This document shows, piece by piece, positions 1 through 64,000 of a stretch of 64,000 bases of DNA. The notes beneath the pieces were generated by a model. That model saw nothing but the letters and a program-made list of their open reading frames with translations, had not been told where the DNA came from and did not search any database. The translations under genes and the position numbers were made by a program. The number at the start of each line of letters is the position of its first letter. Positions within the stretch are counted from its first letter, which is position 1. The stretch is taken from positions 37,138,001 to 37,202,000 of the forward strand of contig NC_042999.1 of NCBI RefSeq assembly GCF_006345805.1, read 5' to 3'. The stretch comes from Octopus sinensis. Lineage: Eukaryota.

Positions 1-545
1 GTGTGTGTGTGCATACCTGTGTCTTGATGTTCTGTGATAGTTATAAATGGGCATCGCTGTCATACAAGCATTATCCTTCATTTCCAATCTTCCTTGGAAA
101 CATCTCTGGCTATGGGGTACTATTTGGAAACATCTCTGGCTATGGGGTACTATTTGGAAACAGGTGAGGGTTAGCAACAGGAAGGGCATCTGGCCATAGA
201 AAATCTGCCTCAAAAAAATCTGTCTAACTTATGCAAGCATGGAAAAGTGGATGTTAGATAATGATATTTTGTGTGTGTGTATATATGTGTGTGCTTGCAT
301 GTTTGTGTGTGTACCCATAACTTGACATCACATGATGGCTGAAACGAGCATTGCCATTATGCAAATGATGTTGTTTGTTTCCAATTTTTTGGTGAAAAAC
401 ATGCCTGTCATGGGGGAAATATCTTGCTTAGAAACAGGTAAAGGTTGGAGACAGGAAGGGCATCTGGCCACAGAAAATCTGCCTCTGCAAATTCTGTCTG
501 ACCCATGCAAGGATGGATAAGTAGATGTTAAATGATGATGATGTT
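1..545 (+). mobile_element. Two tandem 3' parts of a SINE family (family E) with (GAT)n tail
   Basis: Units ~1-270 and ~280-545 share aaacaggtragggtt...caggaagggcatctggccayagaaaatctgcctc...catgcaag...gatgtta; the second ends in gatgatgatgat. A 30-bp tandem duplication lies at ~91-160. Confidence 0.65.
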
Positions 546-569
546 TTCAGAAACCCCTATCAGAGATAA

Positions 570-742
570 TATTGGTATCAAATTTTGGCACAAGGCCAGC
601 AATTTTGGGGGAGGGTGCAAATCGGTTACATCAACTCCTATTCTCAACTGATACATATTTATCAACCCTTGAAAGGGTGAAAGACAAAGTTAGCCTGGTA
701 GAATTTGAACTTAAAACATAAAGATAGATAAAATGCTTATCA
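570..742 (-). mobile_element. Diverged SINE family D fragment
   Basis: Similar to the gaaaggatgaaaggcaaagtcgacc...gaatttgaactcagaac core of the D copies. Confidence 0.55.
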
Positions 743-809
743 GAAATAATTATATACTCCACTATTTCTCATTTGTTATCTTTTTTTTTTCTGTTTGTTT
801 GTTTTTTAG

Positions 810-962
810 AAAGTGGAGCGTAAGGAGAAACCAATGAAGCCATTTAAAATCCCTCAAGATTTGAAACAGGCTTTACCTTTTAAGAGTACCGAGAAGAATA
901 TTGCCCCCAGAAAGGTACCCTACAAGAGAGTTGCTGTTGTAAAAGATCCCAAAGAAGCTAAG
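810..962 (+). CDS. BMS1: Ribosome biogenesis protein BMS1, penultimate coding exon
   Basis: Polypyrimidine tract and AG at 808-809, GTAAGA donor at 963, phase 0 at both ends. KVERKEKPMKPFKIPQDLKQALPFKSTEK...RVAVVKDPKEAK matches the BMS1 C-terminal motif (IPKxLQxALPFK...AVIxEPxE). Confidence 0.88.
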
Positions 963-970
963 GTAAGATA

Positions 971-1378
971 TTACTCTTTTACTTGTTTCAGTCATTCGAC
1001 TGTGGCCATGCTGGAGCACTGCCTTTAGTCGAGCAAATCAACCCCAGGACTTATGTTTTGTAAGCCTAGTACTTATTCTATCAGCCTCTTCTGCTGAACC
1101 GCTAAGTTATGGGGACGTAAACACACCAGCATCGGTTGTCAAGCGATGTTGGGGGGACAAACACAGACACACAAGCATATACACACACATACATATATAT
1201 ATACATATATATACGATGGGCTTCTTTCAGTTTCCATCTACCAAATCCACTCACAAGGCTTTGGTCGGCCTGAGGTTATAGTAGAAGGCTTTTGCCCAAG
1301 GTGCCACGCAGTGGGACTGAACCCAGAACCATGTGGTTGGTAAGGAAGCTACTTACCACACAGCCACTCCTGCGTCTA
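971..1378 (-). mobile_element. tRNA-derived SINE family A, in the BMS1 last intron
   Basis: Head ggagtggctgtgtggtaag...gggttcagtccc (A/B-box-like), internal (TA)/(TG) tract, gtaaaagag tail; about 15 copies in the window. Confidence 0.85.
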
Positions 1379-1486
1379 TATTCTGAATAATTTTGATTTT
1401 TTTTTTTGTTTTTTTTTTCAGAATAAAATTAAAGTGTTATATTTATAGTTAATAATTCTGTACTGTCTTTGTTTGTTCGTTAATAG

Positions 1487-1705
1487 GTTGCCAAATTGAT
1501 GAAGATGTTTAGAGAGCTACACAAGCATAAAGAACGAGAGGAACGGATGAAGATGCGGGAGAGGGTCGACAAACACCGTGCAGTTCTTGCCAAAGAAGAG
1601 GAGAAGAAAGTTCAGCGATTGAAAGACATAAAGAAAGTTGTCTACCGCAGATTAGGAAAAATGGAAAAACAGAAAGAAGCTTTGGAAGAGAAAAAAATGA
1701 ATTGA
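1487..1705 (+). CDS. BMS1: BMS1 last coding exon
   Basis: TAATAG acceptor (AG 1485-1486) in phase with the previous exon. Basic coiled-coil tail VAKLMKMFRELHKHK...LKDIKKVVYRRLGK resembles the BMS1 C-terminus. TGA stop at 1703-1705. Confidence 0.85.
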   Translation, partial: VAKLMKMFRELHKHKEREERMKMRERVDKHRAVLAKEEEKKVQRLKDIKKVVYRRLGKMEKQKEALEEKKMN

Positions 1706-1950
1706 AGGAAAGTGTGTGTGGTGTGTGCGAGAGAGAGAGAGAGAGAGAGAAGTGTATGAAAGTGGGATCAGGTGGGGAGATAGTCACTTGTTGCAAAAAA
1801 TGTCCAGAATAATGGCAGTGGTGTTTGTTTGTCTTTGTACAAGAGAACTAAAGGAAATGTCTGTTCTGCTATCAGCAGTGGAACTGAATGCAATGGTTTA
1901 ATGACTCCATATATGTGTCATTACATTGGTTTTTATCACTGTACAGGTTC

Positions 1951-1956
1951 AATAAA
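1951..1956 (+). promoter_or_regulatory. Candidate polyadenylation signal of BMS1 (alternative at 2106-2111)
   Basis: AATAAA about 250 bp after the stop codon; usage not shown. Confidence 0.4.
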
Positions 1957-2340
1957 AAAAAAAATATGAAGAATTATATTTATTTTGCAATTAAATGCTT
2001 CCATTGTATTTCTTTCATAAGGAAATGGAATGAAAAGAAGAGAAAGAATGGTTGTAAATAATGAGAAAGATAATTTGTCTAAAGATAACTTATCTTGTGG
2101 TTAAAAATAAATGCTTAACAATATAATGCTTGTCAAATCCGAATGCTCCATTCTCTCATTATGATTTTCCCACCTCTTCTACTTCTCTACTCCATTTAGT
2201 CTTTTTTCCTATCAATTGAACATCACTTTATTCTGGTGCTTTTTTCATTATTATTTATTTTTTTTTTGTTAGTCTATCTGAGGTAAATTTTATTGGGACA
2301 AATAACACTGTGTAATATGATTTTTGTCCTTGGGTAGCAG

Positions 2341-2620
2341 CTCTTTTACTCCTTTACTTGTTTCAGTCATTTGACTGCGGCCATGCTTCAGCACTGCCTT
2401 TAGTCGAGCAAATCAACCCCAAGACTTATTCTTTGTAAGCCTAGTACTTATTCTATCGGTATCTTTTGCCCAAACTGCTAAGTTACAAGAATGCAATCAC
2501 ACCAACATCGGTTGTCAAAGTGATGGTGAGGGGACAAACACACACACACACACACGCAACGGGCTTCTTTCAGTTTCCATCTATCACATCCACTCATAAG
2601 GCTTTGGTCAGCCTAAGGCT
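2341..2620 (-). mobile_element. SINE family A, 5'-truncated
   Basis: Tail and body match the other A copies. Confidence 0.8.
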
Positions 2621-2659
2621 GACGTAAGTTTTGTAACAGGAAGAAACATTGCTTACAAA

Positions 2660-2836
2660 ATGATAGCCGATCGTTTGCGAAGAAGCGTGTCTACAGTCAA
2701 CACGTAGGTCTTTTGCTCTGGTAACCTCTGCTCTCTGCCATGTTCACGCACGACCAACTATATATTGCTATGAGTAGAGCAATGGATTCAGCTAATTTGG
2801 AAATTCGTGGAGAAATGGAGAATATCGTTTATATTG
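2660..2836 (+). pseudogene. Helitron/Pif1-type helicase C-terminal fragment
   Basis: MFTHDQLYIAMSRA...ENIVY resembles Helitron helicase motif VI (VFSHGQLYVALSR) and the terminal NIVY. Confidence 0.65.
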
Positions 2837-3596
2837 TGTGTATATATATATATATATACACGGGCAACACACACACACATTGCATGTATGTGTTTTGTAC
2901 GCATACATGCTCGTGTGTGTGTGTGTGTGTGTGTGTGACTGAAGCCATTCACACATACATAACAACCCGTCTGTCAATCACTCACTAAAAATAAATTTTA
3001 AAAATCTGTTATCTCTCTCTTTCCCTCTCCCTCCGTCTCTTTACACCGTCGCTAGAAGGGGACTTAATTCATGTTTGGTTTGTAAACAATGGTGAATTTC
3101 TCCACCGTGAAAATCCTTAGATGTTATGGCTCAAAATTATTTATCCCTATTCGCGGGTGCCTCGGGGGAAAATAATTTGACAAAAATACAGCTAGGGTCA
3201 TGCTGAATGTCCTAAAATTTGAGCGACATGCGTGCTAATTTGTGGATGTGCATAAACTGCATTCACGTACACGTACACACACACGCACACACATCCTGCC
3301 TTATATATATACAGATAACAATATTTCAGCTTCAACTCGGTGCTAAATCTGTTTGATATATATAATGGAAAATAGATCAGTTTCAAAACATTGACATCCA
3401 GGTTACAAAAGCAAAGTTTGAAAGGAATATTTGTCATTTCCTTTTTGCTTTCTAAATAGAAGCAAATAGGAAATAACACTTACTGATCAAAGACAAGGAA
3501 AAAAAAATGAATTTGGTACACTGTAATTTTTATATATATATACCCTTCTAACTGGTAATTTAAGAAGGTATCAAACTTGTCTGACAAATTGAGTAC

Positions 3597-3950
3597 GAAC
3601 CACATGGTTCTGGGTTCAGTCCCACTGCATGACACCTTGGGCAACTGTCTTCTATATCCTTGGGCCGACCAAAGCTTTGTGAGTGGATTTGGTACATGGA
3701 AACTGAAAGAAGCCCATCGTATATATGTATATGTATGTGTGTGTATAAGTTTGTGTGTCTGTGTTTGTGCCCCCAACATCGCTTGATAACTGATGCTGGT
3801 GTGTTTATGTCCCTGTAACTTAGCGATTCGGCAAAAGTAACTGATAGAATAAGTACTAGGCTTCCAAGAATAAGTCCTGGGGTCGATTTGCTCGACTAAA
3901 GGCGGTGCTCCAGCATGGCCACAGTCAAATGACTGGAACAAATAAAAGAC
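3597..3950 (+). mobile_element. SINE family A
   Basis: Matches the A consensus but lacks the first ~30 nt. Confidence 0.85.
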
Positions 3951-4402
3951 TAACCATTGTGTCTCAAGTGTAATTTGTCTTTTCTAGTCTCCAGTTATAA
4001 TCTTACTTTGATTTGTCAAATTGCTGATATATGTCAGTTGCAACTCCCAATAGAAGTGCCCCTGTTTTTCAATGATGGGGTGGGATTTGAATTGAGGATG
4101 CACAGAGGTGGAACAAAGGCCACAAAGCATCTTGTTTGCACTTTGATAGTCCTACCAATTCATCGCTCTGGACTGGTACATACTTTTGTTGACATTGAAA
4201 GGAAGAAGTTTATTTCTCAATACATAGTTCTGGGTTCAGTCCCGCATTGTGGCAACTTGGGCAAGTGTCATAATACATATATTCAAGACATAACACGATT
4301 TACAGAATATATTTATATTGAACTCATATATTTTCATGAACTTACAACTTCGTGGAATTATTAACGTTCAAAACACGCAGAAGCCCCATAAATGATAAAA
4401 TA

Positions 4403-4562
4403 AGGAGAGGCTGTGTGGTAAGTAGCTTGTTTACCAACCACATGGTTCCGGGTTCAGTCCCACTGCATGGCACCTTGGGTAAGTGTCTTCTACTATAGCC
4501 TCGGGCCGACCAAAGCCTTGTGTGTGGATTTGGTAGACGGAAACTGAAAGAAGCCCGTTGTA

Positions 4563-4602
<40 letters not shown>

Positions 4603-4812
4603 TGTGTGTTTGTGTGTCTGTGTTTGTCCCCCTAGCATTGCTTGACAACCGATGCTGGTGTGTTTATGTCCCCGTTACTTAGCGGTTCGGCAAAAGAGAC
4701 CGATAGAATAAGTACTAGGCTTACAAAAAGAATGAGTCCCGGGGTCGAGTTGCTCGATTAAAGGCGGTGCTCCAGCATGGCCGCAGTCAAATGACTGTAA
4801 CAAGTAAGAGAG
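4403..4812 (+). mobile_element. SINE family A
   Basis: Near full length with internal (TA)n. Confidence 0.85.
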
Positions 4813-5483
4813 ACATATATCACGAAATGCATGCATGTTACACACACACACACACACACAAATGGATATACAAGAACGTTCTCGTATAATATTAATAACT
4901 TATGTCGAACGAAATTTCTTGCAAAATCCAGGGCCAATGTAAAGGAACTAACAATTAAGAGATTCCTAAAAGCTACTTCCACTCATCTGTGTATTCATTT
5001 TGAAGTCTTGCAGAGTCTCGTGTAATCTCTTGTAACCTCATCTAAAATGAAGGCAATTATCAACATTTTTATGAGGATTGTTTGAAGATTGTGAAAGCTC
5101 TTTCCACATGAAACCATCGGTAACGTTGTTAATCTACAAATAAAAAGCATATCTATCTACCTGCCTACATATCTACAGGCATATATACATACAAACGCAC
5201 CCCCCTCTCTCTCTCTCTCTCCACACACACACAGGGTAACCCAAAAGTCACTGAGGGGTTTTAATTTTTAATAACGCCCTTATTTTTTTGTTGTGTCGAT
5301 GCCCCCAGACGATGAAGTAGGCTAGCCCAATACGTAGATATAGAGGGAGAAGTCTGGACGTCGAGGAGTTGAGTAGAGGTCATCGGAACGTGCGATATGA
5401 CAGTGGCGACGAGGATTTCGTTGCTCACAGCCACTGTAGTATTGCGATATAACAGTGGCGACGAGGTTTCGAATAGTACCGAA

Positions 5484-6230
5484 ATGGAAGAGTTACTGAA
5501 AGCAGTTGTAAAACAACAAGAGCAGCAGCAACTACAGAAGTTAACAGAATTGTTACTGCAGTCGAGAAATACGACAGAATCATTTGCAGTGCAGCAGATG
5601 GTGTTGCAAATTCCTTCGAAGAATTTCACTACAATCCGGATGAAGGAACTACTTTTGCTGCATATTACAGACGATACGAAGACATTTTCCGAGAGGAATG
5701 CAAGGGATAGTCTAGTGAAAGGAAGTTAAGGCTCCTTTTGCCAAAGCTTGCTCCTCCGGAACACGAAAGTTTTTATAACTTCTATTTTGCCGAGAAAGCC
5801 CGCGGAATTGTGTTTTGATAAAACGATAAATATTTTGACTAATATTTTTAGCGAGAAAAGTTCGTAGTTTAACATTCGATGGGAATGTTTAAATTTAAAG
5901 AAAAACGAGTCCTATGATTTTGTAACATATGCCGGTATGGTTAATAAGGCTTGCGAAAGGTTTAAGCTGGAAGAATTAACGCCAGATATGTTCAAGTGAC
6001 TAATATTCGTTAAAGGGCTAGTGGCAACGGAAGACGCGGAAATTAGAAAAAAAAAAAGAATACTATCAAAGTTGAATCAAGATGTGAAACTCACTTTGCA
6101 GAAAGTGGCTGAGGAATGCCAACAAATAATAAACCTTCGAGATGATACAAGAAAGATAAAAGACAAGAATAATAATGTACAAATGTGTAAAGAAAGTACA
6201 GAAAGAAGGAAAAATTTGAATTCAAAACGG
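5484..6230 (+). pseudogene. Degenerate gag of the LTR element
   Basis: MEELLKAVVKQQEQQQLQKL..., continuing after a frameshift as EEFHYNPDEGTTFAAYYRRYEDIF; stops and frameshifts present. Confidence 0.7.
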
Positions 6231-6234
6231 CGCT

Positions 6235-7157
6235 ATGGCAGCAAAGGCGTCCCCAGTGCAGATTCAGCCGTGGCCCAAAACGGATTCGGCATGGTCTAGA
6301 CTACATATGAATTTCGCAGGACCAATAAATGGCTCTCATTATATCATTGTGGTGGATAGCTATTCCAAATGGCCTGAAGTGTGTAAATGTTCAAGGCCAA
6401 CCACAAGTGTGACTATTGACTTCTTGGAAGATCTGTTCGCTCGCTATGGAGTGCCAGATACGATCGTGTCAGATAATGGTACACAATTCACGGCGAAGGA
6501 GTTCGAAAGATTCTGTAAGTCGGTTGAGATGAAGCATGTGTTAACTCTGTCATACCATCCAAGGTCAAATGGGTTAGCGGAAAGATTCGCCGACACATTC
6601 AAGAGAGCTTTAAGAAAGACCAGACGGGAAACCCTTGAAGATACAAATATGACAAAGTTTTTGCAGGTGTATAGAATAACACCGAATCCAAATGCAGAGT
6701 CGGGTAGGTCACCCGCAGATTTGATGTTATCCAGAAAAATTCGTTCTAGTTTTGACAAATGGTTGCCGAGCAGGAAACAGAAAATAGAAAATTCGTGGGG
6801 AGGGGAACGAAAATTTTTAACACAGGTGACAAAGTGTATTTTAAAATATATAGTAACGGAAAACAGGACTGGGAATAAGGAAGTACAACTGGACGTCTGG
6901 GTAACGTGATGTACATGGTAAAAGGACCAAAATATGAACACAGAAGGCATTTTAAACCAATTTTAAAAAAAGATATACAAAAAAAAACAAGAGAGGCGAG
7001 AAGAACCAATGGATTTATGGTATGATTTGTTCGAGGTCCCAGAACCACAAGCAAAAGCAGAACCGAAATGTAGGTCGAACAAGAAGAGAAAACCTACAGA
7101 AATGATGGAAATTAATACTAAGAGAAAAATATATGCCAGTTTCTCACCGAGGAAATA
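6235..7157 (+). pseudogene. Retroviral-type integrase core (rve) of the LTR element
   Basis: WSRLHMNFAGP...IVVDSYSKWPEV...GVPDTIVSDNGTQF...YHPRSNGLAERF. The first catalytic D reads N and the C-terminus is frameshifted. Confidence 0.9.
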
Positions 7158-8606
7158 AAATTGATAAATTCAGGTTTTAAAAACCTAAAAAGGGGAAGGC
7201 GTTGTGTCGACGCCCCCAGATGATGAAGTAGGCTAGCTCAATTCGTAGATATAGAGGGAGAAGTCTTGGCGTCGAGGTCATCGGAACGTGCGATATAACA
7301 TTTTATAAATAGGTGTATGAAATTTTAATTCAATATAGAGGAGATAAAGGAAATTAATTCGTATTTGTTCCTTTTCATCATACCGCTGTAATACGTATGA
7401 AAAATGACATCTTTTAAATGACATCCATCCGTGTCCTCTCCAAATTATGTTCCATGACAGCTGAAAGGGTTTCAGGTCCAGTTCCTGATTTCTCTAGTGA
7501 TATTCTCCTTCAATTGCTGCAGGGTTTCTGGTTTGTTGACATAAACCTTCTACTTGAGGTACCCTCACAAGAAGATGTCAGGGCTGTTCAAGTTTGGGGA
7601 ACGCGATGGCCAGTTGACATCGCAGTAGGGAGAGATGAGTCTTTCTCCAAAACATTGCCTCAGCAACTGTATTGTCTCTCTTGCGGTATGAGAAGTTGCC
7701 CCATCTTGCCGGAACCACATATCGGACATATTTTGAATGGCCGGGCGCAAAAAGTCCTCAATCATGAACCTGTACCGCTCCGTCTGGACTGCCTTCGTGT
7801 CAACATGCCCAGATTCTGTTCAACACTCTCTTGCACTTGTTTCCTTGCATCATCGGTTGTGACAATGTGAGGTCTCCCACATCGTGGGAGATCACTTACT
7901 GCCCCTTGTTTTTCAAAACGACGAACTAAGTTCCTAATTGTGTTTTCACTTGGGGCATCCCTCACTTGAAAGTGCCGACAACATGCTCTCTGGGTTTGAA
8001 TAATTGACTCCTGATTTTGATTGAACAATTTCACCAATTGGGTTCGTTGTGCGATGCCGTATTTTTCCATAATTAATTTCCAAGGACTTAGTCCATAAAA
8101 TTCCCGAAAAGAAAAAGGTAAAAAACAAATCAACAATTACAACCCCTCAATGGGTCACCCTGTACATATATATATAAAACACAAGCACACATACACTCAT
8201 ACACAAACTATGGATGCCTTAGAAGCTCTGCAATCCGATCCTTTGTGACGATCACGCTCTCACCTATATACTGTGCTATGTTGGTCATGCAACGAAGTTT
8301 GACAATAGACCACTTTGTATTCAACTCTCCGCTTGCACCTCCATTCTGTATCCATTTCACTGAACCATACTTTATTCTGTACTGCTAGTCCTCATCCACT
8401 TCGCAGACCACTCGTTGTTGACAACAATCTCTCTTTTCTCTTGCCATTGTTCATTGCCATTACTATCCCCACTCTCTTTTTTATTCTCTTATTCCCTTTC
8501 TTTTATTCATTCTAGTTTTCCTTCTGTCGTGGCTCTATCAGCTATCTAGCTTCTAGGTTACGTTGCTCTGCGTGGACGGCGAGGGTATATAGATAGTGAG
8601 GATTCT

Positions 8607-8800
8607 TTTACCCTTTAGCATTCAAACTGGCCATATCAAGCCCAAATATTCTACCTATTTTGTGTTCAAACTGACCAGATCAAACCTTTCACAACTACCC
8701 TGCAGTGTCATTCTAAAAGTAAACAATAACATCTTTGAAATCTGAAAGCTATGAAATAATGCATGATTAATTCAAAACAATTTGAATGAATGAACGTCAC
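8607..8800 (+). repeat. Possible piggyBac-like MITE left part
   Basis: ttta|ccctttagcatt terminus resembles TTAA-CCCT piggyBac ends; no matching right end seen. Confidence 0.3.
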
Positions 8801-8864
8801 ATGTGATGCTATGTCATATTAGTGCTATGATAAATGCAGACAGTACTCTCTGGAAGTCTACCAC

Positions 8865-9000
8865 CAGGTCCTGTCCTTGTTGCGGTGTGTCACTTGTGTG
8901 GTTCAATGACACTGAGAGATATGATAGCGGAGAGCAAGCTCCTCGTAGGATCCCTCCCCTATGCTAGACAGGTCAAAGGATAGAGACCAGTTTAAAATGG
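8865..9000 (+). mobile_element. Probable RTE-clade LINE 5' UTR relic
   Basis: ccttgttgcggtg...caatgacactgagagatatg...gtagg...atgctagacaggtcaaagg..agagaccag resembles RTE 5' UTRs, recognised from memory. Confidence 0.4.
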
Positions 9001-9733
9001 ACGACCTTTTAGGAAGTGGACTAGCGTGGCTCTGGCCTTGGTAACATTATAATTTCCTGGTTCCAAATGAGTTAGGTATAGCAGCGGAAAGAACTACGGG
9101 GACAAGAGTTGTAATTGACTGTCACATTTTATTCAAACGCCTAAATGAAAGTACAACAAAAGATGATTCGTCTTGAACGATTTTGTCAGAAAATATGCAT
9201 ATTGGTTTCTCATGTAGCAGGAACTTGACGGAACACAACAGCGCGTCAAAGCTCTCTGCAAAATAACTCTCCTCTCGCCATACCGAGATTCGAACTCGAC
9301 CAACACACTGAAAAATAACGGGGAAGATTCTCCTTTTTAAAGCTGATTATAGGTTCCAGCAAACAAGCATAATTTTCCTTCGCTAGGTTGGTCTGTCACA
9401 CGATGGAATTGAATAACCTGCGTAAAGCCAGAAAAACTCGATCATCACGTGACCAGGTCATGTGACCACATGTGGAAAACTCAGCGTATGAGCCGATATC
9501 AGGGTATTTAAAACTAAGTGACCGAATGATAAACATACTTCTGCTACAACCTTTTCCAAGAAGTAGGGATATTGCATAGGTCCAACGTCCCTACGGAGAA
9601 AAAGAGCAAAGTTACAGAAGCATCGATGGCAATTCAAAACCAAGACGTGAGAGAGAAAAAAAATCCCAGTCCAAAGTCGAGAACAGGGAACAAAAGTAAT
9701 CGATGGTCTATTTCTCTATAGAGAGTGAAGGAC

Positions 9734-9804
<71 letters not shown>

Positions 9805-10126
9805 TTCATGTAAAGTATTTATGAATCAAAAGTGTGGAGACAACTTAGGAATGAGACAACGCTTTAACTTTGTCAAAAACATGACAACTTCTCTGAAGCT
9901 GGTGCCATAATGAAATGCATGCAGTTCACTATGTAAAGTTGTTGGGGACAGGAAAGGCATCCAGCCGAAGAAACCGAGCCAAGAATGAAACGTGGTCCTC
10001 CAATCAATCAAGAAATAACCCTGAATAAATATTGCCTTGGGTTATGTTGACCTATCATTTTACGTCCGCTTTCCTCGTCCGTTTTACATGGTGGCGAGGA
10101 AAGCGGACGTAAAATGATAGTAATGT

Positions 10127-10233
<107 letters not shown>

Positions 10234-10312
10234 ACCACATATATATACACATATGTGTGTGCGTGTGTGTATGTGTCTGTGTATATATATATGTGTGTAA
10301 TACATACATACA

Positions 10313-10345
<33 letters not shown>

Positions 10346-10399
10346 GCATGTGACACACAAAACCATACAAAAGAACTATAAACCGAATAGAAACAGAAA

Positions 10400-11487
10400 A
10401 GGAAGCATAATTTAGTTTCAAACTTGAGTCACGAGGAAACAGATGATTGTCAGATGGAGCCAAATTAGGAGCAGTGGGAGGGTGATCAGCCAGTTCGAAT
10501 CAACAGTCAGGCAGAGCTGTCATTGAAACCAAGGGCTTGTATGCTGGAACATTGCCCAGATGAAATATGACTCCTTTCGTTAGTTTTCCCGGGCGTTTGA
10601 TCTTGACAGCGTTTCGTAACTGCCTCAGTATGTTGGCATAGAACTCATCATTGATGGTGTGGCCTTTTTGAAGATAGTCAATAAACACAATGCCTTTTGC
10701 ATCCCAAAAATCTGAGACCATCACCTTCCCTGCAGATGAAAAGAGCTTGGCCTTCTTTGGAACAGGTGAGGAGGGGTGTTTCCACTACAGGAATTGACTC
10801 CTTGTCTCGGGCTCAAAGTGATGAAGTCAACACTCATCATGGGTTAGGACACGTTTAAGGAAACCTACTGAACCTGTTTCAAAAATGTCAGATTTTCCTG
10901 TGATGTGATCAACCCGATGCGCTTTTGATCAAGTGTCAGAAGACGTAGCACCTACCTAGCAGAGGCCTTCGTCATACAAAGTTCATTGTGCAGAATATTA
11001 TCAACTCTCTAATGGAATATGTTAATGGGATTGGCTATTTGATTTATAGTCAATCGCCTGTCATCTATCACCGTGTGGTGAACGAGATCAATGTTTTCCT
11101 CGGTGGTGGTAATTGCAGGACGTCCTGACCTTGGGTTATCTTCAAGATTTTCCCTTCCCCTTCTAAATTCAGTAGCTCATTTTTATGCTGTTGATAAAGC
11201 TAGAGTGTCATCTTCTAATGTAGCAACCATGTCAGTATGAATGTCCTTGGGAGCTAAACCATTTTTCTGCAGCTACTTGATAACAGCACAATGCCAAATT
11301 TTGTCCATTTTCAAGAGAAATCGTTTCTAGTTACTCTTGAAATTTTCTTTGAACAGTGAGATGTCAGTTTACCTGGAAAGAAACAACGCAGTTATTAATA
11401 AGAAGGGCTGAAATTAATGCATGCAAGATTTTACAAACTAACATCACTTCTTAATAGTCAGCCAATGAACTTTTGAGCCACCCTCGT
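10400..11487 (-). mobile_element. Mariner (DD34D) transposon fossil
   Basis: TIR ta|cgagggtggctcaaaagtt at ~11468-11489, ATG at 11308, motif FWDAKGIVFIDYLQKGHTIN...YANIL and LAPSDNHLF; several stops. Confidence 0.85.
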
Positions 11488-12129
11488 ACAGTAAAAGATA
11501 CTTGCCCAAGGTGCCGCGCAGTGGGGGAAAAACCTGAAACCAAGTGGATGCAAAGCGAGCTGTCATGCCTGTGTAGGCAAAATTTTTAAAAAATCCGTTT
11601 TAGAAACACAATATAATTGGTAATGATACTTTAAAACTCCCGGCAATAACTCTCATCACTTTGCTATTTGTTTTTATCAAATTCAATTACTTTAAAATCA
11701 AACCCCCTACCTACAAGTAATTAAAAAAAGATAACACCCACTGGTCTTAACATAATTGTTAACACCTATCCACTCCATCATCTCCCTCAATTATTTTTCA
11801 TTGCTCTCAACATTATCACCAACACTTTTTTTACTTCTGAACATACACCAGTTCAGCTGACGTGGGTCGTGTTACTAAATTCAACACTTTCTCTTATATG
11901 GTACACCTTCCACCCTTTCACTCCACTACTCCCTCTTTCTCATTCATTTATTCATTTCCATTGCTGAGTGTGAAGCAGTAAGACAACTGGTTCTTGCGAA
12001 CACAACTTCACTCTTTTCCTCACACTGCTGTTTGGTGTAAGTTTCTTGTCTATCGCCACTACTGTTGAATTTAATTACAAAGGCGCTGTTAGTGCATTAC
12101 CCTTTCTCAAGGTGATTAGAAAGAGGTCA

Positions 12130-13020
12130 GGAAATTGAATTGACAGTCGTAGTGAGAAAAAGAGTGGTGAAGGTCATTACACTGGACGTTAAACTTAATG
12201 CTTTACAAAGATTTAAAAACTCATTCGTATTGGAGAAAAACATTAGCATTTGCATGTCTTGAGTGGGAACAAAATGAGAAAGACAAAGGTACTCAGGAAA
12301 CTACTCCGTTAACTGCTCGGATATTTTCTTTTCTTTCTTAAGTAGATCTGATATAATGCTTAATATGGAACGGTTCCTAAATGAGTGAACAGGCGTTAGA
12401 CAGAACGTAATGTGCCGACAAACACAACGGTCATTCAAGCGAAAGTTCAAAAGTTTGTATGACAATTTGCTGAATGAGAAGTGTGCAACTATTGATGAAA
12501 ACCTTCTTTGGCTTGTTAAAGCTGGTTTAACATGTTTAGAAGGCGTCTTATTTTCTCAGACAAAACAGCCTGTGTTGACATGAAGCCTGCCACTACTTAT
12601 CCTGTAGAGCTGAGGAGAAAATGATTACTGAGGGTGGTTACATATCAGAAGAAGTATACAATGTTAATAAAATCGGGCTATTATGGAAGACCGTGCTGCT
12701 TGGACTTTTATTTTTAGTGAAGAAAAATTGGTATTAGGCTTTAAAACTTCCCAAATCGTTTGACACTTCTTATTTCTTTATTGCCCTCAAGGGGCTAAAC
12801 ATAGAAGGGACAAACAAGGACAGACAAACCCCAGTGCGTAACTGGTACTTAATTTAACGACCCCGAAAGGATGAAAGGCAAAGTCGACCTCGGCGGAATT
12901 TGAACTCAGAACGTAACGGCAGACGAAATACCGCTAAGCATTTCGCCCGGCGTGCTAATGATTCTGCCAGCTTCTTATGGAGGAAAATGTTGCTAGTGAT
13001 ATGAAATGAGAGCTCTTACT
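12130..13020 (+). pseudogene. Tigger/pogo-like transposase fossil
   Basis: Fragments KVITLDVKLNALQRF, ITEGGYISEEVYNVNKIGLLWK, GFKTS, RLTLL match Tigger motifs; interrupted by a SINE D. Confidence 0.7.
12774..12970 (-). mobile_element. SINE family D
   Basis: 8-bp TSD cttcttat at 12766-12773 and 12971-12978. Confidence 0.85.
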
Positions 13021-13669
13021 TGAATTAGACATTCTGTCCAATGCTCTATCGACTTTACCATCATTAGTGACGTCTGCAAGAACTGCTGGGAGTGGAGGGC
13101 ACCCAAATTATAGATAGCTCATTCAGTCTTCTGCTATAAGAAATTCTAAAAACTGTGGTGTTAGTGGTGTTATGGGTTGTGATGAGCTATGTGGTGTTGA
13201 TGGAGTGGATTGTAGATGAGGTAGACGGAAGTTAAGACTGCAGGGGCCTGTGGTACAGTCACGGGGCATGCGTGGGCAAGAAGCACGTGTGGTCAGTTCG
13301 AGCAGAGACGGCAGCGAGCAAAGACGTGTTTATTTCTTGAAAGTGATCGCTCATTCCGCCGAAGTCAACAGGTAAGGCCTTTTGTATTTCTTTCTCCCGT
13401 TTGCTTCTTTTTCTGTTGTCCTTTTCTTCCACCACACTAAAAAAAACTAAAAAGAATCACCTTACCTTCCAGCCTTCTAAAGCGTTACACCTGCATGCTT
13501 GCATTCAAGAGACTAAAGAAATAAAAGGTTAAAAAAATAACAATATATTAGCCATGGATGTATTCAACTTCAACTATTCGACAACACCATCAAGTGTGCA
13601 GAACACTAGAGCATTACTTGAAAAGATAGCGGACCTTGATAGATAAATGCGATGAATGGTATACGCCTA

Positions 13670-13904
13670 AAACGCGGTGAGTTGGCAGAAATGTTGGCGT
13701 GCCGAGTGAAATGCTTAGCGGTATTTCATCTGCCGCTACGTTCTGAGTTCAAATTCCGTCAAGGTCGACTTTGCCTTTCATCCTTTCGGGGGTCGATTAA
13801 ATAAGTACCAGTTGCGTACTGGGGTTGATATAATCGACTTAATCCGTTTGTCTGTCCTTGTTTGTCCTCTCTGTGTTTAGCCCCTTGTGGGTAATAAAGA
13901 AATA
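13670..13904 (+). mobile_element. SINE family D, full length
   Basis: tRNA-like head with B box gagttcaaattcc, central gcctttcatcctttcggggtcga block (Nin-domain-like, from memory). 12-bp TSD ggtatacgccta at 13658-13669 and 13905-13916. Confidence 0.9.
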
Positions 13905-14242
13905 GGTATACGCCTATGACTCTACTTGCGTCTAACGAACGCTTCGATATAAATTCGTGAAGATTTTGTATCGTCAAATGAATTTACCCCTGTAAATAGA
14001 ATACTTGCTGGTAAATTTACTGCTTATACTGTCCTCCAGCTCCACTCTATCTAAATAGACAACTGCGAAACATTCTCTCCAACTCTCTAACAACTGTCAC
14101 TTTGCCGCAGACATTAATAAACACAGAAAGTTCAGAAAACATTTGTTATTCTCAGAAAAGAAACACACACACACACACACAAACATATACGTACACACAC
14201 ACACACATATACGTACACACACACATATACGTACACACATAT

Positions 14243-14282
<40 letters not shown>

Positions 14283-14423
14283 CATCGAAGTGGATGATTG
14301 ATTATACAAGTGGCTTCTAAATAACTGCGTTATTCGAAATTAAATGACAGCAAAGTTCGTTCCAGCTTAGAACAACATAAATACATCGCAGTTAGATATT
14401 GATTATAATTGATTATAGTAGAG

Positions 14424-14526
<103 letters not shown>

Positions 14527-14572
14527 GGAGAGAGATACCTGCTGAGCGTGACGCCTTTATCACGATCAGTAA

Positions 14573-14947
14573 TCTCTCTCTATATAAACGGCAGTTTGTC
14601 TGTGTGCGTGTCTGTGTGTCTGTTGGGTTGTACCCTCACCCTGACCACGGCTTTCAACCGATTCTGATGAAACTTGACACACACATAGCCCAATGTCATA
14701 ATTCAAAACTAACGCAGCGAAAATTTTGAAAAGTTCCCCCAGTTCTGAAAAAAAATCGATAAATTCGACATGGGGTCGAGAATCAGGAACACAAACAGCA
14801 AACTGTCTAGGGGACGCAACTCGACCTTTTTAACTCTAAAAAAAATTTACCTTAATCTTTTTGCTATTTTTTTGGCTATAACTCTCTAAAAATGCTTATA
14901 TAGTTATTTCCCTTACAAACCCGAGCAACGCCGGGCGATACTGCTAG
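14573..14947 (+). mobile_element. Non-autonomous Helitron
   Basis: A|TC...CTAG|T boundaries, subterminal hairpin cccgagcaacgccggg, no TSD. Confidence 0.85.
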
Positions 14948-15038
14948 TTATAAATATAATTTTATGTTTAGCTTAATAAACCTTTTAGCCCAGGCGGCTC
15001 GAGTTCGATTCCCGGCATAAAAGCGTGTTATTTTTAAT

Positions 15039-15490
15039 AGGCGCAAGTTTACTCCCCAGTAACATAGTTCCGGGTTCAGTCCTACTGCATAGGACATTGA
15101 GCAAGTGTCTTCTACTATTCCTCGGGCTGACCAAAGCCTGGTGAACTGGTGAATAGATTTGGGGGACGGAAACTGAAATATGCCTGTCGCGCGCGCGCGC
15201 ACACACACATGTGTGTATATATATGTATATATGTATATATACTTATATGCGTGCATGCATGCATGTATGTATGTATGTATGTATGTATGTATGTATGTAT
15301 GTATGTATGTATGCATGTATGTATGTATGTATGTATGTATGTATGTATGTATGTATGTATGTATGTATGTGTGTGTGTGTCTGTGTGTGTCTTTGTGTCT
15401 GTCTCCTACCACTGTTTTACAACCGGTGTTCGTGTGTTTACGTCCTCGTAACTTATCTGTTTAGCAAAAGAATACAGATAAATAATGTCA
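15039..15490 (+). mobile_element. Diverged SINE family A with expanded (TATG)n
   Basis: Head and body similar to the A copies. Confidence 0.7.
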
Positions 15491-15791
15491 GGCATCAAGT
15501 TGACTCAGTAAATGAAACGGTACGCCGTAGTCGTTGCCTTAAAAACGCAGCCTAGTGATACAGAGGTAGCTCGCTTCCTGAAGATTGTCCGATCCTTCGT
15601 TTTCAAAGTTCGAAGGGAGTTGGAAGATGCCGACGGGGATCCGAAATCAGTAGCTCAACACAAAACGCGTACATAGTGTTCCGATACCATGAGAAGACAT
15701 AACTGTGCATAAAAGTCTAAGAAACAATCGACAGAATCCCCGGAAGTCAATCAAAGCCATCGCAAAGGATCTCAAAGTTTCAGAATGTACC

Positions 15792-16214
15792 TATTTCTTT
15801 ACTACCCACAAGGGGCTAAACATAGTGGGGACAAACAAGTACAGACAAACGGATTAAGTGGATTGCATCGACCCCAGTGCGTCACTGGTACTTAATTTAT
15901 CGACCCTGAAAGGATGAAAGGCAAAGTCGACTTCGGCGGAATTTGAACTCAGAACGTAACAGCAGACGAAATACATATTTCTTTATTACCCACAAGGGGC
16001 TAAACATAGAGGGGACAAACAAGGACAGACATAGGTATTAAGTCGATTACATCGACCCCAGTGCGTAACTGGTACTTAATTTATCGACCCCGAAAGGATG
16101 AAAGGCAAAGTCGACCTCGGCGGAATTTGAACTCAGAACGTAGCGACAGACGAAACACCGCTGAGCATTTCGCCCTGCATGCTAACGTTTCTGCCAGCTC
16201 GCCGCCTAGCTAAT
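15792..16214 (-). mobile_element. SINE family D with duplicated body
   Basis: 15-bp TSD gtttcagaatgtacc at 15777-15791 and 16215-16229; two tandem body units under one head. Confidence 0.9.
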
Positions 16215-16662
16215 GTTTCAGAATGTACCATCAGAAGAGTTGTGAATAAGAACACTCAGTACAAGTAGTATGTGATGCGGATGTAACAAGGGAGAATCTT
16301 TCAATCCGTGCAAATTCCTTGCCATACAAGTTAAAGCACGAAGAGGCTGGAATGCTTTGATTTTCCTCGGAAGAGAAAAAAAACTTCGATTGACTCCAAA
16401 AAGTAAAAGGGAAGGAACAACTGATAGTTACGAAGAGACCAGAATGAGGTTCCAACGGTCATGCGCACTAAGTTCTTAGCTACTGGTATGGTTCTGGGAG
16501 TCGTTAACAACGCGGGAGATGTCATGCCTCCTCAGGTTCTTCACAGTGCTTAAGAGGCAATGCCGCTGTCCACACAGAGATGTTGGAGAATGTGAGACGC
16601 CGGAAAGAAGAGTAAGCAACGAAAGACGGTAGGTCTACCAGCAAGACTCTGTATCATCTCAT

Positions 16663-17055
16663 GGAATGGAAGCACTCCGTCAGTTACGACGATGAGGGTT
16701 CCGGTTGATCCGAATCAACGGAACAGCCTGCTCGTGAAATTAACGTGTAAGTGGCTGAGCACTCCACAGACACGTGCACCCTTAACGTAGTTCTCGGGGA
16801 TATTCAGCGTGACACAGAGAGTGACAAGGCCGGCCCCTTGAAATACAGGTACAACAGAAACAGGAAGTAAGAGTGGAGTGAGAGAAAGTTGAGGCGAAAG
16901 AGTACAACAGGGGTCGCCACCACCCCCTGCCGGAGCATCGTGGAGCTTTAGGTGTTTTCGCTCAATAAACACACACAACACCCGGTCTGGGAATCGAAAC
17001 CGCGATCCTCCGACCGCGAGTCCGCTGCCCTAACCACTGGGCCATTGCGCCTCCA
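16663..17055 (-). mobile_element. tRNA-derived SINE family B
   Basis: Head tggcccagtggttagg...ggtttcgattccc, (TTCCA)n tail, 14-bp TSD ctgtatcatctcat at 16649-16662 and 17056-17069. Confidence 0.9.
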
Positions 17056-17483
17056 CTGTATCATCTCATAAGGCTAGGACAACCCAAGCGTGGAGGCGTG
17101 CCAATCTTCATGATCATATTCTTCCAGACACATGGCTTCCTAGCTCACCAGACATCAATCCACTGGAATATTATGTATCGGGCGTAGTCGAGAGAGAAGT
17201 CAATCAGCACGCCCATAACATCATACAATCTCTCAAGACCGCCATAACCAGCCAAATATCCAAAATTGATAAAAATCGTCTGATTCAGGCATGTCAACGC
17301 TTCGGATCCCGTTTTGAAGCAGCCATTAATGCTAACGGTGGATTGGATTCGTTGAATGTGTGATAAAAGGCTTCTCAAGATTACTTGTATCAGTTTGTTT
17401 TCAAATACAGCTTTTCTTTGATGAGCTATGAGTCTTTTTCTAAATTCATACAAGTAAACCAAAAAAAAAACTGACACACTCTG

Positions 17484-17519
<36 letters not shown>

Positions 17520-17555
17520 TGTATGTATGTATGTATGTATGTATGTGTATATATA

Positions 17556-17850
17556 TAGGGTGGCCCAAATGTAGGTTTACAGTTAACACGTAGGCACTTT
17601 AAATTTCTTTTAAAACATTTTACTACATTTAAATTTCTATCTTACAATTATATTGTTTAAGCACATCTTAAACAGACAATGTTTAATCTCTCAGATGCTC
17701 AAAATATCTTCCTTCAGCATTGCAACATTCTTCAAACCCCTGCAGAACACTCTGACACAGTGCGGCACAAATTCTGATCTCCATCTATTTCAGTGAATGT
17801 GTCAGAAATGTAATCTTTGAATTCATTTAGTGTTTTGAGATTCTTTTCAA
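17556..17850 (-). mobile_element. Tc1/mariner 3' end fragment
   Basis: TIR-like tagggtggcccaaatgtaggtttaca next to TA repeats; minus-strand transposase C-terminus (..GRYFEHL). Confidence 0.55.
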
Positions 17851-18306
17851 TTGCGCTGGGCTGTCTATGTCGTCAGAACGAGTGACGAAAGAATACCCAA
17901 AGTCCTCATGTACAGCCAGCTTGATAGTGGGCACAGGAATGTTGGTCGACCATGGCTCAGATATAAGGACAAGCTGAAGAGTAACTTCTTAGCTGTGTGG
18001 ATAGCTCACAACACCTTTGAGCGAACAGCCTTGGAGCGAAGAAAATGGAGATCGTTGCATCAAAACAGTATTAGAAACTTTGCTGCAACCAGCATTAACA
18101 GGCTTCGGGGTACAAGGCCAAGGAGAAAAGCGGTTGAAAATATACCACATGCACTGACCTGTAATCCTCATACTTGTAGTATTTGTGGCCTTCTTTACAA
18201 AACGTTGGCGGGGCTTAAATGTCACATTCGACATAAGCATTGCGACTGACAAGGAAAGAGTAGGTTGTCGGATCCTCATACGTCAAAACCGATGGGAGAG
18301 TCCAGT
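17851..18306 (+). mobile_element. RTE-clade LINE 3' end (5'-truncated) followed by (CA)n
   Basis: LRWAVYVVRTSDERIPKVLMYSQL..GHRNVGRPWLRYKD matches the RTE post-RT domain, followed by a C2H2 finger CSIC...HIRHKH. (CA)n at ~18307-18440. Confidence 0.85.
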
Positions 18307-18328
18307 ACACCACACACACCCACACACA

Positions 18329-18446
<118 letters not shown>

Positions 18447-18635
18447 AAGATGAGAATTTATGTTTAGATAGGAGACTTTAAAATGTAGTATGCAAACCTT
18501 GTTTTGGGTAAGTCTCTAGTAGTGTGCTTTGAGAGCGCGTTCACCACTTACGGCTACCAGGCGTCATCTGCGGTTCTGCACTTTAGTTGTTGGATCTACA
18601 TAAGGAATTTTTAGGTGCACGTTTAATACATTTTA

Positions 18636-18666
<31 letters not shown>

Positions 18667-18671
18667 TGTAT

Positions 18672-18854
18672 AGGCGTAGGAGTGGGTGTGTGTTAAATAG
18701 CTTGCTTACCAACCACATGGCTCTGGGTTCAGTCCCACTGCGTGGCACCTTGGGCAAATGTCTTCTACTATAGCCTCGGGCGACCAAAGCCTTGTGAGTG
18801 GATTTGGTAGACGGAAACTGAAAGAAGCCCGGCGTATATATGTATGTATATATA

Positions 18855-18903
<49 letters not shown>

Positions 18904-19161
18904 TATATACTTATATATGTGTGTGTGTGTATGTGTGTGTGTGTTTGTGTGTGTGTGTGTTTGTGTGTCTGTGTTTGTCCCCCCGCAACATCGCTTGACA
19001 ACCGATGCTGGTGTGTTTACGTCCCAGTAACTTAGCGGTTCGGCAAAATAGACCGATAGAATAAGTACTAGGCTTACAAAGAATAAGTCCTGGGGTCGAT
19101 TTGCTCGACTAAAGGCGGTGCTCCAGCATGGCGACAGTCAAATGACAAACAAGTAAGAGAG
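18672..19161 (+). mobile_element. SINE family A
   Basis: Full length. Confidence 0.85.
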
Positions 19162-19702
19162 TATGTGTGTATGTATAAAGCTATGAAATAAGCAATGAAA
19201 TAAGCAATGAAATAAGCATTGATAACAGCACGGAAACACTCGTTAAATGTACTGCCTTTATCACGGTCAAGAATCGCGAAAATAATTTTGCGCTCAGCCC
19301 TCAAAATTAATAAATCCTGGTGAACCTGAGATCAGTCATAAAGCAATTCTAAACTTATTTATATCAACATGATCATAAGATAGCTACACGCCTCGCCCAG
19401 TGGAGTAGCCTTCGAGAAGTGTTTTCTTGGTTTCAGAATGCAAGAAATAAAAGCAATGAAATGGTCATTTGATTGGACATCGTGGACTTTTACCTACCGC
19501 GGAGAATGACCAGTGACACTCTCTGCAGCAACCACTCCACCTCGCAGGGCTCATTTCTCTGACGGGCCGCAGTTGTACCGATTAGAAAATGTCCCGCGAA
19601 ATTTTTTTAGTAAAATTAGGAACATTTTTCGTTAACTTTTAGTATTGTTTTCTAGATCTGAGATAAATAAAAACAAAATCTGCCAACATCTTGTGCAACT
19701 GT

Positions 19703-20104
19703 GTGGAAGCACTCTCTCTCTTAGCACTCCGTCGGTTACGACGATGAGGGTTCCGGTTGATCCGAATCAACGGAACAGCCTGCTCATGAAATTAACGTGT
19801 AAGTGGCTGAGCACTCCACAGACACGTGCACCCTTAACGTAGTTCTCGGGGATATTCAGCGTGACACAGAGAGTGACAAGGCCGGCCCCTTGAAATACAG
19901 GTACAACAGAAACAGGAAGTAAGAGTGAGAGAAAGTTGTGGTGAAAGAGTACAGCAGGGATCACCACCATCCCCTGCCGGAGCCTCGTGGAGCTTTTAGG
20001 TGTTTTCGCTCAATAAACACTCACAACGCCAGGTCTGGGAATCGAAACCGCGATCCTATGACCGCGAGTCCGCTGCCCTAACCACTGGGCCATTGCGCCT
20101 CCAC
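19703..20104 (-). mobile_element. SINE family B
   Basis: 11-bp TSD tgtgcaactgt at 19692-19702 and 20105-20115. Confidence 0.9.
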
Positions 20105-21177
20105 TGTGCAACTGTACACTTACGTTGACAAACTCTACAATAGATGCACTTCTCCTCATTGTCATCATCATCATCATCATTATCATGGACAGTGACACGT
20201 GATATGTTTTTGCTCAGCTTTTCTTAATTTCTATCATATTTCAAAATCTGTTCCAAGGCTATGACCTAGGCAAATATTTCTTTCTTGACATCTAGTCACA
20301 TGCAAAAATTGTGTATTCAGCTTGAATTCCTTAATATAAAGGGCGTCGTCAAATTAAAATGCTTTTAACCAACATCTGTTAGATGAATGACGAAGTGTGA
20401 ACACACAACAGAATATGACGGAAAAGATGAACTCATATCGCTGATACTATGAGAAACATCTCTCTTTCTGTGTGTGTGTGAGTATGCGTGTGAGTGTGTA
20501 TGTGTGTGTGAGAGAGAATGTGTGTCTATCTCTCTGTCTGTCTATCTATCTATCTATTTTTAATTTTTAAAAAATTTTTTATTATTTTTTTAAATTAAAA
20601 AAAAATTTTTTTGTTCTTTTCTTCCCTTTTACGATCCCTCTTGATCGAAAACCTACGCTACCCCTTTTTTTTGTTTCTTTTGTTTTTTGTTTTTTTCATC
20701 CCCCAAAAGAAAAGCTCTACCTTGTAACTTGTCCCATCTGTGTGCAGCCCTGTGTGGCCAATAAAGAAACTTATCTATCAATCTACCTATCTATCTATAT
20801 AAAGGACACAGAATTTTAGTAGTTATCGATGTTTGTGTGGAAAAATTCCCAGCAAAACTCACCCATATGCCCCCCCCCCACCACCACACACACACCAAAT
20901 GAAAGGTGAGCTGGGAATCCAGTGTTTTTTCCCCCAGTCGGCACTCCGGTGAATATCAGCTAAAAGAATGTTTAGAAAAGAACATCATTTCAATAGAATC
21001 AAGTGTTTCACACTAACTGAAAATCCGGAACGTTCCCTGCAACAGATACAGGTCCTATACATTAAATTCCATTCAGAGATCTGAGATTATAGTTGAAGGT
21101 ATCTATTCCAGGTTCTGCGCAAAGGGACTGAAACCGAAACCGAAACCATGTTGCGAAACGGAATTGTTTACTACACA

Positions 21178-21389
21178 CAGTGGCGTAGTTAGAGTGTGTG
21201 CCATTCGAAGCAGTCCTCGAGTTTGCCGCCCCGTTCCGCGGTAAACATCGTATACAAGCTTAAACAGCGGACTCGAAAATGCCGCTCCAATAAAAGCGTC
21301 GTCCGGATAGGGTCACTCCCCGCCCTCCGCTCCCCTCACCCATCATTCGGCGCTCCACCCGCTCTGCCTTCGCCCTTGCTGTTCTACTG
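21178..21389. mobile_element. hAT-like MITE
   Basis: CAGTGGCGTAG...CTACTG ends, near-perfect 8-bp TSD actacaca/attacaca, GC-rich interior; interrupts a SINE A relic. Confidence 0.5.
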
Positions 21390-21645
21390 ATTACACAGCT
21401 ATACTCATGAACAGAATTACTCTGTAGGTCACAGATAACGATTCTGATCTTATTTGATAAATAAACAACGTCTGAGTGCAGTCTATTATACAGAACTTCT
21501 TTGTCGAGTTTGGGCCTTCATGAAAGACAAGATTGCTGGCTACGTCGAATTATTCATTTACATAGAATTGAATTATTAACAGTTTAATTTTTATTTTCTA
21601 CAACCATGTATGCGATGTATAATTTTATGCTTCTGTATAAAATAT

Positions 21646-22060
21646 AGGCGCAGGAGTGGCTGTGTGGTAAGTAGCTTGCTAACCAACCACATGGTTCCGG
21701 GTTCAGTCCCACTGCGTGGCATCTTGGGCAAGTGTCTTCTGCTATAGCCCCGGGCCGACCAACGCCTTGTGAGTGGATTTGGTAGACGGAAACTGAAAGA
21801 AGCCTGTCGTATATATGTATATATATATAAGTGTGTGTGTATATGTTTGTGTGTCTGTGTTTATCCCCCTAGCATCATTGCTTGACAACCGATGGCTGGT
21901 GTGTTTACGTCCCCGTCACTTAGCGGTTCGGCAAAAGAGACCGATAGAATAAGTACTGGACTTACAAAGAATAAGTCCCGGGGTCGATTTGTTCGACTAA
22001 AGGCGATGCTCCAGCATGACCGCAGTCAAATGACTGAAACAAGTAAAGAGTAAAGAGTAA
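21646..22060 (+). mobile_element. SINE family A (young subfamily)
   Basis: Full length with (GTAAAGA)n tail. Confidence 0.9.
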
Positions 22061-22299
22061 ATATATTTTGTAAGCCAAGAATCTTTACATAGTCACTCTT
22101 ACTTTAGCCCCACGTTCTCAGTGAAGCTTAGGCCATCAATAACTTTTCTCCACTGCTGTCGACTCGGTTGTCTTTTTTGTTTCTCTCCAGTTGAATCCCT
22201 GTTTTTCAGATCTGCCTCAGTGTTCTGCCTTATTGATTTCACTGTTGTGAGGCCCTCCACTCCTAGGATTTATCGGTTTCGAATTACACACACACTTTT

Positions 22300-22521
22300 T
22301 TACTATTTTACTTGATTTAGTCATTTGACTGCGGTCATGCTGGATCACCGCCTTTTACTTGAATAAATCGACTTCAGGACTTATTCTATCGGTCTCTATT
22401 TCCGAACCGCTAAACCACGGGGACGTAAACACACCAACATCAGTTGTCAAGGGATGGTGGAGGGGAACAAACACAGACACACAAATACATACATACATAC
22501 ATACATACATACATACATACA

Positions 22522-22555
<34 letters not shown>

Positions 22556-22720
22556 CAAAGATCGGACTTCTTTCAGTTTTCGTATACCAAATCCACTCAC
22601 AAAGCTTTGGTCGGTCTGAGGCTATAGTACAAGACGCTTTCCCAAAGTACCACGCAGTGGGACTGAGCCCGGGACCAAGTGGTTTGGAAGCAAGCTTCAT
22701 ACCACACAACCACTCCTGCG

Positions 22721-22723
<3 letters not shown>
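22300..22723 (-). mobile_element. SINE family A
   Basis: Full length, diverged. Confidence 0.8.
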
Positions 22724-22765
<42 letters not shown>

Positions 22766-22839
22766 CACAGACACACGCATATATATATATATTTATATAT
22801 ATAAATATATGTGTATACACACACACACATACACACACA

Positions 22840-23391
22840 TATATATACATAAAGCAGAGTGTGTATGTGTGTGCGTGTGTGTGTTTGTGCGGCTATTCCC
22901 TATGGATTCGAAAACTGAGTTGCCGATTTTGACGTATAAGGTATCAAAAGATTCAGTAATCTTTAGGCTACCAAATAAAGTATGTTTTTTGTACAACTCT
23001 TTTTTACTTTAAAAATAACCTCGCAAACGAGATCGGGTCGCACAATTTTGAGGTCTTTAGTTAAGAGGGGCTGCTCTGCCTGAACAATCTTTATGTCTTA
23101 GATAGGGCATAACGAGAAAATGTTTAAGATACATAGAGCTTTACCAGGAAATGAAACTTCGAAGATATACTGTCAACTTTATTAGTATTATTTAGTAGAT
23201 AATCTTTTAATCTGAAGTATGCGTGTCTGTGTTTTGTTTAGCCCAGAGTTGCCTCTGATGTAGGAAACCCATCGCATAGTTTTTTTCTTCTTCCTGAAAT
23301 ACTGTAATTATGTGTCTTTCTTTTGATGAAAGGGGATGTTTTAAGAGAGATTTGATTGTATTTGTAGTAGCTCAAGTTACCACAGAGACAC

Positions 23392-23434
<43 letters not shown>

Positions 23435-24210
23435 GTGTGTGTGTGTTGTTGTGGTGAAGAAAGTATTTTTTCTCAGAATATTTTGCACAATAATCTTTAA
23501 AGAAATCTGGACATCTTTCTTACTGCTAACCAGTCAACTTCAAATTACAATTGTTAATTGTTGGAAGTCAAATAGGCTGAGATGTTCATATAATGTATAG
23601 AGTGGAAGTCCAATACGAAGTTTTGAACTCATTATCTTCTGGTTAGTAATCTATTACCTTAAATTTGTAACTATTAAGTCTTTAAACATTATTTTACAGA
23701 GTTTAAGTCTTTCGACTGTCGCCATGATGAAGGTATCACTTCAAAAATTTAATCATACTGATCTCAGTACGTATTTCAATCTGGCATTTATTTTAACGAT
23801 CTCTGCTCGATGAACTTCTAAGTTTGAAACATAGTGGGACAATACTCGATTTAACAACAAATACACACACCACACACCACACACACATGCACGCGCGCAC
23901 ACACACACATTAGGTGCAAGAATGACTGTGGTTGAGAAGTTTACTTCCCAACCACTTGGTTCCACGTTCAGTCCGTCTGATTGGTACCTGAGGTATGTGT
24001 TTTCTACTATCGCCCTATATAGACTTGTGACTGAATTTTGCTAGACGGAAACTGCAGCGTTGTTCACATGAAAATGACCGAAAGACATGGTTATAAGGAA
24101 TTATTTGCTTCATACCCCTCGTGTACCGATTGTGCCCATAAGAAAGGAACAAGTAATACAATGTAGCTGTAGGGTCATAACACCCGGGCAACGTCGGGGT
24201 GCATTGCTAG
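22840..24210 (+). mobile_element. Helitron-like non-autonomous element (the two ends may not belong to one copy)
   Basis: The 5' block gagttgccgattttgacgta..ggtatcaaaagattc recurs inverted at 28780-28924. 3' hairpin cccgggcaacgtcggg followed by CTAG|T at 24210. Confidence 0.5.
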
Positions 24211-24227
24211 TGTGTGTGTGTGTGTGT

Positions 24228-24260
<33 letters not shown>

Positions 24261-24264
24261 ATAT

Positions 24265-24522
24265 ATAATATGGGTGGCTAATTCCTAATTTTACAGCTTA
24301 AACAGAGAAATGTATTCATCATTAAGTGAACAAGGGCACTAACCAGCATCAGTATTGCTAGAAATAAGAGTCAAAACAACTCAATAGCCACAAATAGCAC
24401 TATCTTAATGAGCTGACAAGGGAGACGACAAGTCCCCTACGGTCGCAGATAGAGTTACATCACCATGATTTTGCATATATATTATTATATATAATGTAAT
24501 ATATATATATAATATATATATA

Positions 24523-24576
<54 letters not shown>

Positions 24577-25695
24577 CGGCATTCAATTTTAGTTGTACGA
24601 GAGAAATTGATTGGTAAACAATGTTATGATATGTCGGTGGAGGCAGTGGTAATGATAATAATTTGTGATTATAATTGTTTACTATAGGATGTGAAAGATG
24701 GACAGTGCATGATGTTTTAAGTAAGTATTTATTTACCGTTACGTTACAAATACCTTGCCTCGACGGGTAGGCTATGATAAATCCAAAAGCATGCGAAGTA
24801 AAGTTTGTGTTTGTGTCCTCTCCATTGTTTAGTAGTAAGTACAGAGAGAGATAGAATGATGTTGTAAGAGAACAGAATTGGAGCTAGTGAGAATTGTAAG
24901 GTGTTGTCTCACAGCTGCTTTCTCCCTCTGACCAAGGTTCTAGCTGGTCAGCCAGACTTCGTTGCGTCTTCATCGACTGTGAGGAACTGATTTTTGCTTG
25001 GTATGTGCTGGCTTATATAACTATCCAGAAGGATAGATATATCATTAAAAACAATAGATTTAGTTGGTGGTCTTGTTATCTCCACTCTAGCTTTTGGTGA
25101 AGTAGAAAAGGTTAGAAAGGGTCAAGTGGTGAAGACATTAATTCGGCCTAGCTAAAGGCATCTGGAAAATATAAAACTGCTGTCAGAGAAAAACCATTGT
25201 TCCACCATGGGAACAGTTCTGTTGCAGGGTTAATTTAAATTTGGCTATGGTGGATCGAATCCATTTCATGCATGCAAGATTCACTACATATATATTTACT
25301 GGTGCAGATTAGTGTCCCTGTTCACTTTAGTGACGTATATATTTCTGTTTTCAGGTTGTAAAATTGCGAATTAGCCACCCATATTATTTATAATTCTAAT
25401 ACTACCGTTTATGAAATCAGTATATGATTTCAACGGAGATCTTATGAGCTGACAAGGCGACAAGGCAGGATGAGTTTATCCCTCGGTGCGGTGAGAGCTA
25501 CTGATGAGCATTAAGGTGCGTTAAGCACCAGAATGTGAAATCATCGGTGATCTAGTTCTATCTGTGACCGTAAGGGGGCTTGTCTCTCTTGTCAGCAGCT
25601 CATTAAGATAGTGCTTTTTGTGGCTATTGAGCAGTTTTGACTTTTATTTCTAGCAATACTGGTGCTGGTAAGTGCCCTTGCTCACTTTAGTGACG
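24265..25695. repeat. Diverged inverted/tandem repeat copies (Penelope pLTR-like arrangement)
   Basis: 24265-24475 is the reverse complement of 25300-25388 and 25535-25695. Confidence 0.6.
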
Positions 25696-25700
25696 CACAC

Positions 25701-25773
<73 letters not shown>

Positions 25774-25969
25774 GCAAATTTTCTGGCAAGGATGGAGTAT
25801 TTCTCTTTGCAAACAAGTATATTACAGGTTTTCGAGCCAATGTTGTGTCTTACTTTGCATTAGTAGTCCGATATTCTCACTTTTAAGTTTATCTCTATAG
25901 ATTTCCTATAGTATTGAGACTCAGCACTTCAAGTTACGACGTTTCTTTACACACACACACACACACACA

Positions 25970-26022
<53 letters not shown>

Positions 26023-26057
26023 ACACACACATATATATACACGTTTCTTTACATATA

Positions 26058-26103
<46 letters not shown>

Positions 26104-26287
26104 CAATTTTTTTTCCTCTGTCCTCCCACCTCGGGATCTTTCTTTCTCCTATGTTTCCGACGAAGAGCTCCGCTCGAAACGTCATACCCTCCTTCTTCCC
26201 TTCTTTCCTGAGCGTCCAATATACTTTATTTGTTCCACATCCTCGCGTTGTTGTCTTTTTGTTTTCGTTTCGATTAACTTTATATAT

Positions 26288-26320
<33 letters not shown>

Positions 26321-26321
<1 letters not shown>

Positions 26322-26447
26322 GTATAGGGAAGAATGGAGCTGAACGAAGATTTAACAAAATTCCTTTATTTTATTTTCGACATATTTTCGAAAATAAAAT
26401 AAAGGAATTTTGTTAAATCTTCGTTCAGCTTCATTCTTCCCTATACT
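26321..26447. repeat. Near-perfect hairpin, 60-bp arms and 7-nt loop
   Basis: 26321-26380 versus 26388-26447, one mismatch. Confidence 0.9.
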
Positions 26448-26688
26448 TAATATATTAAACTTCAAATTTCCGCACTAGGGCACGGAGTTTATGCCCTATG
26501 GTCGTAACTTCAACCGTGCTTTTTCTGTTGTGAGTTTGCTACCCAGGTATCGGTTATCTTTCGAATTATCCGTAATAAGATAATTCATTTGTCTACTTAT
26601 ATATATTATATATATATATATATATAATATATATAAATGAAAGAATGGAGTCGAACGAAGATTTAGGATAATTCATTCACCTACTTAT

Positions 26689-26755
<67 letters not shown>

Positions 26756-26881
26756 AAACACACAACACATAGATAGACACTCACATACGCACACATACAT
26801 ATATGCATATACACACATTCATATTCAAGAATATTCATACATACATATATATGCATGTGTATGTATGCATATATATATGTA

Positions 26882-26960
<79 letters not shown>

Positions 26961-27084
26961 AATCAACCGAAATTGTGAGGATAATCTGGTGCTTGACTGA
27001 AGAAAGAAAACTTCGAATGACCCGTCCTTGTTTTCTTTGTATCGTCTATCTGGATGTTTTGTTGTTCCTTTTTGTATCACTTAG

Positions 27085-27270
27085 AATCGTTAGCATGCTG
27101 GGCAAAATACTTGAGCGGTATTTCACCTGTTCAAATGTCACCGAAGTCAACTTTGTCTTTCATCCTTTCGGGGTCAATAAATTAAGTACCAGTGAGACAC
27201 TGGGGTCGATGTAATCGACTGGTCCCATCCTCCAAAATGTCAGGCCTTGTGTCTATAGTAGAAAGGATTT
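27085..27270 (+). mobile_element. SINE family D variant, diverged
   Basis: tttcatcctttcggggtc core and ggccttgtg..tagtagaaagg tail. Confidence 0.7.
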
Positions 27271-27603
27271 GATTGTTCTGGTCTTAACATTGGTAAGAAT
27301 AGAAGTCATTTGACGACATCTTTTTGTTTGTAATTGGCTATCCTGTTGCAGGTTCAACCCAAGGAATATTGAAATAAAACCCATCTTGTCCATTCCACTG
27401 AATATTATTATTATACTGGAGAGCATCATAAGAGGGATGAGTCTGAAACACGTTTAAGGCTCTTATCTTGAACACGAATGAAACTATCATCATTTTCAAT
27501 GGGATCACCAAGCATAAGGATGGCTACTTCATTCGATGTAGGCTCATTAAAACAGCATAAATGTTCTTTACTATAGTCTACTATAGACGTAATAAACGCA
27601 GAA

Positions 27604-27640
<37 letters not shown>

Positions 27641-27649
27641 ACACACACA

Positions 27650-27685
<36 letters not shown>

Positions 27686-28779
27686 AATTGATATTATTGA
27701 AAACAGCAAAACGCACACACACGAATTTCAAGCGAAACGAAGTGTAGTCTATATAGGTGCAAAACATACTTTCTGTAGCATAGTTATGCTATAAAAAAAT
27801 GTGAAGTCACCAATTTAGCAAAAGTTAGCATGCGTCACCAATGTAAGAAAGGACAGAAAGTCAGCATTTATTTGGAACATGTACTAAATGTTATAAAATT
27901 CACGATTGAATGAATGTCACAGCGAAGAAAGTGAAAGTGCAAGAAAATTCAGAAGGCATAATACAATTTTTCATACAAAAATAATTTATTTTACAATTTT
28001 GAAACGAACGCTGAACCAAGTGTATAGAAAGGAAGATGCTGTTTTTGAACTGTGTAACATTGTAGGCTGTAGAATAAATACTGAATAACGCAGTAAAAAG
28101 GTTGTGCGACGTTGATACTCACAGTGATGAAGAATACAAGGACTGTTAAAAAAATATTACCTTGAAACTGGTTAGAAGGAGTGGAATAACATTTCTGTAA
28201 TTATACTGAAAGAGCCGCTGCGGCTTTCTGCTTCTCCAAGTTTCCTAATTTGTTATAATAACCAGAATGATATATATATTTTTAGATATATATCCGAGGC
28301 AAATCTTCATGTTGGTAGTACTTGAAAGTGAACGTTGTTCTTTGTTTGAAGTCCTGGCCGCAAGTAAACTTTCAATATCGGCGCGTTTCACCGTTGGTGG
28401 TGGTGGGTTACATACATAAACTAAGAGACATACACACACACGTACATTAACGCACACATGAAGCCTATCTATGTCCCTGTGTGTGACTATCTCTGTCTTT
28501 AGATGTGTGTGTGTGTGTGTGTGTGTGTGAGTCGTCACAAAAATGTATGTATACTGACAGACACATACACCGTCACACGCATATACTTGTCACTCATCGG
28601 TATAACGTAGGTAATGAACGTGCAAACAGATTCATATAGAAAAATGTGACGTCATCGTCATTCTGGTGGTGATATAAGATGTCGTTTACGATAGGTAACT
28701 AAAAGAAAAATGATAATGTTAATTTTTTGTAATGCAAATATGTGAATGAAAACATAGTTTAGTTGGCAGCCAAAAGCTT

Positions 28780-28924
28780 AATGAATCTTTTGATACCCTT
28801 ACGTCAAAATCGGCAACTCGGTTTTGGAATGCATAAGGAACACACATACACACACACACACACACATACACAAGCACACACACACACGCACACACGCATA
28901 CAAACTCTCTTTTATAGTTATAGA
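28780..28924 (-). mobile_element. Helitron-like 5' end
   Basis: Minus strand A|TCTATAACTATAAAAG followed by (TG)n and the block shared with 22890-22955. Confidence 0.55.
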
Positions 28925-28997
28925 TAAATATATATGTATGTATATATGTATATATGTATTGTATGTATGTATGTATGTATGTATGTATGTATGTATG

Positions 28998-29028
<31 letters not shown>

Positions 29029-29757
29029 TGAAATGTTTTTTCGAACGTGACAGCGTATGTTAACTGTTACTTAAAACGTACATAACAGCATGTATCTCCA
29101 CCTTCTAATCGTGTATTAAGCATAATTTATCCTCAGATTTTTCTTTGGTATAATGTACATTTGAATGAATTACAGAGCATATATCAAAGAGCAGAACAAA
29201 ACAGGAGATTCGATTAAACTTTTTAATTATAATATCACTAATATAATCTTCACACTGTTTTACTTGTGAATAGTAGTATGCCATTTTGTAATCATTGGCA
29301 GCTCTCAGTCTGGCTCTGCCTACCAACTGACCTTGATAACTAACAATAGATTAATTAGTAATTTCTTCTGATGATCTGGTGTTCCGAGGTAATTATGCAA
29401 CTAGTCTATGGAACAGTTACCGCGTGGCATAGTAGTATACGATAACGAAACACGTGTAGAGATTATATAAAAAAGGTTAACCGAATCTCTCATTTTATTC
29501 TATTTCCATACACATATATATATGTATAAATATATGATATCGAAGACGAAAGAAATCGTAACATCACCTGTGGAATTCGAACGCTTTCTCTGTTGCAAAC
29601 CGTATAAGCTATGCTATCCACTACACAAGAACAGCAGCAGGTCTTTGACCGTCCAATTTAGACTTAAGCTAACCAGCTAAGATTACACATACCAACGACC
29701 TGTCAACGGGGATCTCAATCCACACATTCCGAGGTGTGGTGGTATTTTATATCTATA

Positions 29758-29804
<47 letters not shown>

Positions 29805-30636
29805 TATATAATATTATATATATATATATAATATAATATATTCTTTTATTCTTTTATTCTTATACACACCACATGCATACATATAATAGGAACAAGTATG
29901 ATGATACATAAAAAAGTCTATAAAATTGACGAAAATAGGAAAAATAGTGTTTAAATCTTTAAATCTCATCAAAAAAATTGTTAAATATTAAACCAGCGCA
30001 AAATCTTGTTTCAGTTAGGAAAATGTCTTAGAAAGATAAAATTTAAACAGTGAGAATTCTATAACGGGTAAAAATAAATGAAGAAAGAAAAGCAAAAGAG
30101 AGAGGGAGAGAGGGAGAAAAAGAAAATTTGAGAGCGAGAGAGAGAGAGAAGTGCATGTGTGTTTGTGTGTGTGCGTTACGTTATCTGTAACCTCAATTAA
30201 CCTCAATGGAAACTCTGTAAAAAGTGTTCTGTTTTTCTTATCAGTCATACAACAAATTGGTGGTTTGGCTTTTGAGTGGAAGTTTCTCTTATCAATTTCG
30301 AAGAATGAGGAATGTGTTGTGGTTAGGGTTCTTAGATGTTTGCTTTATCGTCTGTGCCGTAGAATCGAAATCGTGAATACATGTATAATGTATGTATTCA
30401 TGCACAGAGTTTCGCTTCTACAGTTCAGATGCACTCATATATGCAAAAACGAGTAATAGGTTGTTTTGCTCGAGATCGGAGCTTAATCGAGCAAACCTAT
30501 AATAAAGACAATCCGGTTGGGATAATCCAGTATTCTTATTTTTTTGTCTTAGGAACGGTGCATCCAGAATTTGCTCTATGATGGTAGTGTGATTTGGCTA
30601 GTATTTCAAGCGTGTAGACTCCTTCATTGACTTGCA

Positions 30637-30816
<180 letters not shown>

Positions 30817-31040
30817 AGTTGCCATGACTGACCACTAAATCCACAAGTTTTTTTTTTTATTCTCTCTCTTTTTTCTCTCTCTCATTTTACTCTCTCTGTT
30901 TATTTCCCCGTGTTCCTTTCTAGTGAAGAGCGTAGGCTCGAAACATAAAAGACTTTCTCACCTTCCCGAGTGTCAAACTAATACACCTACCTGTTGTTTA
31001 TACACCGGTCTTCGTCTTTTGTTTTTCTGTAAATTTCAAG

Positions 31041-31174
<134 letters not shown>

Positions 31175-31219
31175 CCTGCCCGTCTGCCTACCAGCCTGTC
31201 AGTCTCTCTCTTATATATA

Positions 31220-31255
<36 letters not shown>

Positions 31256-31717
31256 TGTATGTATGTATGTATGTATGTATGTATGTATGTATGTATGTGT
31301 GTATGTATGTATATTGAGTAGATAGGGATAAAATATTCTGGCGGGTACCGCATGGAGCACTCAGTTATAATTCGGGCTCAGGCTAACCGCATCGAGTTGT
31401 AAGGAGCACCTAGGATTAGATAGGGTGATCTTGGGTTCACTTCGTTGGATTACGAATATTTTACTGAGTGTATAGCCAAAACAATTACAATTAATACGGA
31501 AATAAGTACATTTGCATTTTTAAAAATAGTTCTACAGTCAATTATACAGCATATTACATTTAAATTTGTCCGACGCACGTCGGAAACAGGCATCAGACAA
31601 ATTTAAACTAAACATGCTGTAGAGATACAAAAATATGCAGATGTACTAATCACTGCTTTCATTGCAATTGTCTTATATATATATAATATATATATATATA
31701 TATAGATATATATTATA

Positions 31718-31772
<55 letters not shown>

Positions 31773-31867
31773 TCCTGCTTCCATATTTCTGAGCGCCTAT
31801 TAATAATAATACTGTAATTGTTCCATTGTTGTTGTTTTTTTGTTCTCCCGTTTGGATTAAAATTATA

Positions 31868-31930
<63 letters not shown>

Positions 31931-32516
31931 ATATGTATATATATTATATAAAATCCGTCCTGTCTGTCTCTGTGTGTGCCTTCTAGGATCTCGGGCATCC
32001 TCCATCCGATTACGCTCAAATTTGATATGTAGATACCGGCGGTATCAGGGCGTGTATAAGTCTTGAAAAAATAACAAAAATTGATTCCAGGTGAGAATGC
32101 GATCGATTAAGCCGTATGAACGTGCATTTGTAAAATCGTTTTTCTTGGAAAAGAAAAAAACTCCATCTTTCTTTCTTCTTTTGCTGGTGTCTCAAATTTA
32201 GGTTAAATCAGTGTTTCCCAAAGGGGAGGCATATGGGACTGTCGGACAAGTTGTTTTGAGAAAATATGGTTTAAATATTTGACAACTCAGCACCATTCAT
32301 TGGACGGGGGTCGTTTTGCTCGTGTATATATGTTATGATTTGACGGTCAATCGTGCCTTCAAATCAACCTCCGAGAAAGCGAATAGATTGTTATTACATG
32401 GCACGTATAACATCACACGGTATGACGCTTAACATTGTATGAAATATGGAATACAATTATAGTCCCTTTACGGAAACAATTGTAATGTCAATTTGACTCC
32501 TTTAGATTATTACTTA

Positions 32517-32566
<50 letters not shown>

Positions 32567-32809
32567 GAACAATTACAAAGAATAAAGAGACTGGTATATC
32601 TTCAAGTTTTTCTTTTAATTTAACAGTTAGTTATACAGCATAGTTCGTCAGGTCATTTAAACTAACAATGCGAACACGGATTTACCCACCAGAAGAATTA
32701 CAATCGGTTGCTCATACTAAGCTATCATTGACGTTTATTACCACTTGATATGGTTAACTGAAACCTGGAATATACTTGGGAGCCATCACGGTACTCGCTT
32801 GGATAATTT

Positions 32810-32952
32810 GGCTGTGTGGTAAGTAGCTTGTTTACCAACCACATGGTTCTGGGTTCAGTCCCACTGCGTGGCACCTTGGGCAAGTGTCTTCTACTATAGT
32901 CTCGGCCGACTTGTGAGTAGATTTGGTAGACGGAAACTGAAAGAAGCCCGTC

Positions 32953-33015
<63 letters not shown>

Positions 33016-33234
33016 ATGCGTGTGTGTGTTTGTGCGTCTGTGTTTGTCCCCCTAGCATTGCTTGACAACCGATGCTGGTGTGTTTATGTCTCCGTTACTT
33101 AGCGGTTCGGCAAAAGAGACCGATAGAATATGTACTGGGCTTACAAAAGAATAAGTCCCGGGGTCGTGTTGCTCGATTAAAGGCGGTGCTCCAGCATGGC
33201 CGCAGTCAAATGACTGAAACAAGTAAAAAAAGTA
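32810..33234 (+). mobile_element. SINE family A
   Basis: Near full length. Confidence 0.85.
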
Positions 33235-33238
33235 AATA

Positions 33239-33277
<39 letters not shown>

Positions 33278-34750
33278 TAGGTTTTGCGGTAAAATCACTA
33301 GGTTTTGTGGTAAGATGCAATAAGTTTTTCTCGGTAACTCTCAGTAATCAATAAAGATCATCATTTAGTGATGATATTATTGTTTAACCCTAGTCCAACC
33401 GAAATCGAATAGACTTATGAATAAAGACACTTAGATAATTGGGACATGTTCCAAAGTGTTCTTTATTTAAGACACTAAAATGTGATTTGAGCGCTATTTG
33501 GTTTCTATTTTTATAAGGTCGAGCATTGACTGTGTCGTTTGTCTTGTCTGTGGTTTATTTTAGGAGTATGCAGTACTACTTTACTTCATATGTGTACATA
33601 TGTGTATGTATATAAATACATACTTATACATACCGAATTTATGACCGTAATTTCTCTCTTCACACCGTAACAAGCGTTGTACAGCTTTGTTTATTTCATT
33701 GCTGAATTAGACAATCAAGGTATTCGATTAGACCTTTAAATTACATTCTGGTAACTTGAGCACTAGCACTCTCGCTCTTCCTCACTGCTTGACAAAAGAA
33801 ATTTGTCCAAAACGTTAGATTCTTTACGTTTCACCGCAATTGAACTGATCGAACGTTTATGGAATCCTCAGTTGATTAACTGATATTGACGTGAGTCAAC
33901 AATTTCTTTAGAATTTGGATTAAATTACAATTTTTTTTTACCAAAAATCATATAAATTAAATTTTGAATATTTTAATAAAATGAAATACTACTTGCTAAT
34001 TAAAGTTCCGTTTTATAGAAACTTAGTGACAGCTAAATTTTCCAGATAGGAATGAGTTATGTTCTAAACAGTAAAGTGACGTAATTTTCTCAGCTGCACA
34101 ATTATTCTTGCATTGTAGTTTTATATAAAAATCTACTGTCGAGGGCAAAATCTTACGTGGTACTACGGTTCTCGCATAAGAACTCAGCAGCTTTAGGTTG
34201 ATACTATTTAGTATATGTCAACAAGAAAAGGTAACATATATTTTGCATTTTTACTTGAAATTTTCGGTACCTCCATAATTGTTCTGAAACCACTACCAAA
34301 CTTAAGTATTCATAACACGAGATTGGATTTTATTCTGAGCATCATAAAATTCTTTTAAGTAAAGCTGAGTGAAATTATTTTTTTTTATAGATCGATTTTA
34401 AAATGAATCTAAACTAAAGAAACTCAGGTGCAAAATCACCGAAAGTAAACATAGTGAAGCAATGATTTGAAACCTAACCGCTAGATAATCGGTAGACGCT
34501 ACGAGCGAACAACAATAGTTTCATATGATCGGTCGATTAATCGCCCAGTCAGCGTGAGGCTGTTGAGTGATATGGTTTTCTCAAAGTTCTAGAATTTGGC
34601 TTCTGGTACCCTACAAAACCCGTTTGGTGCACGGCTTGAAGTACAGACGACTAAGGACCTTCAGTTGTCATGGAGATTTGTGCAGTTGACTTCGTATATT
34701 TTTGGACTGACCGCAGGTTGTCACACAGATAGCTTTCTATATTTTCAGAG

Positions 34751-34830
<80 letters not shown>

Positions 34831-34852
34831 GTCAGCAATTGTTAATGTTTTT

Positions 34853-35272
34853 GGATCTTTTCGGTTTGAACGGCAGTTTTTTCTAGCGGTGTCATATGAA
34901 ATTGTCACCGATAATTATGACCCTAGTATCGATCTATTACATTTCAATCTGTTTTAGGGTTAGGGTTAGGGGTGGGGGGAAGGGTATCTTTTTTTCTTCA
35001 CAGATGTAAATAAATCCAATCTGTTTCTTAAACGAGGGACATATTCATACGGCACAGAATGTTTTTTTTTACCTCAATAGACGTATTTGATTGGTTGAAA
35101 TTGCAGAAATTGCAGAAAAAGAACAACAAATATCTTACAAACTATAGAATTTTCTCAATAAAGCCAAGAGAAAAATATGTTTTATAAACACATTGTACCA
35201 ATATACGAAGTTTAAAATTTTTTAGTTACCTAGAAATTATGTTAAAAACTGCCGTTCAAACCGAAAAGATCC
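34853..35272. mobile_element. Merlin-like MITE with internal (TTAGGG)3
   Basis: 29-bp TIR GGATCTTTTCGGTTTGAACGGCAGTTTTT with GG termini; 8-bp TSD atgttttt at 34845-34852 and 35273-35280. Confidence 0.85.
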
Positions 35273-36108
35273 ATGTTTTTCATCATAATTAACCAACACC
35301 AAATATCAGCAGTGAATATTTCAGTTAAATGTTCGTGAGTTGCTTTATTTATTATTCATGCAGCCAACAAAAGGTATCTTCATTTACCAGCTCCCCATAG
35401 CTCCAACAAGCTACCTCTCGACAATAACATGTAGCTTTACGAATAAATCCTTTTAGTGGATATGCTCACAGAAATTTCTATAAGTTTACTTGTAAATTGG
35501 TTGTATATAGAGGAAGTTTCACCCGGAAAGAGCATGTTCATTAACGTAGCATTAATTACGAACCGGTTCTGCTATCTTTGAACATTTTGCTTCCGCTGGT
35601 GGCACCAAATGGTTAATTGAAGCAGAGATCTTATGAGGAAATATCAAATACCTAATTTGTTTTCCTAACACAATAATTATCACCAAAAGACGACGAAGGG
35701 AATTGAAGTAGCTCTAAAAGATTCAGTTTATAAAACTTCCTTCGTGCCAGACAAACTTCCTGTTTCAATTTAAAACCTATTTAGTGCACTGTAAAAACAT
35801 ATGTACGGCAGTGTTTTCGTAAACACCTACACACATCAATATATGTGTGTGAGATCATTAACCCTTAGACCTTCACTGGTTTCAGTAATTCGATTATGAT
35901 CGCGCTCCTCTTCGGTGGAGGCAATTGCATCGACCCTAATACTAATGGTATCGACCGCCATATATTTTCTGACCAACAGTAGAATGCAAGCAAAGCGGAT
36001 GCGGGCAGAATTTGAACTCAGAACTCAAAAAGAGCATCACCCAAAACAATACCGAATTTTGCCCTCTGCCATCAGTCATCATAATATTTGTGCGTGCGCG
36101 CTCCCATG

Positions 36109-36177
<69 letters not shown>

Positions 36178-36204
36178 CATAATCATAATAATAATAATAA
36201 TAAT

Positions 36205-36648
36205 ATTCTGCTCAATACCACAGATTTGCTTGTCAGTTGTTTGACCTTAACCAGTTGAGCATGTCCCTTTGTGGCTGACGATATGTGCATCTCTGATCAC
36301 GAGCAGAAGTAGTGGGGGAGCATCATAGCCATGTGTTGAGAGGGATTCTTTGGGGTTTGAATAATTCACCTCTGGAAACATGGGCGGTTCTTTCAACATC
36401 CTTAAACAACCCTTATTCAGGGACCTTTTGAGCGGGATGGGCTACTCAACCTGAAGAAAATTCTAACTGGGCCCCAACTGCAAGGTCATGTGCTGTTTAT
36501 CTTGATATGAGATCACCATGTCGCGCACATATGGTTGTGATGCATGTGCCTGGTGTACCTTTATCAGACGGGTAGTCATGATGGGTATATTGGGCTTCGT
36601 ATATTTTACCCCAGTGTCACTTTGATGGCATGCACTGCTCTCTCACTT
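36205..36648 (+). mobile_element. Probable non-LTR element 3' end inserted in an (AAT)n array
   Basis: About 440 bp of non-coding sequence bounded by (AAT)n on both sides. Confidence 0.5.
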
Positions 36649-36657
36649 AATAATAAT

Positions 36658-36711
<54 letters not shown>

Positions 36712-36732
36712 TGATGATGATGATAATAATAA

Positions 36733-37100
36733 TGAGGTGAGTTGGTAGAAACGTGAGCACGCCGGGCGAAATGCCTAGCGCTACGTTCTGAGTTTAAATT
36801 CCGCCGAGGTCGACTTTGCCTTTCATCCTTTCGGGGTCGATAAATTAAGTACCAGTTACGCTCTGGGGTCGATATAATCGACTTAATCCGTTTGTCTGTC
36901 CTTGTTTGTCCTCTCTGTGTTTAGCCCCTTGTGGGTAGTAAAGAATAGGTATTTCGTAGTTCAAATTCCACCGAGGTCGACTTTGCCTTCCATCCTTTCG
37001 GGGGTTGATAAATTAAGTACCAGTTGCGTACTGGGGTGGATCTAATCGACTGTCTCCCTCTCCAAAATTTCGGGCCTTGTTCCCTGACTAGAAAAGAATA
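36733..37100 (+). mobile_element. SINE family D with duplicated body and two different tails
   Basis: Head plus body, then a second gttcaaattcc..cctttcgggg unit ending in gggccttgt..ctagaaaag. Confidence 0.85.
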
Positions 37101-37622
37101 ATAATAATCCTTTTTACTATAGACACAAGGCTAGAAATTTGGGAAGGGGACAGTCGATTACATCGAGCCCCTCAGTACTCAGAAATGTAACCGCACGTGG
37201 GCTGTTGGTGATTTTCCCACCTTCTTCCTTCTTTCCCTTTTGACTTTCCTGCTTTTCCTGTTTTCACGAAGAGCTATGCGCTAAACGTAAAATAACAACT
37301 CTCTTCTTTCTCCGAGCGTCGTATCGATACATTGCTTGTGCAAAGTCCTTATGCTTGTTTGTGTTTTACTTTTTTTCTCTGTTTATTTTTCTTTGAATTG
37401 ACTATTTACTGCACGCTCACACGTACACCCTCGTCCTTCCGACTGTTTTGGTGTACCTGATTCATGGATCTTTCTTTACCATTGGGTTACATCACCTTAT
37501 TCATTCGTAGTACGCTATTTCCGCACCTGTGATTGTGAATATATATATATATATATATATGTTTGTTTTTTTTTGTTTTTGTTTTTCCAGTTTCAGCTCT
37601 TGAGCTGTGGGGTCGATATAAT

Positions 37623-37942
37623 CGAATTATTATTGCTATATATAATAATATAATAATATGATGATGATGATGATAATAATAATGAGGTGAGTTGGCAGAA
37701 ACGTGAGCACGCCGGCGAAATGCCTAGCGCTACGTTCTGAGTTTAAATTCCGCCGAGGTCGACTTTGCCTTTCTCCTTTCGGGGTCGAAATGATAAAGGC
37801 AAAGTCGACCTCGGCGGAATTTAAACTCAGACGTAGGCTAGCATTTCGCCCGGCGTGCTCACGTTTCTGCCAACTCACCTCATGTTATTATCATCATCAT
37901 CATCATTATTATTATTATTATTATATATAGCAATAATAATTC
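37623..37942. repeat. Fold-back of a SINE D head with its flanks
   Basis: Left and right halves are reverse complements around ~37775-37795. Confidence 0.85.
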
Positions 37943-38143
37943 TCTAAATGAGATATAGACAGTGACTGCTCCATAATATAAGGGATATTAGCCAACTGAA
38001 TATGGCTAGGGACAGGGCAGGGTGGTGGGGGTGTCACTGTTGCATTTAGCCCCAGGCGAACATCAACGTCACCAGATAGGCCGACGCCATCACGGCGTCC
38101 TCTATCTTGCAAAGGGAGATCATTCACCAAGAAGCGGATACCA

Positions 38144-38189
38144 CACACGGACCTAGGTTTCAAGGTGTATTGCCTATTATCAACGTGTG
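38144..38189 (-). ncRNA. Minimal type I hammerhead ribozyme, U3-A8 variant
   Basis: CACACG UUGAUAA U AGG CAAUACA CCU U GAAA C CUAG GUC CGUGUG: 6-bp stem I, 3-bp stem II, palindromic stem III, GUC site. Confidence 0.75.
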
Positions 38190-38499
38190 GTAGGCATCGC
38201 TTCTCGACGAACGACCAACCGTGCAAGATATATATAAAGATTTTCAAGTAAATACATTTACTGATTTCGAAAATCTGTTCGACAGCAATAATAATTCTCT
38301 AAATGAGATATAGACAGTGACTGCTCCATAATATAAGGGATATTAGCCAACTGTATATTATGGAGCAGTCACTGTCTATATCTCATTTAAAGAATTATTA
38401 TTGCTGTCGAACAGATTTTCGAAATCAGTAAATGTATTTACTTGAAAATCTTTATATATATCTTGCACGGTTGGTCGTTCGTCGAGAAGCGATGCCTAC

Positions 38500-38545
38500 C
38501 ACACGTTGATAATAGGCAATACACCTTGAAACCTAGGTCCGTGTG
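38500..38545 (+). ncRNA. Minimal type I hammerhead ribozyme, U3-A8 variant
   Basis: Identical inverted copy; predicted cleavage after C38539. Confidence 0.75.
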
Positions 38546-39253
38546 TGGTATCCGCTTCTTGGTGAATGATCTCCCTTTGCAAGATAGAGGACGCCGTGAT
38601 GGCGTCGGCCTATCTGGTGACGTTGATGTTCGCCTGGGGCTAAATGCAACAGTGACACCCCCACCACCCTGCCCTGTCCCTAGCCATATTCAGTTGGCTA
38701 ATATCCCTTATATTATATATATATATAAATTAAATTAGAGATAAAACCACTATTAGGCAAATCAAACAGTGAAAAACATAAACCAAAACATAAAAATAAA
38801 TTAATATAATATACAATTAATTAATATAATTAATATAATATACAAAATATATAAAATATAATATTTAAAATTTAAAAAATATAAAATCAAATTATCTAAA
38901 TTTAAAATTTTTGATTTATATTTATAAATTTTTATATTTTTTTATATTTTTAAAATTTAAAATTTATAAATTTTTAAACTTTATTTTTTTAATATTTATA
39001 TTTATTTATTTATTTTTCTAATATAACTATCAAAATGGTATTAAAAAGTTTAATATAATATAATAAGTAAAACCACTACGTACGTTTCATGGCCATAACC
39101 CAATTTATATTTATACTGTGAAATTTGATTTAATCCTAAATCTAATTTTTCCCTGTAAGTTTGGATTTACTTCCTAATATTATATATATATATATATTAT
39201 ATATATATATTATATATATATTATATATATATATATATTATATATATATATAT

Positions 39254-39288
<35 letters not shown>

Positions 39289-39625
39289 TATATATATATT
39301 ATATATATATAATTGTTAAAGAGGACAACAAACGCTAAGGCAAGACAAACATCCCAAGTCATAAACGTTATTATTGTTGAGATGTTTATCTTGCCTGAGC
39401 GTTTGTTGTTCTCTTTAACAATTATATATCCGCTATATCGGAAATCTACACTGGTTCCATAACTCCCGTCTCGGCTATGAGCTTGGAGCCCCGGAACTCC
39501 GTTACAGCACTTACCCACCGTACCTAGTCGTTTAGATCACCTGTGAACTAAACTCCCATATTTTGTGTGTGTGTGTGTATATATATATATAATATATATA
39601 TGTATTGTATATATATGTATTGTAT

Positions 39626-39678
<53 letters not shown>

Positions 39679-39679
39679 T

Positions 39680-39792
<113 letters not shown>

Positions 39793-39808
39793 TTGGAAAA
39801 GGATGCGT

Positions 39809-39982
39809 GGCGGCTCCGGCAGAAGGTAATGGCAAACGTCTGCTGACTCTTTCGCCACAACTCTTTCCTCCTGCATCTTGCAGCTCACCTCTGACGGACC
39901 GGCGTCCCGACCAGTGGGGAACCTATACGCCAAGGAAACCTGGAAACCGGCCCTTATGAGCCAGGCGTGGCTCGAGAAGGAA
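39809..39982 (+). mobile_element. SINE family B2-like 3' part
   Basis: ggctccggcag...ggaaaccggccc..atgag; inverted twin at ~41200-41440. Confidence 0.7.
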
Positions 39983-41199
39983 CAAACTATCAGTCGTGTA
40001 AGAAATTTCCCGTTAAGATTTCTTCAGGCAGAGAATCAAATAATAGGAAAGTTTTTACATGTTGGATAAACACGTACAATTTTGTGGTTCCTATTAGCAA
40101 ATGAAACACGTGTAATGGTGAATCAGTAATACCAAAAAAGTAGAGGGAGAGGGATAGTCGATTACATCAGCCCCACTGCTTAACAGGCACTTTTTTTTAT
40201 CGACCCTGAACTAATGAAAGGCAAAATCGACCTCGGTGGAATTTGAATGAGAACGTAAACCCAGAAGAAGTACCCCTGTAAATGTAAACGTGGGAGAAGT
40301 GCCGTTCGCACCCTGTATATATATGTATGTATATGTATATATATATATGAATATGTGTGTTGAGTGTATGCTTGCATTTTTATGCATATATACATGCTTT
40401 CGTTACACGAAAATGTCACTGATACTCACCACTTATATACTGTTTATTACAGTTTGGCACTTGGATGATATCTCATATTCATTTCCCGATGAATTCTATT
40501 TATTAAACGCAAATAATTAATTTTAAAAAAGCCGTATCAATGCATTTTAAAAATCACTTTCTTTATTCAATATTTCGGTCAACATCCTTTATCCATGAAG
40601 TCAAGGAATTAAACAAATTGAATTTAAAAAATAAACAAATCAAGAAGAAAAAAAATGAAATCGCTCGAAGCGCGAATGAAAAATGCCTGATACATATTCA
40701 TCAGTTAATGCCTGTACAGTGCAGATTCAATGAAGTTGGTGTCAGACATGATTTCAGTGTGCGTAATGTTTATGAAAAGATTCGGAGATACTGGATCTTA
40801 AAAACCTTCAGGGTTTTCATATGCCTGCTATGTGGGTTTCATACCGTGCATCCATGCAAGAAAATGAAAACACAGTCTGCTTGATAAATAAGGACCTTTG
40901 TACAGAAGCTGAGAGTGGTTGTTTAGAAACAGTATAACCACAGTTAAGTTCTATGGAATTCTGCTTCGGTTATATGAGACTCGACGAAAGACTTGCGGAG
41001 TAACTGAAGTTTGTTCCTTAGGATAAGCAAATGTGGCAGAGTTATGTATCCGTTTGTTTGGAAAAACGCACGAGTAGAAAGATATACAGTTAGATAGATA
41101 TACAAAAACATATTTATCCAACACGTAAAAACTTTCCTATTATTTGATTCTCTGCCTGAAGAAATCTTAACAGGAAATTTCTTACACGACTGATAGTTT

Positions 41200-41440
41200 G
41201 TTCCTTCTCGAGCCACGCCTGGCTCATAAGGGCCGGTTTCCAGGTTTCCTTGGCGTATAGGTTCCCCACCTGGTCGGGACGCCGGTCCGTCAGAGGTGAG
41301 CTGCAAGATGCAGGAGGAAAGAGTGAGAGAAAGTTGTGGCAAAAGAGTCAGCAGAAGTTTGCCATTACCTTCTGCCGGAGCCGCGTGGAGCTTAGGTGTT
41401 TTCGCTCATAAACACACATCACCCGGTCTGAGATTCGTAC
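41200..41440 (-). mobile_element. SINE family B2-like
   Basis: Shares the B head/body motif gagaaagttgtggc...ccggagcc.cgtggagc. Confidence 0.7.
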
Positions 41441-41871
41441 ATTCGTGTATATATGTATATTTGTTTATGTGTATGTGTGTGTATGTGTGCGTGCAGACAT
41501 TCATACCCTTAATGTAGTTCCCAGAGAGATTCAGCGTGACAAGCTTGGGTTTTTGAAATACACATACACTACTCATTTTTGCCAGCTGAATGGACTGGAG
41601 CAGCACGAAATAAAGTGGACACAACGCGCCGCTGGTAATTGAACTCACGACCTTACGATCTTGAGCCGAATACCCTAACCACTAAGCCACGTGCATTCGG
41701 AATCCTGTATAAAACGAATTTATTTTAAACGATCATGGAAAGAATTAAAAATAAAAGAATGAAGACGCATTTACTCCTGGTGCAATTTGAAATGATAATG
41801 TAGGGGATTTGGTGATTTCTCTATTTCTGCTGTTTCAATATATTTGCATAATTTAAATGTAGATCTCTAAT

Positions 41872-42634
41872 ACTGATTTCAAATTTTGGCACAAGGCCAT
41901 CAATTTCCGAGGAAGAGCTAAGTCAATCACGTCAACCTAGTGCTCAACTGGTACTTATTTTATCGATCCGTCGGCGAAATTTGAACTCAGGACGTAAAGA
42001 TGGGCCAAATGCTGCTAAGTGTTTCACCCGGCGTGCTAGCGATTTTACCAGCTCACCGTCTTGTAGATCTTTAATATTGCTTTCAAATTTTGGCGCAAGG
42101 CCAGGAATTTTGGGGGAGGGTGCTAGTCGGTTACATCGACTCCAGTGTTCAACTGGTACTTAATTTATCGAACCCTGAATAGATGAAAGGCGATGGAATT
42201 TGAACCCAGAACATGTAGACAGACGAAATACTGCTAAACATTTTGCCCGGCGTGCTAACGATAACCAACTCGCCGCATTCTTTTCTACTCTAAGCACAAG
42301 GCCCGAAATTTTTGGGGGAGTGGGGGGGGGGGGAAGTTGATTAGATCGATCCCCAGTACGCAACTGGTACTTAATTTATCGACTCCGAAAGGATGAAAGG
42401 CAAAGTCGACCTCGGCGGAATTTGAACTCAGAACGTAAAGACACATAATACCGCGAAATGCTTGGTGGTATTTCGTCTGTCTTTACGTTCTGAATTCCAA
42501 TTCCGTCGAGGTAGACTTTGCCTTTCATCCTTTCGGAGTCGATAAATTAAGTACCAGTTGCGTACTGGGGGTCGATCTAATCGACTGCCCCCACTCCCCC
42601 AAACATTTCGGGCCTTGTGCCTAGAGTAGAAAAG
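41872..42634. mobile_element. Cluster of four SINE D copies (three minus, one plus)
   Basis: Copies at ~41872-42060, 42077-42275 and 42278-42445 (minus) and 42452-42634 (plus). Confidence 0.8.
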
Positions 42635-43552
42635 TAGATCTCATAATGACACATGATTATGAATAATGTGTGGCTTAGTGTTTAGGGGTGTCACACTCAT
42701 CATCACAAAATTGTGGTTTCGATTCCTGGACCGAGCGATGCGTTGTGTTCCTGAGTAAAGCACTTCATTTCTCGTTGCTCCAGTTCATACAGCTGGTAAA
42801 AATGAGCCCATAGCTCAAGAAGAACCTCTGTTCCTTATTTTTTCAAAAAATAAAAGATGTACAGAGAGATATTGCCAATTTCATCAACTTTGTTACATAT
42901 CTGTTACTTCTTTTCTCTTTCGAAAGATGAAGCTCGACTCCTGCAATAATTAAACTTAAACGATTCCGATGCAGCTAAATGCTTTATTACAATTCACTGA
43001 GACCAGCGCTGAACCAGTTTTGCCATTTCACTATTTGGTGTACTTTAACTTCAAGGTACTGAGACCACAACTGTACAGACGTAACATGACCAAATGACTA
43101 AATAGCTTCTCAACCACGAGGTCCCAGTTTCGATCTTACTGTGTGGTTTCTTGGATATCTATTGCTAAAATCTAAGCCTTTTTGTGGGAAAATCAGGTGA
43201 ATGGAGTTGTGCGGAAACCTGTCGGATGAACTGTACATGTAATTTTAAGTTAAAACTTTGTAGCGCAGCGTGTCACAGTGTTTCTGTTTGAAGATTACTC
43301 TGGAACACCGAATTGACTTATAAGTGGCTGACAGTTCTATCTGTCGGCGGAATACTCAGGCACTTATACGCTAATCATTCAGTGATTGAACAGCTGAATA
43401 TTCATCGTCGAAACAGACTGGGATCCGTTTGCAAATGTTTTCATTCTACTGCTAAACATATTTTAACTACAAAGCACTAGTCCAACATTGTACTGTTTTC
43501 GCCATTCTGCTTGCTTTAACTATTGACTTATAATGTTGGTACAAAAGCTTTG

Positions 43553-43944
43553 GTGGAGGCGCAATGGCCCAGTGGTTAGGGCAGCGGACTCGCGGTCGGA
43601 GGATCGCGGTTTCGATTCCCAGACCGGGCGTTGTGAGTGTTTATTGAGCGAAAACACCTAAAAAAGCTCCACGAGGCTCCGGCAGGGGATGGTGGTGATC
43701 CCTGCTGTTCTCTTTCACCACAACTTTCTCTCACTCTTACTTCCTGTTTCTGTTGTACCTGTATTTCAAGGGGCCGGCCTTGTCACTCTCTGTGTCACGC
43801 TGAATATCCCCGAGAACTACGTTAAGGGTACACGTGTCTGTGGAATGCTCAGCCACTTACACGTTAATTTCACGAGCAGGCTGCTCCGTTGATTCGGATC
43901 AACCGGAACCCTCATCGTCGTAACCGACGGAGTGCTTCCATTCC
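43553..43944 (+). mobile_element. SINE family B with 105-bp TSD
   Basis: Full length; identical 105-bp flanks at 43448-43552 and 43945-44049. Confidence 0.92.
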
Positions 43945-44234
43945 ACTGCTAAACATATTTTAACTACAAAGCACTAGTCCAACATTGTACTGTTTTCGCC
44001 ATTCTGCTTGCTTTAACTATTGACTTATAATGTTGGTACAAAAGCTTTGACTAGCGCAGTCGATTAGAAGTACAGTTGATTGAATCAATCTCAGTATATT
44101 ACTGAAACTTCTACAAAGGGAAGTCAACCTCTAACAAAATTTAAGCTCTTAAGGTAAATGGCTGTTATTAAATATTGCAGAATATTTTATCCGGCACTCC
44201 ACTGATTCTGCTTTTCCATTTCTCATCATAGATA

Positions 44235-44450
44235 TTGGTTTCAAATTTTGGTACATGAACAGCAATTTTGGGATAGGTGTACGTCGATTATATCGACCCC
44301 TAGTGCTCAACTGGTACCCTTTTTATCAACCCCAAAAGGGATGAAAGACAAAGTCGACCTCGATGGCATTTGAGCTCAGAATGTGAAGACGGACGAAATG
44401 TCGCTAAGCATTTTGCCTGGCGTGCTAGCGATTCCACTAGCTCGTCGCCT
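44235..44450 (-). mobile_element. SINE family D variant
   Basis: Core similarity to the D copies. Confidence 0.75.
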
Positions 44451-44499
44451 TGTTCATCATCATAGATATTGATTTCACATGGTTAGAATTTTATTTTTC

Positions 44500-44882
44500 C
44501 TTTTGTCTTTTACTGATTCCGTCATTAAACTGAAGCCATGCTGGGGCGCTACCTTGAAGAATTTTGGTCGTAACGAGTCGATCCCAGTACTTCTTTTTTG
44601 TAAGACTATTACTTATTCTACCTGTTTGCTTTGCTGAACCGCTAAGTTACGGGAACGTAAACGCACCAGCACCGGTTGTCAGGCTGTGGTGGAAGACAAA
44701 CACAGACTCAAAGACACACACACACACACGCACGGCGGGCTTCTTTCAGTTTTCGACTACTAAGTCCATTCACAAATCTTTGGTCGGCTCGAGGCTATAA
44801 TAGAAGACACCTGCCCACGATGTTACGCAGCGGGACAGGACCCAGAGCCATGTGGTTGTGAAGCAAACTTCTTATCACACAT
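44500..44882 (-). mobile_element. Diverged SINE family A
   Basis: Body similarity to the A copies. Confidence 0.7.
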
Positions 44883-44895
44883 CCACCTATTATAT

Positions 44896-45444
44896 TTCTT
44901 TTTTTCGCCCTTTTCAAGCCTAGCCAGGCTCATGGGCCCGGTTTCCTGGTTTCTGTGACGCATGTGTTCCCCCCAGCTGGACGGGACGCCAGTCTATCGT
45001 AGCGTTACTCAAGAAACAGGAAGAGAGCGTGAGAGAAAGTTGTGGCGAAAGAGTACAACAGGCCTCGCCCCCTGCCGGAGCCTCGTGGAGCTTTTAGGTG
45101 TTTTCGCTCAATAAACACACACAACGCCCGGTCTGGGAATCGAAACCGCGATCCTCCGACCGCGAGTCCGCTGCCCTAACCACTGGGCCATTGCGCCTCC
45201 ACAAACGCGCCCTTTTAAAGCCTCATGGACCCGGTTTCCCGGTTTCTATGGCGTATGTGTTCCCCAGCTGGACGGGACGCCAGTCCATCGCAGCGTTACT
45301 CATTTTTGCCAGCTGATTGGATTGGAGCAACGTGAAATGAAGTGTTTTGCTCAAGAACACAACGCGTCGCCCAGTCCAGGAATCGAAACCACAATCTTAC
45401 GATCATGATACTGACAGCCTAACCACTAAGCCACGCGCCTCCAC
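44896..45444 (-). mobile_element. Composite SINE: family C (45444-45206) followed by family B2 (45202-44896)
   Basis: Two tRNA-like heads in tandem; a single 13-bp TSD ccacctattatat at 44883-44895 and 45445-45457. Confidence 0.85.
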
Positions 45445-47901
45445 CCACCTATTATATAAGGTTATATAATTGATTTGATCGCCGACAGTATTTGGCTGTT
45501 ACTTTACTTCATTGAGTTTGAGAAGATAAGTTGAACTTAACGGAGATTGAGCTCTGACTGAACATAATGAATGTCCAGTAACGAAAATAATTTTGTGCGA
45601 TACTCAAACGATTCTTTTGTTGCCCCTAGTGGGTAATAAAGAAATGACTCAAACGATTCTTTCCAGTCTGAATCATACACTCTATTGTTCTCTTACGTAG
45701 ACACAAGGTCTCGTGCTTTTGGTGGAAGAAAGGAACAGTGAATTATATCAAGCCCAGTACATAACATGTACTATATTTAACCAATCCCGTGTTTGTGTGT
45801 GTGTGTGTGTGTGTGTCTGTGTGTGTTGAAAAGCAGAGTGGTTCTTGACGGAAACTGAATTCAGAACGGGTTGTAACTAAATGCTGAAAGTAGATTTGTT
45901 CGACGCGCTGACGATTCCAGCAATCCACGTAACATATTTTAGGTATTGAGGACACTAAAAGTACTTACTGAAACAGTGGTTAACTAGTGCGAGGAAAGCT
46001 ATAAAAACATTATATGTTGGCCTTATATTTCAATAAAATCTTTTTATTTTTCTTTCCAGATAATCTCCTCTTTTCTTTCAATTGCTGTTCTTTCTGTTGA
46101 ATGTTATGCTGGCGTTTTCTTATCTTCACATTTAACATTTATTGTTTTGTGCTGAAAACTAAAATAAAACAAAATATATGAAGTTAGCAAAAACCGAAAT
46201 GTATTGCCTTTGAGATTAGAACTCAGATATGTTAGATAAACATATCATTCAGAAGTGTGGGAGGGATATGACACTTGCACATGGTGTCTGTTCCTGAAGC
46301 CTGTTCAGAGTATTGATATGATACTGTTGAAGAGAATAAAGAAAGACTTCACGCTGGGGTAAGTTGTTTTGTAGCTTTTAAAGAATTCTAGCAATGTGTC
46401 AGAGCAGATCTGTTACAATATTTGATAAATTTCACAAGGGGAAAAAGGCAAACTATATTGTGAAGCCATTACATGTGCCTTATCTTAAATTGGTTATTTA
46501 CACAGTAGTTCAAATTTGGTGTGGTTTCAACCACCTTCATGATTGAAATTGCTTGCTTTCTCTTTAGAATTATGTGCTTTATCTTTGAGTTAAATGTTCA
46601 ACTTTGGCGCAGTTTAATCCACAAACTGGGACTGAACTAGTTTCATCCCTGGTTCTTTGGAGTCAAATTTGATGAAGTTGACTAGTTAACGAACACTGTA
46701 AAAATCTCGAGTATTAGAGAAAGGGAAGTGGAAAAACAATATGGCAAATGAAATAGGTTCATCAAGGAAATAAACAAGGTCGCATATTATATGACAGGAA
46801 TAAGTAATAGAAGCGCAGGAATGGCTTATTTGAAAATTAGAAATAGTTGTAATAGTAGCGGCAATGACACTGGTTTTGAATCTCTGATCGTCGTCCTCGG
46901 AGATCAGGGTATCTCTTTCGGTCGAGTCGCTATTTCACTGCATTGAGAGGCCACAACTCTGGCACTACGGATATGTAATTAGATTGTCGCAGGAAAAAAA
47001 TTGCGGGATGGATTCTCCAAGTCCAGCCAACCTGCAGGAAACCTAGGGGTAGGCTAAGAACAAGATGGTTGGATAATATTGTCCTGTACTTTTCCAGGTT
47101 TATAATATTAAGGATTTTATTTCTCTTACTCGCATTTTCCCATGTAATCCCATGTTTTTTCCAGGCTATGCTATTATACTAATTAATGATGTGTCAAATG
47201 TGTCAATTAGCGATGTCGCTGATAATTTTTTCCTTAGCTCAATGACGCCGGTGTCATATATTAAAAGTCCCCTTATAGAACTATATTCATAAAAGGTATA
47301 AAACTATATCATCACCCTCAAATTTGAGAAACTAACACTCATAACATTTTTCTTTTAAAACTTCATTGCATGAGATTGATACCATGAAATTCCTCAAATT
47401 GAGCTCTATCATTTAAGCTTAATTAAAATATAGATTGTTTTTATTATAAAAAGTTAATAATACTTAGATTTAATTTTTTGCCTTATATATTTTTTCATGA
47501 TATTTTATCTCAGAACTTTTTTGGTATAAATTTTTGTTGCATGGGAACAAAACTATGAAATTCTTTATGCTTTCTTCTCTCATTGAAGCTAAGATAAATA
47601 TATTTTGCTTTTCAAAAAAAAAAAAAAAAGAAGTTATTTAGATCTAAACAATGAATAACTCTTGGAACGTATGAGTGATTGTAAATAGATAAATACATAA
47701 AAATGAAGAGATAGACGAAGATAGGCTATATATGAAATAGAGCAAAAACGTTGACTATATCTGTGCGTGTAAGAGTACAAATGTAAGAAGTCAATAAGGT
47801 GTAAGTGGGTTTTTGAAATAATATCATGTTGTGTTGTCAAACTTAGGTATTCGTCTATCAAGCTGCATTACAGTTTCTTTTATAGGCATAGAGGTTACAG
47901 T

Positions 47902-48288
47902 GTGGAGGTGCAATGGCCCAGTGGTTAGGGCAGCGGACTTGCGGTCGTAGGTTCGCGGTTTCGATTCCCAGACCGGGCGTTGTGAGTGTTTATTGAGCGA
48001 AAGCACCTAAAAGCTCCACGAGGCTCCGGCAGGGGATGGTGGTGATCCCTGCTGTACTCTTTCACCACAACTTTCTCTCACTCTTACTTCCTGTTTCTGT
48101 TATACCTGTATTTCAAAGGGCCGGCCTTGTCACTCTCTGTGTCACGCTGAATATCCCCGAGAACTACGTTAAGGGTGCACGTGTCTGTGGAGTGCTCAGC
48201 CACTTACACGTTAATTTCACGAGCAGGCTGTTCCGTTGAGTCGGATCAACCGGAACCCTCATCGTCGTAACCGACGGAGTGCTTCCCC
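47902..48288 (+). mobile_element. SINE family B
   Basis: 12-bp TSD agaggttacagt at 47890-47901 and 48289-48300. Confidence 0.9.
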
Positions 48289-48503
48289 AGAGGTTACAGT
48301 ATCAATTTCCAGCTGTTCTTTTAGTTCACGACACGCATTCAGTTGTGATTGCTTTTGGTCTTCCGTGAACAAGTGCAACACAAATTTCGCTGCAACTCTT
48401 ATCATTCGCTATTCCTGCCTCAAAAATTCGTTGGCAGCAGCTGCAGGACACACCAGTCATATCAACCGGTTCGTCAATTATTCGGTGACGTCAATTATTC
48501 GGT

Positions 48504-48905
48504 AGGAGTGGCTGTGTGGTAAGTAGCCTGCTTACGAACCACATGGTTTCGGGTTCAGTCCCACTGCGTGGAACCTTGGGCAAGTGTCTTCTACTGTAGC
48601 CTTGGGCCAACCAAAGTCTTGTGAGTGGATTTGGTAGACGGAAACTGAAAGAAGCCCGTCGTATATGTGTACATGTATGTATATGTGTATGTGTGTATGT
48701 ATGCTTGTGTGTCTGTGTTTGTCCCCCCAGCATCGCTGGACAACCGATGCTGGTGTGTTTACGTCCCCGTAACTTAGCGGCTCGGCAAAAGATACCGATG
48801 GAATAAGTACTAGGCTTACACAGAATAAGTCCTGAGGTCGATGTGCTCGACTAAAGGCGGTGCTCCCTCATGGCCACAGTCAAATGACTGAAACAAGTAA
48901 AGGAG
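48504..48905 (+). mobile_element. SINE family A
   Basis: Near full length. Confidence 0.85.
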
Positions 48906-49307
48906 TATGTGTTCATTTGTTCGAGAGGTCGACGGTCCCCCTGAACGAGGTTGGTCTTCAAGTGACAAATGATCATTCCTAAAGCGCGAAAACCATTCGT
49001 AAACTTGCGTGTAGCTCATGGCAGCGTCCTTGTAAGCTGTTTGAAGCATGACAACTGTTTCGGCCGCCGTTTTTCCCAGAAGAAAGCAGAATTTCACGGA
49101 AGCACGCTGTTCCTTCGCTTCAGCCATCGCAAAAATCGACGAAATACGAGAAAAGCACTACAAAACAAAGATGCACAACGTGGCAATACGACCTCACTCG
49201 CCAGTAGCAACTGATGCCTGAGGGCCGCATCAAGTGGCTGCTAGTGTAGAAGCCTGAACTACAACTGGCTTGTTCTACATAGAACGTTACTTTTGGGTAC
49301 CTCCTCG
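48906..49307 (-). mobile_element. Mariner 5' fragment (TIR plus HTH region)
   Basis: ta|cgaggaggtacccaaaagtaac TIR; MAEAKEQRASVKFCFLLGKTAAET...VYEWFSRF..SLEDQPRSG at 49127-48906. Confidence 0.85.
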
Positions 49308-49379
<72 letters not shown>

Positions 49380-49380
<1 letters not shown>

Positions 49381-49565
49381 TTTCCGCCCTTTTCAAGCTT
49401 AGCCATGCTCATGGGCCCAGTTTCCCGGTTTCTTTGGTGTATGTGTTCCCCCCAGCTGGACAGGACGCTAGTCCATCGCAGCGTTACCCAAGAAACAGGA
49501 AGAGAGAGTGAGCGAAAGTTGTAGCGAAAGAGTACCACCCCTGCCGGAGCCTCGTGGAGCTTTTG
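49380..49565 (-). mobile_element. SINE family B2 3' part
   Basis: Matches 44900-45095. Confidence 0.75.
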
Positions 49566-49875
49566 GGTGATCATTTTTGTCGAACCTCTAAGTTACGGGA
49601 ACGTAAACACACTAACACCGGTTGTCAAGCAGTAGTGGCGGACAGAGAGGGATAAAGGCACACACTCAGACACACACACACATCCACGTACACATACACT
49701 CACACACACACACACACACCACACACACACACACACAACACACACACACACACACACAGAGGAAGGTGAATGAAAAGGTAATGTAATTTTCATCATAAGA
49801 GGCGTAGTATTTAATGAAATTATTCAGTATTTAGTATAGATGTAAAGGCACATATAGCTGCAACATTCACACACA

Positions 49876-49926
<51 letters not shown>

Positions 49927-50044
49927 ACACACACACATACACACACACACACAAACAAACAAACAACAACAACAACTGAACAAGTGTTAACAATGATAAA
50001 GATTTAGACTACAGATATATTTGGAGATGGGCTGTCTGAATTAA

Positions 50045-50300
50045 AATTTCGGCAATTTCAACCAATCAATGACGTCCATTGAGGTAAACAACATTCTGTG
50101 CCGTATGAATATGTCCCTCGTTTAAGAAACAGATTGGGTTTATTTACATTTGTGAAGAAAAAAAGATACCCTTCCTCCCACCCCTAACCCTAACCCTAAA
50201 ACAGATTAAAATGCAATAGATCGATACTAGGGTCATAATTATGGGTGACAATTTCATATGACACCGCTAGAAAAAACTGCCGTTCAAACCGAAAAGATCC
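50045..50300 (-). mobile_element. Merlin-like MITE, truncated inverted copy
   Basis: Reverse complement of the first ~255 bp of 34853-35272. Confidence 0.85.
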
Positions 50301-50670
50301 CCGTTTTCTAATACTCGCTGTTGCCCAAAATACTCGCTGCAAGTCAAAATGAATTGGGAAATTCAAGCATAGCACACATGCTTCGTGGCTGTCTGTTGAC
50401 TTTGAAAGATAGCATCAGAACTTGGAATTAACCATGACAGTATTCAAAACTAGAAATATCACATTTCTAAATGTCTCAAAGAGACATGAGCGGTGGTGGA
50501 GCAATAGAGTGGTTGTATACTGTCAACATAACGTGACAGTCCCGTAAGGGAATTACATCACCGCTGTTTAGTCCTAGGAGGCATCGACACTTCCTGTCGG
50601 CTTTGACACATCTCCTGTGTCCTTATATTTGCGAAGGGGAGGCAAGCACCCCCACCAGGTAGGATTCACA

Positions 50671-50717
50671 CCTGAAGACATGCATGTTTCTGGGTCTTAA
50701 CCCGTCATCAGTCCAGG
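50671..50717 (-). ncRNA. Minimal type I hammerhead ribozyme, canonical core
   Basis: CCUGGA CUGAUGA C GGGU UAAG ACCC A GAAA CAUGCAU GUC UUCAGG: stem I 6 bp with one GU, stem II 4 bp, palindromic stem III, GUC site. Confidence 0.82.
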
Positions 50718-50733
50718 ATAGTGAGATCTGCTG

Positions 50734-50779
50734 CTGGGCTGATAACGGGTTAAGACCCAGAAACATGCATGTCCTCAGG
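50734..50779 (+). ncRNA. Hammerhead ribozyme copy with G8A change (probably impaired)
   Basis: CUGGG CUGAUAA C GGGU UAAG ACCC A GAAA CAUGCAU GUC CUCAG(G). Confidence 0.6.
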
Positions 50780-51218
50780 TGTGAATCCTAGCTGGTGGGG
50801 GTGCTTGCCTCCCCTTCACAAATATAAGGACACAGGAAATGTGTCGAAACCGACAGGAAGCGTCGATGCTTCCTAGGGCTAAACAGCGGTGAGGTAATTC
50901 CCTTACAGGACTGTCACGTTATGCTGACAGTATACAACCACTCTAGTATTCAAAACGTTATTGAGTTATTTGGATATTCAAAAGTTTGTGTTCGCTAGGT
51001 ACCAACACAACAGATAGACGAGCCCTGGACTGAAAGAGTTAACGAGTGCACTGAAAACCTTGAACTCAGTGAAACAAACACCTTCTTTCAAAGGGTCATA
51101 ACTGGTGACGAAACTGGATTCATCATTACGGACCACGTTGTTGATAAGCAATCTTCTGACCACACAACCACGCTAATGCTGTCCATACACATGGGCAACA
51201 GCGTGTATTAGAAAACGG

Positions 51219-51635
51219 GGATCTTTTCGGTTTGAACGGCAGTTTTTTCTAGCGGTGTCATATGAAATTGTCACCCATAATTATGACCCTAGTATCGATC
51301 TATTACATTTCAATCTGTTTTAGGGTTAGGGTTAGGGATGGGGGGAAGGGTATCTTTTTTCTTCACAAATGTAAATAAACCCAATTTGTTTCTTAAACGA
51401 GGGACATATTCATACGGCACAGAATGTTGTTTACCTCAATGGACGTCATTGATTGGTTGAAATTGCAGAAATTGCAGAAAAAAAACAACAAATATCTTAC
51501 AAACTATAGAATTTTCTCAATAAAGCCAAGAGAAAAAGATGTTTTTATAAACACATTCTACCAGTATACGAAGTTTAAAATTTTTTAGTTACCTAGAAAT
51601 TATGTTAAAAGCTGCCGTTCAAACTGAAAAGATCC
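51219..51635. mobile_element. Merlin-like MITE, full length, no matching TSD
   Basis: Both TIRs present; left flank agaaaacgg, right flank atgttttt. Confidence 0.85.
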
Positions 51636-52040
51636 ATGTTTTTCATCATAAATAACCAACACCAAATATCAGCAGTGAATATTTCAGTTAAATGTTCGTG
51701 ACAGGAAAAGACAGGAAAACTACAGGTTTTAAGCCTTTCATTGTGGAATTTTATGTGAATATATCTTGTTTATTTTGTACAGCCCGCTCCCCCAACATAA
51801 ATATACGTCGACCTGATATGTTTTATAGTTTGTTGACCACTCCTCTGAAGACAATTTGCCAACACTTTTCTGCCTACCGAAGAGAGCGCATAACAAGTTG
51901 CAATTTATATCAATAACAAACTAGAACTCAGCTATAATATTGAGGCTAATTTACGTATTTGTTGGCGGCATGATTAAATAGCAAATAAATATTTGTGCGC
52001 TACACAATGTGTATCAGAAAAGCTAAGATAAATTTAATCT

Positions 52041-52461
52041 AGGCGCAGGAGTGGCTGTGTGGTAAGTAGCTTGCTAACCAACCACATGGTTCCGGGTTCA
52101 GTCCCACTGCGTGGCATCTTGGGCAAGTGTCTTCTGCTATAGCCCCGGGCCGACCAATGCCTTGTGAGTGGATTTGGTAGACGGAAACTGAAAGAAGCCT
52201 GTCGTATATATGTATATATATATATGTGTGAATGTGTGTGTTTGTGTGTCTGTGTTTGTCCCCCTAGCATTGCTTGACAGCCGATGCTGGTGTGTTTACG
52301 TCCCCGTCACTTAGCGGTTCGGCAAAAGAGACCGATAGAATAAGTACTGGGCTTACAAAGAATAAGTCCCGGGGTCGATTTGCTCGACTAAAGGCGGTGC
52401 TCCAGCATGGCCGCAGTCAAATGACTGAAACAAGTAAAAAGAGTAAAAAGAAAAGAGTAAA
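52041..52461 (+). mobile_element. SINE family A (young subfamily)
   Basis: Full length; nearly identical to 21646-22060. Confidence 0.9.
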
Positions 52462-52496
52462 GTATATGTATGTATGTATGTATGTATATATGATTT

Positions 52497-52689
52497 TATT
52501 CTTTTACTTGTTTCAGTCATTTGACTGCGACCATGCTGGAGCACCGCCTTTCGTCGAGCGACCAGGTCTTATTCTTTGTAAGGCCTAGTACTAATTCTAT
52601 CGATCTGTTTTGCCGAATCGGTAAGTTACGGGGACATAAACACACCAGCATCAGTTGCCAAGCGATGTTGGGGGAACAAACACAGACAC

Positions 52690-52750
<61 letters not shown>

Positions 52751-52763
52751 TACATACATACAT

Positions 52764-52802
<39 letters not shown>

Positions 52803-52974
52803 CAGATATATATATACATACATATATACGACGAGCTTCTTTCAGTTTCCGTCTACCAAATCTACTCACAATGCTATAGTAGAAGACACTTGCCCAAGGT
52901 GCCACGCAGTGGGACTGGACCCGGAACAATGTGATTGGAAAGCAAGCTACTTACCACGCAGCCACTCCTGCGCC
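52497..52974 (-). mobile_element. SINE family A
   Basis: Full length, tail-to-tail with the previous copy. Confidence 0.85.
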
Positions 52975-55048
52975 TGCATATATAGTTTGTTGACCACTCC
53001 TCCGAAGACAATTAGAATATATATATATATATATATATATAAGAAAAATATTGTTGATAGTGACTTCGAAGTTTCAGCCAGTTAAGTCATCGTTGGGCTT
53101 CGATGCTTTGAAGTTAATCTTGCCTTTATATAGTCTCTTTTGAGTTAAAATCCATCTTGGATTTGAGTGTTTGACTAGAGTGGTAATTAGGTTTCTGGAG
53201 TGGGTTGTTATAGAGAGATGTTTTGATGAAACTTTTATTAATTAAATTTAGGGTTATACTATTGTTTAGAATTTATTCATGATTGTGGGCAGGTGTTTGT
53301 CTTTTGTTAGGTAGGCACCGGATATGTTGGTTTTATTAAATTTAATCCTTTGTTTTGATAATGTAAAGGTCAATAGTACAAGGTCTAGTACTTAAGCTCT
53401 TAATAATTGGGTGTGTCAATCTTTTTTTTTCACAAAAGAGTGTAAGTAGGAGTTAAGTTTCGGTCAATCAGTTCTTTTTACTTGTTGTTATTTGGGGTAT
53501 TTCTTGTTTTCATTTGAAGATAGGAGTTATTAGTCAGATATGTCATGGTGTTGTTAGTATAGAAAATTATTTCTCTGGTGCTTTGATGTTCACGAATGCA
53601 TTTGGGTATATGTATGACTGTGTGTTACTCTCTCGATGTTCAGTGTCCTATCAACAATTTGAATAGTATATAGAGATTTTAACCCTTGTGTTTTATGGAG
53701 ATAGAGCTTGATTGCTGTTTGTTTATAAATATTTCGGATCTAGTCAAACTGATTCGCAAAATATGCATTTTTAAAAGGAAGTGAAAAATTTGAAAATCGG
53801 CTATAATAATGTAGTTTTCCAGTCTTATTGTTATGAAGGTATCATGTTGTGGAGACAAAATTGGAGGAAAAAGTTACAGAGGTTTAAGAATCGAATAAAC
53901 TGTAGCCAAATTTTCTGCGTTTAGCGGAGTGGTGTCAACTTTAAGGTTGTATCCTATGAAATTTATAGTTTAGCGTCTGTGAAATGACCTGTTCATTGTA
54001 GGTTTCTTAATAAACAGAAATACCTAATAAAATGAACATGTATCTTCTTACTGTTTCTGTTGTCTCTTCATTGATTGTACGTTATTATCATTTAAAAAAA
54101 ATTGTTATATTAATATATTTGTCTGCATGTCTTTACTTTATGCGTATTTCAGTATTATGTATACCTGCCATGTATTTGTATTAAAGGAAAGGAAATTAAA
54201 AAATTAATAAACAAACAACTGGAAGCGATACTTATCGTAAAAGGTACAGTCCAAACCCGTGGGCTAAATTTCAGTTAAGCTGTTGAAATGTGAAGCTAAC
54301 GGCTTAAGAAATACTGCTAATTTAAATGTTTATGAATAATTTAAATGTTTATTATCCTAGTGAAATCATAAATCCAGCTGAGTCAATGAATCTCTGAAGC
54401 TTGGCAATACTGAGTCGATGAGTCACCAATGCTTTGTTAGTACTGTGTTTGAAGTACAGGTGTGCGGTTGTGTACTAAGTTCACATTCCATTCACCTTCA
54501 TAACGCCAAGAAACTGCATAAACATCGCAAACAACTTTTGCTATATATGAAAAATATGCAGAATATTAAGACAATTGACGAAAAAATCTATAATAAAATT
54601 CTAATTGATAAAAATAAATTTTTTATTAAAACAAAACACGCGGGTGAAGTAAATCTCGTGGTGTGAAACATCAACACAACATGCGGGTGAAGTGAAACAC
54701 AACACAACGTGCGGTTGTCATGGTAACAAGCTGTTAATGCCACGCTGTCTGTTGGTTGGCTAAAATTACCCAAATATCCCAACTTTAGTTTTAAATAACA
54801 TAAAATTTTTAATTTACGAAGTAATTGGTTGATCGTAATCAAAATTCAGAGTTGCTTCGATACACCAAAATTGAAAGCAATCTGAGAAAAATTAAAGGGA
54901 TGGGGATGGGGGTGGGGGGCATTTTGCGAATGAAACTAACCAGATCCAATATGTCTTCAGTTCTGTTGTAGATGGATGGGAGAGTCATGGAAGGTTTGTA
55001 TATATTCATGTATAAAAATGGGAATAAAAATAAAAATAAACATTTAAT

Positions 55049-55096
<48 letters not shown>

Positions 55097-55788
55097 AAGG
55101 GAGTCTTCCACTTTGCTTGTATACAGATATATACTTTTTATGTGTGCATGTTGGTTTGTGTGGTTACATTAAAAAATCTTTTTGGAGATTTTGGTTGGCG
55201 ATAGGAAAACTTCTAGTCATTTTCTAGAGTAATTTCTTAGTGTAAAGCTGTTTTTTTGTTGATATTGTGGGAATAGTTTGTGGTGTAGGTTGATGGAGGG
55301 GAGTTGATGAGATATTAACAGGTTTAGCCATTAGAAAAGATTTTGGGTTTAAAGTGTTTTAGTGTTTGTAAGATTTTGTGCTTGCACGAAGAGAAAAGTC
55401 CGTTTAAATTCAGAATTTAGTCTGTAACTCAGAGTTACAACTGTGATGTTGTTGGTAAAACATGTTCTTTGTCTATCTCCTTATCCTCTTGGTGATTTTG
55501 GACAAAAAAAATTATACAAATGAGTCCTTCGAATTTAACTAAATTCTATATTTTTATGCAGCTGAGGATTGCTCTACATTTTAAATTGATGTAATGTTTG
55601 CATTGTTCAATTAAATGGAGTCGCATGAAACGATCGTACTGCATTACCTCTGGATATCCTTGTTGCTTATTTTGATTATAATCAAATTATTTTAAATTAT
55701 ATGGATAATACCATACTAAATTCTGGTGCCTTCAACTTAAGTACCATATTCATCTGAATCTAAATTTTACTGAACTTATATATATATA

Positions 55789-56299
55789 TCTATATATATA
55801 AAACTGTAGTTGTGTGAGTGTCTGTCCCCTTCGATTTAGATTCCTAACTACTCCCACATTTTGCGGTGCAGTTTAACCAAATTCGGGTATCTTATAGTCG
55901 TGATTCATATCGAGCCCGTCTGAGTATTAGCGCGCGTCTACGATGAGTCTACGATTTTAAAAATAATTTAACATAATTTTTTATTCCATTTTAATGCATA
56001 ATTTTTCGTGTGTCGATGGCGGCGGAGTTGGCGTCCATGGTCACACTTGCACCTGTTTGCTTCTCCCCCTTCTTCCCTCCCTCGTGAAGCTGTGGGGAAG
56101 GGAGTGTAAGGAATCAACGTCGTAAAGCGTTGTCAAGGAGACCAGCGTTCTTTTAGAACAACGACTTCATGGCTTGAAGACACCAAAACAGAAATGGCTA
56201 AGAAAGCCCGAATTGGCATCTATAAGGGAAGTAACTCTCTAAAAATGCTTATATAGTTATTTCCCTCACAAACCCGAGCAACGCCGGGCGATACTGCTA

Positions 56300-56300
<1 letters not shown>
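55789..56300 (+). mobile_element. Non-autonomous Helitron in a (TA)n tract
   Basis: A|TC...CTAG|T; the last ~70 bp are nearly identical to the 14573-14947 element. Confidence 0.85.
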
Positions 56301-56348
<48 letters not shown>

Positions 56349-56352
<4 letters not shown>

Positions 56353-58193
56353 ACATGACCCGCAAAATTTTACAACACAGTCAAAAATCCAAGTTTACAT
56401 ATAGTGAGTTAACGCACGTTAATGAAACTTCTACCCTTTATGAAGTTTTTTGTAATAAATTCAATGCAACAAGTAGAATTACATAATAATGAATGGAAAA
56501 AAAATTATATGGAAAAAAGTTGAAATTCAAAACGTAAAAGTTTACAACACATTTCTACAATCAAATCACTATTTAGTTGCATAACCCTTGTTGATGATGA
56601 TGAGAGCTTGCAGTCTCCTAAATACTTTTTAAATGTGATGGGCTTATTTTACCCATTCTTTTACACAAATTCTTTTCAGTTCTTGTAACGGTTTGTTTTT
56701 GAACTCTGAGTTTCAATTCTTTCTTCAAATTTTCGATTGCATTAAGGTCCGGAGATTGACTTGGACTTTCCAGAACATTAATCCCGTTTGTTTTCAGCCA
56801 ACTTTTGGTCAGCTTTGCTGTGTGCTTTGAATCATTATTATGTGGAAAGGCTTATCCTTGCTCCAAGTTTTGGAAGCGAGCATTAGGTATTACACATCTC
56901 TCTAAAATCCCCTTATATTTTTTGCTATCTATTGTTTCTTCGAATATTTCCATTCTTCCAACACCTGATGAGCAAAAACAAGCTCTTACCATTACTGATC
57001 CACCTCCGAATTTGACTGTAGGGATAATATTCTTTGACGCGTATTCCGTGTCATTCTTTCTACAAACCTTGTTGATCGAATTTCTGCGGAAAAAACTCGA
57101 TCTTGCTTTCGTCAGACCAAAGTACGTTTTTCCATTATGTTGCCGGTTCATTTAGATGTGTTTTTTCAAAGGCCAAACGAGCTTTGACATGACGTTTCGC
57201 AAACAATGAGGTCTTGGAGAACAAGAAAAGAGATCATAACGATGAAGTGATCTACTAATTGTATCTTTTCTCACATGTACTTCACATGTTTCCAGGTCTT
57301 CCTGCAGCTCCTTGAGTGTGTTTGTGTTCTATTACTAGCTGTTCTTGTAAGCTTTCTTGCTGTAGCTCTGCTAACTTACGTGAGCAACCGGAGCGGACTA
57401 GAGGGAGAATGGAATTGCGAGATTTACAGTTACGTATTATTGTACCTGTGGAGGCGCGTGGCTTAGTGGTTAGGGTGTCAGCATCATGATCGTAAGATTG
57501 TGGTTTCGATTCCTGGACCGGGCGATGCGTTGTGTTCTTGAGCAAAATACTTCATTTCACGTTGCTCCAATCCACTCAGCTGGCAAAAATGAGTAACGCT
57601 GCGATGGACTGGCGTCCCGTCCAGCTGGGGAACACATACGCCATAGAAATCAGGAAACTGGGCCCATGAGCCTGGCGAGGCTTTAAAAGGGCACATTTAT
57701 TTATTTATTTATTTATTATTTTACCTACTGAACTCAGGAGCACATTAAACTGTGCAGAGATCTTTCTGTGCCTACTGCCACTCTTATGAAGATTAACTAT
57801 ATACCCATGGAGGTGTGGACTAATTTATTCTTACCCATGATGATGATGATGTTCACTCTACAGTGATTCTGTCAGAACTGATGTAGTGGCTATAAATACT
57901 CACAAACGAAACTTCCTGAACCTTCTAGAACACTGTAGGTATTCTGGAAAAAAATTTATTCAAAATATCTGGAAAATTATTCAATTGAGTTAAACGTGTT
58001 GTAAACTTTTGCGTTTCGAATTTCAGTTCTATTATATAAAAATTTTTTCCGTTCATTGTTTTGTAATTCTGCTTGTTGCATTGAATTTATTACAAAAACC
58101 TTCATATATGTAGGAAATTTCATTAACCTGCGTTAACTCAATATATGTAAATTTGGATTTTTGATTGTGTGTTGTAAACTTTTGCGAGTACTG
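56349..58193 (-). mobile_element. Tc1-like (DD34E) transposon with ~200-bp IR/DR termini, degenerate
   Basis: TIRs at ~56349-56551 and ~57996-58193, each with aaaagtttacaacac-like repeats at both ends, TA flanks. Transposase ~57838-56568 with PTVKFGGGSVMV and [14 protein letters not shown]. Confidence 0.88.
57448..57713 (+). mobile_element. tRNA-derived SINE family C inside the Tc1 element
   Basis: Head tggcttagtggttagg...ggtttcgattcc, (TTTA)n tail, TSD tattattgtacct/tattattttacct. Confidence 0.85.
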
Positions 58194-58296
58194 TAAACGT
58201 TTATATATGTATATAAGTCTCTCTTTCTTTCTTTATATATATATATATATATATACCAGCTGGGGGGAACACATGCGCCACAGAAACAGGGAAACG

Positions 58297-58600
58297 TCGC
58301 CCTTTTCAAGTATAGCCAGGCTCATGGGCCCGGTTTCCCTGTTTCTGTGGCGCATGTGTTCCCCCCAGCTGGATGGGACGCCAGTCCATTGCAGCGTTAC
58401 TCAAGAAGCAGGAAGAGAGAGAGTGAAAGAAAGTTGTGGCGAAAGAGTACAACAGGGGTCACCACCATCTCCTGCCGGAGCTTCGTGGAGCTAAGGTGTT
58501 TTTGCTCAATAAACACACACAACGCCCGGTCTGGGAATAGAAACCGCGATCCTCCGACCACGAATCCGCTGCCCTAACCACTGGGCCATTGCGCCTCCAC
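58297..58600 (-). mobile_element. SINE family B2
   Basis: B head with a C-type tail. Confidence 0.85.
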
Positions 58601-59214
58601 ATATATATATATATAAATATGCGCGCGCGCATATAGACATATATATGCGCGCCCGAGCGTCTCTGTATATATGTATGTATAAATATCACTAGTTGTTTTG
58701 CAATATTCTTGATGGAAAAATCATATGCTGAAACCGGTGTGGTATCTTAGGAGGGTCATTTGGCCTATATGAAACACGCGAATCGGTCTCTTTTGCTGCT
58801 TTTTATTATTATGAAACAGCTAGTTTACTAATTAACCAAATGGTTAATCAAATAACTTGGTTAATTTTTCGATCAGGCCTGAAGGAATGAGAGCGTGTCA
58901 TTGATGAAGTCACGAATGGCATCGAAAGGACTCTGCTAAATCAAGTGATTAAGAAGCAATCGATTAATTAGATGTTAATTAGTTAACTAGCTGCGTAATA
59001 ATTTAAAAAAAGAGAAGTGAAATTGAGCCAGCACATATGTTTTATTGTAAAAATGACCTTCCCAAAATACAAGAACGCACACAAACACACACACACACAC
59101 ACCACACACACACACAATTCACATACGCACACACACGCACTCACACATATACACGGACACACATATTTACATATATGCATACACAAATGTATGCGTATAT
59201 ACAAGAGGAGTAGG

Positions 59215-59290
<76 letters not shown>

Positions 59291-59431
59291 TATGCATATA
59301 CAAATGCATAAATTACAGAAATAAGAATGCGTATAATTTTTAACTTACCCTCGTACATATATATGTATATATATATATTAACAAGGAGAGTGGAAATTGA
59401 TATATATATATATATATTTGAAATATATATA

Positions 59432-59676
59432 TACTCTTTTACTCTTTTACTCTTTTACTTGTTTCAGTCATTTGACTGTGACCATGCTGGAGCACCGCCT
59501 TTAGTCGAGCAAATCGACCCCGGGACTTATTCTTTGTAAGCCCAGTACTTATTCTATTGGTCTCTTTTGCCGAACCGCTAATTGACGGCGACGTAAACAC
59601 ACCAGCATCGGTTGTCAAGCAATGCTAGGGGGACAAACACAGACACAAAAACGCACACACACACACACACACACAT

Positions 59677-59715
<39 letters not shown>

Positions 59716-59879
59716 CGACAGGCTTCTTTCAGTTTCCGTCTACCAAATCCACTCATAAGGCATTGGTCGGCCCGGTGCTATAGCAGAAGACACTTGCCCA
59801 AGATGCCACGCAGTGGGACTGAACCCGCAACTATGTGGTTGGTTAGCAAGCTACATACCACACAGCCACTCCTGCGCCT
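59432..59879 (-). mobile_element. SINE family A (young subfamily)
   Basis: Full length with (GTAAAAGA)n tail. Confidence 0.9.
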
Positions 59880-59935
59880 ATATGTATATATATTTGTATA
59901 TACACACATACATACATAAATGCATACATACATAC

Positions 59936-59988
<53 letters not shown>

Positions 59989-60032
59989 AGAGAGTGAAAG
60001 AGAGAGAGAGGGAGAAAGAGAGAGAGAGAGAA

Positions 60033-60102
<70 letters not shown>

Positions 60103-60522
60103 GTGTGAATGTGAAAGTGTGTGCGAATACGCAAGCGCGTATGCCGGATAATCTGTGAGAATTATTGCTGGAAGTTGTATTATCTTAATAAATGTTTCAT
60201 AAAGCAATTAAAACGTTTTCGCACGTTGGGAATCTTCTCACAAACATATGTATTTTGTTTATCAATTAGCTGAAAATTCTAGTGCTTCCGCTTGGAAAAT
60301 ATCACACAGACGAGTAGGAGTGATCAGCCAATGTTTGTTTATAGTCCGCAAAAGCACAGCAAAATGTAAGACAAAAGTTGTGCACGTGTGAGGGCTGATG
60401 TGCTCGGGTGGTTAAAAATGGGTTCAGTTCTAGTTTGTGTATTTTGTGTGTTTCTTCCATCATAATCTCAACGAGTGAAACTTAGGAGACAGAAACGAAA
60501 CTAGGTGAAAAAGCAATCTTTT

Positions 60523-60624
<102 letters not shown>

Positions 60625-60785
60625 CATACGTATGTATGTATGTATATATGTATGTATGTATGCATGCATGTATGTATGTCTTACACCGTGGGATACTCTC
60701 AACACCTAACCGATTGTATCGCATCATGAAGCATTGCCCGTCAGCTTTGTATATACATACATACATACATACATACATACATACA

Positions 60786-60821
<36 letters not shown>

Positions 60822-61384
60822 TATATATTATATTTGTGTGTACACATGTTTTTATGTGGCTCAAGAAGTACAAACTCTACCCTCTATTCTTTCCAACGAC
60901 TCCGTGAGCGCTATATTATTTGTATAACGTGGAAAATATTCCATCAACATTGCCCTAATGATGTTGCATCAGCTTTAAAATTCACCCTACGCTTGGTCTC
61001 CGCCCCATCCGCCCTCTACAAAAATCATGTTCGTGTTACATTACAAGACTTAATAGACAGAACTGTTTCATCTCGCCTGGCCCTACTCCCCTTAACATCA
61101 CGTCCGAACATCATATCAAGAAAAAGACCTCATAACATTCAAACGGTTACTAGACGAATCCATCCAGCAAATTCAGGATAAAACACCTACACCCGGATAT
61201 ATCTCCGTAAATCATAACTCTTTACTCGAATGGGCCATGACACCCAAAGTATGATCGTAGCATGAAACGTAATAAAATGTTTTTTTTTTCCAGTTGGAGC
61301 AGTTAGGTTAGTCATGGCCTAGGCTAGTTCTAGCCAACACCTATCTAAGTATTTAAGTATCTAAGTATACATATATAATATGTA

Positions 61385-61820
61385 TACGTTCTGAGTTCAA
61401 ATTCCGCCGAGGTCGACTTTGCCTTTCATCCTTTCGGGGTCGATAAATTGAGTACCAGTTACGCACTGGGGTCGATGCAATCGACTTGATTCGTTTGTCT
61501 GTCCTTGTTTGTCCCCTCTGTGTTTAGACCCTTGTGGGTAGTAAAGAAATATATATAATATTCAGAGGGCTCAAAGCAAACATTCCAGGAATGGTACCAA
61601 ATATTGGTTTAAAATTTTGGCACAAGGCCAGCAACGTCGGGAAGGGGTTAAGTTGATTACATCGACCGCAGTGTTCAACTGGTACTTACTTTATCGACGC
61701 TGAAAGGATGAAAGGTAAAATCGTCCTTGGTGGAATTTGAATTTAGAATGTAAAGACGGACGAAATGCTGCTAAACATTTTGCCCGGCGTGCTAACGATT
61801 CTGCCAGCTCGTCGCCCTGT
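61385..61820. mobile_element. Two SINE D copies (61385-61550 plus; 61605-61820 minus)
   Basis: Core similarity to the D copies. Confidence 0.8.
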
Positions 61821-62008
61821 TGGTACCAAATATTAAACACACTCATTGCTGCTCACATTGAGGATCATTGGCAGCAAGAAACATGCCAGGAAAATTGTAC
61901 GAAGACCACATTGGAGAAGGCAATGAAAGTAGATAATGTTATACAAATTCATCTTTTAAACTATCGTATTTTTAGTGATTTTTTTTGTGAGGATATATAC
62001 AGGGTCTA

Positions 62009-62562
62009 TGTTGTGGAGAGAGTACGACACCCTCTGATGAGAATAGACGGGACCATTACATATAAACAGTAGCGGTCTGACGTAGTTAGTAGTTCGTAGT
62101 TTGGTCTTCGAAGTCCTAGTATCGTTTACAGTTCGAGTTAGTGTGTTGGAAATATTGATTGTGGGTTCGTAAAAGATTGTTGGTTCGTTGAGTGTTAGTC
62201 ACTGCCATTGTTATATCTTGTATTGTTATAACGCTGCTACAGTGTATTCTTTTTCTATCATCGACAATAACAATTGTACTACGATATTGGAGGCGTAAGG
62301 ATATAACATCTGGCGGAAGGATATAACGAGTCGACGATAGGTTATTTGATAATTTGTGCGTCATAAAAGTTGTTAATTTATGGAGAACCTATTAGCTTCA
62401 GTAACACAACTTCAAGAAAAGCAACAGGAACGACTACAGAAGTTGCAGAAGCAAATATTACAGCAACAACAACAACAGCAGTCAACTGAGTTACAGTCAA
62501 GGAAGTCCGAAAGTTCAGTTACGTCAGAAGGCGCGGCAAACTCGATTTCTGAATTCACTTAG
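62009..62562 (+). mobile_element. Gypsy (Mag-like) 5' LTR, PBS and gag start, truncated
   Basis: TGTTGTG...GATATAACA (62009-62308) has the same termini as the 5289 element, followed by tggcg. Gag start MENLLASVTQLQEKQQ...AANSISEFT parallels MEELLKAV..QQ..ANSFEEF. Confidence 0.7.
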
Positions 62563-63760
62563 GTTCTCCATAAATTAACAACTGGAGCTGTTACAGAAAT
62601 ACAATGTTGATTTTCTGGTTGGATCAAAGTTAAAAGGTACAAATGAAGCTGCTCAGAGGTGTGACCGAGGAACTTCATTGGATTTTTCATTTTCATTTTC
62701 ATCTCATCTTGTTTACATACGTTTTTTGCATTTTTCTTTTTTCTTTGTTTTGTAAGTGCCAGTTACGCACCGGGATCGACGTAATCGACTTAATCCCTTT
62801 GTCTGTCCTTGTTTGTCCCCTCTGTGTTTATCCCTCTGTGAGCAATAAAGAAATAAATATAATAAAAGAATAGGATTTACTTACTGAGACCTTGACTGCA
62901 ATAGAACAAACATTAAGGGATAAAACTTAATTAGATACGTCATAGAGAGTTTTACTCATATTTGCCGTCATACGTATTTCTAAAGAGTTGTCTAGCGGGT
63001 TGAATAACGAAACGGGTTAAGGATATTTACTTTATCGTAGTTTCTCTGGGCGATTTGATTTTCAGTGGTTCATTTACTGATTGTCAAACGGACGGATTTA
63101 AAACTATTTATAGTCAGCATACTGAGATATTTTGAAAATGTAAGTAAATAATATTTATTTGGTTGGTTAAATGTTTCATAACAGAATTTAGAACAAAAGA
63201 AAGAAATAGATTATATTTTCGCTATATTTTCACATGCGAGAATTAATTTTAGACTCACTCCTGTCTGTGTTTGTCATTAGATATTGGCCTTTAAAGTTTC
63301 AAATGCAGTATTAACCAAAGTCACGCGGGTTCTTTTTTCTTTTTTCCCTTTCCACAAAAGTGGAACTTACACACACACACACACACACACCACACACACA
63401 CACACACACATGCCTTTATATATATGTGTGTGTATACATACATGTACTGTATACATGTGTGTATACATATATATGTATATATATGTATACACACAACACA
63501 TACATACATAATGTATGTATGTATGTATGTATGTATGTATGTATGTATGTATGTATGTATGTATGTATGTATATATTTAATTATTGTTAAATTTAGATCC
63601 CATGGAAAAATCACGTAAACCAGGACTCCCCAGCAACTAGCGAGCAGGTCAGTTCCGGGCCGCAGAGAGATAATAAATTTTAGAATTTAATTTCTGTTTT
63701 ATTGACTAACGCACTGTGCAGGGTGTTTTTGCATTACACACACGCACACACACACACACG

Positions 63761-63800
<40 letters not shown>

Positions 63801-63803
63801 CAC

Positions 63804-63843
<40 letters not shown>

Positions 63844-63907
63844 GATTATGTACGTATGTATGGAATACATTTTTGTTGATCTTACCCCCACAGAACAGTA
63901 CATTATC

Positions 63908-64000
63908 TATCTATCCATATATATATAAAGATGAGAATATCTGCCTGTATGTCTGTCTGTGTGAATCCCTAAAACTTGTGAACTACACAACCAATTTCAT
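63908..64000 (+). mobile_element. Possible Helitron 5' end running off the window
   Basis: tc..tatatataaa followed by a (GTCT)/(GT) tract and caaccaatttc, like the starts at 14573, 55789 and ~31940. Confidence 0.4.

Follow-up and report, generated by a model that had tools for sequence, protein, structure and literature searches.

The element lies at 37929-38716 of the window (the whole 64-kb stretch of octopus DNA that was analysed) and is formed by two arms placed back to back and facing outward, with one hammerhead motif per arm on opposite strands. Unit positions are numbered q1-355 on the ribozyme-carrying strand (q1 = window position 38283, q355 = 37929). The long arm (37929-38353, minus strand, which is the sense strand of the element for this arm, ending at 37929) comprises q286-355 (70 nt) and the full 355-nt unit (q1-355), and terminates at the tail end q355; the short inverted arm (38354-38716, plus strand) comprises q304-355 and q1-311, and terminates at q311 without a tail. 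The 44-nt tail (q312-355; 37929-37972, minus strand) is present in the long arm only and, by analogy with PMC11167929, where the tail of a Penelope-like element (PLE) is the interval between two reverse transcriptase (RT) start sites that are alike on both strands, likely represents the same interval. Sequence comparison recovered the layout given in the preliminary description (a 355-bp monomer, a 70-bp restart and a 363-bp near-perfect inverted copy): a direct repeat, 37929-38003 / 38284-38358, with a spacing of 355 and 99% identity, of which 38284-38353 (70 nt) is the true restart of the 355-nt unit; and the inverted arms 37973-38335 / 38354-38716, of 363 nt each, with a single mismatch at 38299. 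The target is TA-rich in the left flank (37919-37928) and (TA)n in the right flank (38717-38726).

The type I hammerhead motif of the plus strand (38500-38545) has stem I CACACG/CGUGUG, stem II AGG/CCU and a U3-A8 pair (U3 = 38506, A8 = 38511), with A9 at 38512 followed by an extra U, G12 at 38528 and C17 at 38539. Its mirror, also U3-A8, lies on the minus strand at 38144-38189 with predicted cleavage after 38150, so that the hammerhead initially read in each arm is present on both strands. The stem III palindrome ACCUAGGU (38531-38538, plus strand) is predicted to form an 8-bp helix joining two copies. The core residues U4 G5 A6, A9, G12 A13 A14, A15.1-U16.1 and H17 are all present in the unit, and are also kept in families recovered without any core pattern; the G10.1-C11.1 pair, which many but not all hammerheads have at the base of stem II, is here replaced by an A-U flanked by unpaired U's. 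No Rfam hammerhead family matched at E ≤ 10, and the only matches were hairpin-driven miRNA/sRNA families below their gathering scores. Since the two hammerheads are on opposite strands, any one transcript of 37929-38716 carries just one; on its own this copy would be unable to free a monomer in cis, and a transcript across it would fold into a 363-bp hairpin.

No PLE coding sequence was detected in the 64-kb window, in agreement with the absence of an RT near the element noted at the outset. The sole recognisable retroelement frame in the window is an integrase core fragment (6220-6909; Pfam rve, E 2e-15), probably left over from an LTR retroelement. The left flank of the element (about 37604-37942) is a second palindrome, formed by the last 14 nt of the element (37624-37637) and about 150 nt of flanking repeat, mirrored; another copy of this repeat lies at 36690-36840, and the palindrome is preceded by a short stretch resembling 36860-36885. 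It may reflect either template switching during insertion or a local assembly fault. Further inverted repeats, at 39810-40075 / 41108-41384 (162 nt at 98%, with 60- and 58-nt neighbours) and 42322-42599 (122 nt at 93%), are unrelated to the hammerhead unit.

When the monomer was searched against the 2.72-Gb genome and the best 40 of 1360 candidates were scored, 134 pieces with identities of 92-100% were obtained, distributed over many contigs and at least 40 loci; the exact U3-A8 motif gave 233 genome matches against one for the reversed control; the motif is therefore not due to chance. In a sample of 27 distinct loci chosen by overall similarity (30 retrieved, three duplicates removed), with a mean distance between loci of 3.0%, U3-A8 was found in 54/54 core-spanning pieces. 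U3-A8 is consequently the state of the family, and the possibility that a single copy had randomly decayed from the usual core fails. The unit (355 nt; related units of about 340-362 nt) is non-coding, has a GC content of 44.8% and carries one type I hammerhead, within the limits given for non-LTR retrozymes (170-400 nt, GC under 45%, one type I hammerhead). A coding role was considered and rejected, the open frame being put down to chance: a frame of 131 codons runs around the circularised youngest unit, only 42-117 codons are open in all sister families, and the frame is also shorter in indel-bearing copies, except for one 351-nt copy open throughout. Units are arranged head to tail in arrays of up to seven without an ORF between them, and two complete hammerheads on the same strand at unit spacing occur in 6 of the 27 young loci, 37929-38716 not being among them. 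The unit is a dispersed, young, non-autonomous family with a hammerhead motif, and the retrozyme-like family proposed in the preliminary description is supported. Other observations on these loci were: an array with up to six ribozymes (L158); an entire two-armed insertion duplicated in tandem with 928-nt spacing (L004/L005, G000:C14:56147236-56149065); and a TATA-like run at q46-57 (38227-38238), about 80 nt upstream of the cleavage site, which is kept in families A, B and C and is a possible promoter element.

In the young set, which favours loci holding a full unit, 22 of the 27 loci are two-armed and outward-facing, and each of the 22 pairs a q355 end with a q311 end. The wider set of 105 loci, drawn from all families through similarity or motif searches, includes 55 two-armed ones, of which 45 combine the two kinds of end, three are q355/q355, none is q311/q311 and seven are unclassified. 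The combination of one q355 and one q311 end in 45 of the 48 classifiable two-armed loci (P = 1.3e-10 against an expectation of 1/2, P = 9e-6 against 2/3) suggests that two priming events are coordinated in vivo. The two fixed 3' ends are 44 nt apart (tail of 42-44 nt allowing for TA overlap), and a TA-rich flank is present at 115 of the 144 fixed ends of the 105 loci; one superfamily copy (L154) lies within a (TAA)n tract, not (TA)n. Direct duplications were found at 7/55 two-armed loci (two of the seven of low complexity), compared with 54/2970 mismatched control pairs; clear non-microsatellite duplications of 12-16 nt are those of L010, L084, L124, L157 and L160, whose flanks are not pure TA.

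The arms overlap at their junction by 0-6 nt in most young loci, and their 5' breakpoints are scattered along the unit, with only 1/50 at q130-140, around the cleavage site. All arms are 5'-truncated and most loci hold 1-3 units, but arms extend past the cleavage site, frequently exceed a single unit and reach lengths of 1152 nt; given that a cleaved linear monomer permits only 221 nt from q355, these longer arms point to a template that was circular, multimeric or re-primed. Divergence is 1.1% between arms within a locus, 0.9% between tandem units and 1.0% (median) to the nearest other locus, with an all-loci mean of 3.0%, and these values fit, though they do not establish, the copying of both arms from one source. 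PLE insertions consist of partly tandem copies accompanied by a 5'-truncated copy in inverse orientation, and their tail of 30-40 bp is mostly confined to one end (Craig 2021); these traits are found here, together with the AT-rich/(TA)n target.

Homologous sister families sharing this layout were found by pattern searches and from a loose end in public contigs: family B, older, C3-G8, with the same stem III as the young family (70 exact matches); family C, U3·G8, with stem III ACUAUAGU (238 matches to a motif outside the ribozyme); and family D, C3-G8, with stem III ACUCGAGU. A 362-nt subfamily of the young family is also U3·G8. A relaxed pattern, leaving positions 3, 7 and 8 and the stem III tetramer free, gave 1,844 genome matches and none in the control. 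The first 100 of these 1,844, counted by hand, all on contig C1 and several from shared loci, comprise 43 C3-G8, 36 U3·G8, 21 U3-A8 and no C3-A8. The constant rule thus appears to be that C3 is accompanied by G8, the C3-A8 exceptions, outside these 100, being single older family B copies (L069, L106). A lone C3U change strongly slows hammerheads. In a tree of 34 of the 81 monomers, picked to cover the families, with midpoint root and trait columns kept, C3 and U3 copies are split at one branch (99/98), bar one stray U3 copy, and at least four G/A changes at position 8 are required on the U3 side. The U3-A8 pair, initially taken as a compensatory double change, is not borne out as one step: a one-step mutation from C3-G8 to U3-A8 is ruled out by the tree, which separates the steps, and by the large U3·G8 families, and U3-A8 would thus have arisen via U3·G8, or flips with it.

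Stem III tetramers among the same first 100 of 1,844 matches are UCGA (41), UAUA (20), CUAG (11), CUGG (11), CAUG (6), UGCA (4), UCGG (3), CGCG (2), UGCG (1) and UACA (1); 99 of the 100 are self-complementary (84 perfect palindromes of six kinds and 15 with G·U) and one is not, in support of selection on a palindromic stem III. In an alignment of 22 copies, which are chosen and related, so that covariation counts are neither independent events nor probabilities, 98.7% of 308 cells are paired, with double-sided changes in 8 of 14 pairs; slid control structures reach a pairing of only 25-49%. Stem I is 97.7% paired with double changes at 3/6 pairs, stem II is 100% paired with 2/3, and stem III covaries as well. 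Many of the loci were selected by patterns that fix part of the hammerhead core. Compensatory changes span about 30% divergence, and more helices with double changes occur across the aligned 305 nt of the unit, one of them enclosing the q311 site. A palindromic loop would be useless to a monomeric ribozyme, so that nothing speaks more strongly for selection of the dimer than the palindrome series; together with the distribution of the 3-8 pairs, it constitutes good evidence of selection for a dimeric hammerhead fold.

The octopus genome holds young PLE families with intact RT and GIY-YIG ORFs. They were sampled at 30 and then 20 further loci from a Pfam GIY-YIG scan, in which 150 of 5029 candidates were scored, and at 20 loci of a second PLE family. 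In one young family (L144, G000:C1:207474000-207480500, and L145) the 781-aa RT/GIY-YIG frame is intact and the 3' region long, the hammerhead is U3-A8 and the target is TA; L144 also has an overlapping 479-aa frame upstream. This family is a candidate partner of the unit. A second young PLE ORF is of 775 aa, and we take both families to be Neptune-like from their zinc-finger motif. Several PLEs of the genome carry a U3-A8 hammerhead with palindromic stem III, TA ends and tails of roughly 36-40 nt, and U3-A8 is hence ordinary among them. The 70 PLE-ORF loci are few and were retrieved with limited flanks; between the unit and their own repeat regions no DNA homology was detected, and a separate retrozyme copy lies nearby in four of these 70. 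Conversely, when five PLE proteins were compared by tblastn with the 105 element loci, PLE coding sequence was present at four, as separate neighbours judged by their flanks. The apparent unit-PLE links (L069, L126, L082/L166, L016) were rejected as neighbours by the same criterion, mostly lying in TA tracts. Other observations on these PLEs concern the second family sampled, which is abundant and young (L166-L185, frames up to 717 aa; 128 of 31,660 candidates scored) and one member of which has a C3-G8 hammerhead about 0.9 kb past the ORF; a PLE-ORF locus with a nearby unit match (L172); and a weak, unscored resemblance of the tail hairpin of the unit to the tail of the 781-aa family.

The monomer has a predicted fold of -116.7 kcal/mol (z = -4.85 compared to 100 shuffles). 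Two isolated 65-nt ribozymes are predicted to co-fold into the dimeric form. In the monomer and six natural tandem arrays the predicted stem III probability is at most 0.03, within or between copies, and the core is mispaired; the model thus predicts a ribozyme mostly off in natural tandems. Contigs of the young family and its sisters are present in four runs guessed to be RNA (three studies, two species labels), and one 390-nt contig wrapping round the unit, in each of two such runs (two studies), is equally compatible with a circle, a multimer or DNA. Such contigs are at most a hint of expression; among the runs listed for the family none is recorded as RNA, which speaks neither for nor against it. 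Every circle junction also exists in tandem DNA, so that a back-junction search cannot reveal a circle. Contig depth in the guessed-RNA runs peaks over the part of the unit common to family C (U3·G8; window 37989-38063), a peak that cannot rank expression, and family C letters appear as loose ends on these contigs.

The young copies are dispersed and sit in (TA)n targets, their outward-facing arms are 5'-truncated and end at two fixed 3' sites, and the hammerhead helices covary. These observations lead to the reading that we consider probable from the genomic sequences: the non-coding family would be a non-autonomous PLE (a non-LTR retrozyme), copied in trans by a PLE RT/GIY-YIG protein. Loci holding at least two same-strand units would be transcribed; neighbouring hammerheads, paired through their stem III palindromes, would undergo slow cleavage, probably aided by protein, and the unit-length RNA would be ligated to circles. 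A PLE protein, an enzyme reported to nick and extend both strands of AT-rich DNA (PMC11167929), would nick both strands of the target about 12 nt apart, and each nick would prime cDNA at one of the two fixed RNA sites, q355 and q311. The two cDNAs would travel a variable distance round the circle, or along an uncut multimer, and be joined at short overlaps, with a tandem-plus-inverted insertion tailed at one end as the outcome. Dimer cleavage through a palindromic stem III is described for such ribozymes (PMC6765202, a review), and slow, assisted dimeric cleavage is the likely source of circles. The predicted off-fold, the presence of two same-strand ribozymes in just 6/27 loci and the 36/100 U3·G8 motifs weigh against this reading, as do the lack of DNA shared with any of the 70 PLE-ORF loci sampled, the published failure of most Xenopus retrozyme dimers to cleave and the published PLE insertion in vitro that does not require cleavage.

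The same observations leave some room for a PLE-dependent element whose template is an uncut linear multimer, in which the hammerhead serves structure or recognition, or works as a slow switch, and circles are not required; we regard this as possible, if rather doubtful. It would account for the off-fold in natural tandems, for the many U3·G8 copies and for breakpoints that avoid the cleavage site (1/50 at q130-140), and it agrees with the in vitro insertion of PAc, for which cleavage is dispensable, the RNA used is mainly uncut and insertion persists with catalytic mutants (PMC11167929). The catalytic residues are nevertheless kept in families C and D, found without the core pattern; C3-A8 is absent among the first 100 of 1,844 motif matches; and linear templates on their own should shorten the arrays each round, given 5'-truncated arms of typically 1-3 units. 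The 390-nt wrap-round contigs of two guessed-RNA runs fit linear multimer and circle alike. A more speculative proposal, which we hold to be unlikely, combines RNA circles with obligate twin priming by a dimeric PLE protein: one cDNA would start per fixed site on a paired template, one per nicked strand, and the stem III palindrome would be a family-specific dimerisation code akin to a retroviral dimer-initiation signal, drifted through at least six perfect palindromes, with catalysis relaxed to the point that wobble-core U3·G8 lineages spread no less than canonical ones. If so, the main value of the hammerhead would lie in pairing templates, not only in cutting. The low divergence between arms (1.1%, against 3.0% between loci) counts against the trans version of this proposal, as it fits templates from one source.

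It is improbable that an ordinary autonomous PLE outside our sample left the repeats behind as truncated ends (solo pLTRs). Such hammerheads are carried by pLTRs (PMC4209133), autonomous PLEs with U3-A8 motifs exist in the octopus genome and the PLE-ORF sample is small (70 loci versus thousands of candidates), but units lie head to tail in arrays of up to seven with no intervening ORF, and the PLE coding sequence at just 4/105 loci belongs, as judged by the flanks, to separate neighbours, not to read-through from the unit. We give very little credence to DNA-level spread of a satellite-like repeat, or to fold-back assembly artefacts, with a vestigial ribozyme: the near-perfect palindromes of the arms and the second palindrome in the left flank would suit either, whereas fixed yet differing arm ends, variable junctions, target duplications, dispersal over many contigs and compensatory changes across about 30% divergence do not.

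The PLE-dependent retrozyme reading can be compared with published systems. The octopus family resembles animal non-LTR retrozymes in its non-coding tandem units of about 340-362 nt with a type I hammerhead (PMC7229834; bioRxiv 10.64898/2026.07.22.740005); the mussel units, with circular RNAs, are of 350-390 nt, and in an axolotl retrozyme the base of stem II is occupied by a U·U (PMC7229834). Eight of nine Xenopus retrozyme dimers did not cleave (bioRxiv 10.64898/2026.07.22.740005). It differs from them in the PLE tail, 5' inversion, TA target and duplications, which the main texts of these papers do not describe, and, compared to the retrozymes with circles, in being known from DNA and contigs, with no pLTR-homologous partner in 70 PLE-ORF loci. 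With PLEs and pLTR hammerheads (PMC4209133; PMC11167929; Craig 2021) it shares the partial tandems, the inverted 5'-truncated copy, the one-end tail, the AT-rich/(TA)n target, the extra nucleotide after A9, the palindromic stem III and the U3-A8 variant; unlike them, it has no RT/EN ORF, a tail of 44 nt instead of 30-40, a stem II of just 3 bp without G10.1-C11.1, and large U3·G8 lineages. Non-autonomous Chlamys PLEs (e.g. MRC1) mostly have 3' sequence in common with autonomous families, and their clades are reported to lack canonical hammerheads (Craig 2021), whereas the octopus family has a hammerhead and no homologous partner detected in the 70 PLE-ORF loci.

The novelty initially claimed for the locus stands in part. 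No published description of the family or of U3·G8 was found in the papers searched on octopus/cephalopod, hammerhead, retrozyme and Penelope. Natural hammerheads with U3-A8 covariation were already in print (PMC3088659), including about 1,300 PLE-type motifs of Schistosoma (PMC4209133), as were animal retrozymes and their mobilisation by, or origin from, PLEs (PMC7229834; bioRxiv 10.64898/2026.07.22.740005). What sets the family apart is that a non-coding hammerhead RNA bears direct PLE integration marks; the rule that a two-armed locus has one q355 and one q311 end, and the natural series of core variants, also go beyond the routine. The mobilising enzyme of animal retrozymes and the circularity of its template are proposed, not demonstrated, in the cited text of these papers. 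The copies of the family are young and point to two exact priming sites, PLEs with intact ORFs that target TA occur in the same octopus genome, and the family is a clean test system for retrozyme mobilisation, to which the published in vitro PLE assay is directly applicable. The 3-8 pair (C-G, U·G, U-A) and the dimer helix vary across the superfamily in the manner of a natural mutational series. A CUGANGA-type descriptor is in actual use (PMC8557442), and surveys based on it would, as anticipated in the preliminary description, miss over half of the motifs sampled here (57/100 among the first 100 of 1,844).

Follow-up and report, generated by a model that had tools for sequence, protein, structure and literature searches.

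A probable PLE-type insertion of two head-to-head copies of a hammerhead-bearing repeat in a decayed octopus mariner gene

[quoted passage not shown] Inverted pLTR insertions of PLEs are described with a 31-bp tail on one inverted pLTR and target-site duplications (TSDs) of 8-10 bp, mostly in head-to-head arrangement (PMC3846280), and in terms of an inverted 5'-truncated copy with a tail of 30-40 bp at one end (PMC8557442); PMC8969392 is cited alongside these two papers for the published architecture. Pairs of minimal hammerheads on opposite strands, 100-700 bp apart, and a U3-A8 variant have been reported (PMC4209133). A PLE protein studied in vitro cut and extended both strands; it copied uncleaved RNA, and its reverse transcription began at two RNA sites that delimit the tail (PMC11167929). 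Retrozymes are described as tandem type I hammerhead repeats (PMC7229834), and the non-LTR retrozymes have been argued to derive from PLE pLTRs (bioRxiv 10.64898/2026.07.22.740005). The origin of the inverted repeats of PLEs is called an unsettled question in PMC8557442, PMC3846280 and PMC11167929, and the mobilization of retrozymes by PLEs was, by its own account, considered in the 2026 preprint (bioRxiv 10.64898/2026.07.22.740005) for vertebrates only.

The window analyzed here is a 64-kb stretch of Octopus sinensis DNA, microsatellite-rich and of animal type. It holds, around position 50,700, a well-bounded unit of PLE type whose target duplication is backed by an interrupted mariner frame. 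The unit is very probably one PLE-type insertion of two head-to-head copies of the end of a high-copy, hammerhead-bearing repeat (the 50-kb family), likely made by a PLE endonuclease and reverse transcriptase (RT), in a decayed mariner gene. The attribution to PLE mobilization rests on architecture, because no open reading frame (ORF) for an RT or a GIY-YIG endonuclease is linked to the family. The family of this locus would tie invertebrate retrozymes to mobilization by PLEs. Among the papers listed by searches on octopus hammerhead ribozymes and on cephalopod retrozymes, none describes the 50-kb family, and the main text and one supplement of the O. vulgaris repeat paper make no mention of hammerheads.

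The insert and its target

The unit and its surroundings are laid out as follows, in positions of the window.

50406..50450, plus strand: left part of the target, a decayed mariner transposase, about residues 90-104
50439..50450, no strand: left copy of the 12-bp TSD, one of two copies in the window; a single copy restores the mariner frame
50451..50504, minus strand: tail, a 54-nt 3' extension of the left copy only, outside the inverted repeat; family sequence by contig depth
50505..50716, minus strand: left arm, a family copy in minus sense, with the ribozyme motif and 172 nt downstream of its predicted cut
50717..50733, minus strand: loop of 17 nt, sequence that belongs to the left copy upstream of its arm; the 5' end of this copy is at about 50733
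50734..50945, plus strand: right arm, a family copy without tail, which begins with the 5' strand of stem I and shares its final base with the TSD
50945..50956, no strand: right copy of the 12-bp TSD, second of the two in the window, used in the mariner frame test
50945..51160, plus strand: right part of the target, decayed mariner transposase, about residues 101-173, with one in-frame stop

The insert is 494 nt long. Its inverted arms (50505-50716 and 50734-50945) are 212 nt each and differ at 14 sites, 12 of them transitions, which amounts to 93.4% identity; the loop between them occupies 50717-50733. The earlier note on this DNA had given 212-bp arms, about 93% identical by eye, around a 17-nt loop, and that description stands. 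Two features were overlooked in it: the one-sided 54-nt extension (50451-50504) belongs to the family, and the loop is part of the left copy itself, upstream of its arm. The insert is asymmetric, with a minus-sense left copy that runs from about 50733 to 50451 and a plus-sense right copy that runs from 50734 to 50945 without the last 54 nt. The left copy is an inverted, 5'-truncated copy, head-to-head with the right one, and the family extends upstream of their junction in other contigs. Symmetric terminal inverted repeats (TIRs) reaching both copies of the TSD are absent; there is the 54-nt one-sided extension instead. No ORF for an RT and GIY-YIG endonuclease is found within the 494-nt unit, which, having no ORF, is not an autonomous PLE.

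The 12-mer that flanks the insert occurs exactly twice in the 64-kb window, at 50439-50450 and 50945-50956, and a comparable repeat was met at 1 in 20,000 random position pairs. The right flank matches a mariner HMM (built from 26 full-length mariner proteins of 320-375 aa, out of 98 proteins) with E=1.3e-7. The best tblastn matches of the left flank fall at residues 90/91-104, directly upstream in the protein, with E values of 0.13-0.34 that are not significant on their own. When the insert is removed and one 12-mer is kept, the match covers HMM positions 90-173 at 28.0 bits, compared with positions 109-173 at 20.6 bits for the right flank alone, the left target part in frame adding 7.4 bits. 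Shifts by one base gave 19.8 and 21.0 bits, and none of 500 random left pieces reached 28.0 bits (maximum 24.5). Because removal of the insert restores an in-frame mariner match, the 12-mer is a true target-site duplication around the 494-nt insert, within a dead mariner transposase gene; what had earlier been noted as a TSD-like 12-bp repeat can now be called a TSD, present in just two copies in the window and tied to a restored reading frame. A protein search with the right flank gave 18 candidates, none at E<=0.001, a Pfam search of the same flank gave only a sub-threshold, unrelated match, and its only match in the PDB was Mos1 (E 0.8).

Among 15 of the 31 joints listed from public contigs there is no clean empty-site joint. 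Two joints skip the insert, 50365>50963 (run X1) and 50374>50994 (runs X1 and X8); they have undefined letters between, with sides of 21 and 33, and were left out as evidence of an empty allele. The mariner remnant is bracketed by two opposite-orientation copies of a dispersed repeat of about 500 bp (50045-50327 and 51192-51701, with a further copy at 34853-35338), which has a 36-bp internal inverted repeat and TTAGGG runs, and the pair mimics 283-bp TIRs that are 97% identical. This 283-bp inverted repeat was considered as the TIRs of the mariner piece and as a dating control, and was rejected as part of the dispersed repeat that is also found at 34853-35338. Elsewhere in the window lie a mariner DDE piece at 10500-10781 on the minus strand (Pfam Transposase_1, E=1e-18), a mariner-like N-terminus recognized by eye at 48816-49157 on the minus strand, and an integrase core at 6220-6906 on the plus strand (Pfam rve, E=2.4e-15).

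Public contigs from 4 of 24 listed runs, under three organism labels, were compared with the locus. In run X1 the summed contig depth, which is no copy count, goes from 97 to 89,362 at the left boundary of the insert and from 38,001 to 317 at the right, with a peak of 796,288, and a depth step at the insert boundaries is seen in all four runs. The family is very abundant, its 54-nt extension included. Exact-pattern scans for the family returned 0 loci in metagenome contigs and 0 in viral contigs. Loose ends at 50504, heterogeneous and AT-rich, are found in at least 17, at least 30 and at least 13 contigs in three runs; other copies of the family often end where the 54-nt extension begins. Three contig records from three runs, X1 record 6, X8 record 32 and one joint in X3, match the locus as far as 50732-50733 and then leave it, which shows that the loop is upstream sequence native to the family. 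The joint in X3 (50733>50506) is a partial-tandem, tandem-like junction without the tail: in a single contig, upstream sequence of the family is connected by 35 other letters with a second copy at its tail-less end.

The left junction of the insert is spanned by X1 record 1 with 0 other letters and the right junction by X1 record 8 with 2 other letters, X1 being possibly the assembly's own sample. X3 record 24 also crosses the right junction, with 0 differences; it reaches 29-30 letters inside, under the bar of 31 letters, and was not taken as support. Two further signals were set aside. A dip in depth over the ribozyme motif was rejected as a sign of 5' truncation, a similar dip being present at 50562-50590, where this copy diverged, and the cover of the family in run X14 was not counted as expression, the RNA nature of X14 being a guess; none of the listed runs is recorded as RNA.

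Hammerhead motifs and sister families

Both arms carry a hammerhead-like motif at the apex of the insert.

50671..50717, minus strand: hammerhead motif of the minus copy, type I minimal; core CUGAUGA at 50711-50705, 4-bp stem II, palindromic stem III, 6-bp stem I
50734..50778, plus strand: hammerhead motif of the plus copy; core CUGAUAA at 50739-50745, with A8 at 50744 and hence a C3·A8 mismatch; the closing pair of stem I is G-C

The minus copy, whose predicted cut lies between 50677 and 50676, also has GAAA and GUC. Its core has the C3-G8 pair, GAAA and UH, and the plus copy has C3·A8 instead, in line with the C3-A8 reported for it by the earlier note. Stem III is a 10-nt palindrome in both motifs. 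The same note had called the minus copy canonical, which holds for its core and palindromic stem III and does not hold for the base of stem II: in both copies this is C·A in place of G10.1-C11.1, with a G-C pair one step out. A motif scan of the window found five type I hammerhead-like sites, at 50711 (minus), 50739 (plus), 38183 (minus), 38506 (plus) and 25501 (plus), compared with a mean of 0.1 matches in 40 shuffled windows. Searched against Rfam at E<=1, the window gave 138 matches and no hammerhead family among them, and therefore the motif scan is the basis for the ribozyme call. Two other contig pieces have a hammerhead core with C at position 7, a position that is freely variable in hammerheads.

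The predicted probability of the monomer fold is 0.0009 for the minus copy and 0.010 for the plus copy, the duplex of the stem III palindromes is predicted at -13.3 kcal/mol, and the post-cleavage RNAs fold little better than shuffled ones (z of -0.6 to -2.1). The predicted monomer fold and stem III duplex would fit dimer-type PLE motifs, for which cleavage in vitro is described as poor (PMC4209133). That the G8 (minus) copy would be active as a monomer or in the context of the locus is doubtful (Cervera and de la Pena 2014). By analogy with the C3-G8 pair, of which the single mutants C3G and G8C are both reported dead (PMC11167929), the C3·A8 motif is presumably inactive. A hit in the core is expected 59% of the time among 14 substitutions, so A8 in the plus copy fits neutral decay; its reading as a designed weak partner was rejected on the same grounds. 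In any transcript only one of the two motifs is sense, and in read-through RNA of either strand about 200 mirror pairs are predicted (203 and 206 counted). Because each transcript would have a single sense motif, buried in a hairpin of about 200 bp, the locus is more likely to give rise to double-stranded RNA than to act as a pair of working ribozymes; most likely, to judge from the predicted folds, it is an inert fossil.

The other sites of the motif scan belong to two sister families.

37929..38716, no strand: sister hammerhead family (the 38-kb unit), head-to-head, with a 44-nt tail on the left copy, a 355-nt period and a U3-A8 core
25297..25695, plus strand: third hammerhead repeat family, with its core at 25501, a long stem II, a 39-nt terminal redundancy and a 360-nt period
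24210..24471, minus strand: older truncated copy of the third family, with tail, about 830 bp upstream, 74% identity

The 38-kb unit has U·U at the base of stem II, a mismatch also described there in axolotl HHR_Amex2 (PMC7229834). Its cut site lies 177 and 221 nt from the short and long ends, compared with 172 and 226 nt in the 50-kb unit, so the ribozyme does sit at the same relative position in both, as had been proposed. A distant similarity of the two bodies had been proposed as well, and it can be detected, weakly: blastn of the 50-kb against the 38-kb repeat gave no match, local alignment gave z=4.4 (1/500) with the ribozyme and z=3.4 (6/500) for the body only, and global alignment of the bodies anchored on the ribozyme gave z=3.8 and 4.0 (2/2000 for each arm), with 99 identities in 151 aligned columns, against z=-1.0 in an opposite-strand control. 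A hairpin common to the families shows two compensatory changes (columns 114-124 and 116-122), in three sequences only. The 38-kb repeat is thus a distant relative of the 50-kb family, the similarity being real but weak. The arms of the 38-kb unit are 100% complementary over 363 nt, which points either to a very recent origin or to a fold-back in the assembly. In this unit the apex is some 150-175 nt upstream of the ribozyme, and inversion at the ribozyme edge is therefore not a rule; the earlier placing of the apex at the 5' edge of a hammerhead is right for the 50-kb unit and does not extend to its relative.

Abutting the 38-kb unit, 37624-37942 is a fold-back (92.6%) of a common dispersed SINE-like repeat, and its mirror arm includes about 14-19 nt of the tail of the 38-kb unit, which suggests a larger compound inverted insertion. 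The third family, whose 25297-25695 copy has one end at a CA microsatellite, aligns weakly with the 50-kb body (z=3.1; 6/2000) and does not align with the 38-kb body (z=-0.9). Both sister families have circularly permuted periods, of 355 and 360 nt, and no ORF.

How the inverted pair may have arisen

The earlier note saw the unit as inserted in one piece, as a fold-back. A single insertion event is supported by the TSD and the mariner frame; a fold-back on a single template is less well supported, the tail being one-sided, the loop made of family sequence and the stem I pair different between the arms. The note gave no class for the unit, which matches the inverted-pLTR-plus-tail insertions published for PLEs. 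Both arms include the part of the ribozyme upstream of the cut site, and the template was therefore not a cleaved linear RNA.

A fuller reading, which we put forward as possible rather than probable, is twin target-primed reverse transcription: a PLE dimer would nick the target 12 nt apart and copy two separate uncleaved retrozyme RNAs, one per RT start site, and the cDNAs would meet at the 5' edge of the ribozyme, with related families of about 355 nt keeping the spacing between ribozyme and start site. Step by step, the PLE enzyme would nick both target strands; the 3' end of the top strand would prime a cDNA at the tail end of the RNA, giving the left copy; a second copy, the right one, would be started internally, where the tail begins; and both cDNAs would stop just upstream of the uncleaved ribozyme and be joined head-to-head. 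In a read-through transcript the resulting hairpin is predicted to sequester the single sense ribozyme. If true, twin priming would be direct insertion-level evidence for the movement of retrozymes by PLE machinery, and a genome-wide comparison of arm variants would test the origin of the inverted repeats of PLEs.

As to its parts, priming from both nicks on two RNAs is mildly favored over fold-back copying of a single cDNA. The latter is a serious rival, belonging to the same class of insertion and differing in one step: a single cDNA would fold back at its 3' end near the 5' edge of the ribozyme and self-prime the second arm. We regard it as possible rather than probable. The two arms share minority variants, for example at 50558/50892, where about 89-100% of the family depth differs, and this, together with the short loop and the identical arms of the 38-kb unit, counts in favor of self-priming, which has also been proposed for palindromic PLE junctions (PMC3846280). 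By itself, however, self-priming does not account for the end of the second arm, which coincides with the recurrent tail boundary of the family, and the junction has no clear microhomology, a CTG trimer being present twice in the sequence and not shared. The closing pair of stem I is moreover A-U in the left arm and G-C in the right (p=0.021 under random substitution, in a post hoc test), a compensatory difference that hints at two RNA templates. With a family this abundant, arm-versus-arm comparison could separate fold-back from two-template priming.

The template itself is on balance likely to have been a non-autonomous, retrozyme-type RNA of about 350 nt rather than a full-length PLE end, a choice made because of the periods of the sister families and the lack of an open frame. 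The other view, in which an autonomous, protein-coding PLE supplied the arms as 5'-truncated pLTR ends, is plausible and still not the one we would expect. It draws on the architecture, which is that of autonomous PLE insertions, and on the continuation of the family upstream of 50733. Stops interrupt the left copy in each of its three sense frames, although decay could have caused these, and the two sister families with 355- and 360-nt circularly permuted periods and no ORF are against it.

Readings outside this class of insertion are far less likely. Two independent, adjacent insertions of the repeat, or a later fold-back duplication at the DNA level, are improbable: the family is very abundant and other fold-backs exist in the window (37624-37942), but a single 12-bp TSD brackets both copies exactly, its reduction to one copy restores the frame, and the apex is without a second TSD. 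A MITE or fold-back DNA transposon, its long TIRs carrying chance hammerhead-like motifs, is very unlikely; it would fit long inverted arms with a TSD, but one end is 54 nt longer than the other, 50504 is where many family copies stop, and the ribozyme motifs are far above chance. Least credible is a chimeric fold-back read in the assembly, which the earlier note had already argued against: none of the contigs listed spans the apex, but there are 14 differences between the arms, short-read contigs contain both junctions, and the TSD and the target frame are those of a real insertion.

Comparison with known systems

The EN+ PLE insertions Pen2a and Pen3a of Adineta vaga (PMC3846280; overview in PMC8557442) have, like the locus, a head-to-head inverted copy, a 3' tail on one copy, a TSD of about 10 bp, 5' truncation and a hammerhead in the terminal repeat. 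In contrast to them, the locus has no ORF or direct pLTR between its arms, and its tail is longer (54 nt). Set against the values published for PLEs, 30-40 nt for the tail and 8-10 bp for the TSD, both the 54-nt tail and the 12-bp TSD are somewhat longer.

Animal non-LTR retrozymes resemble the locus in having a type I hammerhead with a palindromic stem III within a non-coding, high-copy repeat (PMC7229834; bioRxiv 10.64898/2026.07.22.740005), and the 355-360-nt periods of the sister families are like theirs. Whereas non-LTR retrozymes are tandem monomers of 150-450 bp with a hammerhead in each, the locus holds an inverted pair of partial copies and no tandem monomer.

The minimal hammerheads of PLEs, in the account of PMC4209133, share with the locus a conserved core, a short stem I, a palindromic helix III of the kind that lends itself to dimers, and the arrangement as opposite-strand pairs, and their U3-A8 variant is matched in the 38-kb family. 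They differ at the base of stem II, where an extra A before GAAA gives C·A here (U·U in the 38-kb unit) instead of a bulge plus G10.1-C11.1. Poseidon PAc of Anolis (PMC11167929) fits the locus in its two RT start sites bounding the tail, its nicking and extension of both strands, its uncleaved template and its AT-rich targets. The ORF of PAc starts at stem II, whereas the ATG in the core of the present motif is followed by a stop within 3 codons.

The unit has all the structural marks of a PLE-type (EN+) insertion that we examined, the hammerhead being present at the level of the motif only. The locus is a clean instance of a kind already known and does not represent a new ribozyme system.
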